NCBI GenBank assembly: GCA_947626095.1
Contig: CANQQV010000004.1
Location: forward strand, 32,001 to 96,000
Length of the DNA stretch: 64,000 nucleotides
Direction of reading: 5' to 3'
DNA from: an uncultured Bacilli bacterium
Lineage (GTDB): Bacteria > Bacillota_I > Bacilli_A > RF39 > UBA660
Positions 1 through 64,000 of this stretch are shown piece after piece; position 1 is the stretch's first letter; each line of letters opens with the position of its first letter. The position numbers were made by a program, and so were the translations under genes. The notes under the pieces were generated by a model. It was given only the letters and a program-made list of their open reading frames with translations. It was not told the origin of the DNA and ran no database searches.

Positions 1-258
1 TTCATATTCATGTACCATAACAAATATTCTTTTAGGTACACCAATTTGAATATAAGATAAACCCCAACCAGCACGTAAATCATATTTTTCTCTAGTTTCT
101 TCTATTTGTGACATTTCCAAATAATCCATCATATCATTAATATCTTTTAATTCTTCTTTAGTTAAAGGAAAAGTAACTTCTTTACTTTTCTTTCTTAAAG
201 TTTTATCTTTTTCATCTAATATTTTAATATCAGGTAAATTATTAGGTAATTTACTCAT
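1..258 (-). CDS. def: Peptide deformylase, N-terminal part (runs off window start)
   Basis: Hand translation MSKLPNNLPDIKILDEKDKTLRKKSKEVTFPL...YLEMSQ...KYDLRAGWGLSYIQIGVPKRIF matches Firmicutes type-2 PDF (LR...V.FPL, GxGLxxxQIG..KR); GGTGA RBS; not in ORF track. Confidence 0.85.
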   Translation of the reverse strand, partial: MSKLPNNLPDIKILDEKDKTLRKKSKEVTFPLTKEELKDINDMMDYLEMSQIEETREKYDLRAGWGLSYIQIGVPKRIFVMVHEYE

Positions 259-311
259 ATACATCACCAACGCTATACATTTTACCAAAAAAAACATAAA
301 AAGACAAATTT

Positions 312-335
312 AAAAAGGATTTTAAAATCCTTTTT
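312..335. terminator. Intrinsic terminator after yjcZ-like gene
   Basis: AAAAAGGATTTT/AAAATCCTTTTT inverted repeat with A/T tracts. Confidence 0.7.
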
Positions 336-507
336 AGTTATTATTATTCCAATTCCATCCAGCTCCAATAATTATGACTAAAAGAATAAATAAAACAATC
401 CATATAGCAGCGCCAATACCATTACCTTGAGTATAACCAACATATCCACCGCAACTAGGAGCTGCACTGTAGTTACCATAGTAACCATTATTTCCATAAT
501 AATACAT
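334..507 (-). CDS. YjcZ-family small sporulation membrane protein (57 aa)
   Basis: AGGAGG RBS; MYYYGNNGYYGNYSAAPSCGGYVGYTQGNGIGAAIWIVLFILLVIIIGAGWNWNNNN; Gly/Tyr-rich N-terminus plus VLFILLxIIG signature; missed by ORF track. Confidence 0.85.
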   Translation of the reverse strand: MYYYGNNGYYGNYSAAPSCGGYVGYTQGNGIGAAIWIVLFILLVIIIGAGWNWNNNN

Positions 508-640
508 ACAATAACCTCCTTTATGTATCTAATATAGTTTATTAATTTATGTATAATTTTGACAACAAAAATACTTAAATTTTTCAATTAACTTTTGCTC
601 TCTATGTATTATATGTTAAAATTAGAATAGGAGTGAAGGT

Positions 641-1798
641 ATGAAAAAGATATTAGCTAATATAAATTATCCATTACTTATCTTAATGATTATTTATTCT
701 GCCTTTGGCTTATTAATGATTTTTTCAGCATCATCTGTTGCTGCCGTTTTAAGATACGATTATTCAACTAATCATTTCTTTGTAAGACAACTTATCTGGA
801 CTATTTTTGGTTATGCTGCTGGTTTAGTTGTTTTGATTATTCCGACTAAATACTATCGCTTTATTAGTAAAATAGCTATGTATGGTACCATTGCTTTATT
901 AGCTTTAATCTTTGTTGCTGGTAAAGTTGCCGGTGGTGCGCAAAGCTGGTATGATTTAGGTAAATTTAATTTTCAACCTGTTGAATTTGCTAAAATAGTT
1001 TTAATTGTCTATCTAGCTGTTTATTTTCATAAAATCGCATCACGTAACAAAACCTGTTTAATGGATTTTTTATATCCCTTAATCTTAGCTGTTATTGTTT
1101 TCGTCTTAGTTGCTTTACAACCTGACTTTGGTGGTGCCTTTATTATCTTTTTAATTACAGCTTTAATCTTTTTTTCTATTCCTTTTGGTAAAAAACAAAA
1201 AAAGCTGATTATTAAAATAGGTGTCGTTGGCGTTGTTATTGTCTTAATATCTTTAATGGCTTTAGGCAAAAACATTTTTCAATCATATCAAGTAAGTCGT
1301 ATTCTTAACTTCACTAATCCATGTCAAAGATATTCTGATGATTCCGGTTATCAAGTATGTAATGGTTATATAGCTATTCATAACGGTGGCCTTTGGGGCG
1401 TTGGCTTAGGTAATTCAACACAAAAATTCCTATATTTACCTGAAGCTCATACTGACTTTATCTTTCCCATAATCTGCGAAGAATTAGGCTTAGTCGCTGG
1501 TATAATCGTTGTTATTGGTTATTTTATTATGTTATTTATCTTACTAAATATTGCTAAAGAAACCGGTACAATACGTGATAGTATTTTAGTATATGGCATC
1601 TTTGTCTACTTACTAGCTCATATCTTAATTAATCTATTAGGTGTCCTAGGTCTTATCCCATTAACAGGTGTACCATTACCATTCTTAAGTTATGGTGGTT
1701 CATACAATTTATCTTTAATCGTCGCCTTATTTATTGTTCAAAGAGTTAACTACGAAAATAAAGATTATAAAATAAAAAACAAAATAAGAGCTATGTAA
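641..1798 (+). CDS. ftsW: SEDS family peptidoglycan polymerase FtsW/RodA
   Basis: Polytopic membrane protein with FQPVEFAK, QPDFG, LPEAHTDFIF, GVPLPFLSYGGS motifs. Confidence 0.9.
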   Translation: MKKILANINYPLLILMIIYSAFGLLMIFSASSVAAVLRYDYSTNHFFVRQLIWTIFGYAAGLVVLIIPTKYYRFISKIAMYGTIALLALIFVAGKVAGGAQSWYDLGKFNFQPVEFAKIVLIVYLAVYFHKIASRNKTCLMDFLYPLILAVIVFVLVALQPDFGGAFIIFLITALIFFSIPFGKKQKKLIIKIGVVGVVIVLISLMALGKNIFQSYQVSRILNFTNPCQRYSDDSGYQVCNGYIAIHNGGLWGVGLGNSTQKFLYLPEAHTDFIFPIICEELGLVAGIIVVIGYFIMLFILLNIAKETGTIRDSILVYGIFVYLLAHILINLLGVLGLIPLTGVPLPFLSYGGSYNLSLIVALFIVQRVNYENKDYKIKNKIRAM

Positions 1799-1840
1799 AA
1801 AGTATCTATAAACGATACTTTTTTTATTTTTTTTAAAATA

Positions 1841-1878
1841 AAAAAAGGAAATAGGGGTAGTAATCGCGAATAATTAAA
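1841..1878 (+). promoter_or_regulatory. Putative alternative-sigma (SigH/ComX-type) competence promoter, copy 1
   Basis: AAAAAAGGAAAT-N10-ATCGCGAATAATTAAA upstream of comEA; same boxes and spacing at 54618-54655; AGGA/GAAT resembles SigH, CGAATA resembles the cin-box. Confidence 0.75.
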
Positions 1879-1896
1879 ATAGAAGGAGGAAAATAC

Positions 1897-2646
1897 ATGA
1901 AAGATTTTTTAAAAGAACATATCGAAGAAATATTAATGGCAATAATCATTCTTTTAACTATTATTATAATTGTTATTATTGTCTTTGATATTAAACTTCC
2001 TAAAAAGGAAGAGGAGGTGAAAGAAAACAATAATGTTGCTTTAGTATCTAAAAAAGAAACTGAAGAACCAGAATCTGAAGAGACAGTTACTATAACTGAA
2101 GAACTAAAATATTATGTTGATATAAAAGGTGCTGTTAAAAAACCAGGAGTTTATGAAGTAGAGAAGGGAATGATTATCAATGATGTCATAAAACTAGCTG
2201 GTGGCTTAAAAAGCAACGCTTCAACTAAATATCTTAACTTAAGTAAACATGTAACTAACGAAATGGTCATTAACATTTTTACAACTACCGAAATCAAAGA
2301 ATTAGATGTCAAAGAAGAAACTGTTTGTTCATCATCAACAGCTGATATTAAAGATTGTGCTTCATCAACTATTGTTGAATCAAATGAACTACCAACTACA
2401 TCTTCACCATCTGATTCATCATCAGAAACGCCAAAAACCGAAACTCCAACTAATACTAAGATTAACATTAATACTGCTAGTTTAAACGAATTAATGAATA
2501 TATCTGGTATTGGTGAATCTAAAGCTCAAGCTATCATTGAGTATCGTAATACTAATGGTTTATTTAAAAGTATTGAAGATATAAAAAATGTTTCTGGTAT
2601 CGGAGACGCCCTATACGAAAAGATTAAAAATAGTATTACAATCTAA
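1897..2646 (+). CDS. comEA: Competence DNA receptor ComEA
   Basis: N-terminal TM, SLBB domain (YVDIKGAVKKPGVY), C-terminal HhH (KININTAS..EL..ISGIGESKA..II.YR). Confidence 0.95.
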   Translation: MKDFLKEHIEEILMAIIILLTIIIIVIIVFDIKLPKKEEEVKENNNVALVSKKETEEPESEETVTITEELKYYVDIKGAVKKPGVYEVEKGMIINDVIKLAGGLKSNASTKYLNLSKHVTNEMVINIFTTTEIKELDVKEETVCSSSTADIKDCASSTIVESNELPTTSSPSDSSSETPKTETPTNTKININTASLNELMNISGIGESKAQAIIEYRNTNGLFKSIEDIKNVSGIGDALYEKIKNSITI

Positions 2647-4681
2647 TATTTTTTATATCTTATGCTTTATTATCATTGCTATTTGGTGTCTTACTAATTA
2701 CACTGTTTTACAAAAAGATTCCATCTATAATCAAGATAATACTCAATTTACAATGACTATTACTGATTATAACTTTGATGGTAATAAACTATCATTAGAT
2801 CTAAAAGGTCAAGAAAACTTAGTCGGAACTTATTACATATCTACTAAAGAAGAACTTAATAATTTACAAGAGCAAATAAAATATGGCGTCGAAGTCGAGT
2901 TAGAAGGCGAGTTAAAAAAGCCGCTTAATAATACTATTCCTTATGCCTTCAACTATCAAAAGTATTTACTTAATAAAGACATTCATTATACTTTATCTAT
3001 CTCTAAAATTACTATTAAAAAGGAAGCAAATTTCTTTTACCAAATAAAAAATTGGGTTAATCAAAGAATTACTAAAATAGATTCATCAGGATATATGAAA
3101 GCTTTTATTCTTGGCGATAAAAACTTAATTTTAGATGATACATATTCTAATTATCAAAAGATTGGTATTACGCATTTATTCGCTTTATCTGGTATGCATA
3201 TTGGTTTATTTAGTGCTATTCTTTTAAGCCTTTTTAAAAAGTTTAAAGATCAAATAAAGTATCCTATCGTTATCATTATTTTAATTAGTTATGGTTTCTT
3301 AGTCGGTTATCCATCATCAATATTACGTTGTCTTACTTTTTTTACTTTAAATACGCTTAACAAACTATTTAATTTAAAAATAAGTTCAATCAAAGTTTTA
3401 TTCTTAACTATCTTTGTCATTCTACTAGGTAATTATCACTTACTTACTGATGTTGGTTTTATCTATTCCATAAGTAGTGTCGGAGGTTTACTTCTAAGTA
3501 CCGAATTTATTAAAAGTGATAGTAAATTATTACAAGCTTTAAAACTAAGTATTATTGCTTTTTTCTTTACTTTACCAATCTCCCTAAGTAACTTCTATGA
3601 AGTAAATATTTTTTCAATTATATATAATATCTTCTATATTCCTTATGTTAGTATGATTGTTTATCCTTTAGCTTTAATTAGTTTTATTTGTCCCTTTATC
3701 ATTCATATATTTAATTTATCTATAACTTTACTTGAATGGAGTAGTAGTATCTTAAATAATATTACTCTAGGTAACTTATATTTATCTTTTAATCAAATTG
3801 AAATAATTATTTATTATACTATTTTGTTACTGGCAATTATTAAAAAGAAATATATCTTATTTAGTTTATTATTTATTCTAATTATTATTGATCTTCAACT
3901 TCCATATTTTGATTCTAAAGCTTATATATACTTTTTAGATATTGGTCAAGGTGATTCATCACTTATTATTAGTCCATACCATAAAGATGTTATTATGATT
4001 GATACTGGTGGTATTGTAAGTTATAGTAAAGAAGAGTGGATGAAACGGGAAAGTGAATATATGGTTAGTGACAATGTTATTACTTTATTAAAAGCCTTAG
4101 GTATTAAAAAAATAAATCTTCTAGTTTTATCCCACGGGGACGCTGATCATGCTAAAGAAGTAACTAATATTTTAGAAGAAATAAATATCGCTTGTGTCAA
4201 AATAAATAATGGTGATTTAAGTAATTATGAAAAGATAGCTGTAGATAATATTAAAGAATGTAACTATCAACCTCATAATCTAGATTTAAGTTATTTAAAT
4301 TACAAAGATTATCACGATGAAAATGGTAATAGTCTTCTAAGTTATCTGCAAATATATAATACGAAAATAATATCTTTTGGCGATGCTACTAAAGAAGCCG
4401 AAAATGATATTATCAAAAAATATGATTTAAGTAATACGGATATCATTAAGCTATCTCATCATGGAAGTAAAACAAGTAGTAGTTATGAATATCTAAAAGA
4501 AGTAAATCCTAAAATAGCTATTATTAGTAGTGGCCGTAATAATCGTTTTAACCATCCCTCACAAGAAACAATCGATAATTTAAATAAACTTCAAATTCCC
4601 TATTTAAACACTCAACAATCTGGTACTATCGAGTTTATTATAAGTAAAAATGGTTATCAAAGAAAAATTTATGCCCCTTAA
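2588..4681 (+). CDS. comEC: DNA uptake channel ComEC/Rec2
   Basis: GITHLFALSGMHI competence domain; beta-lactamase-like domain DIGQGD, SHGDADH, HHGS, FNHP; follows comEA. Confidence 0.95.
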   Translation: MFLVSETPYTKRLKIVLQSNIFYILCFIIIAIWCLTNYTVLQKDSIYNQDNTQFTMTITDYNFDGNKLSLDLKGQENLVGTYYISTKEELNNLQEQIKYGVEVELEGELKKPLNNTIPYAFNYQKYLLNKDIHYTLSISKITIKKEANFFYQIKNWVNQRITKIDSSGYMKAFILGDKNLILDDTYSNYQKIGITHLFALSGMHIGLFSAILLSLFKKFKDQIKYPIVIIILISYGFLVGYPSSILRCLTFFTLNTLNKLFNLKISSIKVLFLTIFVILLGNYHLLTDVGFIYSISSVGGLLLSTEFIKSDSKLLQALKLSIIAFFFTLPISLSNFYEVNIFSIIYNIFYIPYVSMIVYPLALISFICPFIIHIFNLSITLLEWSSSILNNITLGNLYLSFNQIEIIIYYTILLLAIIKKKYILFSLLFILIIIDLQLPYFDSKAYIYFLDIGQGDSSLIISPYHKDVIMIDTGGIVSYSKEEWMKRESEYMVSDNVITLLKALGIKKINLLVLSHGDADHAKEVTNILEEINIACVKINNGDLSNYEKIAVDNIKECNYQPHNLDLSYLNYKDYHDENGNSLLSYLQIYNTKIISFGDATKEAENDIIKKYDLSNTDIIKLSHHGSKTSSSYEYLKEVNPKIAIISSGRNNRFNHPSQETIDNLNKLQIPYLNTQQSGTIEFIISKNGYQRKIYAP

Positions 4682-4684
4682 AAA

Positions 4685-4713
4685 GTCACATAATTAAGAA
4701 TAAAGCATACAAT
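4685..4713 (+). promoter_or_regulatory. Putative SigK/SigE-type mother-cell promoter
   Basis: gtcACa...CATACAAT with AC-N16-CATA spacing, the same geometry as upstream of gerE in this window. Confidence 0.4.
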
Positions 4714-4744
4714 ATAGTAACATCAGCTGATGATTTAATAAATT

Positions 4745-4772
4745 GAAAGAAGAATTTTCTTCTTTCTTTTTT
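4745..4772 (+). terminator. Intrinsic terminator downstream of comEC
   Basis: GAAAGAAG-AATTTT-CTTCTTTC plus T run. Confidence 0.75.
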
Positions 4773-4799
4773 GTGTTATAATTAAATTGGTGAAACACT

Positions 4800-5756
4800 A
4801 TGAGTAATATCTATCTAATTAGTTCAACAAGTCTTCATTTAATAAATGAAGAAATTAATAAAATAGTCAAAGATAATCAGTATACGACTTTTGACTTAAA
4901 CAATGTCTTAATTGATGATGTCTTAGAAGAAGCTTCATATTTCTCTTTATTTGATGATATTAAATATATTGTTTGTAAAAATGCTAATGTCTTTTCTACT
5001 AGTAAAAAAACTGATAGTGAAAATACTTTTTCCAAAAAAGATACGCGTTTACTAAAATATCTTGAAGAACCAAATCCTAAGACAGTTTTAATCTTTACTG
5101 TTAATGGCAAAGTTGATAGTAAAAAGAAAATAGTTAAAACTATTAAAGATCGTTATACGCTCATTGAAATCCCCGATTTAAAACCTAAAGAAATGTTTAC
5201 TAAAATAAATACTTTACTTAAAAAAGAACAATATACCATTGATAGTGATACCCTATATTACATTATTAATAATTGTCTCAATAATTACGATTTAATTATT
5301 AATGAATTAGATAAAATAAAATTATATTATCAAGATCAAAAAGTAATAAAATACGATGATGTTATAAATATCGTTAGTAAGAACCTAGAAGATAATAACT
5401 TTAAATTTATTGAAACTGTTATGAATAAAAACATTAAAGAATCTTTTAAAATATATGATGATTTAATGCTCCAAAAAGTTGAACCAGTTATGCTAATCAT
5501 CATGTTAACGAAAGAAATTAGAAATACGTTATTAGCTAAAATGATGAAAAATTATTCTCGCAGTGAAATAATGAAGCAACTAGGTTTATCATATGACTTT
5601 CAATTAGATAAGATTCTTAATTATACTAAGTTATATTCTAAAAAAGAATTAGAAGACTATCTCCTTTTAATTAGTGATTTTGATTATAAAATTAAAAGAG
5701 GGAAGATTAGTAATAAATTAGCTCTCCAAATGATTATAATGGATATGTGCAAATAA
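4800..5756 (+). CDS. holA: DNA polymerase III delta subunit
   Basis: SLF, YLEEPNPKTVLIF, NELDKI, D.KIKRG motifs; conserved position after comEC. Confidence 0.9.
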   Translation: MSNIYLISSTSLHLINEEINKIVKDNQYTTFDLNNVLIDDVLEEASYFSLFDDIKYIVCKNANVFSTSKKTDSENTFSKKDTRLLKYLEEPNPKTVLIFTVNGKVDSKKKIVKTIKDRYTLIEIPDLKPKEMFTKINTLLKKEQYTIDSDTLYYIINNCLNNYDLIINELDKIKLYYQDQKVIKYDDVINIVSKNLEDNNFKFIETVMNKNIKESFKIYDDLMLQKVEPVMLIIMLTKEIRNTLLAKMMKNYSRSEIMKQLGLSYDFQLDKILNYTKLYSKKELEDYLLLISDFDYKIKRGKISNKLALQMIIMDMCK

Positions 5757-5767
5757 AAAGCAAGATA

Positions 5768-6730
5768 TTATCTTGCTTTTATCATTTCATAAATTTTTTC
5801 CGTATTTTTAAAATTCAATTTAGCTATTTCATTTAAAATCTCTTTACCATATTTTTTAACTAATGTCGTTCCAACTTCATCGACAATTGGTGCCGCTCCT
5901 AAAGGTATTTCTATATTAAAGCGTTCACTTAACTTTTTCATTTCTTTTAAAAAGATATAACGACTAATAATAGAAGAAGCTGCTACCGCCATACATTGAT
6001 CTTCAGCTTTTGTCATAAAAGTAATATTAGTTACTTTTTGTGGTATTCCATTTAAATGCGCATAATAACTTTGTGGACTTTCAAATTGATCGACAACAAT
6101 CTTTTCACAACTAGGTTCTTTTTGGGTCATTGAAAGTAAACATTTATTATGTAATATCGCTTTAATCTTATTCATATTTGCTTGACTACTTTGTAACTCA
6201 TTATATTCTTTATTAGTTAATATAATTGTTGTATGCGGTATTTTCTTAATTAATTCTGGGGCAATTTTAATAATCTTTTCATCAGTTACTTTCTTAGAAT
6301 CTCTAACTCCTAATTCTTGCATATAGGCAATATTATCTTTTGATACATATGAAGCTGTAACAACAAGTGGTCCAAAATAATCGCCCGTGCCAACCTCATC
6401 AGAGCCAATACTAGATACCGTAATAAAAACTTTCTTTTCTTCCTTTTTATTACTATCTTTTTCTTTACCATCAGCATCGATTATTCGCTTATTTAATATA
6501 CGTTCTTGTTCTGTCCAGTAACTAGCTTCAATATCCGCTCCAATACCTTGAAACATAACTTTTCCTGATTCATATAAAGTAGTAACACAATCGATATCTC
6601 TTACTTGAAATATTGCATATGGTGGCGTCTTCTCGCATTTCATATCTTCATAATATTTAATCATCATATCTTTAACATTGTCACTTACTTTAAAGACAAT
6701 AGTTACTTGTTTTGGTTTATCAAACTTCAT
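5768..6730 (-). CDS. rnhC: Ribonuclease HIII
   Basis: N-terminal TBP-like domain (TLYESGKVMFQG), IGSDEVGTGDYFGP, DSKK, VDQF, AVAASSIISR. Confidence 0.95.
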   Translation of the reverse strand: MKFDKPKQVTIVFKVSDNVKDMMIKYYEDMKCEKTPPYAIFQVRDIDCVTTLYESGKVMFQGIGADIEASYWTEQERILNKRIIDADGKEKDSNKKEEKKVFITVSSIGSDEVGTGDYFGPLVVTASYVSKDNIAYMQELGVRDSKKVTDEKIIKIAPELIKKIPHTTIILTNKEYNELQSSQANMNKIKAILHNKCLLSMTQKEPSCEKIVVDQFESPQSYYAHLNGIPQKVTNITFMTKAEDQCMAVAASSIISRYIFLKEMKKLSERFNIEIPLGAAPIVDEVGTTLVKKYGKEILNEIAKLNFKNTEKIYEMIKAR

Positions 6731-6815
6731 AAGGACACCTCATAGATATCTTAACATATTTTACTTTTAAATTCATTAATAATATAATATAATAAAAATA
6801 GAGAAGGTCGATAAA

Positions 6816-7544
6816 ATGTTAAGTTTAGTTTTTAATAATGTAGGTAGTGCAATCGTAAATGTCATCTTATTAGTTCTATTAGCTGCCGGTATTTATTCAG
6901 GGTATAAAAAAGGATTCTTAGAAAGTAGTGTTAGATTTATTGGTATTGATATTGCCATAATTGGTGCATACATGTTTAAAAATCCTATATCTGTTTTCTT
7001 ATATACCCATTTGCCTTTTTTTGAAATGAATGGTGTCTTTAAAGGTATATCTATTTTAAATGTTATAGTTTATGAATTAATTGCTTTTATTTTACTATTT
7101 GTTCTTATCATGCTTGTTATTAAAATAGTTTGCAAACTAACCGGCTTAGTTGATCGTTTATTATCCTTTATTTTATTATTTGGTTTACCAAATAAAATAC
7201 TAGGTGCCATCGTTGGATTTGTAGAAACAATAATTATTTTGTTCTTCGTTTCTTTTGGCGTTAAATTTGCCTGTAACTTTAATAACATCAACTTACCTGA
7301 ATCTCTAATGGATGATATCGTTAATATGCCAGTTTTAAAAAATACCTTTGGTGATACTCTAAGTTCATTAGATGAGATAACTTCTTTAGCTAAAAAATAC
7401 GAAGATCAACAAGATAAAGATGAATTTAGTCGTGAAGCTGTCGATATTCTATTAAAATATGACATTATAACTGAAGAAAATTTACAAATACTAATAGATA
7501 GTGGTAAAATAACAATTCCAAAAGAGGAGAATGCAAATGCTTAA
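6816..7544 (+). CDS. CvpA (colicin V production) family membrane protein
   Basis: GYKKGF, NKILGAIVG motifs; divergent from rnhC as in Bacilli. Confidence 0.85.
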   Translation: MLSLVFNNVGSAIVNVILLVLLAAGIYSGYKKGFLESSVRFIGIDIAIIGAYMFKNPISVFLYTHLPFFEMNGVFKGISILNVIVYELIAFILLFVLIMLVIKIVCKLTGLVDRLLSFILLFGLPNKILGAIVGFVETIIILFFVSFGVKFACNFNNINLPESLMDDIVNMPVLKNTFGDTLSSLDEITSLAKKYEDQQDKDEFSREAVDILLKYDIITEENLQILIDSGKITIPKEENANA

Positions 7545-7836
7545 AAAATTAACTGCTAAAGATAACTATGACGAGATAATTAAAGAAGGTTCATGGTTAG
7601 TTGACTTCAGTGCTTCCTGGTGTGGACCATGTCGTATGTTAGAACCAGTATTAGAAGAATTTAGTAAGGAAAATAATGTATTACAAGTTGACATTGACGA
7701 GTTCGAAGATTTAACAATGAGTTTTGGTATTATGAGTGTTCCAACGCTATTTGCTTACAAAAATGGTGAACTTATAAATAAAAGTATTGGTTTAGTTGAC
7801 ATAGATACAATAAAAAATATGTATAAAAAAAGTTAG
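7531..7836 (+). CDS. trxA: Thioredoxin
   Basis: LVDFSASWCGPC, GIMSVPT. Confidence 0.95.
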   Translation: MQMLKKLTAKDNYDEIIKEGSWLVDFSASWCGPCRMLEPVLEEFSKENNVLQVDIDEFEDLTMSFGIMSVPTLFAYKNGELINKSIGLVDIDTIKNMYKKS

Positions 7837-7842
7837 GAAATC

Positions 7843-10509
7843 CTAACTTTTATTTTGGTCACTACGTGGAATAAAGTATAATTTAACACCTTGTTCATCA
7901 GTTTTTCTTTGATTAAGATATTTAGAAGCTTCAACCATTGATGTTCTAACATCATTAGCAAAGTAAGTATTTACTGTATGATCTAGGCGATAAATAATCA
8001 CCCAATCATCACCTAAAACAATACTTTCAATATCATTAGTATTATTAATTAAATGATACTTTTTCTTATTATCTTCAATCCTATCTTGTTTATCATTAAA
8101 ACAAGCTAAAGCTCTAATACGATTAATTCTTGCTAAAATATCATCTGTTATTTCATCACGCATATAAACTTGTGGTGCTAATCTTGGACGACGATAAGTT
8201 TCAGGTTGATCTTTGATTTCAATATCTCTTGGACTTAATAAACCACGAAAGTCACGTGATGCAATAAGCAAAGCAGGGTAGTGATCACCAAAATCGGTTG
8301 TAAAGCTATGATTAGGATTATTAGGAACTTCTAATAATAATTGCTCAGGTTCCTTATCATACATATGAACAAAATCTTGCCATTCTTGGGAATACACATT
8401 TACTGGTTCATTAAATAATACTGGATTTAATCTTTCAAATCGTTCTTCAAAGTAGGCGTTTTCTAAAATACCAGCTCTATTACATACAACATAATCAATT
8501 GGGCATTCGTCATCTTTTGTCATATTAATCATCTTTTGCGCCATTAACTTAACTAATTCAACTATTTTAATTAGTTCTTTTAATTCTTCTTGATTTTCTG
8601 GAACAACCTTATTATTTTTCAATCTAATCCCATTAATCATGAAGACATTATTTTTTCTAAAGCAAGATGCACGTCCGATTAATTCGTCTTTTTCATTCGT
8701 TATCTTAATAATATAACCATCTTTATGAATTAAACTATAAAAGAAGAAATCATTTTCATTTACACCGACAAAGAAACATGTCTTTGTATCTACGCCACTT
8801 GTAAAAACCGCTGGATCATTATTAGCATATCTCGATAAAGTATATTCGCCTAATTTAATACTACAATCAAAAGGTAAACTACTATATTTATAACGTTCAC
8901 TACGAACAGCTAAATCAGTAACTTTATTCAATCTTTTTTTAATAACTTCATCAGTTACTGTAACACCTGAAAATTGATTATAATTGATTATTTTTGATAC
9001 ATTATCAATACCTATTAAACCAATTAAAACTTCATCAGCATAACTATATAAATTAGCTCTTTTTATTATTTCATTTAAATTTTCTGATGTTAATCGTTCA
9101 ATATTAGCTATTTTAGCAATATATTCAAAATTATTAATAATTGCTGCCATATCTCTTAATTCTAAATTATCCGCTAAATAAGCCCATAATAAACCTTTAT
9201 TAATTAATAATTCTTTTAATACTTTAAAGTCTTCATCACTTAAATCAAGTATTTTACGAACATTTAATTTACTTAATAATTTAACAATCTTATCACAATT
9301 AAACCAAGGTGTCATATCAATTGTATAATTTTGTTCTTGACTAAAATAGTATTCAGAAGAATTTGAAGCTACTAACTGAAAGTTTTTATTTTGATGAGCA
9401 TATTCTTTTTGAATAATATTATGAACTCCTTTAATATAAGCTAAAAATTTTAAATAACTTTGACATTGTCTACATTCATCTCTCGTTAATACTTTAGGTA
9501 TATTAAAAACAAACTTACCATCTTTTAAACTAATAGAGCAGTCATCACACTTACTCATTACGGCACTAATTTCTTCACTTAATAATAAATCTCCAGCTCT
9601 AACAATTGCTTTTAATTGATTAAATTCTGGTGTATTCTCATTACCATTAGTTCTTTTTATCTTTGTACGATAAATAATTATTTTTAAAAGAGCTTCTTTT
9701 TCTTCTAAAGAGCAATCTTTCATTTGATTATTTAACTTACGTTCATAATTATTTTTTAATCGATTACCATTTCTATTTGAAGTAAAAAGTGAAAAACTAG
9801 CTGGCTCATTAAATTTAAGATTTAAAATAGATTGTATCTGTTCACTATAATCAGGTTGAAAAGAAGCAACTATTAATCTTACTATCATACTATTATCAAT
9901 TCTAATTCCTAATTTCTTTTGCACATAAGATCTAATTAATTCGGTACTTAATTCACTACCAGTAATTTGTTTAATAAATTCTGCAACTGGTAATTTAGCT
10001 TTTTCTTTTTTATTAAATTCAACGTGTTGTAAAAGAAGTTTTTGTCTTTCTTCAATAATTCTTTTTAAATAAGCTTCTTTATATTTCGAAGTAAATTTAC
10101 GAATAATTTCTTTAAATTCAGCTTGCGATTTCATACGCCTTTCGCGTTCTATTATACTTTCCTGTTTAGGTTCTCTAATATCTTTAATTAACATTTTAAT
10201 TTCAGAAACTTTCATTCCCATTGTTTCTGCTATTAAATTAATTTCACGATCATATCTTTTTAATGTTGATATTAACCCATTATATCTAATTTCTTCAACT
10301 AAAATTCCGAAAAAACCATGAGGAATAATTTCATTACTTTCATTTACTTGATCATATTTACGATTAGCATAGTTTTCTGCTGTTACATTAAATACTTCGA
10401 TTGTTGGAATAGGTAAAGTCTGAAATAATTCAATTAAACGTTCGTTACCTTTTAAGTATGGTCTTATATTATCTAATTCGCCCTGAATTTCCCTAGTAAT
10501 CTCACTCAT
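7843..10509 (-). CDS. Large hypothetical protein (888 aa), helical N-part and possible enzymatic C-terminal domain
   Basis: Long ORF with own promoter (TTGACG-18-TACAAT) and GGGGG RBS; no family recognised with confidence. Confidence 0.8.
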   Translation of the reverse strand: MSEITREIQGELDNIRPYLKGNERLIELFQTLPIPTIEVFNVTAENYANRKYDQVNESNEIIPHGFFGILVEEIRYNGLISTLKRYDREINLIAETMGMKVSEIKMLIKDIREPKQESIIERERRMKSQAEFKEIIRKFTSKYKEAYLKRIIEERQKLLLQHVEFNKKEKAKLPVAEFIKQITGSELSTELIRSYVQKKLGIRIDNSMIVRLIVASFQPDYSEQIQSILNLKFNEPASFSLFTSNRNGNRLKNNYERKLNNQMKDCSLEEKEALLKIIIYRTKIKRTNGNENTPEFNQLKAIVRAGDLLLSEEISAVMSKCDDCSISLKDGKFVFNIPKVLTRDECRQCQSYLKFLAYIKGVHNIIQKEYAHQNKNFQLVASNSSEYYFSQEQNYTIDMTPWFNCDKIVKLLSKLNVRKILDLSDEDFKVLKELLINKGLLWAYLADNLELRDMAAIINNFEYIAKIANIERLTSENLNEIIKRANLYSYADEVLIGLIGIDNVSKIINYNQFSGVTVTDEVIKKRLNKVTDLAVRSERYKYSSLPFDCSIKLGEYTLSRYANNDPAVFTSGVDTKTCFFVGVNENDFFFYSLIHKDGYIIKITNEKDELIGRASCFRKNNVFMINGIRLKNNKVVPENQEELKELIKIVELVKLMAQKMINMTKDDECPIDYVVCNRAGILENAYFEERFERLNPVLFNEPVNVYSQEWQDFVHMYDKEPEQLLLEVPNNPNHSFTTDFGDHYPALLIASRDFRGLLSPRDIEIKDQPETYRRPRLAPQVYMRDEITDDILARINRIRALACFNDKQDRIEDNKKKYHLINNTNDIESIVLGDDWVIIYRLDHTVNTYFANDVRTSMVEASKYLNQRKTDEQGVKLYFIPRSDQNKS

Positions 10510-10596
10510 TATAATCCCCCTTAATCATTAAAATTGTACCATGTTGCTTAAAAAACCGTCAAATTTTACTAATAAATACTATTATAAGTAAAAAAA

Positions 10597-10947
10597 TTAA
10601 TTACTTATTGCTTTATTAGCCGCCTCGACATAAGCTCTAAGTAAATTACCAGCTCCTAATTTAATTCCCCCAAAATATCTAACTACAACAACTAAACAAT
10701 TATCTAAATTTTTACGTTCAATTAGATTATATATTGGTAAACCAGCTGTATTAGAAGGTTCTTTATCATCACTTTTCTTTGCCATACTACCAATTTTATA
10801 AGCATAGGGCATATGACGGGCCTTTTTATGTTCTTTTTTTAAATTTTCTAAAATAGCATTGACTTCATCTATACTATTAACTTCATAATATAAACCAATA
10901 AACTTTGATTTTTTAATTTCTACTAAAGATTCATTAATTAACTTCAT
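10597..10947 (-). CDS. YigZ/IMPACT family protein (N-terminal domain only)
   Basis: IKKSKFI, A.H..YAY, DD.EP..TAG, VVVRYFGGIKLGAG.L.RAY. Confidence 0.9.
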   Translation of the reverse strand: MKLINESLVEIKKSKFIGLYYEVNSIDEVNAILENLKKEHKKARHMPYAYKIGSMAKKSDDKEPSNTAGLPIYNLIERKNLDNCLVVVVRYFGGIKLGAGNLLRAYVEAANKAISN

Positions 10948-11042
10948 AATTTCACCTAATAGCTATTATACCACTTATATTTTTCTAAAAAATAAATAAA
11001 AGCATGATATAATAAAAAAGAAATTAATTAAGGAGAAGTAAA

Positions 11043-11603
11043 ATGAAAAAACTAATCATAAGTATTATATTATTATCAATTATATTACTACCATTAACAA
11101 CAAATGCTCTTGCTACTAATGCGGATGACTATGAACCCCTAGAAATTTTTGTCTTTACTAAAGATAAATGTTCTTCATGTGATGAAGTAAAAACTTATTT
11201 AGATGATTTAAGTAAAGGTAAAATCAATTTAAAAATCACGTATTTAAATAATAAAGAGAATAAAGAAACACTAAATAAATTACAAGACGAACTCTCTATT
11301 AAAAAGATTAAATATCCATTAATAGTAGTTGGTTCTAATTACTTAATTGGTTATGATGAAGAAAAAATTAATGAGACTATTACTGAATATCAAGAGCATC
11401 CTAATTATTGTAATTTAGTAACTAAAATTCAAAATAATGAAGATTTGTCATCATGTCTTAATAGTAATAAAGATATTATAAAACAAGTAGAATATAATGA
11501 AAAAGATTTCCCATGGTTTATTGTTGGTGTAGTAGTTGGTTTTCTAGTAGTAGTAACTATCATCAATGTTATTCGCCGTAAACCTAAAAAAGTAATTGTA
11601 TAA
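11043..11603 (+). CDS. Exported glutaredoxin/thioredoxin-fold protein with C-terminal TM anchor
   Basis: Signal peptide, CSSC motif, YPLIVVG...IGY, C-terminal hydrophobic helix and basic tail. Confidence 0.7.
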   Translation: MKKLIISIILLSIILLPLTTNALATNADDYEPLEIFVFTKDKCSSCDEVKTYLDDLSKGKINLKITYLNNKENKETLNKLQDELSIKKIKYPLIVVGSNYLIGYDEEKINETITEYQEHPNYCNLVTKIQNNEDLSSCLNSNKDIIKQVEYNEKDFPWFIVGVVVGFLVVVTIINVIRRKPKKVIV

Positions 11604-12084
11604 ATATTTATATAAATCACCAATTGGTGATTTAATCTTTATAAGTGATGGTACATATCTTACCAAAATTATTTTAAAAAACGAATTAACAAATGATAAC
11701 TACCAAAACAACAGTAATTTAAAAATCTTTAAACTATGTCAAAAGTATTTTGATAAATACTTTAACAACCAAATACCTAATATTAAAATTCCCATTAAAT
11801 TAGAAGGTACTAAATTTCAAAAAGCCATCTGGACTATTTTAGAAGGAATTCCATATGGCCAGAGTACAACATACAAAGACATAGCTAATTTATATCTTCA
11901 AAAATATCACTTACCAAATATTTCTTATCAAGCTATTGGTCACGCCATAAGTAATAATCCTATTTTAATCTACCTTCCATGTCATCGCATTTTAGGTCAA
12001 AAGAACAAATTAACTGGTTTTAGAGTAGGTATAGAAATTAAAAAGCAATTATTAGATATTGAACATATCAAGTACCAAGAATAG
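11596..12084 (+). CDS. ogt: Methylated-DNA-protein-cysteine methyltransferase
   Basis: SPIG, GT.FQ..IW, IPYG...TY, NP....LPCHRI active site. Confidence 0.93.
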   Translation: MYKYLYKSPIGDLIFISDGTYLTKIILKNELTNDNYQNNSNLKIFKLCQKYFDKYFNNQIPNIKIPIKLEGTKFQKAIWTILEGIPYGQSTTYKDIANLYLQKYHLPNISYQAIGHAISNNPILIYLPCHRILGQKNKLTGFRVGIEIKKQLLDIEHIKYQE

Positions 12085-12092
12085 ATGTGTTT

Positions 12093-12147
12093 TTGACAAT
12101 TAATCCCCCTTAAGTTACAATAATTAACTTAAAGAAAAGGGGGATTA
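12093..12147 (+). promoter_or_regulatory. SigA promoter overlapped by an inverted repeat that includes the RBS
   Basis: TTGACA(12093)-17-TACAAT(12116); TAATCCCCCTTAAGTTA pairs with TAACTTA..AGGGGGATTA. Confidence 0.65.
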
Positions 12148-12150
12148 TTT

Positions 12151-12627
12151 ATGTTTGCTGAAAAAGAAATAGTTGGCGAAGGTTTACTTAAAGTCAGCAA
12201 AGGAAGACAAATTATTTTACCAGATTATACCTTTGCAACCCCTGGCGATAAAGTAGGCTTATTCTATGGTATATCAAAAGAAAAAATCCCCGAAATTAAA
12301 GATCATCTTCAACGTATTAAAATAACTATTATGCGTTTAACCGAGTTTGAAGAACGTCTAATTAATTTTCATACTAAGTTAATAGAGCAAAAACAAAGTG
12401 GAGAGATTAGTTATCGTAAATATCTAGAATTACAACGTATCTTTTTTGGTATGTTAGCTATTTCCCGTGAAGAAGTATCTAAACTAGGTAAAATAACAAT
12501 TGAACCAGTACCTATTAAAAATTTAAATATTTCTGATTCCGTTTATGCTGTTGGTAACGGCTACCACCTAGATCTATATCCCTCAAAAGAAATATACATT
12601 AAAGCTAAATCTTTAAAAGTAAACTAA
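12151..12627 (+). CDS. Divergent MraZ-like (tandem SpoVT/AbrB) protein
   Basis: Two AbrB-like halves (KGRQIILP; LGKITIEP...VYAVGNGYHLDLY) and R.FFG, echoing MraZ GRI.IP / VG.....EIW. Confidence 0.5.
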   Translation: MFAEKEIVGEGLLKVSKGRQIILPDYTFATPGDKVGLFYGISKEKIPEIKDHLQRIKITIMRLTEFEERLINFHTKLIEQKQSGEISYRKYLELQRIFFGMLAISREEVSKLGKITIEPVPIKNLNISDSVYAVGNGYHLDLYPSKEIYIKAKSLKVN

Positions 12628-12700
12628 AAGTTGAGATTAAAAATGCATAAAATCTCCTTTTTTTATGGTAAAATAAATAAGAAAAGAGAGTAGATGAATT

Positions 12701-13909
12701 ATGAAAAAATATCTCATATATCTGTTAATTTTATTACTACCTATATCTATAAAAGCCTTAGAATTTCCTGAAATTAATTCTAAAAAAGCCATTATCTATG
12801 ATTTAACAACTAATGAAGTTATTTATGAAAAAAATAGTGAAGATGTAACTAGTATTGCTTCTTTAACTAAGATAATGACAACCATCAACGCTATTGAAAA
12901 TATTACCAACTTAGATGAAGAAGTAACTATTACGGAAGATATCTTAAATCAAGTAAGATGGGATGCCTCTGTTGCCGGCTTAAAAAAAGGTGATGTTGTC
13001 ACTTATCGTGATTTACTATATGCTTCCATCCTTCCATCTGGAGCTGATGCTACAATTGCCTTAGCCGTTTCAACAAGTGGTTCCGTCAATAACTTTGTAA
13101 AAAAAATGAATGCTAAAGCGGAAGAACTAGGTTTAGCTGATACTCATTACATCAATGTTACTGGTCTAGATGCTACTGGTCATAAAAGTAGTGCTAAGGA
13201 TGTTTTAAATTTATTACTATATTGTTTTAAAAATCCTTTATTTAAAGAAATATATACAACTAAACAATATACCTTATCTAATAATCTAGCTGTCTATTCA
13301 ACCTTACGAACTTATAGTACTAATGGCTTAGATACATCAAGAATACTAGGTAGTAAGACCGGTTTTACTAACGAAGCTGGTGTCTGTATAAGCGCTTTAT
13401 TTACTTCTTTAGATCATGACTACTTAATGGTCTTACTAAATGCCGAAAGAATCGGTAATAAAGCTTATAATGTAATTGATGCTCTAGAATTAATTGATTT
13501 TATTGATGATAATTACAAAAATATAACTTTAATTAAAAAGAATGATGTTATAAAAACTATCAACGTTAAATATAGTGATAACGATACATACGATATTAAA
13601 GCTTTAAAAGATATAACTTTATATTTACCATCTGACTATGATAAAAGTCTTATCAAGATAGAATATGATGGCCTAGATACTATATCATATCAGAATAAAA
13701 AAGATGAACTACTAGGAACAGTAAAATATTATTATGATAATAAATTACTTAGTGAAGAAAAAGTTTATTTACAATCTAAAATTAACTTTAATTTATTAAC
13801 TTTCATTAAAGCTAATCTTGCTATGATAGTGACAACTATCTTAATAGTAATTATAATATTAGTAGGCTTTAAAAAAATATTTACTAAGAAAAAATTAGGA
13901 AGTAATTAA
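12701..13909 (+). CDS. D-alanyl-D-alanine carboxypeptidase (peptidase S11)
   Basis: IASLTK (SxxK), SGAD, KTGFT, PBP5 C-domain, C-terminal TM. Confidence 0.92.
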   Translation: MKKYLIYLLILLLPISIKALEFPEINSKKAIIYDLTTNEVIYEKNSEDVTSIASLTKIMTTINAIENITNLDEEVTITEDILNQVRWDASVAGLKKGDVVTYRDLLYASILPSGADATIALAVSTSGSVNNFVKKMNAKAEELGLADTHYINVTGLDATGHKSSAKDVLNLLLYCFKNPLFKEIYTTKQYTLSNNLAVYSTLRTYSTNGLDTSRILGSKTGFTNEAGVCISALFTSLDHDYLMVLLNAERIGNKAYNVIDALELIDFIDDNYKNITLIKKNDVIKTINVKYSDNDTYDIKALKDITLYLPSDYDKSLIKIEYDGLDTISYQNKKDELLGTVKYYYDNKLLSEEKVYLQSKINFNLLTFIKANLAMIVTTILIVIIILVGFKKIFTKKKLGSN

Positions 13910-13910
13910 T

Positions 13911-15025
13911 ATGGAATTTATTTTAACAAACAAACATCGTAAGTATTTAGGCTTATCATTAATAAATGATAATTACAATCAAGTTACATTAACTGATAAC
14001 CATCAAACAATGTACTTATATTTTGCTAATAATATTATCCAAAAAGTTATCATAATCGATAGCCATAGTTATTATGAGTATGATACTAACTATGAAATAA
14101 GTAACGATCATACCTTAGTCTTACCCCAAAAATTTAAATTAACTTGTTCTTCTGTTACCAAACTAAAAGGTAAGGGTATGTACTTCTTTTGTCAGTATAA
14201 AACTAACGAAGACGATTCATCGCATCTTATGATAGGCAATTATAATAACGAACAATCATATTATGATAGTTTTAATGATAATATCAAAAATAGTAGCGAA
14301 TTAAATAGTTGGTGTGATAAATGGGTATTAGAAAGTACTGAAGAAGATTTAAATAATATCAAAGAATTTACTAAAGCTCCTAAAAAGCATCTAAAATACC
14401 AAGAAGGCGATTACTTTGTCTTTAAACTGAATCGCCATGAATATGGCTTTGGTAAAATTCTTCTGGATATTAATCGTTTACGAAGGGAATATCAAAATAA
14501 TCTGCCGGCAGAATTACCAGGTTTAGCTCTTGCCGGTAAACCACTACTAGTCTCTGTATTTAAAGTAATTAAAGATACCCCAATTGCTACTATCACTGAA
14601 TTAGAAGCCCAAGGATCTTTACCATCGGAATACATTTTTGATGATAAAATATATTATGGCGAATGGCCGATTATCGCTCACCAAGAACTAAAAAAAGACG
14701 AATCGATTATCCAATCACGTGCGCCAAATGTGTAGTTCACGATAAACAAAAATTAACAATTTATCTTCAACGAGGTTTTTCCGTTAAAACTAAGAGTTTC
14801 ATGATAAAAGATATTGAAAATAACAATTTAACGGAAAATGATAAAAAGATATTATCAGCTATGGGCTTCGGCCCAAGTCTTGGTTTTTATTTAAATATCC
14901 AACGCTTTTATAAAGAAATAAAAAAGTGTATTGCGCACCATCAAGAATATTACCAAAAAGATGATTTACGAAGCCCTTTAAATTCTCAGTTAAAGGAATT
15001 TATATATAAATATTTTAATGAATAA
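13911..15025 (+). pseudogene. Immunity protein 26-like gene split by a -1 frameshift near 14690-14702
   Basis: EGDYFVFKL....YGFGKIL and YYGEWPII.H..L Imm26-like motifs; continuation IDYPI.. lies in the overlapping ORF 14663-15025. Confidence 0.6.
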
Positions 15026-15045
15026 AGAAAGGATATGATAAAAAA

Positions 15046-15264
15046 ATGTTCAGTAAAAAAATCAAAAAGGAAATCAAAATTGAGGGTATGCACTGTGATC
15101 ACTGTGTCAAAAAAGTAACCGAAGCTTTAGAAAGTATTGAAGGGGTATCTAAAGTTAAAGTTAATTTAGCTAAGAAAGAAGCAGTTATAACTTCCGCTAA
15201 AGAAATTGATGACCAAATAATCAATTCTAAAATTGATGAATTAGGTTTTAAAGTAGTAAGCTAG
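15046..15264 (+). CDS. Heavy-metal-associated (CopZ-like) chaperone
   Basis: IEGMHCDHC..KV..AL..IEGV, LGF. Confidence 0.9.
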   Translation: MFSKKIKKEIKIEGMHCDHCVKKVTEALESIEGVSKVKVNLAKKEAVITSAKEIDDQIINSKIDELGFKVVS

Positions 15265-15317
15265 TTTGCAAATTATTTAATAATAAATTATAATAGTTAA
15301 AGAGGTAGGTGTAAAAA

Positions 15318-16079
15318 ATGAATTATAATGAATATAATAATCAAAGTAATAAGAAAGGTAGTAATATTGGTATTCTAATATGTCTTGTCATAATTATCGC
15401 TTTATGTGGTTATATAGCTTATGATAAGGGCTTATTTGGTTCTTCTAATAATGAAACTAATACAGTAAATAAAAATGAGTTATCTAACGAAAAAGAAGGT
15501 AAGGAAGAACAATCAACTGAAGAACCTTCTAAAGAAGTTGAAGAATCATCTAAAGAAAGTTATCGTCCATCATTTGATTTAAGTAAATGTCTTACTTGTG
15601 ATAGCAATTATAATTATCATTTAGCTTCTAATTCTGGTGATTTAGCTCATGTTCAACTAGATGATAACGATCATAAAAAAGTTACAGTTACTATTTACTA
15701 TGATGCTATAAAAAATACCGGTAACGAAGTAAAAACAACTGGTTCCAAAGAATATACAATAACCTTTACTAAAAACGTCACAGATATCGTATATAGTAAT
15801 TATGGCTTAGATATTACTTTTGGTACTATTTTATACTTATTAGAAGATGGTACTGTTGAATATACTCCAGTATTAGACGCCGCTATGAAAGGCCAAATAA
15901 AATCATATGGTCAAGTTTCTGGTTTAACAAATATTGTTAAATTCTATCTTAATGCTTCTGCTACCAGTAAAGGTGAAGTAGGTGCTTTTGATACTACATT
16001 AGCTCAAAGTAGCGATGGAACATTATATGATGTCATGACCACCTTAACTAAAACCAATAACTATTCATATAGTGGCTAA
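15318..16079 (+). CDS. Membrane-anchored extracellular hypothetical protein
   Basis: Single N-terminal TM, acidic linker, beta-rich domain (YLLEDGTVEY). Confidence 0.75.
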   Translation: MNYNEYNNQSNKKGSNIGILICLVIIIALCGYIAYDKGLFGSSNNETNTVNKNELSNEKEGKEEQSTEEPSKEVEESSKESYRPSFDLSKCLTCDSNYNYHLASNSGDLAHVQLDDNDHKKVTVTIYYDAIKNTGNEVKTTGSKEYTITFTKNVTDIVYSNYGLDITFGTILYLLEDGTVEYTPVLDAAMKGQIKSYGQVSGLTNIVKFYLNASATSKGEVGAFDTTLAQSSDGTLYDVMTTLTKTNNYSYSG

Positions 16080-16177
16080 AAACTTAAGTAAGGAACTTCC
16101 TTACTTTTTATTTGTCTTAAAATATAATTAATAATAAAAAAAAGAATATTATGATATAATTAACTAGGTGATAAAAA

Positions 16178-17002
16178 ATGATAGAAATCTTAAAAGCAAT
16201 ATTATTTGGTCTAGTCGAAGGTATCACTGAGTGGTTACCAATATCTTCTACTGGTCATATGATCTTATTAAATGAATTTATTAAACTAGATGTAAGTCCT
16301 GAATTCTATAAATTGTTTGAAGTTGTTATTCAACTGGGAGCTATCTTAGCTGTTGTTATAATGTATTTTAAAGTAATATGTCCTTTTGGTTTTGGTAAAA
16401 GCAAAAAAGAACGTCAAGAAACTTGGAATCTATGGGGCAAAATATTAGTTGCCTGTATTCCTGCTGCGATTATTGGTCTTTTATTTGATGATTGGTTAGA
16501 TGAACATTTATATAATAGTGTAGTTGTATCATTAATGCTTATTATTTATGGTCTTGCTTTCATTATTATTGAAAGTAAAGGTCTAGGCCGTGGTAAAACC
16601 AAAGAGTTAAACGATATAACTTACAAACAAGCATTAGGCGTCGGTGGTTTTCAATTACTGTCTTTAATTCCTGGTACATCTCGTAGTGGTGCGACAATCA
16701 TTGGGGGTCTTATCTTGGGCCTAAAGCGCAGTGTAGCTGCTGAATTTACTTTCTTTCTAGCTATTCCTGTAATGGCCGGTGCCTCATTTTTAAAACTTGT
16801 CAAATATATCTTAGAAGTTGGTTTTACTTTTACAACTAGCGAATTGCTTATTTTAGGTCTTGGCTGTCTAGTCGCCTTTATTGTCAGTATGTTAATTATT
16901 AAATTCTTAATTAATTATATTCGTAAACACGATTTCAAAGTCTTTGGTTGGTATCGTATTGCTTTAGGCATCATCGTCTTATTATATTTTATCTTGAAGT
17001 AG
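16178..17002 (+). CDS. uppP: Undecaprenyl-diphosphate phosphatase
   Basis: GLVEGITEWLPISSTGH, IPGTSRSGATI, AAEFTFFLAIP. Confidence 0.96.
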   Translation: MIEILKAILFGLVEGITEWLPISSTGHMILLNEFIKLDVSPEFYKLFEVVIQLGAILAVVIMYFKVICPFGFGKSKKERQETWNLWGKILVACIPAAIIGLLFDDWLDEHLYNSVVVSLMLIIYGLAFIIIESKGLGRGKTKELNDITYKQALGVGGFQLLSLIPGTSRSGATIIGGLILGLKRSVAAEFTFFLAIPVMAGASFLKLVKYILEVGFTFTTSELLILGLGCLVAFIVSMLIIKFLINYIRKHDFKVFGWYRIALGIIVLLYFILK

Positions 17003-17051
17003 GGTAAACTACTTCTTTTTTATGTTATAATCTATCTATAAGAGGTGCTAT

Positions 17052-17939
17052 ATGATTCCAGAATACTTAAATAATCTTTTAAATAATTACTATGATTCAA
17101 AAACAGTTATTAAAATAATCGATGGTTATCAAAAAAGAGTAGTTAGTTTTCGTATTAACTCCTTAAAAACAACTAAAGAAAACATCTTAAATATTTTAGA
17201 AAATAATAACATTAAATACGAAGAAATTCCTTGGTATGAAAATGCTATCGTCATTACAAATGCTAACGAAGAAGACATTAAATCACTATCAATATACCAA
17301 AATGGTGAAATCTATTTACAAAGTTTATCATCAATGTTACCACCATTATTTTTAAATCCTCAAGAAAACAATCTTATCTTAGATATGACTGCTGCCCCTG
17401 GTGGTAAAACAACAGAAATAGCTGCTTTAACTAATAATAAAGCGATGATTACAGCCATTGAAAAGAATAAAATAAGAACAGATCGTTTAAAATATAATCT
17501 TGCCTTACAAGGTGCTAAAAAAGTTTCTATTCTTAATACTGATGCCAGAAATCTTGATGAATATTTTATGTTTGATAAAATCCTTTTAGATGCTCCATGT
17601 AGTGGTAGTGGTACTCTTATTAAAGATAATATCAACGAAGAGAACTTTAATCTTGATTTAATTAATCGCTCAGCAAACATTCAAAAAAGTCTTCTAGAAG
17701 AAGCTATAAAACATTTAAAAGTTAATGGTGAATTAGTTTACTCAACTTGTAGCATCTTAAAAAGTGAAAACGAAGAAGTAATAAATTATATTCTGAATAA
17801 ACATCCAAATCTTAAATTAGTTCAATTGTCATTAGAAAATGTTCCATTATTACCATCTACAATTCCAGAAGCATTAACAATTCTTCCAACTAAATACTAC
17901 GAAGGTTTCTTTGTATGTAAGTTAATTAAAACTAAATAA
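17052..17939 (+). CDS. RsmB/NOL1/NOP2 (RsmF-like) RNA m5C methyltransferase
   Basis: LDMTAAPGGKT, FDKILLDAPCSG, LVYSTCS, EGFF. Confidence 0.9.
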   Translation: MIPEYLNNLLNNYYDSKTVIKIIDGYQKRVVSFRINSLKTTKENILNILENNNIKYEEIPWYENAIVITNANEEDIKSLSIYQNGEIYLQSLSSMLPPLFLNPQENNLILDMTAAPGGKTTEIAALTNNKAMITAIEKNKIRTDRLKYNLALQGAKKVSILNTDARNLDEYFMFDKILLDAPCSGSGTLIKDNINEENFNLDLINRSANIQKSLLEEAIKHLKVNGELVYSTCSILKSENEEVINYILNKHPNLKLVQLSLENVPLLPSTIPEALTILPTKYYEGFFVCKLIKTK

Positions 17940-17970
17940 AAAAAAGAATACTTTATAACAAGTATTCTTT

Positions 17971-18963
17971 TTATAACCAAACACCATATGTAATTGCTGC
18001 CATCGCTAAAAGTAAACCAACTACATAAAAGACTTTAACTATGTCACCTTCTGACCAACCAAGTTGTTCAAAATGATGATGTAATGGTGCCATTCTAAAT
18101 ATTCTTTTCTTAAAATAAATAATTGATATCATTTGAATTAATGATGATAAAGTTTCAACTACAAACACACCACCAACTAATGCTAATGAAAGTTCATGCT
18201 TCGTTAAAATAGCTGTTGCTGCTAATGCTCCACCTAAAGCTAACGAACCAGTATCTCCCATAAATATTCTAGCCGGATGAGAGTTAAAGAATAAGAAGCC
18301 TAATAAAGTTCCAACTAAGACAAAGCAGAATATTGCAACCTCTTGATTACCAATCATCCATTTAGCATTCATGGCAAGCATTCCATAAGCTAAAAACGCA
18401 ATAGCTGATAAACCAGCTGCTAAACCATCTAAACCATCTGTTATATTAACCGCATTAGATGTTCCAACTAACAAGAATAAAATAAATAAGCCATAAAACC
18501 ATCTTAAATCAATATCTAAACCTAAAGCTGATATCTCCAAAGTAGGGGAACCACCATTAGTAATATATATATAGAAAAATACTAATGCTATTGCTGTTTG
18601 ACACAATAACTTAAATAAAATACTTAATCCTTCATTATTATGAAACTTAAGTTTTACAAAGTCATCAGCAAAACCTAAAGCCCCATAACTAGCAAAAACA
18701 ATTAAAATAATTTGTAAGTTATAAGATAGTTCAATACTACCTTTAAATTTTAAAAGGAGTAGAGTAACAATTGTTGGAATTATAAATATTACTCCCCCTA
18801 AAGTCGGTGTTCCATTTTTCTTTAAATGTCTTTCGCCAATTGTTGTACTAACATTTTGTCCAATTCTTAATCTTTTTAATATAGGTATTAATACCAGCCC
18901 AGCAATAATTGAAAGAATAAACCCAAGCATCATCGCCATTGCTGCCTTTGCCAAAACGAGCAT
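17971..18963 (-). CDS. mraY: Phospho-N-acetylmuramoyl-pentapeptide transferase
   Basis: K.GTPTLGG, GFADD, NAVNITDGLDGL, FMGDTGS, MAPLHHHFE; ATG 18963 has GAGGTG RBS. Confidence 0.96.
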   Translation of the reverse strand: MLVLAKAAMAMMLGFILSIIAGLVLIPILKRLRIGQNVSTTIGERHLKKNGTPTLGGVIFIIPTIVTLLLLKFKGSIELSYNLQIILIVFASYGALGFADDFVKLKFHNNEGLSILFKLLCQTAIALVFFYIYITNGGSPTLEISALGLDIDLRWFYGLFILFLLVGTSNAVNITDGLDGLAAGLSAIAFLAYGMLAMNAKWMIGNQEVAIFCFVLVGTLLGFLFFNSHPARIFMGDTGSLALGGALAATAILTKHELSLALVGGVFVVETLSSLIQMISIIYFKKRIFRMAPLHHHFEQLGWSEGDIVKVFYVVGLLLAMAAITYGVWL

Positions 18964-19049
18964 AAAAACACCTCTTTCTATCAAAAATTATACTACAAAA
19001 CATATTATTTAAGTTTAGCAAAGTATAAAATTGACATATTTATAGACAA

Positions 19050-20954
19050 TTAATCTAACATTATTTTTATTGTTCCATTTTCTTTAATATATATGTCTGG
19101 TTCTGGATCTTGATAAATAATTTTATCCCCACTACCATTATATTCAACTTTAAACCCTTTAAGTAGGGAAGTAGCTTCCTTTTTAGTAAGCCCCACAACA
19201 TTAGGGGCTTTAACATATTTAGTATCTAACCAAGTATATTCCCTTGGTGTTACTTCACTTGCTGGTTTAATATTTCTAATACTTATAATATTTTTCATTA
19301 TTGCTTTAGCAATAGGTGCAGAAACCGTTCCGCCATACTGGGTAATTCCCTTTGGATTATCAATAGCGACATATACGACATAATCAGGTTTATCCGCGGG
19401 AAAAAATCCCATAAATGAAACAATGTAATTACCGCTCATGTATGTTCCGTTATTTACTTTTTGCGCTGTTCCTGTCTTACCACCAACACGATAATTTTCA
19501 ATATAAGCATTTTTACCAGTTCCATTTGCTACAACACTTTCTAAAGTATATCTAACTAATTTCGATGTTTCTTCACTAATTACTTGTCTTACTTTAGTCG
19601 TCTTATTTTCTAAAATAATTGTTTCCGTTTCTGGTTCCGTAATATATTTAACGACATATGGTTTATTTAAAATACCGCCATTAATCGCCGCTGATACTCC
19701 TGTTACTTGTTGAATAGGGGTTACACTTATTCCTTGACCAAAAGAAATTGTCGCTTGTTCAACTGGTCCAATATTCTTTTTATTAAACATTATTCCTTTA
19801 CTTTCACCATTTAAATCAATTCCCGTTTTATCCATAAAGCCAAAATTCTTCACATAGTTATATAATCGATTAGTCCCAAGCCTTTGCCCCATAACTACAA
19901 AGCCTGGATTACAAGAATTCTCAACTACCTGTAAGAAAGTTTCTGCTCCATGTCCTCCAGCTTTCCAACACTTAATCCTCGCTCCTTCAACATTTATTCC
20001 GCCACCATCATAATAAGTATCTGTAAATAAATTAACTGTCTTTTCTTCTAAAGATGCTGCAAGCGTAAGGATTTTAAAAGTTGAACCAGGTTCATAGTTT
20101 TTCCATATTGGTAAATTTCGATTAATTGTTTCTAAATCATAATCTTGATAATTATTTGCATCAAAAGTAGGTCTTGAACCCATTGCTAGTATTTCCCCAG
20201 TATTTGGATCCATCACAATTGCTAAAGCTGATTCTGGATTATACTTACTTGTAGCATTAGCTAATTCTTTTTCTAATGCTAGTTGAATATCAATATCAAT
20301 TGTTAAAGTAATATCCATTCCATTCTGTGCTTGTTCGTATACTTCTAAATTATTTAATCTATTACCTTTACCATCCGAAGTATACTTAATTGAACCATCT
20401 TTACCTGTTAAATAGTCATCATACTTTAACTCTAAGCCAGATAATCCTTGATTATCAATCCCTACATAACCTAAAACATGCGCTAGTACTTCATTATAAG
20501 GATAATACCTTTTAGCTTCTTTCATTAAATATAAACCATCAATATTAAGACTATTTATCTTATCCGCCGTTTCACTATCTAGTTGTCTTCCTTCCGGATT
20601 AACTTTTTCTAAAGACGTTCTTTTAGTTAAATGCTTTAATATATCATCATACGAAGCATCAAGTATTTCACTTAATTTCTTCGCTGTATCTTCTTTATCT
20701 TTTATTTGATTAGGTACTACATATAACGTTGTTGTTGTAATATTAGTCGCTAAAACTTTACCATTACGATCTAATATCTTTCCGCGATCAGCTGTAATCG
20801 GTAAATTTCGCTGCCACAATGAATTAGCTAAATCATTAAGTTTATTATAACTAAATACTTGTATCCAAAATATTCTCCCTAAGATAATTAATAAAATACA
20901 ACTAATTCCTATAAAAACAATTTTAATTCTTACTTGCTTATCTTTAATAAACAT
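19050..20954 (-). CDS. spoVD: Class B PBP, SpoVD-like, with PASTA domain
   Basis: RGKILDRNG, EPGSTFK, SCN, KTGTAQK; IKCWKAGGHGAETFLQVVENSCNPGF typical of SpoVD; upstream CATATTAT mother-cell-type -10. Confidence 0.85.
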   Translation of the reverse strand: MFIKDKQVRIKIVFIGISCILLIILGRIFWIQVFSYNKLNDLANSLWQRNLPITADRGKILDRNGKVLATNITTTTLYVVPNQIKDKEDTAKKLSEILDASYDDILKHLTKRTSLEKVNPEGRQLDSETADKINSLNIDGLYLMKEAKRYYPYNEVLAHVLGYVGIDNQGLSGLELKYDDYLTGKDGSIKYTSDGKGNRLNNLEVYEQAQNGMDITLTIDIDIQLALEKELANATSKYNPESALAIVMDPNTGEILAMGSRPTFDANNYQDYDLETINRNLPIWKNYEPGSTFKILTLAASLEEKTVNLFTDTYYDGGGINVEGARIKCWKAGGHGAETFLQVVENSCNPGFVVMGQRLGTNRLYNYVKNFGFMDKTGIDLNGESKGIMFNKKNIGPVEQATISFGQGISVTPIQQVTGVSAAINGGILNKPYVVKYITEPETETIILENKTTKVRQVISEETSKLVRYTLESVVANGTGKNAYIENYRVGGKTGTAQKVNNGTYMSGNYIVSFMGFFPADKPDYVVYVAIDNPKGITQYGGTVSAPIAKAIMKNIISIRNIKPASEVTPREYTWLDTKYVKAPNVVGLTKKEATSLLKGFKVEYNGSGDKIIYQDPEPDIYIKENGTIKIMLD

Positions 20955-21060
20955 CTAATCACCACTAAATAATATGATAAAAATAAATATTTAAACACTT
21001 CCAAGATTGAATATAAAACTATAATTTGCTAAAATGTTATAGTAGCAAGGAAGTGATTAA

Positions 21061-22260
21061 ATGAAGAAAATAATTTATTCTATAATCTTATTCTTTATTT
21101 TTATTACTCCTTTAAAAGCTAAAGAACTACCAGTCGATGTAACTGCTGATGCTGTTGTCTTAATGAATGCTCAAACTAAGCAAGTAGTTTATGAAAAAAA
21201 TCCTGATAAAAAAGAAATAATGGCTAGTTTAACTAAACTAATGACCGCCTATACAGCCATGAATCGTATTAAAAATTTAGATCAAAAAATTACTATTAAA
21301 CAAGCAGATATCTATAATTTATGGGGATATACAGTTTGTGGCTTAGAAGTAGGAGACAAAGTAACTTATCGTGATTTACTATATGGCGCCTTACTAAAAT
21401 CTGGCGCTGATGCTGCTTTAACTTTAGCTAACCACATTGGTGGTAATGAAGAAAACTTTGTTAAATTAATGAATGAAGATGCTGCCTCATTAGGTATGAT
21501 AAATACTCATTTTGCTGATTCTTATGGTGGTAAAGAAGAAAATATTTCGACTGCTCGTGAAATGGCTTTATTTTTAAAAATAGCCTTAAATAATAAAGAC
21601 TTTAAAAAAATCTTTGGTACTAGAACTTATCATATGACTAATGGTCTAGAAGTTATTAATTATACAAGTGCTATTGAAACCTTCCATGGCCTAGATACCA
21701 GTCTTCTAACTGGTAATAAATCTGGTTTTACTTTACCAGCTGGTTTATTACTAGCTTCAACTGCCAAAATAAATGGTATCGAATATATTTTAATTGTCTG
21801 TAAGTCTGAAGTTAATTCTTATTATAGTACAGCTATTGTCGAAACTCATAAAATATATGATTATGTTAGTACCCAAAAATTCATTGAAAAAACAATTATT
21901 CCTAAAGGGACAATATTAAAAACCATTAATGTTGAAGGTGGTACAACTAGTGAATATGCCGCCATAGCTGATGAAGATATCAAAGCCACCATCTTAGAAA
22001 CTGACCAAGATAAAATAACTTATGACTATAATTTAACTGATACTATTACAAATGAAAATAAAATAGGGGATAACCTCGGTTATATTGATGTCCTAGTTGA
22101 TGGTAACATCATTTATACTTATAATATTTATTTAACTGATAATATCTTCTATGAACACGAATCTCATACCATTATTTTAATTTTTGTTGGTTTAGCTCTT
22201 ATCATAATTATTCTCTTTAGTGTTAATATTTTAAATAAACCTAAGAAATCGAAAAAGTAA
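21061..22260 (+). CDS. D-alanyl-D-alanine carboxypeptidase (peptidase S11), second paralogue
   Basis: MASLTK, SGAD, KSGFT, C-terminal TM. Confidence 0.9.
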   Translation: MKKIIYSIILFFIFITPLKAKELPVDVTADAVVLMNAQTKQVVYEKNPDKKEIMASLTKLMTAYTAMNRIKNLDQKITIKQADIYNLWGYTVCGLEVGDKVTYRDLLYGALLKSGADAALTLANHIGGNEENFVKLMNEDAASLGMINTHFADSYGGKEENISTAREMALFLKIALNNKDFKKIFGTRTYHMTNGLEVINYTSAIETFHGLDTSLLTGNKSGFTLPAGLLLASTAKINGIEYILIVCKSEVNSYYSTAIVETHKIYDYVSTQKFIEKTIIPKGTILKTINVEGGTTSEYAAIADEDIKATILETDQDKITYDYNLTDTITNENKIGDNLGYIDVLVDGNIIYTYNIYLTDNIFYEHESHTIILIFVGLALIIIILFSVNILNKPKKSKK

Positions 22261-22318
22261 TATTTTAAAAATATTATTTTTTTTATCGCCCATTAATATT
22301 ATTTAATAGGTGATTAAG

Positions 22319-23410
22319 ATGAAAATCGATAAAGTCTTATTATTTTCCACGATTCTTTTAATTCTATTTGGTATTATCATGGTCTATTCTTCTAGTAATG
22401 TTTGGGCTTTATATAAGTATAATGATGCTTTTAAGTATGCTAAAGCCCAATTCATCTTTTTTCTTATTGGTTTATTTCTTATTTATTTTATAATCAAAAT
22501 CAATCCTCATCTTTACGAAAAATACGCCAATAAAATCTTACTATTATGTTTTAATTTACTAGTTTTAGTCTTAATTCCAGGTATTGGTAAAGTAAGAAAT
22601 GGTTCTCGTAGTTGGTTTGGTCTAGGTCCTTTAGGTATTCAACCATCTGAATTTTCTAAACTTGGTTTAATAATCTATACTTCTAAATATCTAGCTCATA
22701 ATAATAAAGATATTAAAGATATCAAAAAAGGTTTATTGCCCTTATTTCTTATTATTTGTTTATTCTTTCTTTTAATTATGCTCGAACCCGACTTTGGTAC
22801 AGCGATGGTTATTATTTTAACTTTAATCGGCTTAATATATATATCAGGCCCTAAACTTGGTTTCTTTATTAAAATTGGTTTTATTGGTTTAATCGGTATT
22901 GTTATTCTAATCGCTATCGCCCCATATCGTTTACAAAGAATAATATCTTATTTAAATCCGTGGAGTGATCCTTTAGGAGCCGGTTTTCAAATAATTCAAA
23001 GCCTATATGCCATCGGCCCATCTAGTTTACTAGGTCAAGGCTTTGGCAATTCCATTCAAAAAAATTTCTATCTTCCTGAGCCTCAAACTGATTTTATCTT
23101 TAGTATTATTGCCGAAGAATTTGGTTTTCTTGGTGTCTTCTTTGTTATTAGTTTATTCTTTATTATTTTTTATCGCTCGATTAAAATTGCTTTAAATGAA
23201 AATGACTTATTTAAAAAGTACTTAGCTTTTGGTTTATCATTTGGTTTAATTCTTCAAGTTATCTTAAATATCTTAGTTGTTACTGGTACTATTCCCACAA
23301 CTGGTATTACGTGCGTCTTTCTATCATATGGTGGAAGTAGTTTACTCGTTAGTATGATTTCCATCGGTCTTATTTTAGCTATTAGTAATAAAGATTATAT
23401 GTTAAAATAA
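22319..23410 (+). CDS. spoVE: SEDS protein, SpoVE-like
   Basis: MVYSSS.VWA.Y, RNGSRSW.G.G...IQPSEF.K, PWSDPLG.GFQIIQSLYAIGP, YLPEPQTDFIF. Confidence 0.8.
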   Translation: MKIDKVLLFSTILLILFGIIMVYSSSNVWALYKYNDAFKYAKAQFIFFLIGLFLIYFIIKINPHLYEKYANKILLLCFNLLVLVLIPGIGKVRNGSRSWFGLGPLGIQPSEFSKLGLIIYTSKYLAHNNKDIKDIKKGLLPLFLIICLFFLLIMLEPDFGTAMVIILTLIGLIYISGPKLGFFIKIGFIGLIGIVILIAIAPYRLQRIISYLNPWSDPLGAGFQIIQSLYAIGPSSLLGQGFGNSIQKNFYLPEPQTDFIFSIIAEEFGFLGVFFVISLFFIIFYRSIKIALNENDLFKKYLAFGLSFGLILQVILNILVVTGTIPTTGITCVFLSYGGSSLLVSMISIGLILAISNKDYMLK

Positions 23411-23432
23411 AAAAAGAAAAGGAGTTATAACT

Positions 23433-24011
23433 ATGAAATTAACTTTAGCCAGTACTTCGAAATATAAAAGAAATATCTTAGATCGTGTTATGTTAAAACA
23501 TGATAGTATTAAACCACTATGTGATGAAATATCTGATAAACAAGACCCATATGAATATTGTATGGATATCGCTAAACAAAAAATTTTAAGTATCGAAAAT
23601 GAAATAAAAGAAGGAATTATTATCGCTTTAGATTGTATCGTTTTAATTAATAATAAAGTATGTGAAAAACCAGCTTCTTTACAAGAAGCCAAAGAAAACC
23701 TAAAATTATGTTCTAATAATTCTTCTAAAGTAGTTACGGGAATTGCTATTAAAAATCAAGAAACCAACGAATTAGTTTTAGATTACCAAGAATCAACCGT
23801 CTACTTTAAAACTATCATTGATGAAGACATTGACTTTTATCTATCCCATGAAGAGGATATTTTAGAATCAGCTGGTTTTATAATTGAAAACGTTGCTTCT
23901 AATTTTATCGATCATATTGATGGCAGCTTCTATAACGTATTAGGTGTACCTGTTGAAAAAATATATACAATATTAAATAAAATGGATATCTATTTAAAAG
24001 ATCTTAATTAG
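23433..24011 (+). CDS. Maf family nucleotide pyrophosphatase (divergent)
   Basis: LASTS, D.IV....EKP....EA...L, G.FYNVLGVP. Confidence 0.85.
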   Translation: MKLTLASTSKYKRNILDRVMLKHDSIKPLCDEISDKQDPYEYCMDIAKQKILSIENEIKEGIIIALDCIVLINNKVCEKPASLQEAKENLKLCSNNSSKVVTGIAIKNQETNELVLDYQESTVYFKTIIDEDIDFYLSHEEDILESAGFIIENVASNFIDHIDGSFYNVLGVPVEKIYTILNKMDIYLKDLN

Positions 24012-24036
24012 TTTTTTATAAAATGTTAAGAAGAAT

Positions 24037-24065
24037 TTGACATATTCCTTATATAGTACTATAAT
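24037..24065 (+). promoter_or_regulatory. Consensus SigA promoter
   Basis: TTGACA-17-TATAAT just before the riboswitch. Confidence 0.85.
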
Positions 24066-24071
24066 CTAGCC

Positions 24072-24160
24072 TACAGAAAAGGGAGTAGTTCTCGTATATA
24101 TACGATATAATTCGTCATATCGACATTGTCCGGATTATATTTAAAAGAACAAGACTTTTA
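24072..24160 (+). ncRNA. yybP-ykoY manganese riboswitch aptamer
   Basis: AAAAGGGAGUAGUUC ... CGUCAUAUC ... GAACAAGACUUUU with P1/P1.1, a P2 hairpin (UCGUAU/AUACGA) and P3 (AUAUAAU/AUUAUAU) in the four-way-junction layout. Confidence 0.8.
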
Positions 24161-24183
24161 TGATAAGTAAAAGTCTTGTTTTT
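24148..24183 (+). terminator. Riboswitch expression-platform terminator
   Basis: AACAAGACTTTTA-TGATAAG-TAAAAGTCTTGTT plus T run; left arm overlaps the aptamer 3' strand. Confidence 0.8.
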
Positions 24184-24252
24184 AATTGCCAAAACTTCTT
24201 TCTTATCATTTAAGTCGTAACTTTTCTGCAAATAGAAAAGGAAGTGTTTTAA

Positions 24253-24846
24253 ATGAAAGAAAAAGTAATCTTAAAAAGTACTCATCCAGAAGAATATGGG
24301 GATTTAGTTATTGAATGTCGTGTAATCCCTAATGAAGAAATCGGTGCTTATCTAGCTACAATAAGTGACGATAAAAAACAAGTAGCATATAAGAAAGGAA
24401 AAGTTAGTGCTCGTTATGGTACTCCAGGTGAAGTAGTTCATACTGTTTTAAAAACAATAGTTGATGGCCGTGAATATATTTTAAGTGAAGAAACAGCTCC
24501 AGTTGCTGCAAGACCAGATGAAGATGGTACATTAATTCCAGATGTTGTTGTTAAAAATATTTCAAGCACATCAAATGAAGAATATGTTGTTAAAGCAAGT
24601 AAATTTGTTAAAATGTATTATCAAGACGGTGAAGAATATGTTCCTGAATGTGAACCTCGTTTATTAACGGAAGTACCTGAAGACGTAATTATCATCACTT
24701 CATGGGGTGCTAAAGCAATTTGTTTAAAAGGTAGTTTTATTGTTACTTATAATGCTGAAGCCAATGATTACAACACTCTTGAACAAGGTGCTTATAAGTC
24801 TACTTATGTCAAAGTAGAAGACAGCCCTAAAATTACTTTATCTTAA
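24253..24846 (+). CDS. Soluble hypothetical protein with internal tandem duplication (PGDYG-like)
   Basis: YKK..V.A, EEYVV...KF..MY and SWG......G..IV.....DY......Y..TY; no TM segment. Confidence 0.7.
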   Translation: MKEKVILKSTHPEEYGDLVIECRVIPNEEIGAYLATISDDKKQVAYKKGKVSARYGTPGEVVHTVLKTIVDGREYILSEETAPVAARPDEDGTLIPDVVVKNISSTSNEEYVVKASKFVKMYYQDGEEYVPECEPRLLTEVPEDVIIITSWGAKAICLKGSFIVTYNAEANDYNTLEQGAYKSTYVKVEDSPKITLS

Positions 24847-24958
24847 AATAACTTAATCAGGTTTAAACCTGATTTTATTTTTATTATTTTACTCTCTAAA
24901 AAATTTGACAACAAAACTATTAAAGAATATAATCTAAGCTATAAACGGAGGGTTTATA

Positions 24959-25993
24959 ATGGGAATTAAAGAATTAAAAGAAAAAGCATCTGCAAAAACA
25001 TTCTTAACTGGTGCCGCTAAGGTTGCAACTACTACAACTTTAATTGCTGCATTACTAGTTGGTGCTCCAACAGTTGCTCATGCTGATGTTCCTGCTAGCG
25101 ATATTATCGCTGATGCCGAAACATGGGAAAACAGAAGTGAAATTAAAGCTCAAGATGGAACTGATGTTAGAAATTATTTCGAAGGTTATAATCGTTATGG
25201 CGAATCATATGTAACTGAAGAAGAAATTAGAAAGGCTATTGAATTATCAAATGCATTAAACGCTTATTATTTATCTCCACTATATTATACAAATACTACT
25301 AAAAATGAAGTATTATCATTAGATATAGATGGTATATATAACTATTATCAAGATCGTGTTAATCATAATCGTAGTAGTGAATTCCTTGACAATAATCTAG
25401 AAAATAAACCAGCTATTGATGCTTATACTTTATTTGCTTGTGGTACCTTATCTAGAAATCTTAAAAATGAACTAGCTTCTAATGTTTATAGCATTATAAG
25501 TAGTGAATATGGTAGTGCTGTAACATATCCTACAATAATTGTTAATAGTAATGAAGCATATGCTATTTTTACAATTAATGGTACTATTCAAAAAGTTAAT
25601 TTATATGGTGACTTAATTGATAGTATTAAAGCTAATTGTTCGTCTTTAGATTATAGATACAATACTGGTATAAATAATCTATCTGGCTATAGTGATAATT
25701 ATGAGAATTCTTTTGCTTATAATGGTGTTGATCGCTATACTAGTGAATCAGTATGGTTATCATTTCCTGATGATGAACGTAAAACAGATCTTACTACAGC
25801 CTTAAATCTAAGTGCTATTATGGTTAATTCTGACAATTATGATTTCACAATGGATGCTTATAACAGTGCTACATCTTTATCACAATATGAAAAAGATGAA
25901 CTAAGAAAAATGGGCTATAGTAGAGATGCTTTAAGATATGCAACTGAAAGAAATGCTTATCTAAACGCTGTTCCTACACTTCAATATAAATAA
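24959..25993 (+). CDS. Secreted hypothetical protein
   Basis: Signal peptide ending AHA-D; own TTGACA-17-TATAAT promoter. Confidence 0.75.
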   Translation: MGIKELKEKASAKTFLTGAAKVATTTTLIAALLVGAPTVAHADVPASDIIADAETWENRSEIKAQDGTDVRNYFEGYNRYGESYVTEEEIRKAIELSNALNAYYLSPLYYTNTTKNEVLSLDIDGIYNYYQDRVNHNRSSEFLDNNLENKPAIDAYTLFACGTLSRNLKNELASNVYSIISSEYGSAVTYPTIIVNSNEAYAIFTINGTIQKVNLYGDLIDSIKANCSSLDYRYNTGINNLSGYSDNYENSFAYNGVDRYTSESVWLSFPDDERKTDLTTALNLSAIMVNSDNYDFTMDAYNSATSLSQYEKDELRKMGYSRDALRYATERNAYLNAVPTLQYK

Positions 25994-26044
25994 TTGAATT
26001 ACTAGTATATTTATTGTATTATATTGAATAAGGAAGTGATGATT

Positions 26045-26113
26045 ATGTTAAAAACTAATTATTTAATATCTTCATCTCTACTTATATTTAAGACTTATTA
26101 TCTTTCGTGGTAA
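26045..26113 (+). CDS. Putative leader peptide (22 aa) upstream of pyrH
   Basis: AAGGAAGTGA RBS; MLKTNYLISSSLLIFKTYYLSW; stop codon lies in the terminator stem. Confidence 0.55.
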   Translation: MLKTNYLISSSLLIFKTYYLSW

Positions 26114-26126
26114 TAAGTCTTTTTTT
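26090..26126 (+). terminator. Attenuator-like terminator between promoter and pyrH
   Basis: AAGACTTATTA-10nt-TAATAAGTCTT plus T run directly abutting the pyrH GGAGG RBS. Confidence 0.75.
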
Positions 26127-26137
26127 GGAGGAAAAAA

Positions 26138-26848
26138 ATGAAATATGAAAGAATATTATTAAAACTAAGTGGTGAGTCTTTAGCTGGTTCTAAAGGAACA
26201 GGCATTGACTTTGAAAGAGTATTAGATATCTGTCGTGAAATAAAAGAAATAGTCACTTTAGGGGTTGAAGTTGGTATCGTTGTCGGTGGTGGCAACTTCT
26301 GGCGTGGTCGTAGTAACCAGCAAATGGATCGCTGTACTTCTGATTATATTGGTATGTTAGGTACTACTATGAATGCTCTAGCAATTGGTGATGCTTTTAA
26401 ACAATTAAATGTTCCCGTAAGAGTTCAAACTGGTGTTGAAATGCGTCAAATAGCTGAATACTATATTAAAGATCGTGCTTTAAAACATCTAAGTAATAAT
26501 CGTGTTGTTGTCTTCGGTTGTGGAACTGGTTCACCATTCTTTAGTACCGATACAGCTGCCGCCTTACGTGCTGCCGAAATAAATGCTAATGCCTTACTAA
26601 AAGCTACTAATGTTGATGCTATTTATGATAAAGATCCTAAAAAGTATTCTGATGCTAAAAAGATTAACGAAATAACCTATCTTGAAGTCTTAAATCAAAA
26701 GCTAAATGTCATGGATACTACAGCCACATCATTATGTATGGATAATGACATCCCAATAATCGTTTTTGATATTAATAAAAAAGGCAATTTAAATAAAGTT
26801 GTTAATGGCGAAAAAATCGGTACTGTTGTAACTAATAAAGAGAAGTAA
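26138..26848 (+). CDS. pyrH: Uridylate kinase
   Basis: [41 protein letters not shown]. Confidence 0.97.
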
Positions 26849-26900
26849 TACTTCTTTTTTATTTTAAATATGATAAAATAGTGTAAGTAGGGTGATAAGT

Positions 26901-28451
26901 ATGCTTAGATTAGACAATATAAAAGTATATCGTGATATCGAAGATAATGAACTAGTAAGAAGAACATTACTTAAAAATTGGATTGAACTAGAAGATGTCT
27001 TAAGTGCTAATATTGTTCGCAAATCTATTGATGCACGTGATAAAAAGAATGTCCATTATACTTACGCTATTGACTTTGAGGTTAAAGACGAAACTAAATA
27101 TCCTAAATTTAAACATATTGACTACCCCGAAGAAGAACCAATTGTTAAAAGACGAAAATCTAATTATAAACCAATTATCGTTGGTTCCGGTCCCGCCGGT
27201 TTATTCTGTGCTTTAACCTTAGTTGATAATGGCTACGAACCAATTATCATTGAACAAGGTTCTAAAGTAGATGAACGAATGAAATATGTTAATGAATATC
27301 GTGAAACTGGTAAAATAAACGAACTATGTAACGTCCAATTTGGTGAAGGTGGCGCAGGTACTTTTTCCGATGGTAAATTAACTACCGGTATTAGTTCACC
27401 ATATATTAAAAAAGTTCTAAATTATTTCTATAAATTTGGTGCTCCCAAAGAAATTTTATATTCTAATAAACCCCATATTGGTACTGATAATTTAGTTGAA
27501 ATATTAAAAAATATTCGTTCATATATTGAATCTAAAGGTGGTAAATACTACTTTAACAATAAATTAACTAATATTCAAAAAGGGGAAAATCTAATTAAAG
27601 TTATCTGTAATAAAAATGAGTTTATTACTGATACCTTAGTTTTAGCTATAGGTCATAGCGCTCGCGATACCTATAAAATGTTATTAGAAAATAAATTAAA
27701 TATTGAAAGAAAAAACTTCTCTGTTGGTGTTCGTATTGAACATAAACAAGATTTTATCAATGAAGCTCAATATGGCACAATAACTGAGCTTCAATTACCA
27801 CCAGCTGAATATAAATTTGTTTATCACGGACCAAAACGCAGTTGCTATACATTCTGTATGTGCCCAGGAGGCGAAGTTATTGCTTCTGCTTCTACTAACG
27901 AATCAATTGTCACAAACGGTATGTCTACATATAAAAGAGATAAAGAAAATGCTAATAGTGCTTTACTAGTTAATGTTTTGACTACTGATTTCAAAGGTAA
28001 TGACCCATTAGCTGGTATGTACTTCCAAGAAGAGCTAGAACATAAAGCTTATATTTTAGGTGGAGCTAATAACAACGCCCCAGTTCAAAGAGTTGAAGAC
28101 TTTTTAAACAATGTACCTAGTACAAAAATAGGTGATGTTATTCCGTCATATAAACCAGGATATACTTTATGTAATTTAAATGATATATTACCTGAATTTA
28201 TCTCTAGTACTTTAAAAGAAGGCATCTTATCATTTGATAAAAAATTAAAAGGTTTTGCTAATCCTGATGCTATTTTAACTGGCGTTGAAACAAGATCATC
28301 ATCCCCAGTTACAATCGTTAGAAACGAAGATTTAATGTCCAATATTGAAGGTATATATCCATGTGGTGAAGGAGCAGGATACGCTGGTGGTATTACATCC
28401 GCCGCTGTTGATGGTATTAAAGTGGCTATAAAAATTATTGAAAAAGCCTAA
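26901..28451 (+). CDS. FAD-dependent oxidoreductase (uncharacterised conserved family)
   Basis: GSGPAG, QFGEGGAGTFSDGKL, TFCMCPGG, VETRSSSP, GEGAGYAGGI.SAA.DG. Confidence 0.88.
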   Translation: MLRLDNIKVYRDIEDNELVRRTLLKNWIELEDVLSANIVRKSIDARDKKNVHYTYAIDFEVKDETKYPKFKHIDYPEEEPIVKRRKSNYKPIIVGSGPAGLFCALTLVDNGYEPIIIEQGSKVDERMKYVNEYRETGKINELCNVQFGEGGAGTFSDGKLTTGISSPYIKKVLNYFYKFGAPKEILYSNKPHIGTDNLVEILKNIRSYIESKGGKYYFNNKLTNIQKGENLIKVICNKNEFITDTLVLAIGHSARDTYKMLLENKLNIERKNFSVGVRIEHKQDFINEAQYGTITELQLPPAEYKFVYHGPKRSCYTFCMCPGGEVIASASTNESIVTNGMSTYKRDKENANSALLVNVLTTDFKGNDPLAGMYFQEELEHKAYILGGANNNAPVQRVEDFLNNVPSTKIGDVIPSYKPGYTLCNLNDILPEFISSTLKEGILSFDKKLKGFANPDAILTGVETRSSSPVTIVRNEDLMSNIEGIYPCGEGAGYAGGITSAAVDGIKVAIKIIEKA

Positions 28452-28509
28452 AAAATTTGCCAAATATTAGAATTTAAGCTAAAATAAAAAACAACTTAGG
28501 GGGCTTACT

Positions 28510-30420
28510 ATGGAAAAACAAGATTTGATAAATTTAAAGAATCAAATAGATAAACTTTCAGACAAAGAAAAAAAACTAAGAGATTTATACTTAAGACAAT
28601 TAGCTACCGGAGAATTACAAGGCCCACCAGTTGGATATCCTAGCCTTGATAAAATATGGTTAAAATGGTATAACGAAGAACAAATATCATTCCAAGTACC
28701 TAAAAAAAAGATTTATGATGTAGTTTACGATAGTAACAAAGAACACTTAGATGAAATTGCTTTAGAATACTATGGCAAAAATATAACTTATCGCGAATTA
28801 TTTACTAACATAGATCGTTTAGCTGCTGCCTTTAAAGCTAATGGTGTTAAAAAAGGTGAGATTGTAACAGTTGGTATGTTAACAACACCTGAATCATTAT
28901 ATGTAATGTTAGCTTTAAACAAAATTGGTGCAATTTCAAGTATGATTGATCCAAGAAGTAATGTTGAAGGATTGCATAAATATTTAACCGACAATGGTTC
29001 AAATATAGTTATTATTACCGACTTATTTGGTGGTAAATTCAAAAAAGCATGTGAGGGGACTAAAACTACTAAGATAATTTCTACATCTTTATTAGATTCA
29101 GTTAAGAATTGGCCACTAAATAGTGAGAGATTAATAAAACTTTACGAAAAACTTAATATCACTAAAAAAGTTGATAATAGTTTTACCACTCGTTATACAG
29201 ATTTCGTTGCTAGTGGCAAAGATTATCACGGAAAACTTGATAGTGAATACATTGAAGATAGCCCAGCATTAATTGTTCACAGTGGCGGAACTACTGGATT
29301 TCCTAAAGCTGTAGTGATGAGTGATAAAGCAGTATTATCTTCAGTATATCAAGGAATAAATTCTGGAATAAAATTCAAACGTGGTGAAACTTGGTTAGGA
29401 ATCATGCCATTATTTATTATCTATGGTGCAAGTACAGGAACATTACTTCCATTAATTAGAGGAATAACTATTAATCTTGTTCCATTATTTGATCCTAAAA
29501 AATTACCAAAACTTCTTATAAAGAAAAAACCAATTCATATGACATTAGCACCATCTCATTTTGAAAACCTAATATATAGTAAAAAACTAGCTAATGAAGA
29601 CTTATCATATATTGTCGCTCCAACTGTTGGTGGCGATTCAATGGATACTAAATTAGAAGAAAAATCAAATGAATGGTTAAGAAAACATGGTTGTATATAC
29701 AAAGTTGCTAAAGGATATGGTTCATCAGAAACATGTTCAGGCGTAACTGTTAACGTTTCTAACGAATGTAATAAAATCGGTAGTGTTGGAATTCCGTTAC
29801 CTCTAACTACAGTTGCTATTTTTAACCCAGATTCCGAAGAAGAATTAACTTATGGAGAAATTGGTGAAGTATGCGTCCAAGGTCCAACAGCAATGAGTGA
29901 ATACCTTAATAGTCCTAAAGAAACTGAACAAGTATTAAAAACTCATTCTGATGGTAAAACATGGGTTCATACCGGTGATTTAGGATACATTACTAAGGAT
30001 GGATTTATCTACATAACAGACCGAATCAAAAGAATGATTATTAATTATGGAGGATTCAAAATCCTACCATCATATGTTGAATCTATTTTAAACAATTTCC
30101 CTGCAATAGAAAAAAGTGTTGTTATCGGTGTTAAAGATGAATTGCATGCTCAAGGTGAAGTTCCTGTAGCTTGTATCACTCTAAAAGATCCGTCAGCTAA
30201 ATTATCTATAGAGGAAATTAAAAAATATTGTAAGCAATATATTAAAGATGAACATCAAATTCCAATTGATTTTGTTATCTTAGATGAAATTCCTTATATT
30301 CCAACTAATGGAAAAATAGATATTAAAGAATTAAAAAGAATAGTTAATGAATCACAACATAAAGAGCAACCAGAAAAAAAATTATATCAAAAGGTTATGA
30401 AAAAGGTATTACATAAGTAA
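28510..30420 (+). CDS. Long-chain acyl-CoA synthetase-like adenylate-forming enzyme with N- and C-terminal extensions
   Basis: HSGGTTGFPK, GYGSSE, HTGDLG, DRIKRMI, NGKID motifs. Confidence 0.9.
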   Translation: MEKQDLINLKNQIDKLSDKEKKLRDLYLRQLATGELQGPPVGYPSLDKIWLKWYNEEQISFQVPKKKIYDVVYDSNKEHLDEIALEYYGKNITYRELFTNIDRLAAAFKANGVKKGEIVTVGMLTTPESLYVMLALNKIGAISSMIDPRSNVEGLHKYLTDNGSNIVIITDLFGGKFKKACEGTKTTKIISTSLLDSVKNWPLNSERLIKLYEKLNITKKVDNSFTTRYTDFVASGKDYHGKLDSEYIEDSPALIVHSGGTTGFPKAVVMSDKAVLSSVYQGINSGIKFKRGETWLGIMPLFIIYGASTGTLLPLIRGITINLVPLFDPKKLPKLLIKKKPIHMTLAPSHFENLIYSKKLANEDLSYIVAPTVGGDSMDTKLEEKSNEWLRKHGCIYKVAKGYGSSETCSGVTVNVSNECNKIGSVGIPLPLTTVAIFNPDSEEELTYGEIGEVCVQGPTAMSEYLNSPKETEQVLKTHSDGKTWVHTGDLGYITKDGFIYITDRIKRMIINYGGFKILPSYVESILNNFPAIEKSVVIGVKDELHAQGEVPVACITLKDPSAKLSIEEIKKYCKQYIKDEHQIPIDFVILDEIPYIPTNGKIDIKELKRIVNESQHKEQPEKKLYQKVMKKVLHK

Positions 30421-30430
30421 TACTTTTTTT
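30403..30430 (+). terminator. Intrinsic terminator after acyl-CoA synthetase gene
   Basis: AGGTATTAC-ATAA-GTAATACTT plus T run. Confidence 0.65.
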
Positions 30431-30473
30431 AAATATTATGATATAATATACACATACGATAGGGGTAATTAAT

Positions 30474-32735
30474 ATGATGATAGCAATTAGTTTTGAAATC
30501 TGTTCTTTTTTATTTATTTTTTTAGCATCATGTTTTTATTTTTCTAAAGAAAGAGTCGAATCAAAAGAAAATAAGATATATACAATAATTGTTTTTTGCA
30601 CTTTCTTTGCTTTAATTGTGGAATTTCTTTGCGTGTCATCATCATTTGAAAACCTTAGTACAAACAGTCTTTATATATATATTATTTCTAGATTAATGTT
30701 GATTTCCATCTTTTGGTGGGGTGCTTTCTTTCTTGTTTATTTTTATAATATTACACTTGGTGAAAATAAAAAATTCCCTAAAGGTATCTTTATCTTGTAT
30801 CTTTTAATTATTACAGTAGTATTGTTATTAGCACCATTAGATTTCTATTACGATGGTGAAATGGCCTTTTCATACGGCTTAGCAGTAAACTTATTATACA
30901 TAATAAGTGGTGTTGAACTAATACTTGATGTTATCTTTATTGCAAAGAAATTTAAAAGCATTGATAAGAAAAAAGCTATTCCTCTTGTTTCGTTAATTGT
31001 TCTAATGACTTTATCTATAATTATTAGAACTATTTTCCCAGGCATAAATCTAATAGCAACATCATTTGCTTTAGTTGTCTTTGTCATGTACTTCACCATT
31101 GAAAATCCCGATGTTAAAATGCTTGAACAAGTATCAATCGCTAAAGAAAATGCCGAAAAAGCTAATCATGCTAAAACTGACTTCCTATCAAATATGTCCC
31201 ATGAAATAAGAACACCATTAAATGCTATAGTCGGTTTTAGTGAATCTTTAAAAGAGGATAAATTACCTGATAGTGCCAAAGAAAAAGTTAATGATATCAT
31301 CATGGCTTCAAATAACTTACTTGAAATTGTAAATGGTATTTTAGATATCTCAAAGATAGAAGCTAATAAATTAGAAATAATTAATAAAGAATATGATATT
31401 AAGCTAATGCTAGATGAACTAGTGGCTTTAACTCAAGCCAGAATAGGGGATAAAGGTTTAGACTTTAGAGTTAATATTGATAAATCAATTCCTCGTATTT
31501 TATATGGTGATTCGTCAAGATTAAAACAAATATATTTAAATATTTTAACAAATGCGGTTAAGTATACTAAAGAAGGCTTTATTGAATTTACCGTTTCTAC
31601 CGTTATTAAAGAAAATGTTTGTCGTTTAATTGTCTCTGTTGAAGATAGTGGAATTGGTATTAAAAATGAAAATATTGATAAAATATTTTCTAAATTTGAA
31701 AGATTGGATGTTGAAAAACAACAGACAATTGAAGGAACAGGATTGGGCCTTGCTATCACCAAAAAACTAGTTGATCTAATGCATGGTAAAATAGTAGTTC
31801 AATCAGTATATGGTAGTGGTTCCAAATTTACCGTTTCTATAGATCAAAGAATTATCGCTGTAGATCCTCCTAAACAAAAAGAAACAATTCTGTCTGACAG
31901 TAAGTTGATTAATGCTGAAGGAGCTCGTTTATTAATTGTCGATGATAATGAATTAAATATTAAAGTTGCTATTACTTTACTAAAAAAATACAATTTTAAT
32001 ATTGATTCATGTACTAGTGGTGGATTGTGTCTTGAAAAGATTAATAAAGGTGAACAATATGATATGATTCTTCTAGATGATATGATGCCTAAATTAAGTG
32101 GTAAAGAAACCTTAGAAAGATTAAAACAAATTAAAGGATTTAATACTCCTGTAATTGCTTTAACAGCTAATGCTATATCTGGTATGAAAGAAGAATACTT
32201 AGGTTTAGGTTTTGATGATTATTTAGCTAAACCAATCGAAAAACTAGAACTTGAAAGAGTTATAAGACAATTCTTAAACAAGAAAAATAGTAATTCAACT
32301 AATACAACTTTAAAAAACAATATTTCATCCATTGTTAATACCAAAATAATTGAAATTAGTAGTGATACAGCTTCTAAAAAAATTCTCATTGTCAATGATG
32401 ATAAAGAAATAACCAACAAATTAGAAAAAATCTTTATAACTAATGACTATTCTGTAATAACCCTAAATAGCGGAGTAAGTGCTATTGAAAATGTCATTGA
32501 TAACAAATACGATTTAATGATCATTTCAAATAAATTACAAGATATCGATGCCATTGAATTTATGGAAAATGTAAACTCTATCGAAGGTTTTAATATTCCA
32601 GTTGTCCTACTTAAATCTAAAAAAGATAAAGTAGATAAAGAAACTATATTAAAACAAGGATTTAGTGCCTACTTAAATAATGAAGCCGATGAAGAAACTA
32701 TAATTAATATTATTGAAAAAATATTGAATAAATAA
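30474..32735 (+). CDS. Hybrid sensor histidine kinase (~7 TM - HisKA - HATPase - REC - pseudo-REC)
   Basis: FLSNMSHEIRTPLN, NAVKYT, DSGIG, GTGLGL; REC with LLDDMMP and KP; second degenerate REC. Confidence 0.93.
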   Translation: MMIAISFEICSFLFIFLASCFYFSKERVESKENKIYTIIVFCTFFALIVEFLCVSSSFENLSTNSLYIYIISRLMLISIFWWGAFFLVYFYNITLGENKKFPKGIFILYLLIITVVLLLAPLDFYYDGEMAFSYGLAVNLLYIISGVELILDVIFIAKKFKSIDKKKAIPLVSLIVLMTLSIIIRTIFPGINLIATSFALVVFVMYFTIENPDVKMLEQVSIAKENAEKANHAKTDFLSNMSHEIRTPLNAIVGFSESLKEDKLPDSAKEKVNDIIMASNNLLEIVNGILDISKIEANKLEIINKEYDIKLMLDELVALTQARIGDKGLDFRVNIDKSIPRILYGDSSRLKQIYLNILTNAVKYTKEGFIEFTVSTVIKENVCRLIVSVEDSGIGIKNENIDKIFSKFERLDVEKQQTIEGTGLGLAITKKLVDLMHGKIVVQSVYGSGSKFTVSIDQRIIAVDPPKQKETILSDSKLINAEGARLLIVDDNELNIKVAITLLKKYNFNIDSCTSGGLCLEKINKGEQYDMILLDDMMPKLSGKETLERLKQIKGFNTPVIALTANAISGMKEEYLGLGFDDYLAKPIEKLELERVIRQFLNKKNSNSTNTTLKNNISSIVNTKIIEISSDTASKKILIVNDDKEITNKLEKIFITNDYSVITLNSGVSAIENVIDNKYDLMIISNKLQDIDAIEFMENVNSIEGFNIPVVLLKSKKDKVDKETILKQGFSAYLNNEADEETIINIIEKILNK

Positions 32736-32775
32736 ATATATTGTAATAAAATTAAGATAGGATATGGTGGTAAAT

Positions 32776-33549
32776 ATGAAAGATATCAGTTATTTAAAAG
32801 AACATAATGTTGATGTCAATAGTAGTCTAGAACTATTTGGTGATATAGATACATATAATGAAACCCTAATTGAATTTAAAAATGGTCTTGATGGTAAGTT
32901 AGATCAAATTGATAAATTCTTAAAAGATCAAGATATGCCAAATTATGCCATTTATGTTCATTCATTAAAGAGTGATTGTAAATACTTCGGCTTTCTTAAA
33001 CTAGCTGAAATAGCATATGAACATGAAATGAAAAGTAAAGCCAATGACTATGCCTATGTTAAAGAAAGCTATCCATCTTTATTAGAAGAAGCTGCAAATG
33101 TTAAGAAAATTGTTAATGAATACTTAGGTGGAACTGAATCAATATATCAAGATAAAGAAGAATCAAGTAAAGACGTTATCTTAGTTGCTGATGATTCAAA
33201 AGTAATAAGAATATTTGTTAAAAAGATTTTTAATGAAGAATATGAACTTGCCTTTGCTAAAGATGGGGAAGAAACCTTAAATATCATCAAATCTCATGAA
33301 AACGATGACCATCTTAAAGCTATTTTACTTGATTTAAATATGCCTAAAGTAGACGGTTTTGCAGTCTTAGATTATATGAAAGAAAATAATCTATTAAGTA
33401 AGATGCCTGTTACCATTGTAAGTGGTGATTCATCAAGCGAAGCTATTAATAAAGCTTTTACATATGATATTGTTGATATGTTAAATAAACCATTTAGTGA
33501 AGCTAAAATAAAAGAAGTAGTTGAAAAAACAATAAATAAAGTAAGCTAG
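32776..33549 (+). CDS. Hpt-REC phosphorelay protein without output domain
   Basis: VHSLKS Hpt motif; ILVADDS, LLDLNMPKVDGF, KPF receiver. Confidence 0.88.
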   Translation: MKDISYLKEHNVDVNSSLELFGDIDTYNETLIEFKNGLDGKLDQIDKFLKDQDMPNYAIYVHSLKSDCKYFGFLKLAEIAYEHEMKSKANDYAYVKESYPSLLEEAANVKKIVNEYLGGTESIYQDKEESSKDVILVADDSKVIRIFVKKIFNEEYELAFAKDGEETLNIIKSHENDDHLKAILLDLNMPKVDGFAVLDYMKENNLLSKMPVTIVSGDSSSEAINKAFTYDIVDMLNKPFSEAKIKEVVEKTINKVS

Positions 33550-33627
33550 TTTATCTAGCTTTTTTTTGGAAAAAATTGCTGAAAAACGCATTTAATGTTA
33601 AAATAAGGCAAGTAATGGGGGATACAT

Positions 33628-34617
33628 ATGTCTACAAATGATTTTGAATATAAAAGTTTTATTGCCAAACAAAAAATGACTTTAAATGAAATAACTGAAT
33701 ATTATTTGTCTTTAAGAAAATATGAACATGAGCAAGGAATAGCATTAACAGATCCAAAATATCGTGATAAAATTCACTTTATTTTGTATAGTTTAATAAA
33801 ACTAAGCCGTATTTTATCTGGTGAAAAAATTATAATTGTTAACGATAAACATCACAAAACATCTAATCCAACAATTTTTGCCTCAACTCATGTCGGCGGT
33901 GACGATGTTCAAATAGCATTTGAAGCAATTAAAGAACGCGCTTATTTATTCTTAGGTGACCCTAACGATATCTACCAAAGAATCGAAGGGTTGTTGCTAC
34001 ATTTAAATGGTGTCATATGCTTAGAAACTAGAGATAAAGAAGATCGTCAAATCGCCTATAAACGTGCAATTGAACTACTTAAAATGAAAAAGAACTTATT
34101 AATTTTTCCCGAAGGTGCCTGGAATGTTTCAGCAAATTTACCTGTTATGAAATTATTCAATGGTACAACTCGTATGGCCCTTGAAACGGGTGCCGAGATT
34201 GTTCCAATGGCTTTAGAGCAATATGATAAAACTTTCTACGTAAATATTGGCGAAAATTTATCGTTCTCCCAATCTTCAGCAATCACAGTAAACGATTATA
34301 CATCAATTCTTCGTGATGCTCTAGCTACTTTAAAATGGGAAATATGGGAAAAATATGGTCAATGTCATCGTGAAGATATTCCTGAGCATTATGAAGATTC
34401 ATTTGTTACAAGTATAATGAACCGTTCTGATTATGCATACGATGTTAACGATATTTATGAAACATTATATGTTGATAAAAAAATAACTCGTCCTGAAGAT
34501 GTATGGTCTGGCATTTCAGAAATCGAAAAAATCACTAAAGATAACGCCGACGCCGTAGCTTATGCACATCATTTAGTTAAAGAAAGAACATCAGGTATCT
34601 ATAAATATAAATTTTAG
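33628..34617 (+). CDS. PlsC-like lysophospholipid acyltransferase
   Basis: STHVGGDD (HxxxxD), IFPEG, A...GA.IVP. Confidence 0.85.
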   Translation: MSTNDFEYKSFIAKQKMTLNEITEYYLSLRKYEHEQGIALTDPKYRDKIHFILYSLIKLSRILSGEKIIIVNDKHHKTSNPTIFASTHVGGDDVQIAFEAIKERAYLFLGDPNDIYQRIEGLLLHLNGVICLETRDKEDRQIAYKRAIELLKMKKNLLIFPEGAWNVSANLPVMKLFNGTTRMALETGAEIVPMALEQYDKTFYVNIGENLSFSQSSAITVNDYTSILRDALATLKWEIWEKYGQCHREDIPEHYEDSFVTSIMNRSDYAYDVNDIYETLYVDKKITRPEDVWSGISEIEKITKDNADAVAYAHHLVKERTSGIYKYKF

Positions 34618-34689
34618 AACATTTCTTATGTTCTTTTTAATTGAAAAAAAAAACTATTAGTGATAACCTTATAATAGAGGTGAAATGCA

Positions 34690-36591
34690 ATGAGCGATAT
34701 CCTATTAACCTTTGCATCACTAGCAATAACAATAGTTCTCATTACAATTTTTATTGTTAAAAAGAGTAGTAACAATATCGAAACAAAAATTTACATTCGT
34801 ATGCTAATACTAAATGTAATATTTTGCCTAACTTGTATTGCAACATTTTATATTGCAAAGTTAAATAAAGATGTTTTTTTAATCGCAATCTTTCAAAAAA
34901 CATTTATGGTTGAATTGATATTTTTAACTATTTGCATGCTCATATACAATATTTATTTATTAAAAATTAAAGAAAATACCAAAAAAATATTTTCTTATGC
35001 CTTATTTTTATTTGGAACATTTATCGCAGTTGCTACATATATTGCTCCATTGACAGTTATAAATACCAAAGATCTTTTAGATGGATATGGCGTATCCTAC
35101 GATATTGTATATACAGCAATCATTATTCTCTTTTTAATAATCGTTTTTACTTGTATCAAACGAATAATTGAAGAAAAAAAGCTAATAAAAAATATTCCAT
35201 CATTTGTTTTAATAACTTTATTTGTAATAGGCTTTTTCATTAGAGAAATGTTCCCATCTGTTATGTTTGAATGTTTCTTCTATTCATATGTTCTTCTAAT
35301 TATGTATTTCACCATTGAAAATCCTGATATAAAAATGCTCGAACAAATATCTTTAGCTAAAGATCAGGCCGAAAAAGCAAACGCAGCAAAAACTGACTTT
35401 TTATCAAGCATGTCTCATGAAATAAGAACTCCATTAAATGCTATAGTTGGTTTTAGTGAAGCGATTAAAGAAGAAGATACATTAGAAGCTGCTAAGCAAG
35501 ATGCTAGCGATATCATCCTAGCTTCCCAAAATTTGCTAGAAATAGTTAATGGTATTCTTGATATATCTAAGATCGAAGCAAATAAAATGGAAATTGTTAA
35601 TTCTGAATATAATCTTGCTGAAGAATGCAAGCTCCTAGCAAAATTAGTTAAACCTCGTATTGGTGAGAAACCAATTGAATTAATATCAAATATCGCCAAA
35701 GACATTCCTAAAACTCTATATGGTGATAAATCCAAGATAAGAGAAATATTAAGTAATTTACTTACTAATGCCGTAAAATATACTGAAACTGGGACAATTG
35801 AATTCAATGTAAGTTGTATTAATAAAAATGATGAATGTTCACTTGTTTTTTCAGTCGAAGATACAGGTCGTGGTATTAAACCAGAAAAAATAGATAAATT
35901 ATTTACTAAATTTGAAAGATTAGATGAAGATCGTAATACAACAATTGAAGGAGCAGGATTAGGTCTTGCTATAACTAAAAGTCTAGTTGAAATGATGGGT
36001 GGTAAAATAATTGTTCAATCAGTCTTTGGTAGCGGTTCTAAATTTACTGTTTATTTAAAGCAAAAAATTGTTCCTGAAAAGAGATATCATCTAAACAATG
36101 ATTTTACCAAAGAATCATTAAATCTTTCCGGTAAACGTGTTTTAATCGTTGATGATAATAATTTAAATATTAAAGTAGCTGATCGGTTACTAAAAAAATA
36201 TAATCTTATCGTTGATTCATGTGAGAGTGGTCGTGAATGTCTTGAAAGAATTCAAGAAGGTGAAATATATGATTTAATTCTCATGGATGATATGATGCCT
36301 AAAATGAGTGGTACTGAAACCCTTCACTTATTAAAAGAAATTCCATCTTTTAAAGCAAGAGTAGTCGCCTTAACTGCTAATGCTATAGAAGGTATGAAAG
36401 AAAAATATATTACTGCTGGTTTTGACGATTATCTATCAAAGCCTATGGATAATAAAGAATTAGAACGAGTACTAAGAAAGTTCTTAAACAAAGAATATAA
36501 TAATTCATCTTTTGAACCATTACCAGATGACTTCTACGAAATAAGTGAAACAGCTATTATTAACATTAATAATATTGATAAAGAAAAATAA
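34690..36591 (+). CDS. Hybrid sensor histidine kinase (~7 TM - HisKA - HATPase - REC), paralogue of 30474
   Basis: YFTIENPD, FLSSMSHEIRTPLN, GAGLGL, LMDDMMP. Confidence 0.93.
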   Translation: MSDILLTFASLAITIVLITIFIVKKSSNNIETKIYIRMLILNVIFCLTCIATFYIAKLNKDVFLIAIFQKTFMVELIFLTICMLIYNIYLLKIKENTKKIFSYALFLFGTFIAVATYIAPLTVINTKDLLDGYGVSYDIVYTAIIILFLIIVFTCIKRIIEEKKLIKNIPSFVLITLFVIGFFIREMFPSVMFECFFYSYVLLIMYFTIENPDIKMLEQISLAKDQAEKANAAKTDFLSSMSHEIRTPLNAIVGFSEAIKEEDTLEAAKQDASDIILASQNLLEIVNGILDISKIEANKMEIVNSEYNLAEECKLLAKLVKPRIGEKPIELISNIAKDIPKTLYGDKSKIREILSNLLTNAVKYTETGTIEFNVSCINKNDECSLVFSVEDTGRGIKPEKIDKLFTKFERLDEDRNTTIEGAGLGLAITKSLVEMMGGKIIVQSVFGSGSKFTVYLKQKIVPEKRYHLNNDFTKESLNLSGKRVLIVDDNNLNIKVADRLLKKYNLIVDSCESGRECLERIQEGEIYDLILMDDMMPKMSGTETLHLLKEIPSFKARVVALTANAIEGMKEKYITAGFDDYLSKPMDNKELERVLRKFLNKEYNNSSFEPLPDDFYEISETAIININNIDKEK

Positions 36592-36617
36592 AACATGCTC
36601 GGTAAAAGCATGTTTTT
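36590..36617. terminator. Bidirectional terminator between convergent genes
   Basis: AAAACATGCT...AGCATGTTTTT. Confidence 0.75.
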
Positions 36618-37530
36618 ATATATTCTCCAAATATTTTTTATTTATATATTTGTTAATAAAATCATCTTTAATTTCAATATATTCAATCGATAACATATAA
36701 TAATCATTATTTAGATTATCTTTCGTCTTATTAAATTTATTTTCTAAAATATCTAGCTTTTTGCTGATTTTCTTATAAGTGTTTTTTCCTAATACTTTAT
36801 CAAATTCTTTTTCTAAAATATTATGCGTAAACAAAATATTCTTTTTAAGTAATTCTTGTATTTCAGAATAGTTATATAAAGGTCTGAATAAATTCACTAA
36901 AATATCTAAACCTTCAATTTTATATGTATCCAAATCAATATTTTTAAATTTTTGTAAAATATTATTAAACTTTTTATTTTTAATATTTAATTCTCTTAAT
37001 CTTAATATATTTTTAATTATATCTTCAACGAATAATAAATTAAATATTTTATCAATTGTATAATTATTGTTATCAATAAGACCAGTTTTATAATAATCGT
37101 ATCTAATTTTTATTTTATCAGTTAAAGAATATTTTTTATTTTTATTAAATAAAATTAAATTTAATTCATAAGTTAAATATTCTAATGTTTTAATAAATGA
37201 ATTATCGATTTTTCTAAATAATAACTCGTTTTGAATGTTAATTGTCGGAAAATCATAAGATAAATCTAACCACTTCGTTTTATAATTGTTATTTGTCGGA
37301 TTAATATAATAGTTTAATTTATTAAATGCTCCATGATAGTTAAAATTAGTGCAAGTAATAACCGAATATATATCGTCAATAAAATCATCACCATATTTAA
37401 GAATCATTCCTGTTGTTATTAAATATAAATAGTCGTGCAATTCTTGCGGATAATCTTTTTTATCTAGTAAAGCGTCTAAAGTGAAGGTGACATGATTAAC
37501 TAAAGTATTAATATTTATCTTTTCATTCAT
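36616..37530 (-). CDS. Hypothetical protein (very AT-rich)
   Basis: 304-aa ORF with GGGAGG RBS and TTGCTT-17-TAGTAT promoter. Confidence 0.7.
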   Translation of the reverse strand: MNEKININTLVNHVTFTLDALLDKKDYPQELHDYLYLITTGMILKYGDDFIDDIYSVITCTNFNYHGAFNKLNYYINPTNNNYKTKWLDLSYDFPTINIQNELLFRKIDNSFIKTLEYLTYELNLILFNKNKKYSLTDKIKIRYDYYKTGLIDNNNYTIDKIFNLLFVEDIIKNILRLRELNIKNKKFNNILQKFKNIDLDTYKIEGLDILVNLFRPLYNYSEIQELLKKNILFTHNILEKEFDKVLGKNTYKKISKKLDILENKFNKTKDNLNNDYYMLSIEYIEIKDDFINKYINKKYLENI

Positions 37531-37732
37531 GATATTTCCTCCCTGTTGCCGTGTATACTAGCACTCATAATTTAAAAAAGCAAATTTAACTTAAATTTAA
37601 AAAATAAAATAATTAACTAAAAAAACATAGAACTTAACACATTTATTTAATAAAAATAAATAATATCGAAAAATAATTAAAAATATATGCTATAATATAG
37701 AAGAAAATAGATAATAGAAAGATGGTGTAGCC

Positions 37733-39154
37733 ATGGCAGGATGGGATTTTACGGCTGATAGTGATATTCAAAAAAAACTTGCTAAAAATCTAAATGATGG
37801 AGCCGATAATTTTGATACCAGAATAGGAGAAATGTATAGTGAGATAGATTCACTAAGTACACATTGGGTAGGCGAGGATTATGACGCCTTTAAAACAGGG
37901 ACAGAAGGATATAAGACTGCTTTACAAGATTTATCTAACGGAATAAGAATGTTTAGTAAACATTTTGATTCGATAGCAGAAGGTACTGAAGCCTTAGCAA
38001 CAGATTTAATAACTACTATCTTAAATGCAACCAGTGGTGCTTCATCTGCTGGTAGTGGTACTGGTGCAACCGCAAATACTGGTGCAACACCAACTTCTGC
38101 AGGTAATGTCACAGCTGGAGCAAGTGGCAATGAAGAAACAGCCAATCTCGATCCAACAAGTAACGAGGCACCTGTTTCTCAGATATCTGATCCAGATTCA
38201 AATGCGCCAGCAGTAACTGAAAATCCATTATCCGCCGATAATGGCAATTCCGAAAACTCAAATACTGGAGACTCTGCATTAGAAGATGCTTCTTTAGTTG
38301 TTCCTTTAGAAGATTCTAATGCAAGTGCAAATATTGAAGCTCCTGGTTCTGAATATAATATAACAACTGATAAAAAGGATATAAATGTTAATAATATCGC
38401 AAGTGGTAGTAGAGTTGCTTCCGCTTTAGATAATTATTCTGCTGAGTTAGATAATGCTGAATATGCTAAGGTAAATGAAAATATCTTCATGACCATTACA
38501 CCAACCGAAGTCGAAGGTAATAGTTGTTATCTAACTCATGTTGTAGTAAACAATCCTAACCAAATATTTGGTGAACCAGCAAACGGTCAATATGCAAGTG
38601 GCCTTGAAACCGCTACAAGTGCCGCAAAAAGATTAGGAACAAATACAGCCTTAGTTTTAAATGGTAGTCATTTTTCCTATGCTGATGGTAGTGAAGACTT
38701 AAAAGGTGCTAACCACATAGTTATTGTTAATGGTGAAATCAAAACTAATGGTAATGCCGGTGGTATGGAAATATGTTTAGATCGTAACGGTAATTTATTT
38801 AATCCTCCAGCTGGCGCATCAGCTCAAGACTTAATTGATAGAGGTGTAGTTTATACTTTCTCAAGTCACGATTCTCATTTAATAACTGATGGTAATAAAA
38901 CATATGAACACCAAGATGAAGCTTATAATAGTACTGTAATCGGCCAAAAATCAGCTTGTGATTATTATATCTTAACTGGACCAACCTCTAATTTTGGGGC
39001 GGCTGACTATCTTTATGATAAAGGTTGTACATTTGCTAAGAGTATGGACCAAGGTGGAAGTGTATCTCTAGTTTATAATGGTCAATTAATAAATACACCA
39101 ACTGATGATAGTGGTGAAAGAGCAATTGGGGATTTCCTTTGTATAACATCTTAA
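37733..39154 (+). CDS. WXG100-like domain + low-complexity linker + phosphodiester glycosidase (NAGPA-like) domain
   Basis: ~100-aa helical N-domain with central HWVG; C-domain LNGSHF, MDQGGS..L.YNGQLIN.P....ERAIGD. Confidence 0.75.
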   Translation: MAGWDFTADSDIQKKLAKNLNDGADNFDTRIGEMYSEIDSLSTHWVGEDYDAFKTGTEGYKTALQDLSNGIRMFSKHFDSIAEGTEALATDLITTILNATSGASSAGSGTGATANTGATPTSAGNVTAGASGNEETANLDPTSNEAPVSQISDPDSNAPAVTENPLSADNGNSENSNTGDSALEDASLVVPLEDSNASANIEAPGSEYNITTDKKDINVNNIASGSRVASALDNYSAELDNAEYAKVNENIFMTITPTEVEGNSCYLTHVVVNNPNQIFGEPANGQYASGLETATSAAKRLGTNTALVLNGSHFSYADGSEDLKGANHIVIVNGEIKTNGNAGGMEICLDRNGNLFNPPAGASAQDLIDRGVVYTFSSHDSHLITDGNKTYEHQDEAYNSTVIGQKSACDYYILTGPTSNFGAADYLYDKGCTFAKSMDQGGSVSLVYNGQLINTPTDDSGERAIGDFLCITS

Positions 39155-39297
39155 AACTACATGAGACATAAAACATGTAGTTTTTTATTAAACTAATATT
39201 TTGGCTAAATATAAATATAATTCTTGTTTTACATACTTTGAATTTATACTAGTCAAAAATCTTGAATATTATAGTATAATTATAATAGGTGATATTA

Positions 39298-40383
39298 ATG
39301 AAAATTATCGTCTCAGCTGGAGGAACAGGAGGGCATATCTATCCTGCCTTAGCTATAATTAATAAATTTCAAGAACATGAAAAAAATCTCGAAGTCTTAT
39401 ATATTGGTACTCATAATCGTATGGAAAAAGATCTTATTCCTAAACGAGGAATAAAATATGAACCAATTGAAATATATGGTTTTTCCAAAAAAGATTTGTT
39501 GTTAGATTTTAAAAATATCTTTTTAATTAAAAAAGCTGAAAAAAGATGCCTAAAGTTAATGCAAGATTTTAAACCCGATTTAGTACTAGGAATCGGTGGA
39601 TACGTAACATATCCCGTTATTAAAGCTGCTCATAAATTAGGCATTAAAACTTTTATTCATGAACAAAATAGTATTCCTGGTAAATCCAATTTAGCTTTAC
39701 AAAATAAAGTTGATTTAATTGGTGTTTCCTTTAAAGAAACTATTAATAAATTTACTAAAGCTCAAGGCAAAGTTTTTTATTCTGGTAATCCTTGTGGTGA
39801 AAATGCTTTATCACTAGAACCAATGGATAAAACAACTTTAGGTTTTAAAAAGAATAAAAAATTAGTTGTCATAGTTGCAGGAAGCTTAGGATCTGCCACT
39901 GTTAATGAGAAAATGACTGAGTTTTTAGCTAAAGTCGAAAACGAAGATTACGAAGTTTTATATATAACTGGCAAAGATCTATATGATGAATTCGTTAAAG
40001 ATAAAAATTTTCCTACGAATGTTAAAGTTTTACCATATTTAGATAATTTACCAGCTCTTCTTAAAAATACTGATTTAATAGTTACTAGAGCTGGTGCCTC
40101 AACAATGAGTGAAATATTATCTTTGAACTTACCAGCTATCTTTATTCCATCACCATATGTTGCTAATAATCACCAGTATTATAACGCATTGGAAATCAAA
40201 AATAATGGTGGTGGCGAAATCATTGAAGAAAAAGATTTGACTTCTTCTAAATTGCTCAGTACAATTAATGATGTGCTTAAAAACTCAACTAAATATGCTG
40301 AGATGCGTCATAATTTAGCTAAAATGAGTATGAATAATAGCAGTGATTTAATCTATAAAAAACTAAAGGATTTGATAAAATGA
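39298..40383 (+). CDS. murG: Lipid II GlcNAc transferase MurG
   Basis: GGTGGHIYPA, GGYV, HEQN, GSLG, RAGAST, HQ..NA. Confidence 0.96.
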   Translation: MKIIVSAGGTGGHIYPALAIINKFQEHEKNLEVLYIGTHNRMEKDLIPKRGIKYEPIEIYGFSKKDLLLDFKNIFLIKKAEKRCLKLMQDFKPDLVLGIGGYVTYPVIKAAHKLGIKTFIHEQNSIPGKSNLALQNKVDLIGVSFKETINKFTKAQGKVFYSGNPCGENALSLEPMDKTTLGFKKNKKLVVIVAGSLGSATVNEKMTEFLAKVENEDYEVLYITGKDLYDEFVKDKNFPTNVKVLPYLDNLPALLKNTDLIVTRAGASTMSEILSLNLPAIFIPSPYVANNHQYYNALEIKNNGGGEIIEEKDLTSSKLLSTINDVLKNSTKYAEMRHNLAKMSMNNSSDLIYKKLKDLIK

Positions 40384-41276
40384 TCGAAGAATTAACAAAA
40401 TATGGTACTGTTGAAGAACATGCTACCTTAAAAAATTTAAATACTTATCATATTGGCAGTACTACAAGATATCTTATTTCACCTAATTCAGTTCAAGATT
40501 TAATAAGTATTTTAAAACTTTTAAAAGAAAACAATATTAAATATTTTATTCTTGGTAATGGTTCTAATATCATTCTAAATGATCGTGAATATGCTGGTGC
40601 AGTTATTCGTTTAAATAATTTAAATGGTTTAGAGATTCAAGAGGATAAAAACTTAACATATGCGGAAGCAGGTGTTATGTTACCAACTCTGGTTAAAGAA
40701 GTTATTAATCGCTCTTTAACTGGTCTAGAATTTGCTGCTGGCATCCCCGGTACCATCGGTGGGGCAATATACGGTAATGCTGGAGCTTATAACTCATGCA
40801 TTATGGATTATGTCGAATCAGTAACAGTTTTAGATGAAAACTTTGAAATTCAAACTATTGAACATGAAGATATTACTTATAGTTATCGTACTAGTATGTT
40901 TAAAGAAACTAAAAAATATATTATCATCGCTGCTAAATTCTTCTTAAAAAAGGGTGATAAACAAAGCTCATTAGAATTAGTTGAAGAACGTCAAAAAAGA
41001 CGTGTTGAAACTCAACCATTAGAATATGCCTCAGCCGGTTCTGTCTTCCGTAATCCTGAAGGTGACTTTGCTGGTCGTTTAATCGAATCATCTGGTTTAA
41101 AAGGTTATAAAATCGGTGGCGCTGAAGTATCAGAAAAACACGCTAATTTTATTATCAATAAAGGTAATGCTACTAGCAAAGACGTTTATAAACTAATTAA
41201 TTATGTCCATGATACCGTTTTAGAAAAAACAAAAGTTGATTTATTAATCGAACAAGAATTTATAGATTGGGAGTAA
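40380..41276 (+). CDS. murB: UDP-N-acetylmuramate dehydrogenase
   Basis: LGNGSN, GLEFAAGIPGTIGGA, SAGSVFRNP, SEKHANF. Confidence 0.96.
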   Translation: MIEELTKYGTVEEHATLKNLNTYHIGSTTRYLISPNSVQDLISILKLLKENNIKYFILGNGSNIILNDREYAGAVIRLNNLNGLEIQEDKNLTYAEAGVMLPTLVKEVINRSLTGLEFAAGIPGTIGGAIYGNAGAYNSCIMDYVESVTVLDENFEIQTIEHEDITYSYRTSMFKETKKYIIIAAKFFLKKGDKQSSLELVEERQKRRVETQPLEYASAGSVFRNPEGDFAGRLIESSGLKGYKIGGAEVSEKHANFIINKGNATSKDVYKLINYVHDTVLEKTKVDLLIEQEFIDWE

Positions 41277-41280
41277 TAAT

Positions 41281-42084
41281 ATGGGAAAAAAAGTCCAACA
41301 ACCAAAGCCTAAAAAAAGAAGACGTTTACGTGTCAAATTCCTTTTAAAGTTATTGGCTTTTATCTGCCTAATTGTTGGAATAATTCTCTATTTAAAAAAC
41401 TACCATATTACTAATATTTATATAACTGGCAATGATACAATTCCTGATGTTAAAATAATTGAAACCTTAGAAATTAAAGACTATCCTAAAATGTCTAAAT
41501 TAAAAGTCAAAAAAGCTCAAAATAATTTATTAGAACAGAATCCTATAATTGAAAAAGTTTCGATTAAAAGAGGTTTATTTGGTAAACTAAGTATTAATAT
41601 TGAAGAATCTAAAATCTTATTTTATTACAAATATAATAATAAGTATATAACTACCTCTGGTAAATCAATTGATGATGTCAATAATGAATATTATGGTTAT
41701 CCATCCTTACTTAATTTTACCCCTGATACGATTTTTGAAGATCTATTAAAAGGTTTAAACAAGGTTGACTATAATATTATTAAGATGATAAATGAAATTG
41801 AATATAATCCCTATAAAGGTAGTGATGGTACAATAATCGATAATAATCGTTTTACCTTAAAAATGAATGATGGTAATACTGTAATCATCGATATTGTTAA
41901 TATTAAAAACTTAAATTCTTATAATAAAATTTATGCTTCATTATCCATGGATCAAGAAAAAGGAGTTTTATATCTTGATACCATAACCGAAGATAATATT
42001 TATTTTAAAAGTTATGATACAATAGCTAAAGAAGAAGAGGAAGCTGCGGCTAAAGAACAAGAAGAAAAAACTGAAGAAGAGTAG
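41281..42084 (+). CDS. divIB: Cell division protein DivIB/FtsQ
   Basis: Basic N-tail, TM, POTRA (I.ITGN), MNDGN.V, G.LYLD; follows murB. Confidence 0.8.
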   Translation: MGKKVQQPKPKKRRRLRVKFLLKLLAFICLIVGIILYLKNYHITNIYITGNDTIPDVKIIETLEIKDYPKMSKLKVKKAQNNLLEQNPIIEKVSIKRGLFGKLSINIEESKILFYYKYNNKYITTSGKSIDDVNNEYYGYPSLLNFTPDTIFEDLLKGLNKVDYNIIKMINEIEYNPYKGSDGTIIDNNRFTLKMNDGNTVIIDIVNIKNLNSYNKIYASLSMDQEKGVLYLDTITEDNIYFKSYDTIAKEEEEAAAKEQEEKTEEE

Positions 42085-42091
42085 TGATTAT

Positions 42092-42730
42092 ATGAATTAT
42101 GACAAAATAATGCATGAAACAATTACTAAAATTAAAGAAGATAAGGTTATCCCTCGTCTTCTTTTGCATAGTTGTTGTGCTCCATGTTCATCTCACGTTA
42201 TTGATACCTTAACCCCATATTTTAATATAACTATTTTTTATTATAATCCTAATATTGAACCATTTGCTGAATATGAAAAAAGAAAAGAGGAAGAAATTCG
42301 TTTTCTAAAAGAATATCCAGCTCAAAATAAGCTAGATATTATCGATTGTGATTATGATAACGACTTATATCATGAAGCCATCAAAGGTTTAGAAAACCTA
42401 GGTGAAAGAAGTCCAAGATGTCATAAATGTTATTATCTGCGTCTTGAAAAAACTGCTCTTAAAGCGAAAGAACTAGGTTATGATTACTTTGGTACTACTT
42501 TAACTGTTAGTCCCTACAAAGATAGTCAAAAACTAAATGAAATAGGGGAGTTTCTAAGTACTAAATATCACGTTAACTATTTATATTCCGATTTTAAGAA
42601 AAATAATGGTTACTTACATAGTATCGAACTTGCAAAAAAATATAATTTATATCGTCAAGATTATTGTGGTTGTATCTATTCTAAAGCCGAAAGAGAATTC
42701 CAAAAGAAACAAAAAAGTACGGAAACTTAA
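42092..42730 (+). CDS. queH: Epoxyqueuosine reductase QueH
   Basis: LLLHSCCAPCS, YNPNI.P..EY, RC..CY..RL, YRQDYCGC. Confidence 0.93.
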   Translation: MNYDKIMHETITKIKEDKVIPRLLLHSCCAPCSSHVIDTLTPYFNITIFYYNPNIEPFAEYEKRKEEEIRFLKEYPAQNKLDIIDCDYDNDLYHEAIKGLENLGERSPRCHKCYYLRLEKTALKAKELGYDYFGTTLTVSPYKDSQKLNEIGEFLSTKYHVNYLYSDFKKNNGYLHSIELAKKYNLYRQDYCGCIYSKAEREFQKKQKSTET

Positions 42731-42741
42731 TTTCGTACTTT

Positions 42742-43473
42742 TTACTTTGTATAAAAATTATTTATATATTCTTGATAAGCTTTATAAGCCGGTTCACTTA
42801 AATCAGCTTTTTTATAAGTAATTGCTAAATATTTACATATTTCCTTAACTAAATAATCAGTAAAATATGGATTTCTTACTAATAGTGGTCCAATTAAATA
42901 AGTACCATAAAAGTTATTATAATGAATTCCTTCATTTTTTTCTTTAGGATTATATCCCGTACCATCAATTACTTGAAATAAACTTTCACTAGCGTTATTT
43001 AACACACTATTTCGATTTTGAAAACCAATAATCTTTTTATCGATAAGTGAACATTCATAATACTGTGGACCAACTGTTCTAAACTCTTCTTCAACCGCCT
43101 CATAAGTAAATGCACTAAGACATTTCAATACTTTATCTCCTTTAGTTAAAGATTGTCCAAATAAATCAATCGCATTACCAGTAATTAAGAAAAATTTATT
43201 CTTATTAATTGCTTCAATAACTTTATCTTTATATTTTATTAAATTATTTAAGACAATTTCTTGATTTTCTAAACTGCCCATTCCAATATAATAAAAATCA
43301 TACTTATCAAAATCTATTTTATCTTCAATACTTAAGAAATGAATTTCTGGTTCAATATCTTGCTGTTCTAATTTCTTCTTTAAAAACCTAATATTTCCAT
43401 TCTCACCATATAGATTCATTAAATCATAATACAAATGAGCTATCTTAAACTTTTTCATTTTCATCATCCTCAA
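42742..43473 (-). CDS. gatD: Lipid II isoglutaminyl synthase glutaminase subunit
   Basis: HLYYDLMNLYGENGN, GTY..GP.L.RNP; coupled to murT; true start may be a few codons downstream. Confidence 0.88.
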   Translation of the reverse strand: MRMMKMKKFKIAHLYYDLMNLYGENGNIRFLKKKLEQQDIEPEIHFLSIEDKIDFDKYDFYYIGMGSLENQEIVLNNLIKYKDKVIEAINKNKFFLITGNAIDLFGQSLTKGDKVLKCLSAFTYEAVEEEFRTVGPQYYECSLIDKKIIGFQNRNSVLNNASESLFQVIDGTGYNPKEKNEGIHYNNFYGTYLIGPLLVRNPYFTDYLVKEICKYLAITYKKADLSEPAYKAYQEYINNFYTK

Positions 43474-44794
43474 TTAATTTTAAAATATTAGCAGTCATAT
43501 CAAAACAAACCATTGTATAAATATCTCCAACACTATCTTTTTTAACTAACTTAATCAAATTACTTAAATCATCAACTAAAACAATTTTATCTTTTGGTAT
43601 ATCTGTAAAAGAAAGTCTTGTCATTACATCATATCTAAATCGACCAATACAAAATATCTTATCAATATTCTTACTATCTAATAATTCAAAATCAACATCC
43701 CAAAGCCATGATACATCATTAAACTTATATCTACGTGAGACATTATCAAATCCTAAAATAATTGTTTTTTTACCTTTTTGATTATTTATAAATCTAATTG
43801 ATTGGTAATAACTTAAATTATTTTCATTTTTACTTTCTAGCATTGTTAGATTACGTCCATCTAAATCTAATACTTTAGCTCTTTTAGAAGCTATCTTATC
43901 ACTATTAATCGCTTTAAGAATAACTTCATCACTAACCCCAATACTACGACATATTGCATAAGCAGCTACTGTATAATAAACAGCATACAATACATCTTTA
44001 TTTAAATATACGTCCTGACCATTTATTTTAATACTATGTTTACAAAAATCGACATCAGTCGCTTCATAATCGACAACTCCACGTTTATAATCACATTTCT
44101 TACAACGATAATTACCGATATGACCATAATGATAATAATCATAAGTTAATTTACTTTTACATTTAGGACAATAAGCATAATCCGTTGCTTCAATATTACT
44201 TTTTATATAACTATCTTTCGTTCTAGCAACTCCATAAGTAACACGATCATTTTTAAATAAATAAGTCATACGATTAACTAATGGATCATCAGCATTAATA
44301 ATTAATTTCGTTTCTTTACTAACAGCTTTTAAAATATCATTAAAAACTAAGTCCGGTTCACCATTACGTGGTGGCTGATCTCTTGTAATATTTGTAATCG
44401 CTAAATGAGTAACTTTATTTTTCCCAAATATTCTCTTTAAGTGTCTCTCATCACATTCTAATAATAAAACATCATGTTTAAATTCACCATTTAAAGAGCA
44501 ATTATTTAAGATTAAAGTCATCGCTGCTAAAACACCATTACTACCATTTTTGTTATAACAAACATCATACCCCGCATCAGTTAAAACATGATTAACTAAT
44601 TCTGTAGTTGAACCCTTACCAGAAGATCCACTAATCGCTATAACATATTTTGGATATTTAACTTTCTCTAATATTTTTTGTTGTCTTAATATTTCATGAA
44701 TAAACCATCCAGGATATACTGATCCATTTCTCCCAAACAATTTACAAACTTTTGTAATTAATCGACATATTATAATCATTATTGTTAAACGCAT
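43445..44794 (-). CDS. murT: Lipid II isoglutaminyl synthase ligase subunit
   Basis: Mur-ligase P-loop GSSGKGSTT, E.DE, RDQ, CPKC..C..C zinc site, DVSWLWDVDFE. Confidence 0.92.
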   Translation of the reverse strand: MRLTIMIIICRLITKVCKLFGRNGSVYPGWFIHEILRQQKILEKVKYPKYVIAISGSSGKGSTTELVNHVLTDAGYDVCYNKNGSNGVLAAMTLILNNCSLNGEFKHDVLLLECDERHLKRIFGKNKVTHLAITNITRDQPPRNGEPDLVFNDILKAVSKETKLIINADDPLVNRMTYLFKNDRVTYGVARTKDSYIKSNIEATDYAYCPKCKSKLTYDYYHYGHIGNYRCKKCDYKRGVVDYEATDVDFCKHSIKINGQDVYLNKDVLYAVYYTVAAYAICRSIGVSDEVILKAINSDKIASKRAKVLDLDGRNLTMLESKNENNLSYYQSIRFINNQKGKKTIILGFDNVSRRYKFNDVSWLWDVDFELLDSKNIDKIFCIGRFRYDVMTRLSFTDIPKDKIVLVDDLSNLIKLVKKDSVGDIYTMVCFDMTANILKLIEDDENEKV

Positions 44795-44866
44795 TTAAAT
44801 CACCTAAACAAATTATATCAAATTATAAAAACTTTATGTCACAAACCCGTATATTTTTACATATTT

Positions 44867-44873
44867 TGTCGAA
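44867..44873 (+). promoter_or_regulatory. Possible Spo0A box
   Basis: Perfect TGTCGAA in the divergent intergenic region; a 7-mer can occur by chance. Confidence 0.35.
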
Positions 44874-44921
44874 CTTCTAGCTTCCAAATCTTTCTTTTGC
44901 TATTATACTAATGGTGATAAT

Positions 44922-45149
44922 ATGGAAATGATTTATACTAATAATACTTTATATATCAATATCGAAGATCGTATTAATTTTTCTTTAATAAACAACTTGC
45001 AAAAGAAGTTATATCGTATCATTGATTCTTACCATATCAATAATATTGAAATAAATATTTTAAATGATACTCATTATGATCATAGTTTACTAAATGATTT
45101 AGTTAATGACTATCAAGGTAAGTATAATGGCAAAATAATTGTTAAATAA
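44922..45149 (+). CDS. Small hypothetical protein, degenerate STAS/SpoIIAA-like
   Basis: Beta-alpha pattern LYINIEDRIN...L..KL..II....I..IEINI....HYDHS. Confidence 0.5.
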   Translation: MEMIYTNNTLYINIEDRINFSLINNLQKKLYRIIDSYHINNIEINILNDTHYDHSLLNDLVNDYQGKYNGKIIVK

Positions 45150-45185
45150 ATCAATATTTATTGTATAATAAGTTCATGAAGAGGG

Positions 45186-45698
45186 ATGTATATGGAAATA
45201 TTTATTAATTATTTAACTTTTATTCCTTGGTTATTATATTGTATTGCTTTATCTAAATATGCGATTAAAACAGTTAATACAACCAAGATAAATAAAGAAT
45301 GGGTCAAAAAGAATATCCTTAATATATTTCGTTTTGATAGTTTAATTTTAATTGCCATCTTTATTTATTTTACCATTAGTTATAAAACATCTAAGCAAAT
45401 ATGGTTAGTCGAAGTCTTATTATTTTCGGCGATTAATTTATACTTATACTTTAATTCTTATTATGATAAAAATAAAAGCAATTACGAAATTGATACTAAA
45501 GACTTAAGTACCGTTCTAATTATCTTAATTATCTTTTTAATTCCTATAATTTATTTTATATCTACTCATAATACTAGTATTACGTATTACATTTTATTCG
45601 CTTATAATTTCTTTAATTTTGTCATTGTCTATATTTCAAAGCAAATAAATGATTTATTTATTAAGTTAATTCAAAGTAAAAAACATGAAAACAAATAA
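45186..45698 (+). CDS. Hypothetical membrane protein
   Basis: About 5 hydrophobic segments. Confidence 0.7.
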   Translation: MYMEIFINYLTFIPWLLYCIALSKYAIKTVNTTKINKEWVKKNILNIFRFDSLILIAIFIYFTISYKTSKQIWLVEVLLFSAINLYLYFNSYYDKNKSNYEIDTKDLSTVLIILIIFLIPIIYFISTHNTSITYYILFAYNFFNFVIVYISKQINDLFIKLIQSKKHENK

Positions 45699-46377
45699 TT
45701 ATAATATCGAAAAAATCGTTGATTCCTTGCATAATCGTGGCTTTACTAACTTTCTTACTCGTAAAGAATTAATGCTTGTTAAAGGAAGAATTAATAAAAA
45801 CGAATATCAAATATATGAGTTATATCCTGAATGTAGTAAGATTATTTTATTTAAAAGTCATTTACCAGAGATTAAACTATTTAAAATCGAAAATTCAAGT
45901 ACCTTAACTCATCGTGATATCCTTGGAGCAATCTATTCTTTAGGCTTAAACGAAGATACTTTTGGTGATATCATTAAATACCAAGAATCATACTATTTCT
46001 TTATCTTATCTCATCTTGAAAACTATTTTAAAAACAATTTAACTAATATCAAAAATAGCAATATAAGTTTAATAGAAGTTGATTTAGAACTAAAAAATAA
46101 CTTTGAACTATCATATTATGCCAAAGAATATATTGTCTCATCTTTAAGAATTGATAATATCGTCAGCACCATTACTAATGAAAGCCGTAAATCAGTTCTT
46201 GCCAAATTTACTAATAATGAAGTTAATTTAAATTATAATGAAAACGTCAAACCAACTAAAATTATCGAAATAGGGGATATCTTTAGTATCAGAAGATATG
46301 GTAAATACAAATATAATGGTATTAAAAAAATAACTAAAAAAGGTGGCTTCATCATTGAAATATTAGTATATAACTAA
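45685..46377 (+). CDS. ylmH: YlmH/Sll1252 family S4-domain RNA-binding protein
   Basis: T.FLT, LTHRDILGA..SLG...FGDI, VSSLRID, GDIFSIRRYGK, TKKG. Confidence 0.88.
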   Translation: MKTNNYNIEKIVDSLHNRGFTNFLTRKELMLVKGRINKNEYQIYELYPECSKIILFKSHLPEIKLFKIENSSTLTHRDILGAIYSLGLNEDTFGDIIKYQESYYFFILSHLENYFKNNLTNIKNSNISLIEVDLELKNNFELSYYAKEYIVSSLRIDNIVSTITNESRKSVLAKFTNNEVNLNYNENVKPTKIIEIGDIFSIRRYGKYKYNGIKKITKKGGFIIEILVYN

Positions 46378-46449
46378 AGATAAAATTGACTTATTTGTCC
46401 CAATAGTGTACAATCAGTCTCATCATTTATTTATGGGGGAAAGAAAAAA

Positions 46450-47145
46450 ATGAGTAGAAGACATCTTGCAGAAGATGAATATAATAAAATTGAAAAAAAA
46501 ACTAATACTAAAAAGGTTGCTAAAACAGTAGCAGCCATAATAGTAATTGGTGGTGTCGTTGTCGGTAGTATTGCAATTGCTGCTAATAATGCCCAAACTA
46601 AAATAAGTAAAAGAACAGAAAGCTTAATCGACGAATATACCGTAAGTGATTGCTTAACTTTACCAGAAAATGTTACTATAACTCAAGCTTATGACTTACA
46701 TTTCTGTGATGGCGAAGAATTATATAAAGGTATAACAAAAAACGGTATTAAATACTGTGAAGTATTAGATGAATACTATACTGAAGATGGTCGTGATATT
46801 GCTGTTTTAACTATTAATGGTACATATACTGAATATATTGAAGCTGACTGTGTTGAAGTAAACGGCGCTAAAATATATATGGCACCAGAAGGTTACGAAT
46901 TATATGGTGAATATGCTTATCGTATTATTAATAAATCATATAAGCAAATAATTGAAAAACAAAGCGATTATTCAAACATTCAAATTAAAGATTTAGACAA
47001 TGTTACAATCGACGTTGAAGAAGTTCATAGTCGTCCATTTACTGATATCTTATCTGAAACTTTAATTATTGATGTTCCAGATGGAGCTGTTCTTAACGAA
47101 AATCAAGAATGTAGTGCATCATTTAGACTAGTTCCAAAAGAATAA
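46450..47145 (+). CDS. Membrane-anchored hypothetical protein
   Basis: N-terminal TM; acidic Cys-containing extracellular part; own TTGACT-17-TACAAT promoter. Confidence 0.75.
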   Translation: MSRRHLAEDEYNKIEKKTNTKKVAKTVAAIIVIGGVVVGSIAIAANNAQTKISKRTESLIDEYTVSDCLTLPENVTITQAYDLHFCDGEELYKGITKNGIKYCEVLDEYYTEDGRDIAVLTINGTYTEYIEADCVEVNGAKIYMAPEGYELYGEYAYRIINKSYKQIIEKQSDYSNIQIKDLDNVTIDVEEVHSRPFTDILSETLIIDVPDGAVLNENQECSASFRLVPKE

Positions 47146-47199
47146 AAAAAGTTAAAAAAGTACTTGTTATAAGTATTTTTTTTTGGTACAATATTACCG

Positions 47200-47300
47200 G
47201 CTTTAAAAAGCAAATAAACATGTTTGTGGATTTTATTCTCGAGTGCTTAAAATTAAGTGAGGATATTTAGAAACAAACAGAAGTAAAAACGAAGGAGGGA
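47200..47300 (+). promoter_or_regulatory. Structured rpsB 5' leader (probable S2 autoregulatory element)
   Basis: ~105-nt leader; TGTTTGT pairs with ACAAACA, with nested stems; position matches known S2 leaders. Confidence 0.5.
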
Positions 47301-47307
47301 AATTTTT

Positions 47308-48279
47308 ATGGCCGTAGTTTCTTTAAGTTATTTATTAGAAGCTGGAGTTCATTTTGGACATCAAACAAAAAGATGGAATCCTAAAATGAAAGAGTATATT
47401 TATACAACAAGAGATGACATTTATATTATCGATTTGCAAAAAACCTTAGCAAAAATCGAAGAAGCATATGCAGAAATCAATAAGATAGCTGCAAATGGAG
47501 GTACATTCCTATTTGTAGGAACTAAAAAACAAGCGAATGAGGCCGCTAGAGAAAATGCCGAAAGAACAAATTCATATTATGTAACTGAAAGATGGTTAGG
47601 AGGAACATTAACTAACTTCCGTACTATCAGAAGTAGAGTAAAACGTCTAGAAGAAATCGAAAACATGGAAAAAGATGGAACATTTGATGTTTTACCTAAA
47701 AAAGAAGTTATTAATCTTAAAAAAGAATATGAAAAATTAAACAAATTATTATGTGGTATCCGTGCTATGGATAAATTACCCCAAGCTTTAATTATTGTTG
47801 ATCCTAAAAAGGAAATCAATGCAATTAGAGAAGCAAGAAAGTTAAATATACCTATATTTGGTATTGTTGATACAAACTGTGATCCAGACGATGTAGATTA
47901 TGTTATTCCAGGTAACGATGACGCTGTAAGAGCCGTTAAAGTTGTTCTTGGTGTTCTAGGTAATGCTATCGCTGAAGCCAATGGTGGTGAAATCATCGAT
48001 TACGTTACTGAAGATGATAAAAAAGCTAAAAAGCCAGAAAAAATGGAAGATGTAATGGCTGAAGTAGATAGAGCTAAAGCTGAAGCTGAAAAAGCTAAAA
48101 CTCATGCTAAAGAAGCTCCAGTTGAAGAACCTGCTGAAGAAGTAGTTGAAGAAACTACTGAAACTGAAGATTTAAGCTCTAAAACTTTAACTGAATTAAA
48201 AGCCATGGCTAAAGCTTCAGGTATCAAAGGATACTCTGCAATGAAAAAAGATGAATTAATTGCATCTTTAAGTGAATAA
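47308..48279 (+). CDS. rpsB: 30S ribosomal protein S2 with acidic linker and C-terminal Rho-N-like domain
   Basis: [39 protein letters not shown]. Confidence 0.98.
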
Positions 48280-48311
48280 TATAATATTTAATTAAGAAAG
48301 AAGGGTTACAT

Positions 48312-49184
48312 ATGATAAGCGCAAGCTTAGTTAAAGAATTACGTGAACAAACAGGAGCCGGAATGATGGATTGTAAAAAAGCATTATCAGAATGCGATGG
48401 CAATCTAGAAGCTGCTGTTGATTGGTTAAGAGAAAAAGGTATTGCTAAAGCCGGTAAAAAAGAATCAAGAATTGCTGCTGAAGGCTTAGCTGATATCTTT
48501 GTAAAAGGTAATAAAGCTGTTATGATTGAAATCAATGCTGAAACAGACTTCGTTACTAAAAATGATGAATTCAAAGAATTAATCAAAACTGTTGGTGAAA
48601 CTATTTTAAAAAGTAAAGCTGAGACTTTAGAAGAAGCTTTAGAACTACCTTGTGGTGAAGGCACAATAAGAGACTTAATGGTAGCTAAAACTGCTAAAAT
48701 TGGTGAAAAACTTGATTTCCGTCGTTTAGCTGTTATTAAAAAGAAAACAGGCGAAAATTTTGGTACATACCTTCATATGGGTGGAAAAATTGCTGTTGTT
48801 ACAGTAATTAAAGGTGCTAATGAAGAAGTTGCTAAAGATGTAGCAATGCAAGCAGCTGCTATGAAACCAAAATATGTTTTCAAAGAAGATGTTCCTGAAG
48901 CTGAAATTGCTCGTGAAAGAGAAGTTCTAAAAGAACAAGCTATGAATGAAGGAAAACCTGCTGATATAGCTGAAAAAATGGTTGATGGAAGATTAAATAA
49001 ATTCTTTAAAGAAATTTGTCTATCAATGCAAGCATTCATTAAAGATGGCGACATTGATGTAAATAAATACGTAACTAACAATGGAGGAGAATTAATTGCT
49101 AGTACAAGCTTTGTCGTAGGTGAAGGTATTGAAAAACGTCAAGATAACTTCGCTGAAGAAGTAATGGCTCAAATTAACAATTAA
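48312..49184 (+). CDS. tsf: Elongation factor Ts
   Basis: VKELRE.TGAGMMDCKKAL, E.N.ETDFV. Confidence 0.98.
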   Translation: MISASLVKELREQTGAGMMDCKKALSECDGNLEAAVDWLREKGIAKAGKKESRIAAEGLADIFVKGNKAVMIEINAETDFVTKNDEFKELIKTVGETILKSKAETLEEALELPCGEGTIRDLMVAKTAKIGEKLDFRRLAVIKKKTGENFGTYLHMGGKIAVVTVIKGANEEVAKDVAMQAAAMKPKYVFKEDVPEAEIAREREVLKEQAMNEGKPADIAEKMVDGRLNKFFKEICLSMQAFIKDGDIDVNKYVTNNGGELIASTSFVVGEGIEKRQDNFAEEVMAQINN

Positions 49185-49276
49185 TATAAATTAGACACTT
49201 TTTAGACAAGTGTCTTTTTTATTGGCCGATAAACTCATTCATTCATGATATAATAACAAGTAGGAAGTGAAATTTC

Positions 49277-49867
49277 ATGAATCCCAAAACTAAAAGTATT
49301 ATAAGAAAAATAATCTATATAATTTTATTTCTCTTAATGGCTGTGGCTTTTGTTTATTTAAGTGAAAAATATGCTGCTAATAGCGAACGAAAAGTATACA
49401 CTATTACAGATTATTATACTAATAACACCAATAAATACTATGAAGTCGTAACTGGTAATAAAATGATCTCTTTAATTCGTAATGGTCATAATATTATCGT
49501 CATTGGTAGTAGTAACTCAAAATATAGTCAAAGATATATTGAAGAAATCGATAAAATCTTCAATAGCCTTAAAATCGATAAAGTATATTACTATGATTTA
49601 AACAATGATAAATCCCAACAAAACTCTAATTATTATAAAATCCGTGAATTACTAGAAGGTTATTTAACTTCAACTGATGATAATGATAACAACTTACTAG
49701 CTCCAAGCTTGTACATCATTAATAATGGTCAAGTCGAGTATTATAATACTGAAACTGCCGCTATTAAAAATACTACGGACATTAACTCATATTGGAATGA
49801 AGAACAACAACTAATCTTCCAAGGTGAAATAACAAACGCTATAAATAAATATTATTTGAATAAATAG
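49277..49867 (+). CDS. Membrane-anchored thioredoxin-fold-like protein lacking CxxC
   Basis: N-terminal TM; SKYS at the CxxC position, VYYYD, APSLYII.NG.V. Confidence 0.55.
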   Translation: MNPKTKSIIRKIIYIILFLLMAVAFVYLSEKYAANSERKVYTITDYYTNNTNKYYEVVTGNKMISLIRNGHNIIVIGSSNSKYSQRYIEEIDKIFNSLKIDKVYYYDLNNDKSQQNSNYYKIRELLEGYLTSTDDNDNNLLAPSLYIINNGQVEYYNTETAAIKNTTDINSYWNEEQQLIFQGEITNAINKYYLNK

Positions 49868-49910
49868 TAAATATGCATTATAATTTAATCATGAAGGAGA
49901 GAATAAAAAA

Positions 49911-50450
49911 ATGATTGATACAGAAGTTGAATTTAAAATGATGAGTGCTCTTGAAGTAATGGAAAACCGATTTACAACAATTAGAGCTGGCCGTGCTAAT
50001 TCATCAATGGTTAATGGTATAAATGTTGATTATTATGGAACACCAACTCCTATTCAAAGTTTAGCTAACATTACTGTTCCTGAAGCTAAAACCTTAATGA
50101 TTAAACCATTTGATCGTTCATGCTTAAAAGATATCGTTAAAGCCATTCAAGAAGCCAATCTTGGTATAAATCCAACTGATAATGGTGAGTCAGTAATACT
50201 AACTATGCCTGAACTTACTGAAGAAAGAAGAAAAGACTATGTTAAACAAGCTAAACAAATAGCTGAAGAAACAAAAGTTGCTTTAAGAAAAGTTCGTCAA
50301 GAAGCGAATGATGATATTAAAAAAGATGAATCAATAACTGAAGATGACGAAAAGAGAATGCTTGATGAAGTTCAAAAACTTATTACTGAATACAATAAAA
50401 AAGTTGATGAAAAACTAAAAGAAAAAGAAGACGAATTAATGGCTATCTAA
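49911..50450 (+). CDS. frr: Ribosome recycling factor
   Basis: IRAGRAN, VDYYG.PTP, NLGINP, P.LTEERRK. Confidence 0.97.
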   Translation: MIDTEVEFKMMSALEVMENRFTTIRAGRANSSMVNGINVDYYGTPTPIQSLANITVPEAKTLMIKPFDRSCLKDIVKAIQEANLGINPTDNGESVILTMPELTEERRKDYVKQAKQIAEETKVALRKVRQEANDDIKKDESITEDDEKRMLDEVQKLITEYNKKVDEKLKEKEDELMAI

Positions 50451-50533
50451 GCAAACTACTAAAGTTTGCTTTTTTCTTTGCATTCAAACCACTTTTAATA
50501 TATAATAAAGGCTATTAAAAAAAGGTGAGAAAT

Positions 50534-52111
50534 ATGGCAGATCATACAATCGAATATGGAATTATATATAGCAAATCTAACATCGGTCCTAATAAATATC
50601 TTTTATTTCCTTTAGATCTAGTTGAAGGCTACCAAATGGGTGGTACATTTCTAAGTGATCCCATCTATAAAACCGCTGACTCTAAAGAAAATATTAGTAA
50701 TAGCGACTTCCTAGTCGATAATATCTTTACCTATAATGATTTATTAAGACATTACGAATATGATGATATCGACTTTGTCAAAGAATACTACTTAGCTGAT
50801 GCCAAAGATTATTTCTATTATGTTGAAATAACACCTAAAGAAATTATTAAACGCAAACTTAATATGAGTTTATTAAGTTCTTTAAATCCTCGCGAAACTT
50901 ACGAAGCCCAAAATAAGGAAGCGGCCGTTGCCTTAAATAGTGATGCCTTGAGTATCTTACTTAGTATTGATGACCTAGATGCTCTTCGTAAAGAAATTCT
51001 AAGATATCAAAATTTAGTAAGTAAATTTAAAAACGAAGAGATGAAAAAAGGTACTACTAAAATTGTTGTTGAACAAGGTCATGTCGTTGAAATTCAAACA
51101 ACACGTCAATGTAAAAATAACCAGCAAGTAGTAACCGAGCCTGAAGAAGAAACTATTAAAGAATATACAAGTGATGTTAGTTTAAAAGGTTTAGAAAAAT
51201 ACATCAAAGAACGTGTCTTTGGTCATGATGAAGAAATCAAAATCATTGCTAAAACTCTCCTAATGAACTATCGTGCTAATGCTAAATATGGTACAGAACC
51301 AATCTTAATCTTAGGTCCAACAGGAACAGGTAAGACAGAAACCATTAAAGCCGCTTCTGAATATTTAGGTATTCCTTTTCTTGAAATAAATACCGCCAAT
51401 TTAGTTCCTCAAGGAATTAAAGGAACGTCAATTGAAGATTGTTTATATTCTTTACTAGCTTCTTGTAACTATGATATGGATAAAGCTGAAAGAGCTCTTA
51501 TATTCTTTGATGAATTCGATAAAATAGGAGAAAGTGACTTAGATATAAAAAGTGCTGTTAAAGAAATAATGCTTAAATTTTTTGAAGGTTCAACCTTCCT
51601 TATCGATAAACCAAGTGATGATTATAACTTCAATACGCGAATGTTAAACAAAGTTTATGCTGGTGCCTTTCAAAATCTTTTCGATGCGAAAAAAAATATC
51701 GGTTTTGGCGCCTCTCCAACTATAACTACCTTAAATCGTAGTCGTATCTACGAAGATCATTACTTTGGTAAAGAATTAGTAACTCGTATTCCGCATATCT
51801 TAACATTTAATCCATTAGACCGTGAAACGCAAAAAAGAGTCATCTTAGAATCAAAACTAAGTATTTTACTTCGTAAAAAAGAAAGATATGAAGAAGAGTT
51901 TCATACTTCTTTAGTTGCCACTGATGCTTATATCGAAGCTGTCTTAACTAAATTAGCTGCTTCCGAAAAGAGTATGCGTGATCTAAATAATATAATTCTC
52001 GATAGTTTAAATCAAGTTGAGTATGCTTTACTAGCCAATGAAGGTCATACTAGTGAAGTCATCTTAACTGATGAAACAGTCGAAAATCCTTATAAATTTA
52101 CTTTAAAATAA
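50534..52111 (+). CDS. ClpX-like AAA+ ATPase with novel N-terminal domain
   Basis: V.GH, LGPTGTGKT, IFFDEFDKI, AGAF, IGF loop, ELVTRIP; no C4 zinc finger. Confidence 0.8.
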   Translation: MADHTIEYGIIYSKSNIGPNKYLLFPLDLVEGYQMGGTFLSDPIYKTADSKENISNSDFLVDNIFTYNDLLRHYEYDDIDFVKEYYLADAKDYFYYVEITPKEIIKRKLNMSLLSSLNPRETYEAQNKEAAVALNSDALSILLSIDDLDALRKEILRYQNLVSKFKNEEMKKGTTKIVVEQGHVVEIQTTRQCKNNQQVVTEPEEETIKEYTSDVSLKGLEKYIKERVFGHDEEIKIIAKTLLMNYRANAKYGTEPILILGPTGTGKTETIKAASEYLGIPFLEINTANLVPQGIKGTSIEDCLYSLLASCNYDMDKAERALIFFDEFDKIGESDLDIKSAVKEIMLKFFEGSTFLIDKPSDDYNFNTRMLNKVYAGAFQNLFDAKKNIGFGASPTITTLNRSRIYEDHYFGKELVTRIPHILTFNPLDRETQKRVILESKLSILLRKKERYEEEFHTSLVATDAYIEAVLTKLAASEKSMRDLNNIILDSLNQVEYALLANEGHTSEVILTDETVENPYKFTLK

Positions 52112-52112
52112 C

Positions 52113-52150
52113 AAAATAAAACGTACTTCAATGAAGTACGTTATTATTTT
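52113..52150. terminator. Bidirectional terminator between ATPase gene and tRNA
   Basis: AACGTACTTC-AAT-GAAGTACGTT. Confidence 0.75.
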
Positions 52151-52151
52151 A

Positions 52152-52228
52152 TGGTGTCCCCGAAGTGATTCGAACACTTGACCGATCGCTTAGAAGGCGA
52201 TTGCTCTATCCAGCTGAGCTACGAGGAC
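52152..52228 (-). tRNA. tRNA-Arg (anticodon UCU)
   Basis: GTCCTCGTAGCTCAGCTGGATAGAGC-ATCGC CT TCT AA GCGAT-...GTTCGAATC...GGGGACACCA; cloverleaf with encoded CCA. Confidence 0.97.
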
Positions 52229-52266
52229 ATAACTCACAGAACATATTGATTATATAATAAAAAACT

Positions 52267-53196
52267 TTAGTTTTCAAGTCTAAATTCGTCGATTTCTTGT
52301 GAATCAACTTCAAATATAACTTGATCAATCCCTAAAGTATCATGGATAGAGTAGAAGATAGCATATTTTACTTCTTCCTTTAGTTTACCATCGTATACAC
52401 TCTTAAGTAAAACATCATTAAAATTTAACGCTAATGAATTTTCACTTGCTTCATAATTCATTAATTCAACTTGGTAATCTAAATGGCTTAATAAATTACT
52501 ACTATTTAAACGATTACTCTTTAAACTATTAATAATAATTTCAATTTTATCATCACTACTATTAGTTACATAACTAATCGGAACATAATAATAATCATTA
52601 GCTTTCTTCAAATAATACACAGTTACCATCTTACTATTATTAATTGTAGTTAAATCATAAACTTTATTAATTCCATAACTACGTGTTAAATATAAATCTA
52701 ATTTTTTCTTTGAATTAGGTAATTCTAATAATCTTTCTCCTTCTACAAAAACCATTACCTTTTTAATACCATTAATTGATGTTAAAGAAAAAATAAGCGC
52801 TTCCATCATCTTTTCTTCTTTATCTTCCTTAATAGTTAAAAACTCTTTACTAAAATTAACTTTTAATAAGCCGTTATCTAAATCATAACTTAATACTTTA
52901 GTTCCTTTAGGAATAACTGCCTTAAATCCATCTGGTAATTTAATATTACTATCAGAACCAATAATTAACGCCTTTAAAATATTTCCTATTTGCTCATTAA
53001 TATCATCACCACTTGAATTAACTTCCGTCATCCCAATAAAATCATTCTCATCAATTAAATAAATATTAATATTTTTCCCTTTATTATTTGTCTCAACTTC
53101 TTCATTAATCTCTTCTGGATAATTATAAAGTAAAAAAGCTAGTAATAAGAGAAGAGTGGAAATAGCTATTTTATTAAAAGTCAGACTTTTTAACAT
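52267..53196 (-). CDS. gerM: Spore germination protein GerM (two GerMN domains)
   Basis: IYL.D.N, LP.GF.AVIP.GT, V.FS.EF, SLT....I.KV...VEG, VTVYY....YYVP. Confidence 0.88.
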   Translation of the reverse strand: MLKSLTFNKIAISTLLLLLAFLLYNYPEEINEEVETNNKGKNINIYLIDENDFIGMTEVNSSGDDINEQIGNILKALIIGSDSNIKLPDGFKAVIPKGTKVLSYDLDNGLLKVNFSKEFLTIKEDKEEKMMEALIFSLTSINGIKKVMVFVEGERLLELPNSKKKLDLYLTRSYGINKVYDLTTINNSKMVTVYYLKKANDYYYVPISYVTNSSDDKIEIIINSLKSNRLNSSNLLSHLDYQVELMNYEASENSLALNFNDVLLKSVYDGKLKEEVKYAIFYSIHDTLGIDQVIFEVDSQEIDEFRLEN

Positions 53197-53260
53197 CTAA
53201 TCACCTAATTAATTATATTTAAAAAAATAATTTTAAGAATAAAAAACCCTTAAAAAGGGT

Positions 53261-53464
53261 TTATAAATTAATTTCATTTAATTTTAATAACTCAATAATC
53301 GCTTGACCACGACTACTAACACCTAACTTTTGTATAACATTTGATATATGATTTCTTACAGTCTTTTCACTAATGATTAACTTACTAGCTATTTCATCCG
53401 TCGTATAGTTAAGTATTAAAAGATCAAACACTTCTTTTTCTCTTTTTGTTAATATATTCTTCAT
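53261..53464 (-). CDS. gerE: Spore coat transcription factor GerE
   Basis: LTKREKEVFDLL....TT.EIA..L.ISEKTVRNHISN..QKLGV..R.QA..EL. Confidence 0.92.
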   Translation of the reverse strand: MKNILTKREKEVFDLLILNYTTDEIASKLIISEKTVRNHISNVIQKLGVSSRGQAIIELLKLNEINL

Positions 53465-53486
53465 ATAAATCTCTTCCTTACTACTA

Positions 53487-53514
53487 TATTTTATGAAGAA
53501 TACAAAAGAGTGTT
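53487..53514 (-). promoter_or_regulatory. SigK-type promoter of gerE
   Basis: Minus strand AC-N16-CATAAAAT; gerE is SigK-dependent in Bacillus. Confidence 0.6.
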
Positions 53515-54001
53515 AATTAAACTTAACTGTAATATACTTATCTTCTTTAAATTCCGTTCTAACCATTCTAATAATATCATTAGCAATTTTATAATCACTC
53601 TTATCACTATCTATTACTATTGTTACATTATTACCATTAACTTTAATAAACGAATCATACTTAAATTCCTCTTTAACAATCTTTTCTAACTTTTCTTCAA
53701 TACTCTTATTATTTGAAATAGTAAGTAATTCATCATAAGCACTATTTTTACTTTCTAAATCAGTAGTTTCACTAAGTAAGATATTCTGTAAATCATTAAT
53801 CGTTTCCATTACTTCTTCATCACTTTGTACTCTTAAAGCTACTAATTCTGTACTTTCATTTACGACTAAACTCGTTTCTTCTTCATCTTCTGGTAACGTA
53901 AAATCACTTAAACTGTTTTCATTCATACTTACATAAAAAATACTAAGAACTAAAATAATACTAAATAAAAAAGTAAACCAAACACTTTGCTTACTGACCA
54001 T
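53513..54001 (-). CDS. spoIIIAH: Stage III sporulation protein AH
   Basis: MVSKQSVW....SIILVLSIFY N-terminus, LR, E..LE, V.IVI ring-building motif; GGAGG RBS supports start at 54001. Confidence 0.85.
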   Translation of the reverse strand: MVSKQSVWFTFLFSIILVLSIFYVSMNENSLSDFTLPEDEEETSLVVNESTELVALRVQSDEEVMETINDLQNILLSETTDLESKNSAYDELLTISNNKSIEEKLEKIVKEEFKYDSFIKVNGNNVTIVIDSDKSDYKIANDIIRMVRTEFKEDKYITVKFN

Positions 54002-54106
54002 TTCCATTCCTCCAATACTACTATATTTTATTAATTGACAGCCAAAATTATACATTTTATTTTACTATTTATTTAATTTATATTATTATATTAGTAGGTG
54101 ATTAAG

Positions 54107-54559
54107 ATGAAAAACTTCTTAAAGAAATATCAATTTGTTATTATTTTAACTTTACTATTAATTGTCTTATGTGTAGGCCCTAAACTAGTCTTTGCCGCTA
54201 CTTCATCTAAACTTAATTTTTGTCAATATCGCGGTACTAGAAGAGCTTTTAAAATCTTAGGTTTAGTTATTAATTTTATTAAAATCCTTGTTCCAATAAT
54301 TTTAATTATCACTGGTATTATGTCCTTAAGTAAAACTATCTTCTCCGGTAAAAGTGAAGATTTTACAGCCAGTTTAACACTTTTAGTTCGTAAATGTATT
54401 GCTGGTATTGTTATCTTCTTACTACCAACTGTTATTAATTATGCCTTTGATAGTTTAATTGGTTATAACGATGCCTCCTTTACTGCTTGTACTAGATGTA
54501 TGTTAACTCCAAATAACTGTCAAATACCTGATGAAGACCCCGACACTTATACTGATTAA
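54107..54559 (+). CDS. VirB2/TrbC pilin-like membrane protein
   Basis: Signal peptide (VFA), two hydrophobic helices around a charged loop (IKILVPIILII.G....K.I.SG..E; IAGIVIFLLP), flanking Cys residues. Confidence 0.5.
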   Translation: MKNFLKKYQFVIILTLLLIVLCVGPKLVFAATSSKLNFCQYRGTRRAFKILGLVINFIKILVPIILIITGIMSLSKTIFSGKSEDFTASLTLLVRKCIAGIVIFLLPTVINYAFDSLIGYNDASFTACTRCMLTPNNCQIPDEDPDTYTD

Positions 54560-54617
54560 TAAATGATTCTAACTCTAGAATCATTTTTTTGCTAAAAATT
54601 TAAAAAATTAACCAGAA

Positions 54618-54655
54618 AAAAAAGGAAATGACCCCCTTTATCGCGAATAATTAAA
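54618..54655 (+). promoter_or_regulatory. Putative alternative-sigma (SigH/ComX-type) competence promoter, copy 2
   Basis: AAAAAAGGAAAT-N10-ATCGCGAATAATTAAA, identical boxes and spacing to 1841-1878. Confidence 0.75.
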
Positions 54656-54670
54656 GTGAAGGGAGTAAAT

Positions 54671-56710
54671 ATGAAAAAAGATTATATAGTTAAACAAAAT
54701 GATATAAAAGATTGTGGCATATGTTCTTTAGAATCAATTATCAAGTATTATAATGGCTTTATTCCTTTAGAAACCTTACGTTTAGATACTAATACTAACG
54801 TAAATGGTACAACTGCTTACAACTTAATTAAAACCGCCAAAAAATATGGTTTTAGTGCCCAAGGTCAAAAAATAAAAGAACTAAATAATAACATTATCTT
54901 ACCAGCTATAGCTCATATTGTAACTGCTAAAGGTTTAAATCATTTCTTAGTAATCTATAAAATAACTGATAAATATGTCCTCGTTATGGATCCAGCTTAT
55001 GGTTATAAAAAGATTAATAAAAATGATTTTATAAAAGAATGGACAAACATTATTCTAATATTTAAACCATACAAACAAATACCTCTGTTTAAACTAAAAA
55101 ACAAACTAAAAACAATATTCATAGACATCATATCAAAAGAGAAAAAAATCATCTCTAAAATAATCGTTACTAATATCATCATAACCATTTTGTCCATTCT
55201 TATAAGTTACTATATCAAAACTATAACTACCATAATAGAAACTAATTATATCAATACTGCTTATCTTTTTATCATTATCTTTTTTATAATCAATATCTTA
55301 AAACTATATTACGATTATATAAAAAACGAACTGACTATCTATCTTAATAAAAATATAAATCTAAGGATTATTCCTGATTTTATCTATCATATTTTTAATC
55401 TCCCTTTAGATGTTATCAAATCTAGAACCACTGGTGAAATACTTACTAGAATTAACGAATTATTTAATATTAAAGAGTTATTCTCTGAAATATTTATAAC
55501 CATTATTTTAGATTTATTTCTTACTATTGGTTCAATCTATTTTCTTAATTCATTAAGTAGCGAATTATTTTTAATTCTTTGCATAATCGCTATTCTTTAT
55601 ATTTTAGTAGGACTCTTTACTAGTTCTATCATTGAGAAAAAGATTAATAATAACATCGATCTAGAAACGGAATTTAATTCTTGTTTGACCGAACATATTA
55701 ATAGTTTAGAATCAATTTCTAACTTAAGTTTAACTGATTATTATGAAAATAAAGTCGAAGAAAGTTATCTTTCTTATGAAAAAGATACATTTAAGTATTC
55801 TCTAACTTTAAATAATATTATAACTATTAAAAATGTTATAAATGAAATAGGTCTTTTTTTCATAACCAGTTATGGTATTTACTTAATAAGTATAAATAAA
55901 CTATCTATCTTAGGCTTAATAACCTTTAATAGCTTATTAACTTATTTTATAAATCCTATTGAAAATGTTATTGATTTATTACCTAAGTATCACTTAATTA
56001 AAACATCATTCAATAAAATATCTGAATTCTATAATATTGGCAAAATAGTTCAAGGAAATAATGAAAAGTTCAATAATGGTGATATCTCCTTCAAAAACAT
56101 TACTTATTATTACGATGATTTCCATAAAGTGTTAAAATCCCTAAACCTTCTTATCAAATGTCATTCTCATATCATGCTAAAAGGTCCTTCTGGATGTGGG
56201 AAGAGTACATTATGTAAAATATTAAATAAAACAATTAATAATTATAGTGGTGAAGTAAAAATCGATAATATCAACATTAAAGATTATTCATTAAGTACAA
56301 TTAAGAAAAATATTTTATATGTATCCCAAACTGAAAGTATTTTCTCTGATACTATTAAAAATAATATTACGTTAAATAGATATGTAAGTCCTAAAGAGTT
56401 AAATGAAGTTCTAGAAATTACTAAAGTTAATGAAATAATTGCTAAAAAATCATTGCGTTTAGATTCGTTTCTATATGATAGCGGCTACAACTTAAGTGGT
56501 GGTGAAAGGCAAAGAATAATCTTAGCTAGGTCCCTTCTTAAGAAACCTAAAATTCTTATTTTAGATGAATCTCTAAGTGAGATGGATACTGATTTAGAAA
56601 CCGAGATATTATCAAACATCGATCATTATTTAAAAGATACAACTGTAATCTATATATCCCATACTAATAATAATTATTTTAAGACAGTTTACGAAATGGA
56701 GTTAGTATGA
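54671..56710 (+). CDS. Peptidase-containing ABC transporter (C39 + TMD + NBD), ComA/bacteriocin exporter type
   Basis: Q....DCG, H.LV, MDPA; GPSGCGKS, LSGGERQR, LILDE, ISH. Confidence 0.95.
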   Translation: MKKDYIVKQNDIKDCGICSLESIIKYYNGFIPLETLRLDTNTNVNGTTAYNLIKTAKKYGFSAQGQKIKELNNNIILPAIAHIVTAKGLNHFLVIYKITDKYVLVMDPAYGYKKINKNDFIKEWTNIILIFKPYKQIPLFKLKNKLKTIFIDIISKEKKIISKIIVTNIIITILSILISYYIKTITTIIETNYINTAYLFIIIFFIINILKLYYDYIKNELTIYLNKNINLRIIPDFIYHIFNLPLDVIKSRTTGEILTRINELFNIKELFSEIFITIILDLFLTIGSIYFLNSLSSELFLILCIIAILYILVGLFTSSIIEKKINNNIDLETEFNSCLTEHINSLESISNLSLTDYYENKVEESYLSYEKDTFKYSLTLNNIITIKNVINEIGLFFITSYGIYLISINKLSILGLITFNSLLTYFINPIENVIDLLPKYHLIKTSFNKISEFYNIGKIVQGNNEKFNNGDISFKNITYYYDDFHKVLKSLNLLIKCHSHIMLKGPSGCGKSTLCKILNKTINNYSGEVKIDNINIKDYSLSTIKKNILYVSQTESIFSDTIKNNITLNRYVSPKELNEVLEITKVNEIIAKKSLRLDSFLYDSGYNLSGGERQRIILARSLLKKPKILILDESLSEMDTDLETEILSNIDHYLKDTTVIYISHTNNNYFKTVYEMELV

Positions 56711-57120
56711 TTAATAAAATAATATTCCTTAACCTTACGCCCAAAAAGCATTTATTTATCTATTCTATATCTATTACTTGCATATTCATAATAGGACTCC
56801 TTTCTTCAAAATTAAAAACATACGATTCCTACTATGTAACTGGCTTAGTATCTTGTGATAAAAATTGTAGTATTACGGTATCTTTTCCCTATGATAAAGT
56901 TGATATTTTAAAAGAAAATCCTCACATTGAATATCTAAACAAAGAATACGAAATAACTTCTATTATTTATAGTGAACCATATTTAAACGATCAAATCCCT
57001 TACGAAGATATCAAGCTAATAACTGATCTTCAAAGTGCAGATCCAATAATTAACTTTAAAATTTTATATAATAAGCAAAGAATAATATCCAAAATAAAAA
57101 ATATAGTCAAAGGAGAATAA
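56707..57120 (+). CDS. Short transport accessory protein (truncated ComB/HlyD-like)
   Basis: Overlaps transporter stop; one N-terminal TM then beta-rich domain; only 137 aa. Confidence 0.55.
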   Translation: MINKIIFLNLTPKKHLFIYSISITCIFIIGLLSSKLKTYDSYYVTGLVSCDKNCSITVSFPYDKVDILKENPHIEYLNKEYEITSIIYSEPYLNDQIPYEDIKLITDLQSADPIINFKILYNKQRIISKIKNIVKGE

Positions 57121-57121
57121 A

Positions 57122-57280
57122 ATGGAACTAACAAACGAAGAATTAAAAGCAGTTGACGGTGGCAGTTTAAAAGTAACTGTTGGTGGTGTCTTATTAGCTG
57201 TTGGAAGCGCCGCAGTTTTTGCCTTAGGTCTATTAAAAGGAGTAATGGGTAGTCCAACATGCTCATTAAAAGGAAAGTAG
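57122..57280 (+). CDS. Double-glycine leader peptide A (52 aa), class IIb bacteriocin-like
   Basis: AGGAG RBS; MELTNEELKAVDGG|SLKVTVGGVLLAVGSAAVFALGLLKGVMGSPTCSLKGK; not in ORF track. Confidence 0.88.
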   Translation: MELTNEELKAVDGGSLKVTVGGVLLAVGSAAVFALGLLKGVMGSPTCSLKGK

Positions 57281-57287
57281 GTGAATT

Positions 57288-57440
57288 ATGACTAACGAAG
57301 AGTTATTAAATGTTCAAGGTGGTAGCATTAGTGCATCACTTCTAAATGCTATTGCTAGAGGTGCAGAAGTACTATATAACATCGGCTCATCACTAGGTAA
57401 ATGTATTAGATTATTTATTAGTGGCAAAAAATGTAACTAG
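57288..57440 (+). CDS. Double-glycine leader peptide B (50 aa), class IIb bacteriocin-like
   Basis: AGGTGA RBS; MTNEELLNVQGG|SISASLLNAIARGAEVLYNIGSSLGKCIRLFISGKKCN; not in ORF track. Confidence 0.88.
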   Translation: MTNEELLNVQGGSISASLLNAIARGAEVLYNIGSSLGKCIRLFISGKKCN

Positions 57441-57443
57441 TAA

Positions 57444-57468
57444 AGGAAGAGAGTAATCTCTTCTTTTA
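57444..57468 (+). terminator. Intrinsic terminator closing the peptide-export operon
   Basis: GAAGAGA-GTAA-TCTCTTC plus T run. Confidence 0.8.
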
Positions 57469-57576
57469 TTATTTAGTAAAAAATGTCGAAAATATAACGA
57501 ATAATACTCTTTTTTCCCTTGTCAAGGCATTTATGAAGTGTTATAATCATTTATAGTTATGAAGGGAGGGAAATTT

Positions 57577-57768
57577 ATGACTAAAGTAGTAGTACAAAAC
57601 GGTAACATTGATGCAGCTCTTAAAAAATTTAAAGTAAAAGTTGCAAAAAGTGGAGTCCCTTCAAAACTAAAAGAAAAAAAATGCTATGATAAACCTGGCG
57701 TTAAAAGACGTAAGGCTAAAGAGGAAATGATTAGAAACTCTCGTAGACGTAGAAGAAATGATAGATAG
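57577..57768 (+). CDS. rpsU: 30S ribosomal protein S21
   Basis: ID.ALKKFK....KSG.......Y.KP.VKR; precedes yqeY; GGGAGG RBS gives start 57577. Confidence 0.93.
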   Translation: MTKVVVQNGNIDAALKKFKVKVAKSGVPSKLKEKKCYDKPGVKRRKAKEEMIRNSRRRRRNDR

Positions 57769-57779
57769 GAAGTGCTAAT

Positions 57780-58223
57780 ATGGCCTTAACGGATAATGTA
57801 GTTAAAGATATGACTGCTGCAATGAAAGCTCAAGATAAATTTAATTTATCAGTACTTCGTATGCTAAAAACAGCTTTACAAAATGAAAAAATCAATTTAA
57901 AACATGATTTATCTGATGATGAAGCTATTACCGTTATTAAAAGACAAGTAAAGCAAAGAAAAGATAGTATAACTGAATATGCTAAATATGGTAAACAAGA
58001 AGAAGTCGATAAATTAAATAAAGAAATCGAATGTCTATCAAAATATTTACCAGAAGAACTAAGTGAAGAACAAATCAATAAAGTTCTTGATGAAGTATTT
58101 GCTGAACTTAAACCTGAAAGTATTAAAGAAATGGGTAAAGTTATGAAAGAAGCTACTGCAAGACTAGGTAGCGCAGCTGATATGTCATTAGTAAGTTTTT
58201 TAGTAAAACAAAGATTAAGTTAA
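57780..58223 (+). CDS. yqeY: GatB/YqeY domain protein
   Basis: AMKA.DK..L..LRM, KQRKDSI..Y, YLP..LSEE, MGKVM. Confidence 0.93.
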   Translation: MALTDNVVKDMTAAMKAQDKFNLSVLRMLKTALQNEKINLKHDLSDDEAITVIKRQVKQRKDSITEYAKYGKQEEVDKLNKEIECLSKYLPEELSEEQINKVLDEVFAELKPESIKEMGKVMKEATARLGSAADMSLVSFLVKQRLS

Positions 58224-58354
58224 TTAGATGATGCAAATCATCTTTTTTTATTGAAAAATTAGCAAATTATTTGCCATGTTTTTTCAAAATGAACCCTCCT
58301 TAATTGCAAAGGCAACATATAATTGTTATAATTAAAAAAGAATGGAGTGGAATT

Positions 58355-59887
58355 ATGTACACAATTACCAATATATTTTGGGAAAGAGTAAATTTACACA
58401 TTATCCTAAATAAAGAAATAGAAGAAAAAGTATATTTATGCAGTAAAACTGAGAGTATTTTACTCAACTCAAAATCAAATGAAATTGTAATAAATGTAAC
58501 CAATACTCCAGAAGGAACTATGCTAGATGCGAAAACCTGGACTTTAAGCATAGAAGATTCACAAATAACATTAGATCCTTCGTTACTTCAAACTTTAGAT
58601 GATAAATCAAGAAATTTTTTATATCGAGGAAAAAAATATGCATATTTAGTAAACCTTTATGCAACTGAAGAACTAAATTTGACAATTACAACTAAATTTA
58701 TGATCGAAAATACCAAGCCAAAAGCCTTTTACAATCTATCTGAAACAAAAAGATTATCTAGTAAAATAAAAATTATTGCCAAAAGAACATTAGTATCATT
58801 ATGTAATATTTATTATAAAATATTAAATTTTGTTAAACCTGGTTCTAAAAATATTTTATTTTTAACGGAAAATAGTGATAGTTTAACCTGGAATTTAAAA
58901 TACTTATATGAATATCTACCAAAGGACAAATATAAGATTAGAATTTACTCTCAAAATAAATATGTTAATAAAAAGAACTACATAAGCCGAATAAAAGAAA
59001 CTACAGCAATTGCTCTAAGTGATATCATATTTGTTGATAATTATACTTCAATTCTATCATTCTTAAAACTATCAAAAAATGTTAAATTAATTCAACTATG
59101 GCACGCTGGAATTGGCTTTAAATCAGTTGGTTATGCTAGATTCGGTCTAGATGGATCACCACATCCATACATTTCTTGTCATCGAAAATATACAGATGTA
59201 ATAGTTGATCAACCAAATTTAATAGAAGTTTATTCAGAAGTTTTTGGTGTCCCAAAATCAAGATTTAAAAGTTATGGTATTCCAAGATTAGACAACTATC
59301 TAGACAAAGCAAAGATTAATGAGACTACTGAAAAATTATATAAAATAAACAAACAGATTGAATCATCAAAAGTAATTCTATTCTCTCCAACATATAGAGG
59401 AACAGGAAGTAACACGGCGTATTATGACTTCTCATTAATTGACTTAAATAAAATCTATTCTTTTTGCGAAGATAACAATTTTATTTTTATTATAAAAATG
59501 CATCCATTTGTAACAGAAAAAATAAATATTCCAAGTAAATATCAAAATAAAATATATGATTATTCAAATTTAGATATTAATGATTTGATTTATATAAGTG
59601 ATATTATGATAACAGATTACTCATCATGTGCATATGAATTTTCGTTATTTAATCGTCCATTAATTTTTTATCGTTTTGATAAAGAATTATATGAATATCA
59701 AAGACCAATGCATACAGTCGATAGTTTCACTAAAAAACAATATGAAGTTAAAACACTTGCCGAACTAATGAAAATATTAGATAAAAATAAAGATATAGAA
59801 ATTAAAGATCGCTTTAAAAACATCAAAAAAGACGAAAAAGAATCTTCTTGCGAAAAAATACTAAAAGATATAATAGGTGATGAATAA
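58355..59887 (+). CDS. CDP-glycerol/ribitol phosphotransferase (TagF/TarL-like polymerase)
   Basis: QLWHA..GFK.VG, GIPRLD, LFSPTYRG, KMHP, ITDYSS..YEF. Confidence 0.9.
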   Translation: MYTITNIFWERVNLHIILNKEIEEKVYLCSKTESILLNSKSNEIVINVTNTPEGTMLDAKTWTLSIEDSQITLDPSLLQTLDDKSRNFLYRGKKYAYLVNLYATEELNLTITTKFMIENTKPKAFYNLSETKRLSSKIKIIAKRTLVSLCNIYYKILNFVKPGSKNILFLTENSDSLTWNLKYLYEYLPKDKYKIRIYSQNKYVNKKNYISRIKETTAIALSDIIFVDNYTSILSFLKLSKNVKLIQLWHAGIGFKSVGYARFGLDGSPHPYISCHRKYTDVIVDQPNLIEVYSEVFGVPKSRFKSYGIPRLDNYLDKAKINETTEKLYKINKQIESSKVILFSPTYRGTGSNTAYYDFSLIDLNKIYSFCEDNNFIFIIKMHPFVTEKINIPSKYQNKIYDYSNLDINDLIYISDIMITDYSSCAYEFSLFNRPLIFYRFDKELYEYQRPMHTVDSFTKKQYEVKTLAELMKILDKNKDIEIKDRFKNIKKDEKESSCEKILKDIIGDE

Positions 59888-61007
59888 TATGGTATTAATT
59901 TTAAGAATCGCAATTATTTTTTTAAACATAATATATTTTTTTCTAAAACTATTACCAACACAAAACAAAATAGTTTTTATGAGTAGACAATCAAACAATC
60001 CAAGTCTAGATTTCAACTTACTACAAAATAAATTAAAAAATAAATACAAAGTTGTTATCCTATGTAAAACTTTAGATGGTAAAGACAAAGCAAAAATTAA
60101 ATCAATAATAAGTTATGGTTTTCATATGTTAAGGCAGATGTACGAGCTAGCAACTTCTAAAGTATGCATATTAGATAGTTATATTCCAACAATAAGTATT
60201 CTAAAACACAAAAAAAGTCTAACCATCATTCAAATGTGGCATTCTAATGGTACTATGAAAAAGTTTGGTTATACCGCCTTAAAAAAAGCTGAAGGTAACA
60301 ACAGTAAATACGTTAAAATTCTAAAAATGCACAAAAACTATGATATTGTTTTTGCTTCTGGCAGTGCATATAAAAGTCATTTAGCCAAGGGCTTTAATAT
60401 ATCCGAAGATAAAATTCTAACGTATTCATTACCAAGAATCGATTTGTTATCAGATAAAGAATATGAGCAAAAAACAAAAAGAAAAATATTCAAGGAATAT
60501 CCAGAATTAGACTCAAAGAAGAAAAACATTGTCTATGCTCCAACTTTTAGAAAAAATGAAGAATCTTTTAATGAAAAATTTAAAGAATTAATAAAAAATA
60601 TCGATATAACTAAATACAATGTCATTGTTAAACTTCATCCGTTATCAAAAGTTACAATTGAAAATAGCGATGTAATAATTGATAATAAATTTTCTACATT
60701 TGACATGTTATTCATTGCCGATGCTCTAATAAGTGATTACTCATGTGTAATCTATGAAGCAGGAGTAAGAAACATCCCTCTATATTTTTATGCTTATGAT
60801 TTAGAAGAATATGAAAAAAATAGAGGTCTTGCCCTTGATTATAATGAACTACCAGGATATACAGAAAGAAGTGGCAAAAAATTAGCATTATCTTTAGAAA
60901 AAGAATATGATAAAACATATTTAAAAAAGTTTATTAAAAAATATGTTGAAAACACAAAAAATTGTACTGAAAAAATAGTTGAATTAATTGAAACAAAAAT
61001 GAAATAG
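59877..61007 (+). CDS. CDP-glycerol phosphotransferase (TagB/TarB-like)
   Basis: QMWHS.G.MKKFG, LPRID, YAPTFR, KLHP, ISDYS. Confidence 0.88.
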   Translation: MMNNMVLILRIAIIFLNIIYFFLKLLPTQNKIVFMSRQSNNPSLDFNLLQNKLKNKYKVVILCKTLDGKDKAKIKSIISYGFHMLRQMYELATSKVCILDSYIPTISILKHKKSLTIIQMWHSNGTMKKFGYTALKKAEGNNSKYVKILKMHKNYDIVFASGSAYKSHLAKGFNISEDKILTYSLPRIDLLSDKEYEQKTKRKIFKEYPELDSKKKNIVYAPTFRKNEESFNEKFKELIKNIDITKYNVIVKLHPLSKVTIENSDVIIDNKFSTFDMLFIADALISDYSCVIYEAGVRNIPLYFYAYDLEEYEKNRGLALDYNELPGYTERSGKKLALSLEKEYDKTYLKKFIKKYVENTKNCTEKIVELIETKMK

Positions 61008-61015
61008 GTGATTAT

Positions 61016-62077
61016 ATGGAAAAACACAACGGTATTATCAGTTTTTGGAAATTTATTTTTTGTTTAGTTATAATAATATTTCATGCTGGTGAATATTTTA
61101 TCGGAAAACAAGAAATATTATTTAGATATGGTTCAATAGCCGTTGAATTTTTCTTTATAGTTTCTGGCTTTTTAATGTGTAAAAAAGCCTGTAGTACCAA
61201 AACAAGTTCAAATACTTCAATCGGTCAGGAGACTTTTCAGTTTGTCATATCCAAATTTGCAAAATTATTTCCCTATATTTTAATTGCCTTTATTGTTGAT
61301 TGTTTATTAAGATGTTTAGCCGACATAAGTAGTATTAAATATTATATAAATGGTTTATTTGATCTATTTATGTTAAAAATGGCTGGTTTTAAAACAACCG
61401 GCTTTATTGGACATACATGGTATATATCTGCTATGTTAATCTCCATGGCTTTAATATATCCGCAAATAAAAAAATTTGACAAAAATTATTTCTATTTAAT
61501 TGCTCCTTTATCAATTATATTAATCGGTGGCTGGTTTAATCAAAGCTATGGAAATTTAAGAGAACCGACTATATGGACTGGCTTTGCCTACAAAGGTTTA
61601 ATTAGAGCATATATTGAAGTAATGATTGGCAGTCTTCTATATCCATTGGCAGTAAAACTAAAAAGAGTCAATTTCACAAACACAGCAAAATTATTAAGCA
61701 CATTTTTCGAGTGGGGGGGGTACATCTTTGTAATATTAGTTAGTCATTTTATTAAAGATACAAGTCTAGACTATATTCTCGTAGTCGTTCTTGCTTTATC
61801 TATATTAATATCATTCTCAGAACAAACACTAGAACTAAAAATAATGAGTAACAAATTTGTATTCTTTTTAGAAAAATTAAGCTTAACAATGTACCTAATT
61901 CACATTCCATTTAGGTCATATTTTAAAATAATCAATAGTCCCATAACATATAGACAAGAACTTATTTTTTTATTAACTATATCACTTATTTTAGGGACAA
62001 TTATGATATACTTTGTTGAATACTTAAAAAAGAAAGAATACTTTATTCCTCAAATTAAAAAGCTAATAATTAAATAA
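61016..62077 (+). CDS. Acyltransferase family 3 (OafA-like O-acyltransferase)
   Basis: IIFH, AVEFFFIVSGF, TWYISA, S..MYLIH; about 10 TM. Confidence 0.88.
   Translation: MEKHNGIISFWKFIFCLVIIIFHAGEYFIGKQEILFRYGSIAVEFFFIVSGFLMCKKACSTKTSSNTSIGQETFQFVISKFAKLFPYILIAFIVDCLLRCLADISSIKYYINGLFDLFMLKMAGFKTTGFIGHTWYISAMLISMALIYPQIKKFDKNYFYLIAPLSIILIGGWFNQSYGNLREPTIWTGFAYKGLIRAYIEVMIGSLLYPLAVKLKRVNFTNTAKLLSTFFEWGGYIFVILVSHFIKDTSLDYILVVVLALSILISFSEQTLELKIMSNKFVFFLEKLSLTMYLIHIPFRSYFKIINSPITYRQELIFLLTISLILGTIMIYFVEYLKKKEYFIPQIKKLIIK
61713..61720 (+). repeat. G8 homopolymer inside the acyltransferase ORF
   Basis: GAG TGG GGG GGG TAC; longest G/C run I noticed in the window. Confidence 0.85.
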
Positions 62078-62099
62078 TCAGAATAAGGAAGTGAAAAGT

Positions 62100-64000
62100 A
62101 TGAAAAATACTTTACAATCAAAGTTAAAAAGAATCAAAAATAAACTAATTACATACTATAAAAATGAAAATGCAGGTAAATACCTTTTTGATAATCAAAG
62201 AGTAATAATTAATGAAGACGACAAACGAAAAGTTTGGGCATTTTGTTCTGGTCAAAACAGCCAAGATTTTCGTGGTAATCCTAAATACTTATTCTTATAC
62301 ATAAATACTTATCGTAAAGATATAACAGCATACTGGCTATGTGATAATGATGACACAATAAGATTTGTTAGGAAATTAGGTTATAAAGCTTATAAGATTG
62401 GTACAAAACAATCTGAAGAAGCCATAAGTAAAACAGGTGTTTTAGTAACAGAACAAGTTAAAGAATACATTCCTGAAGGCCTAGAAAATGCTATATATGT
62501 TAATTTATGGCATGGAGTAGGTGGTGTAAAAAACGTTGAGCGTTGTATATATGATGGAATCCTAGGCGAACCAATTATAAAAAAATATATAAAGAATAAC
62601 TACATATTTTTAAGAAACGAACTATATTTAGCTCCATCTAAATTCATCGAAGAAATTGCTATTGATCAACTAGGATTAGAAAAAAACAAAATAATAAGAG
62701 CCGGCTATCCCAGATGTATATACCAAAAAGAATATAATTTTAAACCAACATTTGATACCAATTTAATTCAAAAAAATAATCTTCCTGAAGATACAAGAAT
62801 AGTTGCTTATACCCCAACATGGCGTAGTGAAAGTGATGGTGATTTTTTTACTAAAGCAATTCCCGACATTAATAGTTTGATTGAAGTATGTGAAAAAAAT
62901 CATCTATTATTTATTTTTAAAATGCATCCAATCCTAGAAAATGAGAAAGGCTTTCTTGAAGCTAAAGAACATTATAAAAACAATCCTTGGTTAATATTTT
63001 GGGATAATAAATACGACTTTTATGAAGTTATGCCGCAAGTTGATTTATGTATCATGGATTTTTCATCAATCTATACCGACTTTATATTAATGGGAACAAA
63101 ACACTACATAAGATACTTGTTTGATAATGATAGTTTAACTATGGATTTTCCAATGAATTATGATGATACAACACTAGGGAAAAAATGTTATACATTCACT
63201 GATTTACTTAAAACTTTAAGCAACTATCAAAACGAAAATTTAGATAAAGAAATTCAAAAAATAACGGAACTATATTGGGAATACTCTACACCAAATGATA
63301 TGGATAATATCATTCAATCAGTGTTAGAATTTAAACCTGAAGAAAAGCCACTAAACATCTTATATAGTTATGATATATTTGATACTTTAATTTCGCGAAA
63401 AGTTTTAGAACCAACAGGAATCTTTTATTATGTTAAAGAGAAAATGATTGCTTCAAATATGAATTTCCCTGAATATCTAATAGTTGACTATCCGAATATT
63501 AGAAAAAATGCCGAATTAGATGTTAGAGAATATTATACTAGGACAAAAGAAGAAAGAAAAAGTGATAAATGTGAAATTCAATTTGACGAAATCTTTGAAC
63601 ATATTCAATCAGTTTTTAAAATATCCAAAGAACAAACAAATAAATTAAAAGAGTGGGAACTAGAAGCTGAACTAGAAAATGTAATTCCAATAAGTGAAAA
63701 TATTTCAAAGGTAAAACAATTATTAAAAGATAAACAAAAAGTAATGTTGATAAGTGATATGTATCTACCAAAAGATTTTATCATTAAATTACTGAAAAAA
63801 GTTGATCCCGAACTTGCTAAATTAGATATGTATTTATCTTCTGAATATGGATACATGAAAGCCGACAAAACTTTATTTATGGAAGTATACCGAAAATATG
63901 GGAAAAAATATTTCTTTGACAAATGGATTCATGTTGGTGATAATCCTAAATCAGACGATATAATGCCTAAAAAATTATTCATAACAACATCACCAGTAAC
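62100..64000 (+). CDS. CDP-glycerol phosphotransferase fused to HAD-like hydrolase (partial, runs off window end)
   Basis: GNPKYLF, NLWHG, GYPR, YTPTWR, KMHP, DFSS, then SYDIFDTLISR, ISDMYLP, HVGDN..SD; absent from ORF track because it has no stop in the window. Confidence 0.85.
   Translation, partial: MKNTLQSKLKRIKNKLITYYKNENAGKYLFDNQRVIINEDDKRKVWAFCSGQNSQDFRGNPKYLFLYINTYRKDITAYWLCDNDDTIRFVRKLGYKAYKIGTKQSEEAISKTGVLVTEQVKEYIPEGLENAIYVNLWHGVGGVKNVERCIYDGILGEPIIKKYIKNNYIFLRNELYLAPSKFIEEIAIDQLGLEKNKIIRAGYPRCIYQKEYNFKPTFDTNLIQKNNLPEDTRIVAYTPTWRSESDGDFFTKAIPDINSLIEVCEKNHLLFIFKMHPILENEKGFLEAKEHYKNNPWLIFWDNKYDFYEVMPQVDLCIMDFSSIYTDFILMGTKHYIRYLFDNDSLTMDFPMNYDDTTLGKKCYTFTDLLKTLSNYQNENLDKEIQKITELYWEYSTPNDMDNIIQSVLEFKPEEKPLNILYSYDIFDTLISRKVLEPTGIFYYVKEKMIASNMNFPEYLIVDYPNIRKNAELDVREYYTRTKEERKSDKCEIQFDEIFEHIQSVFKISKEQTNKLKEWELEAELENVIPISENISKVKQLLKDKQKVMLISDMYLPKDFIIKLLKKVDPELAKLDMYLSSEYGYMKADKTLFMEVYRKYGKKYFFDKWIHVGDNPKSDDIMPKKLFITTSPV

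Follow-up and report, generated by a model that had tools for sequence, protein, structure and literature searches.

Hypervariable cassettes joining lipid-type enzymes to membrane sensor halves at a two-kinase phosphorelay locus of Candidatus Coprovivens

Each of the two enzyme genes at this locus, together with the seven-transmembrane (7TM) sensor half of the adjoining kinase, was found to form a sharply bounded hypervariable cassette. The cassettes retain only 20-35% protein identity and ~45% nucleotide identity between relatives, compared to 65-99% for the kinase cores, the Hpt-REC protein and the flanks. A preliminary description of this DNA had proposed that the enzymes make or turn over an acylated signal read by the kinases. 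The coupling is closer than was supposed there, as each enzyme is inherited in one block with the sensor part of the kinase that follows it. The window, which is the whole 64,000-nucleotide stretch that was analyzed, comes from a member of Candidatus Coprovivens (order RF39), which are uncultured gut bacteria with small genomes.

Anatomy of the locus

The features of the locus are listed below by position in the window.

28457..28485, + strand: promoter-like site TTGCCA-17-TAAAAT before the ligase gene (consensus scan, 10/12 matches, weak)
28510..30420, + strand: LIG, ANL-superfamily AMP-forming ligase, 636 aa (AMP-binding, PF00501, 2.8e-63, and AMP-binding_C, PF13193)
28520..31096, + strand: hypervariable cassette 1, the ligase gene and the 7TM sensor half of kinase 1 (comparison with G010)
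30474..32735, + strand: kinase 1, 753 aa, HisKA, HATPase_c, REC and a second, weaker REC stretch (Pfam)
30474..31100, + strand: kinase 1 sensor, 7 predicted TM helices without a sizeable extracellular domain (TM prediction)
31101..32375, + strand: kinase 1 conserved core, with the ENPD junction, HisKA (H-box SHEIRTPLN), HATPase_c and a receiver with acceptor Asp (LLDDMMP)
32376..32735, + strand: kinase 1 C-terminal pseudo-receiver (PF00072, 6.9e-13)
32764..33549, + strand: Hpt-REC, 261 aa, Hpt and terminal receiver, no output domain (Pfam)
33543..33561, + strand: terminator-like hairpin followed by a T-run, after Hpt-REC and between the two apparent operons (pattern match only)
33628..34617, + strand: AT, divergent PlsC-superfamily acyltransferase, 329 aa (PF01553, 1.1e-11)
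33630..35264, + strand: hypervariable cassette 2, the AT gene and the 7TM sensor half of kinase 2 (comparison with G005)
34690..36591, + strand: kinase 2, 633 aa, 7TM sensor (to 35316), ENPD junction at 35317, HisKA, HATPase_c and receiver
36590..36616, no strand assigned: bidirectional terminator-like hairpin after kinase 2, common to the convergent gene 36616-37530 (pattern scan)

The order ligase, kinase 1, Hpt-REC, acyltransferase, kinase 2 agrees with the preliminary description, and all five open reading frames lie on the + strand at exactly the coordinates given there. No additional + strand ORF of at least 60 aa was found between the genes. Terminators had been placed between the units. 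Hairpins were indeed found after Hpt-REC and after kinase 2, but none was found in the ligase/kinase 1, kinase 1/Hpt-REC or acyltransferase/kinase 2 gaps. These hairpin positions, along with gaps of only 54 and 29 bp in the first unit and 73 bp in the second (79 bp separate the two), make the locus look like two operons, each with its enzyme gene first. The promoter-like site is considered weak because the region has fewer such sites than shuffled sequences do (56 vs 81.5).

Both kinases carry the H-box SHEIRTPLN, the motif (L/M)DDMMP and, by Pfam, HisKA, HATPase_c and a fused receiver. The best NCBIfam matches of their cores were TorS, BarA, ArcB and LuxQ, all under the cut-offs. As had been noticed from the sequence, the two proteins are paralogues from YFTIENPD onward with diverged sensors; they are 49% identical overall, 25% identical over the membrane part and junction, and near-identical after YFTIENPD. 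Pfam returned nothing for the kinase 1 sensor, even at E 10, and the median between-species identity of this sensor is 30% vs 76% for the core. The AlphaFold2 model of kinase 2 residues 1-234 has seven TM helices (pLDDT 93.5) and an extracellular beta-hairpin at 121-134. Alignment of the kinase 1 pseudo-receiver to the kinase 2 receiver showed that the acceptor Asp is replaced by Ser, the Thr by Lys and the Lys by Asn, and the median between-species identity of this domain is 44%.

LIG has a ~45-aa extension ahead of its FadD-like start. Its catalytic residues G260, K266, G404, E407, R505 and K602, which include the A10 Lys, are invariant among 30 alleles. Every NCBIfam fatty-acid or acyl-CoA ligase model scored far under its cut-off (best 280 bits vs 476), so that LIG, as a candidate long-chain fatty-acid-CoA ligase, has the ANL core motifs and falls short of the FadD equivalog score. 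The closest PDB chains were luciferase, 4CL, MenE and FadD (1e-44 to 1e-35), and this spread does not allow any one substrate class to be assigned. A ligase by itself gives an intracellular thioester rather than a diffusible signal, which counts against a shared-ligand reading of the locus.

In AT, the catalytic H88 and D93 (HX4D) and E162 (FPEG) are invariant among 30 family members, and its 778 homologues at E<=1e-5 are all generically named. Whether AT is simply the housekeeping PlsC had been raised beforehand. It has the HX4D and FPEG motifs, but its score with TIGR00530 (PlsC family) was 41 bits, below the cut-off of 103, and it is not the main PlsC of the genome. Two much stronger PF01553 genes (92 and 85 bits vs 48 for AT) both flank a further AMP-ligase on contig C2, and this acyltransferase-ligase-acyltransferase cluster is likelier to be the housekeeping set. 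The identification of AT as the housekeeping PlsC was therefore rejected.

Hpt-REC gave the only Hpt match in the genome, with PF01627 scores of 24.0 bits in hmmscan and 26.1 bits in the genome search around a cut-off of 24.6. All 19 orthologues retain H66 (HSLKSDCKYFGF), D143, D144, D190 and K242. The protein is present in 27/27 genomes of the genus and in 130 of the 201 genomes sampled from the order. Pfam and NCBIfam found neither a DNA-binding nor an enzymatic output domain in any of the five locus proteins, as first reported. A terminal regulator with an output domain is absent here and in relatives, including among the 180-231-aa receivers that follow kinase arrays. The genome has eight receiver matches, namely four at the locus and four regulators of 220-246 aa, and no Spo0F-like single-domain receiver is among them. 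Each of the four other kinases adjoins one of the four other response regulators, leaving the parts at the locus as the only unpaired ones. The earlier suggestion that the relay might feed Spo0A was weakened. A Spo0A_C protein is encoded, but its N-terminal domain gave no receiver match even at E 10; across the genus, Spo0A has 'CS' at the position of the acidic pair and has lost the conserved Thr, while the Asp and Lys are retained. Direct phosphotransfer to Spo0A looks unlikely, since the metal-binding acidic pair is missing from its receiver.

Cassette boundaries, covariation and linkage in relatives

Cassette 1 was delimited against G010. A sliding comparison gave 19-61% nucleotide identity within its bounds, excepting the first interval, in which a value of 7% reflects an alignment gap, and 74-90% for the flanks. 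At the protein level, LIG is 28% identical, the TM part of kinase 1 34% and its core 88%. Cassette 2 was delimited against G005 and is also visible against G010. Its nucleotide identity to G005 is 41-51%, whereas the aligned rest of the locus is mostly at 80-98% and falls to 62-79% in places such as the kinase 1 tail; protein identities are 20% for AT, 26% for the TM part of kinase 2 and 88% for its core. In the closest relative, the acyltransferase and sensor 2 unit was replaced and the ligase and sensor 1 unit was retained. Replacement of one unit alone counts against assuming a single ligase and acyltransferase pathway.

The boundaries agree between comparisons. In each of four independent ones, nucleotide identity fell to ~45% at the start of the enzyme gene (or at ligase codon ~60), stayed low as far as the ENPD junction and rose again directly after it; the right boundary was always the YFTIENPD junction. 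Among 20 species loci, median identities are 26% for LIG, 30% for the kinase 1 TM part, 27% for AT and 30% for the kinase 2 TM part, whereas the cores (76% and 72%), Hpt-REC (67%) and flanks (73-76%) are conserved. Unrelated alleles also occur on near-identical backbones. Loci L105 and L113 share a 98% identical core with 41% identity in LIG and 32% in the TM part, and their left breakpoint lies inside the ligase gene. L097 and L100 have cores that are 99% identical, but one has a ligase and the other an acyltransferase. Two human-gut contigs from a related genus (L202 and L207) are 98-100% identical in nucleotides over ~10 kb, with 27% identity in LIG and 41% in the TM part. Polymorphism within a species was seen in that related genus; no conspecific contig of the window's own species was found. 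The same types of cassette appear in more than one genus. The ligase of L105 shares 63% identity with that of the window, and the L105 sensor matches best the kinase 1 sensor of G005 (L042), which belongs to the window's own cassette type (89% identity). The acyltransferase and sensor of L100 both point to the G005/G009 type.

The acyltransferase covaries with the sensor. AT identity correlated with sensor identity (Spearman 0.71) and not with core identity (0.05), and a Mantel test also linked acyltransferase type to sensor type (rho 0.53, p 0.0002). In 10/11 informative units AT and sensor had the same best match, compared to 2/11 for AT and core. For the ligase, the Spearman correlation with the sensor was about 0 (153 and 45 pairs), the Mantel rho was 0.15 (p 0.044), and best matches agreed with the sensor in 8/12 units and with the core in 7/12. 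This weak correlation can be attributed to most ligase alleles being saturated and unique.

Linkage in relatives was counted with ligase and acyltransferase HMMs built from Coprovivens sequences, with a Pfam check on subsets only, and related genomes are non-independent samples in all of the counts. In all 19 Coprovivens loci with a visible upstream region, the gene immediately before kinase 1 encodes an AMP-ligase, and an acyltransferase lies between Hpt-REC and kinase 2 in 11/11; kinase 2 never occurs without one. In other genera, a ligase and/or acyltransferase is directly upstream of 16 of the 20 family kinases that adjoin Hpt-REC. The remaining four are preceded by a 326-327-aa protein; of three scanned, two resemble Zn phospholipase C at scores below the threshold and one has no Pfam match. 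Five genomes have an orphan Hpt-REC, and there all eight family kinases fetched are preceded by a ligase (seven) or an acyltransferase (one). On metagenome contigs, 24/28 family kinases have a ligase and/or acyltransferase immediately upstream, and 4/28 have no adjoining enzyme. In some genomes, 2-7 family kinases stand in an array that lacks any enzyme gene, indicating that an adjacent enzyme is not obligatory. In some genera, the cassette enzyme is fused to a HAD phosphatase. Enzyme-kinase linkage is thus kept well beyond genus-level synteny. The preliminary description had named two outcomes that would count against it, a lack of linkage in relatives and AT being the housekeeping PlsC, and neither was observed.

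Readings of the enzyme-sensor coupling

The reading that we favor, and hold to be somewhat probable, is a two-input His-Asp-His-Asp relay in which the enzyme and 7TM half of each inherited unit have a hydrophobic ligand in common and the two kinases converge on the one Hpt-REC. Each enzyme and its sensor would recognize one common hydrophobic small molecule. The carboxylic-acid substrate of the ligase, or the acylated product or lipid substrate of the acyltransferase, would partition into the bilayer and be read within the 7TM bundle, which would set the kinase/phosphatase activity. The phosphoryl group would travel by way of the H-box His, the receiver Asp of the same kinase and His66 of Hpt-REC to Asp190 of the latter protein, whose terminal receiver would control a target outside the locus through protein-protein contact. 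With specificity in the cassette and a constant transmitter, cassettes would be exchangeable through recombination in the conserved flanks, and strains and species would come to differ in 'dialect' while sharing one output.

Another possible explanation, which we regard as unlikely, is that diversifying selection acts on the sensor alone, for instance through phages, bacteriocins or host factors that target it, or that its constraint is relaxed. The enzymes, as ordinary paralogues for lipid salvage, would then take no part in sensing and would travel with the sensor because recombination depends on the conserved flanks. The cassette is a single physical block without internal homology, and with enzyme and sensor adjacent and no homology between alleles, recombination is confined to the flanks, so co-inheritance alone is no proof of a functional match. 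However, the L105/L113 breakpoint shows that recombination within the ligase gene is possible, yet the remainder is allele-specific. The weak ligase-sensor covariation also fits this explanation, but the enzyme has diverged as much as the sensor, and the enzyme class (ligase, acyltransferase or PLC-like) switches with sensor type on cores that are 93-99% identical. Searches of the 91%-complete genome gave no ketoacyl synthase, PlsY or DegV/FakB; given this apparent dependence on salvage, ANL ligases and PlsC-type enzymes are expected as housekeeping tools, although the better-scoring C2 cluster is likelier to have that role. Almost nothing of the sensor lies outside the membrane (one beta-hairpin only in the kinase 2 model), and the enzyme-kinase pairing is maintained across many different genomic contexts, both of which argue against diversification of the sensor alone.

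It is similarly doubtful that the enzyme docks on the 7TM domain, with the kinase reading its activity or conformation or else regulating it, so that the two co-evolve via a protein-protein interface instead of a common small ligand. The tight one-to-one pairing and the covariation of acyltransferase and sensor would be expected from such contact, PlsC-type enzymes are membrane-associated, and in a relay without other visible output the enzymes could be the controlled target. However, a conserved interface is harder to invoke when unrelated folds (ANL ligase, PlsC and PLC-like) pair with homologous 7TM domains, and kinase arrays without enzymes occur. Finally, the early caveat that the ligase and acyltransferase may be unrelated neighbors of a two-kinase relay, which the terminator-like hairpin between Hpt-REC and the acyltransferase gene would favor, is contradicted by recurrence of the pairing in most loci of at least dozens of genera in differing contexts and by cassette boundaries that tie each enzyme to a sensor half, making coincidence very improbable.

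Relation to known signaling systems

Bacillus subtilis comQXP and staphylococcal agrBDCA are polymorphic pheromone loci in which a hypervariable block runs across the gene for the enzyme that makes or processes the signal and on into the membrane sensor half of the adjacent histidine kinase. The block described here likewise covers an enzyme and a sensor half, is bounded by the conserved transmitter half and flanks, and shows unrelated alleles on near-identical backbones in the locus family. Unlike comQXP and agrBDCA, the locus lacks a gene for a pheromone precursor, for which gaps of 29-79 bp leave no space, its family uses an ANL ligase, PlsC acyltransferase or PLC-like protein instead of a prenyltransferase or peptidase, and its kinases are hybrid and would feed an Hpt, in contrast to ComP/AgrC-type kinases with a DNA-binding partner.

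In the Vibrio LuxN/CqsS/LuxQ-LuxU-LuxO system, several membrane hybrid kinases converge on one Hpt, and in CqsA-CqsS and Legionella LqsA-LqsS the synthase gene adjoins the receptor gene. The relay favored here resembles these in the convergence on one Hpt and in the enzyme gene adjoining the sensor gene, but its kinases score far below the LuxQ_Vibrio cut-off (287 vs 1200 bits), its Hpt and terminal receiver form one protein, neither a LuxO-like nor any further output domain is present, its enzymes belong to different families, and its cassettes are polymorphic. Xanthomonas rpf comprises the RpfB ligase, the hybrid kinase RpfC, which senses a fatty-acid-like signal, the synthase RpfF and RpfG, and its ligase turns the signal over. 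The locus shares with rpf a fatty-acyl-CoA-ligase-type gene next to a multi-TM hybrid kinase, and by analogy signal turnover is one possible role for LIG. It differs in lacking an RpfF-type crotonase and an HD-GYP regulator, in having an Hpt separate from the kinase, in its host in Bacilli and in its polymorphic cassettes. LIG and AT also belong to the same two superfamilies as the Aas-type acyl-ACP synthetase/lysophospholipid acyltransferase and PlsC, and both gave partial NCBIfam Aas matches. These matches are far under the cut-offs, LIG and AT are separate genes that are inherited independently, and the stronger cluster elsewhere in the genome is the better candidate for a housekeeping set.

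The shared ligand could be self-made, like a pheromone, or gut-derived (fatty acids, bile acids or other acids), and we consider these about equally probable. A more specific and tentative possibility, which we would not expect to hold in full, is that RF39 bacteria have strain-specific non-peptide 'pherotypes'. The cassette ANL ligase and/or PlsC-type enzyme (HAD-fused in some genera) would build a private acylated molecule from scavenged acids, the cognate 7TM kinase would read it, and several of these channels would meet at the one Hpt-REC, setting the moment of a collective decision, for example to sporulate. If true, the Bacilli would have an acyl-based equivalent of kin discrimination by agr/comQXP, present in human-gut strains.

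The locus and its variable cassettes

The preliminary description had placed five open reading frames, all on the + strand, and each was found exactly there. It had also claimed that the locus lacks an output, and indeed no output for the relay is visible, as none of the five proteins contains a DNA-binding or enzymatic output domain.

Features of the locus in the window
28510-30420, + strand: LIG, AMP-forming ligase of the ANL superfamily, 636 aa
30474-32735, + strand: HK1, kinase with HisKA, HATPase_c and receiver behind an N-terminal membrane domain, 753 aa
32764-33549, + strand: Hpt-REC, Hpt plus receiver, 261 aa
33628-34617, + strand: AT, weak PF01553 (PlsC-like) acyltransferase, 329 aa
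34690-36591, + strand: HK2, kinase with HisKA, HATPase_c and receiver behind an N-terminal membrane domain, 633 aa

Terminator-like hairpins were seen at the locus only after Hpt-REC and after HK2 and, therefore, the likely transcription units are LIG-HK1-HptREC and AT-HK2. The C-terminus of HK1 is an extra receiver-like domain (PF00072, 6.9e-13), in which the alignment shows substitutions at the acceptor Asp and also at both the Thr and the Lys. Searched alone, the sensor halves of HK1 and HK2 gave nothing meaningful in Pfam at E values up to 10. Residues 1-234 of HK2 were modelled with AlphaFold2 on an alignment of 51 diverse sensor sequences (pLDDT 93.5), and the model comprises seven transmembrane helices, a short beta-hairpin on the extracellular side and the beginning of the DHp helix. 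Foldseek matched this model only to generic 7TM bundles in the PDB, the transmembrane domains of class C and B GPCRs, with TM-scores of 0.5-0.6 and identities of 11-15%, which we read as topology and not homology. A sequence search of AT against the PDB returned only a marginal PlsC match. The predicted complex of AT with the HK2 sensor (score 0.00, mark 0.32) counts neither for nor against binding.

Domain-wise identities computed over 20 Coprovivens species loci fell into two classes. The median identity is 76 and 72% for the two kinase cores (the HisKA, HATPase_c and receiver part), 67% for Hpt-REC and 73-76% for the flanks, whereas LIG (26%), the HK1 sensor (30%), AT (27%) and the HK2 sensor (30%) are hypervariable. 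Within each kinase, the switch occurs at an invariant YFTIENPD junction, so that each variable cassette comprises an enzyme gene and the 7TM sensor half of the next kinase gene. Sliding nucleotide identity between the window and another Coprovivens genome (G010) is mostly about 80-90% in flanks and cores, but drops to blocks of ~45% at 28520-31096, from the LIG start to the HK1 junction, and at 33612-35271, from the AT start to the HK2 junction. Compared with the closest species (G005), the window is mostly 80-98% identical where aligned, with 62-79% in some windows, and 33630-35264 falls to 41-51%. LIG and sensor 1 are retained between these two species (96 and 89% protein identity), while AT and sensor 2 have been replaced (20 and 26%) despite 88% identity in the HK2 core.

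Loci from other genera gave the same picture. L105 and L113 have cores 98% and flanks 90-99% identical, but their ligases share 41% and their sensors 32%, with the left boundary near ligase codon 60. L097 and L100 have cores 99% identical, with a ligase in one and an acyltransferase in the other. In a human-gut lineage that encodes Hpt and receiver as separate open reading frames, three cassette alleles were found. Allele A (ligase, acyltransferase and sensor A) is stable over ten human-gut contigs. Alleles B and C (L202 and L207) lie on backbones 98-100% identical in nucleotide sequence over about 10 kb, but between the start of the ligase gene and the junction they are wholly different (LIG 27%, sensor 41%). 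This is allelic replacement between apparent strains of one species. A metagenome scan for conspecific contigs of the window found a best match only 72% identical.

Other variable genes were also observed. A second hypervariable gene lies just before murG on the same 98-100% identical backbones (L202:7476-8306, L207:7257-8453), with a product that belongs to DUF6273 in one strain and, in the other, carries a pilin-like N-terminal methylation motif. Convergent to HK2 in the window, and sharing its terminator, is a gene (36616-37530, - strand) whose 304-aa product matches no family. Most Coprovivens loci have this gene, including those without HK2, and its product is fast-evolving (26-78% identity), following species divergence and not cassette type. 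Between this gene and murG, a gene (37733-39154, + strand) whose product combines a WXG100-like N-terminus with a phosphodiester-glycosidase (NAGPA) domain is a clean insertion/deletion, found in the window and G010 and missing from G005.

Linkage and covariation of enzyme and sensor

The proposed linkage of ligase and acyltransferase to the kinases was borne out, since the adjacency recurs in relatives across genera. The counts that follow span related genomes, hence are not independent samples, and use LIG and AT labels assigned by HMMs built on Coprovivens sequences, with a Pfam check on subsets. In Coprovivens, the gene immediately upstream of HK1 encodes an AMP-ligase in 19/19 loci where it is visible, and one or two acyltransferases follow Hpt-REC in 12 of the 22 loci with visible downstream sequence. 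HK2 is present in 11 Coprovivens loci, every time with an acyltransferase between it and Hpt-REC, although two unrelated genes intervene in one locus and a 967-bp gap is seen in another.

Among 57 loci from other genera (L065-L121), a kinase of the same family adjoins Hpt-REC in 22, and its upstream gene is visible in 20. This gene is a ligase in 10/20, ligase plus acyltransferase in 3/20, an acyltransferase in 3/20 (one of these also with an alpha/beta-hydrolase), and a 326-327-aa protein in 4/20. Three of the latter proteins were scanned, of which two match Zn-dependent phospholipase C under Pfam's cut-off and one has no match. Of the acyltransferases that accompany a ligase, two were scanned with Pfam (L088:6751-8103 and L099:4413-5885), and both are 450-490-aa fusions of a HAD/NT5C-type phosphatase with PlsC. 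In five genomes with an orphan Hpt-REC beside obg, the family kinases sit elsewhere, and each of the 8 that were retrieved has a ligase (7) or acyltransferase (1) in front of it. On metagenome contigs, one of these two enzymes precedes 24/28 kinases with a visible upstream gene. Because flanking genes differ widely between genera, this adjacency is more than inherited synteny.

Further forms of the enzyme slot were noted, including a weakly Zn-phospholipase-C-like protein at L081 and L082, an extra Abhydrolase_3 esterase in the L100 cassette, and a 465-aa acyltransferase at L041 (genome G025) whose N-terminal half has no assigned family.

In acyltransferase cassettes, enzyme and sensor vary together. 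The identity of AT rises with that of the HK2 sensor (Spearman 0.71, 55 pairs), but is uncorrelated with that of the HK2 core (0.05) or Hpt-REC (-0.13). A second data set gave a rho of 0.62, or 0.61 with core and Hpt-REC removed, and a Mantel test over 16 units gave a rho of 0.53 (p 0.0002). The best AT match was also the best sensor match in 10/11 informative units, compared to the best core match in 2/11. The ligase-sensor statistics are weak: the Spearman rho is about 0, the Mantel rho is 0.15 (p 0.044), and best-match concordance is 8/12 for the sensor versus 7/12 for the core. Nearly all ligase alleles are, moreover, saturated and unique, so that ligase cassettes find their support in coincident boundaries and single cases. 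One such case is the L105 ligase, 63% identical to the window's LIG, in a cassette whose sensor finds its best match in the kinase-1 sensor of G005, which is of the window's cassette type (89% identical).

Enzyme class also follows sensor type. The sensors of the four phospholipase-C-like cassettes are mutually closest, as are those of the HAD-acyltransferase cassettes, whereas the cores in both groups are closest to other loci. The catalytic motifs are conserved throughout, with HX4D and FPEG kept in all 30 acyltransferases and A3, A5, A8 and A10 in all 30 ligases.

The relay and its host

The naming paper (PMC8035907) places Coprovivens in GTDB order RF39, family CAG-1000, and the publications found to mention the genus are metagenomic surveys. 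The genome carrying the window is a 1.6-Mb assembly of 34 contigs (91% complete, 7.9% contamination, G+C ~28%). The Hpt domain of Hpt-REC is the only one found in it. Eight receiver matches were found, four in this locus and four in regulators of 220-246 aa, each of which adjoins one of four other histidine kinases. This leaves only HK1, HK2 and Hpt-REC as two-component proteins outside a kinase-regulator pair. In Hpt-REC, His66 and Asp190 are both invariant among 19 orthologues. The protein is present in 27/27 Coprovivens genomes and, across the order, in 130 of 201 genomes sampled (62/99 genera), and no orthologue was seen in 15 sampled genomes from other families of the class.

Related arrangements were also found. 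Shuffling of relay domains was seen at L195-L208 and L228 (human-gut contigs) and at L160-L163, with Hpt and receiver as separate open reading frames of 117 and 140 aa in one lineage and Hpt joined to the kinase C-terminus (765-911 aa) in others. Four genomes have a second locus (L245, G004:C7; L246, G013:C18; L247, G003:C174; L248, G006:C6), in which 2 to 7 paralogous 7TM kinases of about 745-825 aa, most of them fused to an Hpt at the C-terminus, stand in tandem ahead of a separate receiver protein of 180-231 aa. With no enzyme gene interspersed among the kinases, these arrays are receiver-only batteries of the window's kinase family.

The preliminary description had suggested that the relay perhaps feeds Spo0A or competence. 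The genome encodes SpoIVA (6.7e-104) and, outside the window, a protein with a Spo0A_C domain (1.1e-32; contig C10:31652-32413, - strand, locus L122), which is found in 21/24 sampled Coprovivens genomes, most matching over the full length. No receiver was recognised in its N-terminal domain. Across the genus, this domain keeps the acceptor Asp and the Lys, has Cys-Ser ('LVVCS') for the acidic pair and has lost the Thr. Direct transfer from Hpt to Spo0A is disfavoured for these reasons, and the organism may sporulate with an atypical master regulator. By analogy with single-domain regulators, which act by protein contact, we favour action of the terminal receiver through protein contact.

In the same genome, 91% complete, no ketoacyl synthase (PF00109), PlsY (PF02660) or DegV/FakB (PF02645) was found, and the cell probably relies on scavenged acyl chains. 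AT was rejected as the housekeeping PlsC, as two stronger PF01553 genes stand on contig C2, on either side of another AMP-ligase (about 115.3-118.1 kb). That cluster is likelier to be the housekeeping set and may be the only path from scavenged acids to phospholipid.

What the cassettes may recognise

The simplest account of the sequence comparisons is that specificity resides in the cassette, with one hydrophobic molecule that both enzyme and sensor would recognise. Phosphate would then pass, by way of the constant transmitter, from the kinase's own receiver to His66 and on to Asp190 of Hpt-REC. Physical linkage by itself would also keep enzyme and sensor together, but leaves unexplained why the enzyme has diverged as much as the sensor and why enzyme class switches with the sensor on near-identical backbones.

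If enzyme and sensor do share a ligand, its source could be the cell itself or the environment, and we consider these roughly equally probable. A self-made, signal-like ligand would fit the allele structure, which is like that of agr and comQXP, a layout in which several sensors share one Hpt, the lack of substrate specificity in the output, and the resemblance of ligase and HAD-acyltransferase pairs to a small biosynthetic route. An external ligand would fit a ligase that consumes and does not export, enzyme classes of salvage type, and an organism that is apparently a fatty-acid auxotroph. The earlier interpretation, that the enzymes make or turn over an acylated signal read by the kinases, is supported in part and becomes a more precise claim, open to test, about a putative mechanism.

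The closest known systems in logic are comQXP and agr, which share with this locus a polymorphic block of enzyme plus sensor. In contrast to these, the locus has no peptide gene and uses other enzymes and another kinase class. The parallels with the Vibrio LuxN/CqsS/LuxQ-LuxU system, where sensors converge on one Hpt, and with rpfB/rpfC, where a ligase lies beside a hybrid kinase, hold for layout, as proposed earlier, but not for membership of those families by sequence. A full-text literature search found no publication linking such enzymes with polymorphic sensor kinases or describing this relay, though prior publication is possible.

RF39 bacteria have small genomes and are widespread in the guts of animals and humans; they are uncultured, and hardly anything is known of their biology from experiment. 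The presence of the relay in 130/201 genomes of the order, with exchangeable inputs, points to selection, both strong and repeated, on the sensory range of these cells; kin-specific signals are one candidate, and particular lipids or acids from the host, the diet or microbes another. The allele sets L202/L207, L105/L113 and L097/L100 are natural swap experiments for ligand specificity in 7TM sensor kinases. If the ligand is self-made, this would be a non-peptide pherotype system in Bacilli, which would be new. If it is external, the modular matching of salvage enzyme and membrane sensor would be new, and it would occur in a bacterium seemingly unable to make its own fatty acids.

Follow-up and report, generated by a model that had tools for sequence, protein, structure and literature searches.

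The 64,000-nucleotide stretch of DNA analysed here (the window), belonging to the genome of an uncultured Bacilli bacterium, holds two operons, the DNA-uptake operon comEA-comEC and a peptide-export operon, which are preceded by the same bipartite sequence. This sequence matches known sigma-H promoters and belongs to a set of near-identical sites in the genome, both promoters are conserved and co-vary across relatives, and a gene for a SigH-family sigma factor is present. Judged from these comparisons, the two sites are probably promoters read by a SigH-family factor, through which the DNA-uptake and peptide-export operons would be induced together.

Two putative focal promoters in the window

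The 38-nt motif AAAAAAGGAAAT-N10-ATCGCGAATAATTAAA is found as an exact match at two positions of the window, both on the + strand (Table 1), and these remain the only two when up to three mismatches are allowed, with none of 100 dinucleotide-preserving shuffles containing a match. The 10-nt spacers are unlike each other (AGGGGTAGTA before comEA and GACCCCCTTT before the exporter gene) and the distance from the end of the motif to the ATG is 18 nt for comEA (1897) and 15 nt for the exporter (54671). Identical boxes around a free spacer, 15-18 nt from a start codon, had been described in the initial annotation, as had the genes downstream (comEA, comEC, a C39-ABC exporter and two GG-leader peptides), and both descriptions were confirmed, the former by the exact matches and the shuffles and the latter by Pfam and the ORF translations. 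At each locus the motif comes after a terminator-like hairpin with a T-run at the close of the upstream gene (1801-1826 and 54562-54590), and the + strand between this hairpin and the start codon gave no call of a sigma-70-like site. Transcription would be expected to start at about 1880 for comEA and about 54657 for the exporter.

The consensus of Bacillus subtilis sigma-H (Spo0H) promoters is RNAGGAWWW, 11-12 nt, RNNGAAT. Both focal sites carry a -35 element of the form AAAGGAWWT, for which the Listeria promoter table served as comparison, and a -10 element, CGCGAAT, that fits (R/G)NNGAAT at 11-12 nt, the spacer being 12 nt long. Listeria monocytogenes sigma-H promoters, obtained from RNA-seq under sigH over-expression, combine a -35 element AAAGGAWTT, 11 nt and a -10 element GGCGAAT or CGCGAAT (Liu et al. 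2016, PMC4754846).

Table 1. Features of the two operons, in window coordinates.
Feature	Position	Strand	Details
Putative sigma-H-type promoter of comEA-comEC	1841-1878	+	exact motif; PWM 35.0 bits; -35 AAAGGAAAT (1844-1852), 12-nt spacer, -10 CGCGAAT (1865-1871), then AATTAAA
comEA, DNA receptor, 249 aa	1897-2646	+	Pfam SLBB 3.2e-12, HHH_3 9.7e-23
comEC ORF, DNA channel with metallo-beta-lactamase domain, 697 aa as listed	2588-4681	+	
Terminator-like hairpin and T-run closing comEA-comEC before holA	4745-4766	+	
Putative sigma-H-type promoter of the peptide-export operon	54618-54655	+	exact motif; PWM 35.0 bits; -35 AAAGGAAAT, 12-nt spacer, -10 CGCGAAT
PCAT: C39 peptidase, ABC membrane domain and ATPase	54671-56710	+	Pfam
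137-aa single-pass membrane protein	56707-57120	+	small beta-barrel; largely conserved CxxxC
GG-leader peptide A, 52 aa	57122-57280	+	leader MELTNEELKAVDGG
GG-leader peptide B, 50 aa	57288-57440	+	leader MTNEELLNVQGG
Terminator-like hairpin closing the export operon	57438-57471	+	RNA fold -17.8 kcal/mol, z = -2.98

Genome-wide set of sites

A PWM scan of the 1.6-Mb genome (G000) returned 12 distinct near-identical sites of at least 27 bits, with the two focal sites sharing the top score; the next distinct site reached only 21 bits, and nothing in the reversed sequence, taken as control, scored above 25 bits. Each of the 12 has a gene downstream of it on its own strand, and in 10 of them an SD sequence and start codon follow 14-25 nt past GAATAAT. 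The -35 element AAAGGAAAT is present in every one of these sites (with AAAAAAGGAAAT in ten and with AATAAAGGAAAT in two), while the ten non-focal sites have an 11-nt spacer followed by CGC-, AGC-, AGA- or CAC-GAAT. The first 6 nt of the spacers have a G+C content of 45% and the remainder one of 24%, the genome standing at about 27%. Of these 12 sites, seven stand before genes for Rpn-like nucleases, in Rpn-like nuclease/surface-protein cassettes, and three of these seven have an identical spacer; the other motif-bearing units, besides the two focal operons, are adhesin-dnaG-sigA, radC-mreCD and an ABC-2 transporter.

Conservation and co-variation of the promoters

Across the genus, the 24 comEA upstream regions show AGGAWWW followed at 11-12 nt by a -10 block, together with a conserved SD sequence, and the same AGGAWWW/-10/SD architecture is found before every PCAT gene with an intact 5' end (21/21 across the genus). 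Sites of this architecture stand at the positions orthologous to both focal sites in about 20 further species, and in other genera as well. Absence of the promoter before the exporter in relatives had been named in the initial annotation as a finding that would speak against a shared regulon; the architecture is kept there in all 20 of the intact relatives.

A search with AGGAAAT-N13-14-CGAATAAT gave 11 matches in G000 and only 0-1 per genome in 40 relatives, which could be read as non-conservation, but this reading was dropped because the orthologous upstream regions do hold boxes, with species-specific -10 letters (CGCGAAT in G000, GGATAAT in G001, GCTAAAAT in G011). What is kept across relatives is the promoter architecture and not the exact letters.

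When compared in register, the 13-nt -10 blocks of the comEA and PCAT promoters share 10.81 positions if they come from one genome versus 8.25 if they come from different genomes, the orthologous blocks of different genomes agreeing at 8.08 (comEA) and 8.49 (PCAT) positions. The observed value was attained in none of 20000 permutations. Spacers are no closer within genomes (3.24/10) than between them (2.98/10). The mislocated comEA promoter of G041 was kept in this test, which is therefore conservative. An unanchored best-match version (self 12.0 versus 10.25 of 14, with self ranking top, ties included, in 12/21) was replaced by the in-register test because of its high AT-rich background. Patterns adjusted to the species gave 2-6 sites per genome in five relatives, as opposed to 0-1 in the control, and these again precede comEA, PCAT, TED adhesin and Rpn-like genes.

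The likeness of promoters within a genome could in principle stem from gene conversion among copies, and in G003, G010 and G023 the comEA and adhesin sites do have similar spacers.

The SigH-family sigma factor

A homologue of SigH or ComX, which the initial annotation had proposed to look for, is indeed encoded outside the window (G000, contig C25, 8703-9302; 204 aa), in the canonical rlmB-sigH-secE-nusG locus, the full gene order being mrnC-like, rlmB, sigH, secE, nusG. The protein is full-length and scores 115 bits against TIGR02859 over positions 1-198, under the curated cut-off of 294.8, and its best NCBIfam matches are all SigH/PRK08295 models, likewise all below cut-off; since these scores fall far short of the curated cut-offs, orthology is assigned from synteny and best-hit family. 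The gene is single-copy in 27/27 genomes of the genus, and the other sigma genes found in G000 are those for SigA, E, F, G and K and one 1219-aa RpoD-like fusion. Taken together, the match to Listeria sigma-H promoters, the SigH gene, the genus-wide architecture and the co-varying -10 blocks argue for the shared alternative-sigma promoter that had been postulated from the two focal sites.

A simple residue-to-base correspondence between region 2.4 of SigH and the -10 class was sought and rejected, as region 2.4 is almost alike in G023 (GAAT), G018 (TAAT) and G013 (GTAA) despite their differing -10 classes. Because the -10 class is not tracked by a region 2.4 substitution, the co-variation can not yet be attributed to the SigH encoded on C25.

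The peptide-export operon

The first gene of the operon encodes a PCAT with Pfam matches to Peptidase_C39 (8.4e-33), ABC_membrane (4.7e-28) and ABC_tran (8.9e-27), all above cut-offs, and with 378 bits against TIGR01193, under the cut-off of 523.85. Such a peptidase-containing ABC transporter combines an N-terminal C39 peptidase that has a catalytic Cys with a six-helix ABC membrane domain and an NBD; the translation shows QNDIKDCGIC, with DCG, the Walker A sequence GPSGCGKST and the signature LSGGERQR.

Peptides A and B are adjacent GG-leader peptides with GxxxG, as in class IIb bacteriocins. The mature part of peptide A is hydrophobic, with GxxxG and a single Cys near the C-terminus, and scores 24.6 bits against TIGR03949 (class IIb lactobin A/cerein 7B), over the cut-off of 21.5; that of peptide B has ..NA..G...G.. 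and a C-terminal Cys. Against PF10439, peptide A reaches 20.3 bits, under the cut-off of 27.1, and peptide B 18.6 bits, also below it. Since they combine GxxxG with the family match, the two peptides most likely act jointly, as a membrane-active two-peptide bacteriocin of class IIb.

The 137-aa protein, kept in 17/20 genus relatives, is a candidate minimal export accessory protein or immunity protein. Its AlphaFold model (pLDDT 87) has a TM helix and a beta-barrel, with no PDB matches at E <= 0.001; the sequence gave no Pfam match even at E <= 10 and no NCBIfam match, and Atlas leads went to LcnD_C / ComB-like clusters at 0.85-0.86 only. For a 153-aa membrane protein encoded upstream the sole lead was a T4SS pilin (Atlas 0.89). 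Neither of these two candidates, in-operon or upstream, matches a known immunity family.

Peptides A and B are conserved throughout the genus and family. Together with the exporter they form a syntenic core locus in 23/26 genus relatives, often adjoining rpsU, and outside the genus 13 of 20 sampled genera of the family have the exporter operon; such family-wide conservation is unusual for bacteriocin loci. In the window the operon is followed by a sigma-70-like promoter of rpsU (57519-57547), which matches at 11/12 positions and has a TG.

The comEA-comEC unit

The comEC ORF matches Competence (7.4e-40), DUF4131 and Lactamase_B in Pfam, and its true start may lie further downstream, as the listed ORF overlaps comEA. 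Among com genes, the motif is carried by comEA-comEC only. Matches before comGA, comFA, dprA, ssb or recA, which the initial annotation had proposed as support, numbered zero. DprA (PF02481) was found in none of 27 genus genomes and in one of 61 family genomes, and searches of G000 (91% complete) found no comF, coiA or prepilin signals (TIGR00201, PF06054, TIGR02532). The sole T2SSE ATPase gene adjoining one for a prepilin peptidase is preceded by a sigma-A-like promoter, TTGAGT-17-TATAAT, and no motif. A late com regulon, with comG, comE, comF, dprA, coiA and ssbB under one promoter, is therefore not what this genome presents. The competence framing was thus upheld as regards a SigH-type promoter common to both operons and given up as regards a full competence regulon, with DprA not found in the genus genomes and most of the sites (7/12) standing at Rpn-like genes.

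Proposed mechanism and significance

When SigH is active, RNA polymerase would start a few bases past CGCGAATAAT and produce two short-leadered mRNAs, one for comEA-comEC and the other for PCAT, the 137-aa protein and peptides A and B, after which PCAT would cleave the GG leaders and export both peptides. SigH would also activate about ten more units, namely the Rpn-like/surface-protein genes, adhesin-dnaG-sigA, radC-mreCD and the ABC-2 transporter. As to purpose, we favour a coupling of neighbour lysis to DNA uptake. The peptides may serve to kill and release DNA, or may act as a pheromone. Because DprA is missing, the DNA taken up may be a supply of nucleotides and not material for classical transformation.

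A bolder form of this proposal, which we consider rather improbable, is a module for lysing neighbours and importing their DNA as food, in which the toxin with its exporter, ComEA/ComEC and the nucleases would be the core SigH genes, DprA and most other transformation genes would have been lost and the -10 elements of all promoters in the regulon would drift in step between species. If it were true, this joint -10 drift would be a natural case of co-evolution between a sigma factor and the promoters it reads. The family in question consists of uncultured gut Bacilli with small genomes (0.8-2.4 Mb).

For bacteria known only from metagenomes, these results offer a testable regulon made up of a single sigma factor, roughly twelve promoters and a secreted peptide pair that is conserved. 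They would also carry the streptococcal principle, a competence sigma factor joined to a two-peptide bacteriocin, over into a distant lineage with a SigH-type promoter, and they prompt one to ask which role ComEA/ComEC play in a family without DprA. The matched -10 drift among unrelated promoters of one genome constitutes a natural data set on the evolution of sigma specificity, and the peptide pair with its exporter is a candidate conserved interference or signalling system of gut communities.

Alternative explanations

The strongest alternative retains the promoter and the sigma factor and assigns them to a stationary-phase or pre-sporulation programme, in which the peptides would be a conserved developmental signal or a cannibalism-type toxin, comparable to the sigma-H/Spo0A-linked Phr peptides and to Skf/Sdp in B. 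subtilis, and comEA-comEC would be merely one of many sigma-H targets. Taken as a whole it is possible, though we think it somewhat unlikely. The genome encodes Spo0A, SigE/F/G/K, SpoIIIAH, GerM and SpoIVB, the neighbours of the export operon are sporulation genes and the remaining com machinery is missing, yet many operon-carrying members of the family have genomes of 0.8-1.3 Mb, and the upstream region of spo0A, which in spore formers is a classical target of sigma-H, is without the motif. A core locus inherited vertically is more in keeping with a physiological signal than with a weapon that varies between strains; however, the mature peptides, being 35-40 aa long and hydrophobic/amphipathic with GxxxG, resemble pore-forming class IIb pairs, and neither a histidine kinase nor an Rgg/RNPP-type regulator that could be the receptor is in the ORF list at the locus.

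That the motif is instead a transcription-factor site, whether an activator or a repressor operator, overlapping a weak sigma-A promoter with AATAAT as its -10 element, appears very improbable. GAATAAT does include AATAAT, a 5/6 match to TATAAT, but the hexamer 17 nt upstream of it is AGGAAA, matching TTGACA at 3/6 positions, and no sigma-70 call was made. The conserved block reaches the SD sequence (GTGAAGGGAG) and is longer than a typical -10 element, and an operator could be indicated by the G+C-richer 5' part of the spacer; against this stands the invariant AGGA at a fixed distance from GAAT, the signature of Listeria sigma-H in the promoter data of PMC4754846.

A recently spread promoter cassette, duplicated or gene-converted, perhaps along with the Rpn-like/surface-protein repeats, whose identity would be historical and not regulatory, would suit the sites of the repeated family with their three identical spacers and the near absence of the G000-specific letters from relatives, but it is scarcely credible given that about 20 other species, and other genera, have sites of the same architecture at the orthologous positions, and given the unrelated focal spacers and the lack of flanking homology between the focal sites beyond the two boxes, and it would not explain the deep conservation of AGGA/GAAT-type boxes with free spacers.

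Comparison with known systems

In B. subtilis, sigma-H targets include the P3 promoter of the sigA operon, the mreBCD-minCD region and phr peptide genes, to which the dnaG-sigA and radC-mreCD sites described here are parallel, and the com genes depend on ComK and not directly on sigma-H. Listeria sigma-H drives comEABC, from 22 nt upstream of the gene, as well as comG, coiA and LMRG_00908-dnaG-rpoD (PMC4754846). Shared with the present genome are the -35 and -10 boxes, a distance of about 20 nt between promoter and comEA, a promoter before a gene that heads a dnaG-rpoD-type operon, and a small regulon. The two differ in that comG and coiA, driven by sigma-H in Listeria, are here not found or motif-less, in that the part of that paper drawn on here reports no bacteriocin/PCAT operon in the sigma-H regulon, and in that the -10 letters here drift between species.

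The closest precedent is Streptococcus pneumoniae, in which comEA-comEC, radC and the two-peptide bacteriocin genes cibAB are under the direct control of ComX (Slager et al. 2019, PMC6560143). Going by the portion of that source used here, a sigma factor of the SigH/ComX group for comEA-comEC, radC and a GG-leader two-peptide bacteriocin is common to both systems, and the CGAATA core of our motif is also found in the pneumococcal ComX motif, TTTTTNHNNNYTHTTMCGAATADWNWRRD-[TSS]. The cin-box as given there (T-rich, with MCGAATA about 7 nt before the TSS) has no -35 element, whereas here AGGA is conserved and CGAATA is preceded by G and not by A or C; the motif would work like a cin-box but is not filed as one. 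According to the same portion, the transporter for pneumococcal cibAB is encoded elsewhere and there is an immunity gene, cibC, while exporter and peptides here share one operon, and the pneumococcal regulon has dprA, comG, comF and coiA, in contrast to a lineage without DprA. In Staphylococcus aureus, comG and comE are both operons driven by SigH (Morikawa et al. 2012, PMC3486894), another SigH-family factor that specifically transcribes the comE operon, with no link to a bacteriocin described in the part of that report considered.

With the lactobin A/cerein 7B type of class IIb bacteriocins (TIGR03949) the locus shares adjacent GxxxG GG-leader peptides beside a C39-ABC exporter. It departs from typical class IIb loci in being a family-wide syntenic core and not strain-variable, in the single C-terminal Cys of both peptides, in an accessory protein of only about 137 aa and in having no recognised immunity gene. 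Among the literature matches listed for bacteriocin, competence, ABC transporter and double-glycine, none mention sigma H, and they concern streptococci and, in one case, Treponema denticola.

Two copies of a putative promoter motif in the window

The 38-nt motif AAAAAAGGAAAT-N10-ATCGCGAATAATTAAA occurs in the window in two exact copies, one upstream of comEA and one upstream of a C39-peptidase ABC transporter (the exporter), whose operon also encodes the GG-leader peptides A and B. The initial annotation had described two such copies with differing spacers lying 15–18 nt from the start codons, and this was borne out by checking the sequence: the 10-nt spacers are unlike each other, and the motif stops 18 nt short of the comEA ATG (1897) and 15 nt short of the exporter ATG (54671). 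No third match was present in the window with up to three mismatches allowed, and none of 100 dinucleotide-preserving shuffles of the window gave a match. Gene calls concur with the identities originally given to comEA, the exporter and the two peptides. Both sites lie directly 3' of a terminator-like hairpin belonging to the upstream gene, with no sigma-70-like site called between hairpin and start codon, and the hairpin closing the exporter operon is followed by a sigma-70-like rpsU promoter (11/12 match).

Features of the two motif-bearing loci, in window coordinates
Feature	Position	Strand	Remark
Motif, comEA site	1841-1878	+	
comEA	1897-2646	+	SLBB + HHH_3 domains
comEC	2588-4681	+	
holA	4800-5756		behind terminator, after comEA-comEC
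153-aa membrane protein gene	54098-54559	+	separate unit, own terminator
Motif, exporter site	54618-54655	+	
C39-peptidase ABC transporter (exporter)	54671-56710	+	
137-aa protein gene	56707-57120	+	without family match
GG-leader peptide A gene	57122-57280	+	
GG-leader peptide B gene	57288-57440	+	
Hairpin + T-run	about 57438-57471		closes exporter operon

Probable promoter class and candidate sigma factor

Judged by their letters, the motif boxes are a match to sigma-H promoters. The B. subtilis sigma-H consensus is RNAGGAWWW, 11–12 nt, RNNGAAT, and the Listeria boxes agree with it. In Listeria monocytogenes, six sigma-H promoters were defined by RNA-seq with sigH over-expression; they consist of a -35 AAAGGA(A/T)TT, 11 nt and a -10 GGCGAAT (CGCGAAT in one species), and precede comEABC (at a distance of 22 nt), comG, coiA and LMRG_00908-dnaG-rpoD (PMC4754846).

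The genome holding the window (G000, in which the window is C4:32001-96000) has a single gene for a SigH-family protein (204 aa). This protein aligns to TIGR02859 along its full length, scoring 115 bits against a cut-off of 294.8, and its best NCBIfam matches are SigH/PRK08295 models throughout. Its gene sits between rlmB and secE-nusG, the canonical sigH position in Bacilli, and a SigH/ComX homologue, proposed as something to look for in the initial annotation, is present by family match and synteny. Because the further sigma genes found in G000 encode SigA, SigE, SigF, SigG, SigK and a protein of 1219 aa whose N-terminal domain is RpoD-like, the SigH-like protein is the sole ordinary non-sporulation alternative sigma candidate; its putative assignment as SigH is based on family match, synteny and the likeness of the promoters.

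The 1219-aa protein (G000:C19:8456-12115, minus strand) carries a full RpoD-like sigma domain in its first roughly 290 residues (TIGR02393, 209 bits), with a likeness to the MzaA anti-phage sigma model as well, followed by roughly 900 further residues. A Spo0A homologue (G000:C10:31670-32450, minus strand) matches the Spo0A model over the C-terminal DNA-binding half only (positions 118-259), its receiver half giving no alignment to that model; upstream of its gene, no sigma-H motif was found and a 0A-box-like TCGACAA/GTCGTAA is present.

A set of twelve sites in the genome

G000 (1.6 Mb, 34 contigs, roughly 27% G+C) is MAG-grade, 91% complete with 7.9% contamination, and absences in these MAG-grade genomes mean 'not found'. 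A PWM built from motif copies yielded 12 distinct sites scoring 27 bits or more; the next distinct site reaches 21 bits, and reversed sequence gave nothing above 25 bits. All 12 face a same-strand gene; in ten, a Shine-Dalgarno sequence and start codon follow 14–25 nt past GAATAAT, and two have leaders of ~70 nt. The 12-nt spacing between AGGAAAT and CGCGAAT is unique to the two focal sites, the other ten having 11 nt. Across the 12 sites the first six spacer bases are 45% G+C, against 24% for the rest of the spacer and ~27% for the genome; in the focal spacers (1853-1864 and 54630-54641 in the window) these six bases are AGGGGT and GACCCC, partly complementary to one another.

The units behind these sites are comEA-comEC, the exporter operon, seven paralogues of a 280–300-aa Rpn-like protein, a thioester-domain/SpaA adhesin gene at the head of dnaG-sigA, a 143-aa gene heading radC-mreC-mreD, and an ABC ATPase with an ABC-2 permease. 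The SigH orthologue probably reads all 12 promoters, so that the DNA-channel genes would be induced together with the exporter and both peptides, the Rpn-like paralogues and the remaining units. By analogy with the ComX motif, whose transcription start is placed 7 nt after CGAATA (PMC6560143), starts would be expected near 1881 and 54658 and the leaders would be ~13–16 nt long.

The two Rpn-like paralogues compared with TIGR01784 scored below threshold (40.8 and 45.4 bits; cut-off 52.1). Behind most paralogues lies a large surface-protein gene without Pfam match; the exceptions are the C15 copy, which has housekeeping genes behind it, and the C7 copy, which reaches past the contig edge. These Rpn-like (PD-(D/E)XK) cassettes (G000:C19:1-4400, C8:36400-37550, C21:1-5320, C24:227-2300, C7:82368-end and C15:24048-25006) are arranged in tandem and at contig ends, their surface proteins share a C-terminal anchor (..LSAIGASVVSVRKLRN), and the whole resembles a variable surface-protein system paired with recombination nucleases.

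The adhesin-gene leader (G000:C8:35170-35270, minus strand) contains a mini-ORF of two codons (ATG plus one more, then a stop) directly after the Shine-Dalgarno sequence, with the real start 60–100 nt downstream; it is present in all five species read (G000, G003, G005, G010 and G023; relatives' loci L124, L140, L147 and L125). Directly before dnaG (G000:C8:33507, minus strand) lies a second site that pairs a sigma-H-like -35 (AAAAAAGGAAAT) with a -10 of TATAAT type, and the relative G014 has a full sigma-H-type site there.

Conservation and concerted drift

Among 26 other species genomes of the genus, comEA was found in 25 and the exporter in 23 (E <= 1e-60), the exporter being the more conserved (identity up to 84% versus up to 71%). 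All 24 comEA upstream regions read, G000 included, have A(A/G)AGG(A/G)WWW, a ~12-nt spacer, a -10 block and a Shine-Dalgarno sequence. Conservation before the exporter, on which the original proposal partly depended, was seen in each of the 20 relatives whose 5' end is intact, as AAAGGAWWW, a gap of 11 or 12 nt, a block of 14 nt, (G/T/A)TGAAGGGAG and ATG. Species-adjusted patterns, searched in five relatives each with a control, gave 6, 6, 5, 5 and 2 sites versus 0–1; they precede comEA in 5/5, the exporter in 4/5 (the fifth has an exporter promoter without the pattern's letters) and the adhesin gene in 4/5. Others lie directly before dnaG (one), before Rpn-like genes (four) and, judged by eye, in a few cases before genes for putative phage-type DNA-binding proteins; three matches inside genes look like chance.

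The -10 block varies by species (CGCGAATAAT, CTAGAATATA, GGAGAATATA, CTAGTAAATA, GGATAATAAT, GGCTAATAAG, AGCTAAAATA and others) and is the same at the comEA and exporter operons of one species. Compared in register, these two non-homologous promoters share 10.81/13 positions within a genome versus 8.25/13 between genomes, orthologous promoters across genomes sharing 8.08/13 (comEA) and 8.49/13 (exporter); none of 20000 permutations reached the within-genome mean. Spacers are no more alike within genomes (3.24/10) than between them (2.98/10). Boxes that change jointly while the DNA between is left free are what a shared trans-acting reader would predict, and the same pattern disfavours wholesale gene conversion of the promoter stretch. 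No link was found between the co-variation and particular SigH residues.

In a class-wide sample of 200 genomes, the exporter (E <= 1e-90) was present in 17, of which 13 came from the 20 sampled same-family genomes, all of other genera. GG peptides follow the exporter gene in 14 of the 17 loci, as a pair in 13; the three exceptions are 2–3.6 Mb genomes of two other families with long HlyD-type accessory genes instead. By eye, an AGGA-type box and a -10-like block precede about 10 of the 14 GG-peptide loci. Where comEA was located in five of these other genera, an AGGA-type box lay upstream in four, and in one of them (G223) both promoters carry the same unusual GGGAAAA...AGGAAATAT pair; the fifth promoter is sigma-A-like.

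Competence, rival readings and precedents

Judged by the initial annotation's own test, the motif before other com operons, the competence regulon originally proposed fails, comEA-comEC being the only classical com genes carrying it in G000. The weaker reading, in which one sigma factor would co-induce the DNA channel and the peptide exporter, stands. The T2SSE ATPase gene of G000 adjoins a prepilin peptidase gene and has a TTGAGT-17-TATAAT promoter, AGGA/GAAT boxes being absent upstream. Searches of G000 for comF (TIGR00201), CoiA (PF06054) and the prepilin signal (TIGR02532) found none in this 91%-complete genome; a search for DprA (PF02481) came up empty in G000, across all 27 genus genomes and in 60 of the 61 family genomes sampled. 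DprA, a near-universal transformation protein, appears to be lost lineage-wide though comEA/comEC are kept.

The closest precedent is the pneumococcal ComX regulon, which includes comEA-comEC, radC and cibAB, a two-peptide bacteriocin accompanied by its immunity gene (PMC6560143); S. mutans SigX is likewise reported to control bacteriocins and competence (PMC4497675). Because ComX and SigX couple bacteriocins to competence, lysis of neighbours with DNA uptake is, by analogy, a plausible purpose of the programme. Given the family-wide absence of DprA, uptake may serve as nucleotide supply, a role proposed for other reduced-genome bacteria (PMC8513845).

The main biological rival, a stationary-phase or sporulation-linked signal or a cannibalism toxin, is favoured by the exporter-peptide locus being a conserved core set, and we consider it possible though rather unlikely. 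That the motif is a transcription-factor operator fits the data poorly and is improbable; that its copies are a spread cassette fits poorly too and is hardly credible.

SigH-type promoters before comE (PMC3486894, PMC4754846) and, in streptococci, a sigma factor coupling competence genes to a two-peptide bacteriocin (PMC6560143) were already known. No SigH-type circuit of this kind was found described in the open-access literature searched. New are three things: the combination in an uncultured, small-genome Bacilli family, with exporter and peptides in one predicted sigma-H-type operon kept as a core locus; its coexistence with family-wide DprA loss; and a regulon whose -10 element drifts in concert between species.

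Exporter, peptides and neighbouring proteins

The exporter translation shows the DCG catalytic motif together with Walker A and the ABC signature. Peptide A scores above the cut-off of the class IIb lactobin A/cerein 7B model (24.6 versus 21.5 bits), and both peptides match PF10439 below cut-off. Pattern extraction from 38 loci recovered 22 A and 21 B peptides, at least 90% of which keep the L..EL....GG leader, GxxxG and a single Cys near the C-terminus.

The 137-aa protein, present in 17 of 20 genus relatives, is confidently modelled (pLDDT 87) as a single TM helix combined with a small beta-barrel and a helix at the C-terminus; the model had no PDB match at E <= 0.001, and its named-family language-model neighbours are LcnD_C/ComB-like clusters at only 0.85–0.86. 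Our best guess is a minimal export accessory protein, an immunity protein being the alternative.

In 11 of 20 genus relatives rpsU is the next listed gene after the exporter operon, and in 15 of 20 a 145–200-aa membrane protein precedes the exporter promoter. The 153-aa copy in G000 has a signal peptide and a Cys-rich tail, its sole lead being a T4SS-pilin/TrbC-like neighbour at 0.89 (Atlas), and is possibly an immunity protein.
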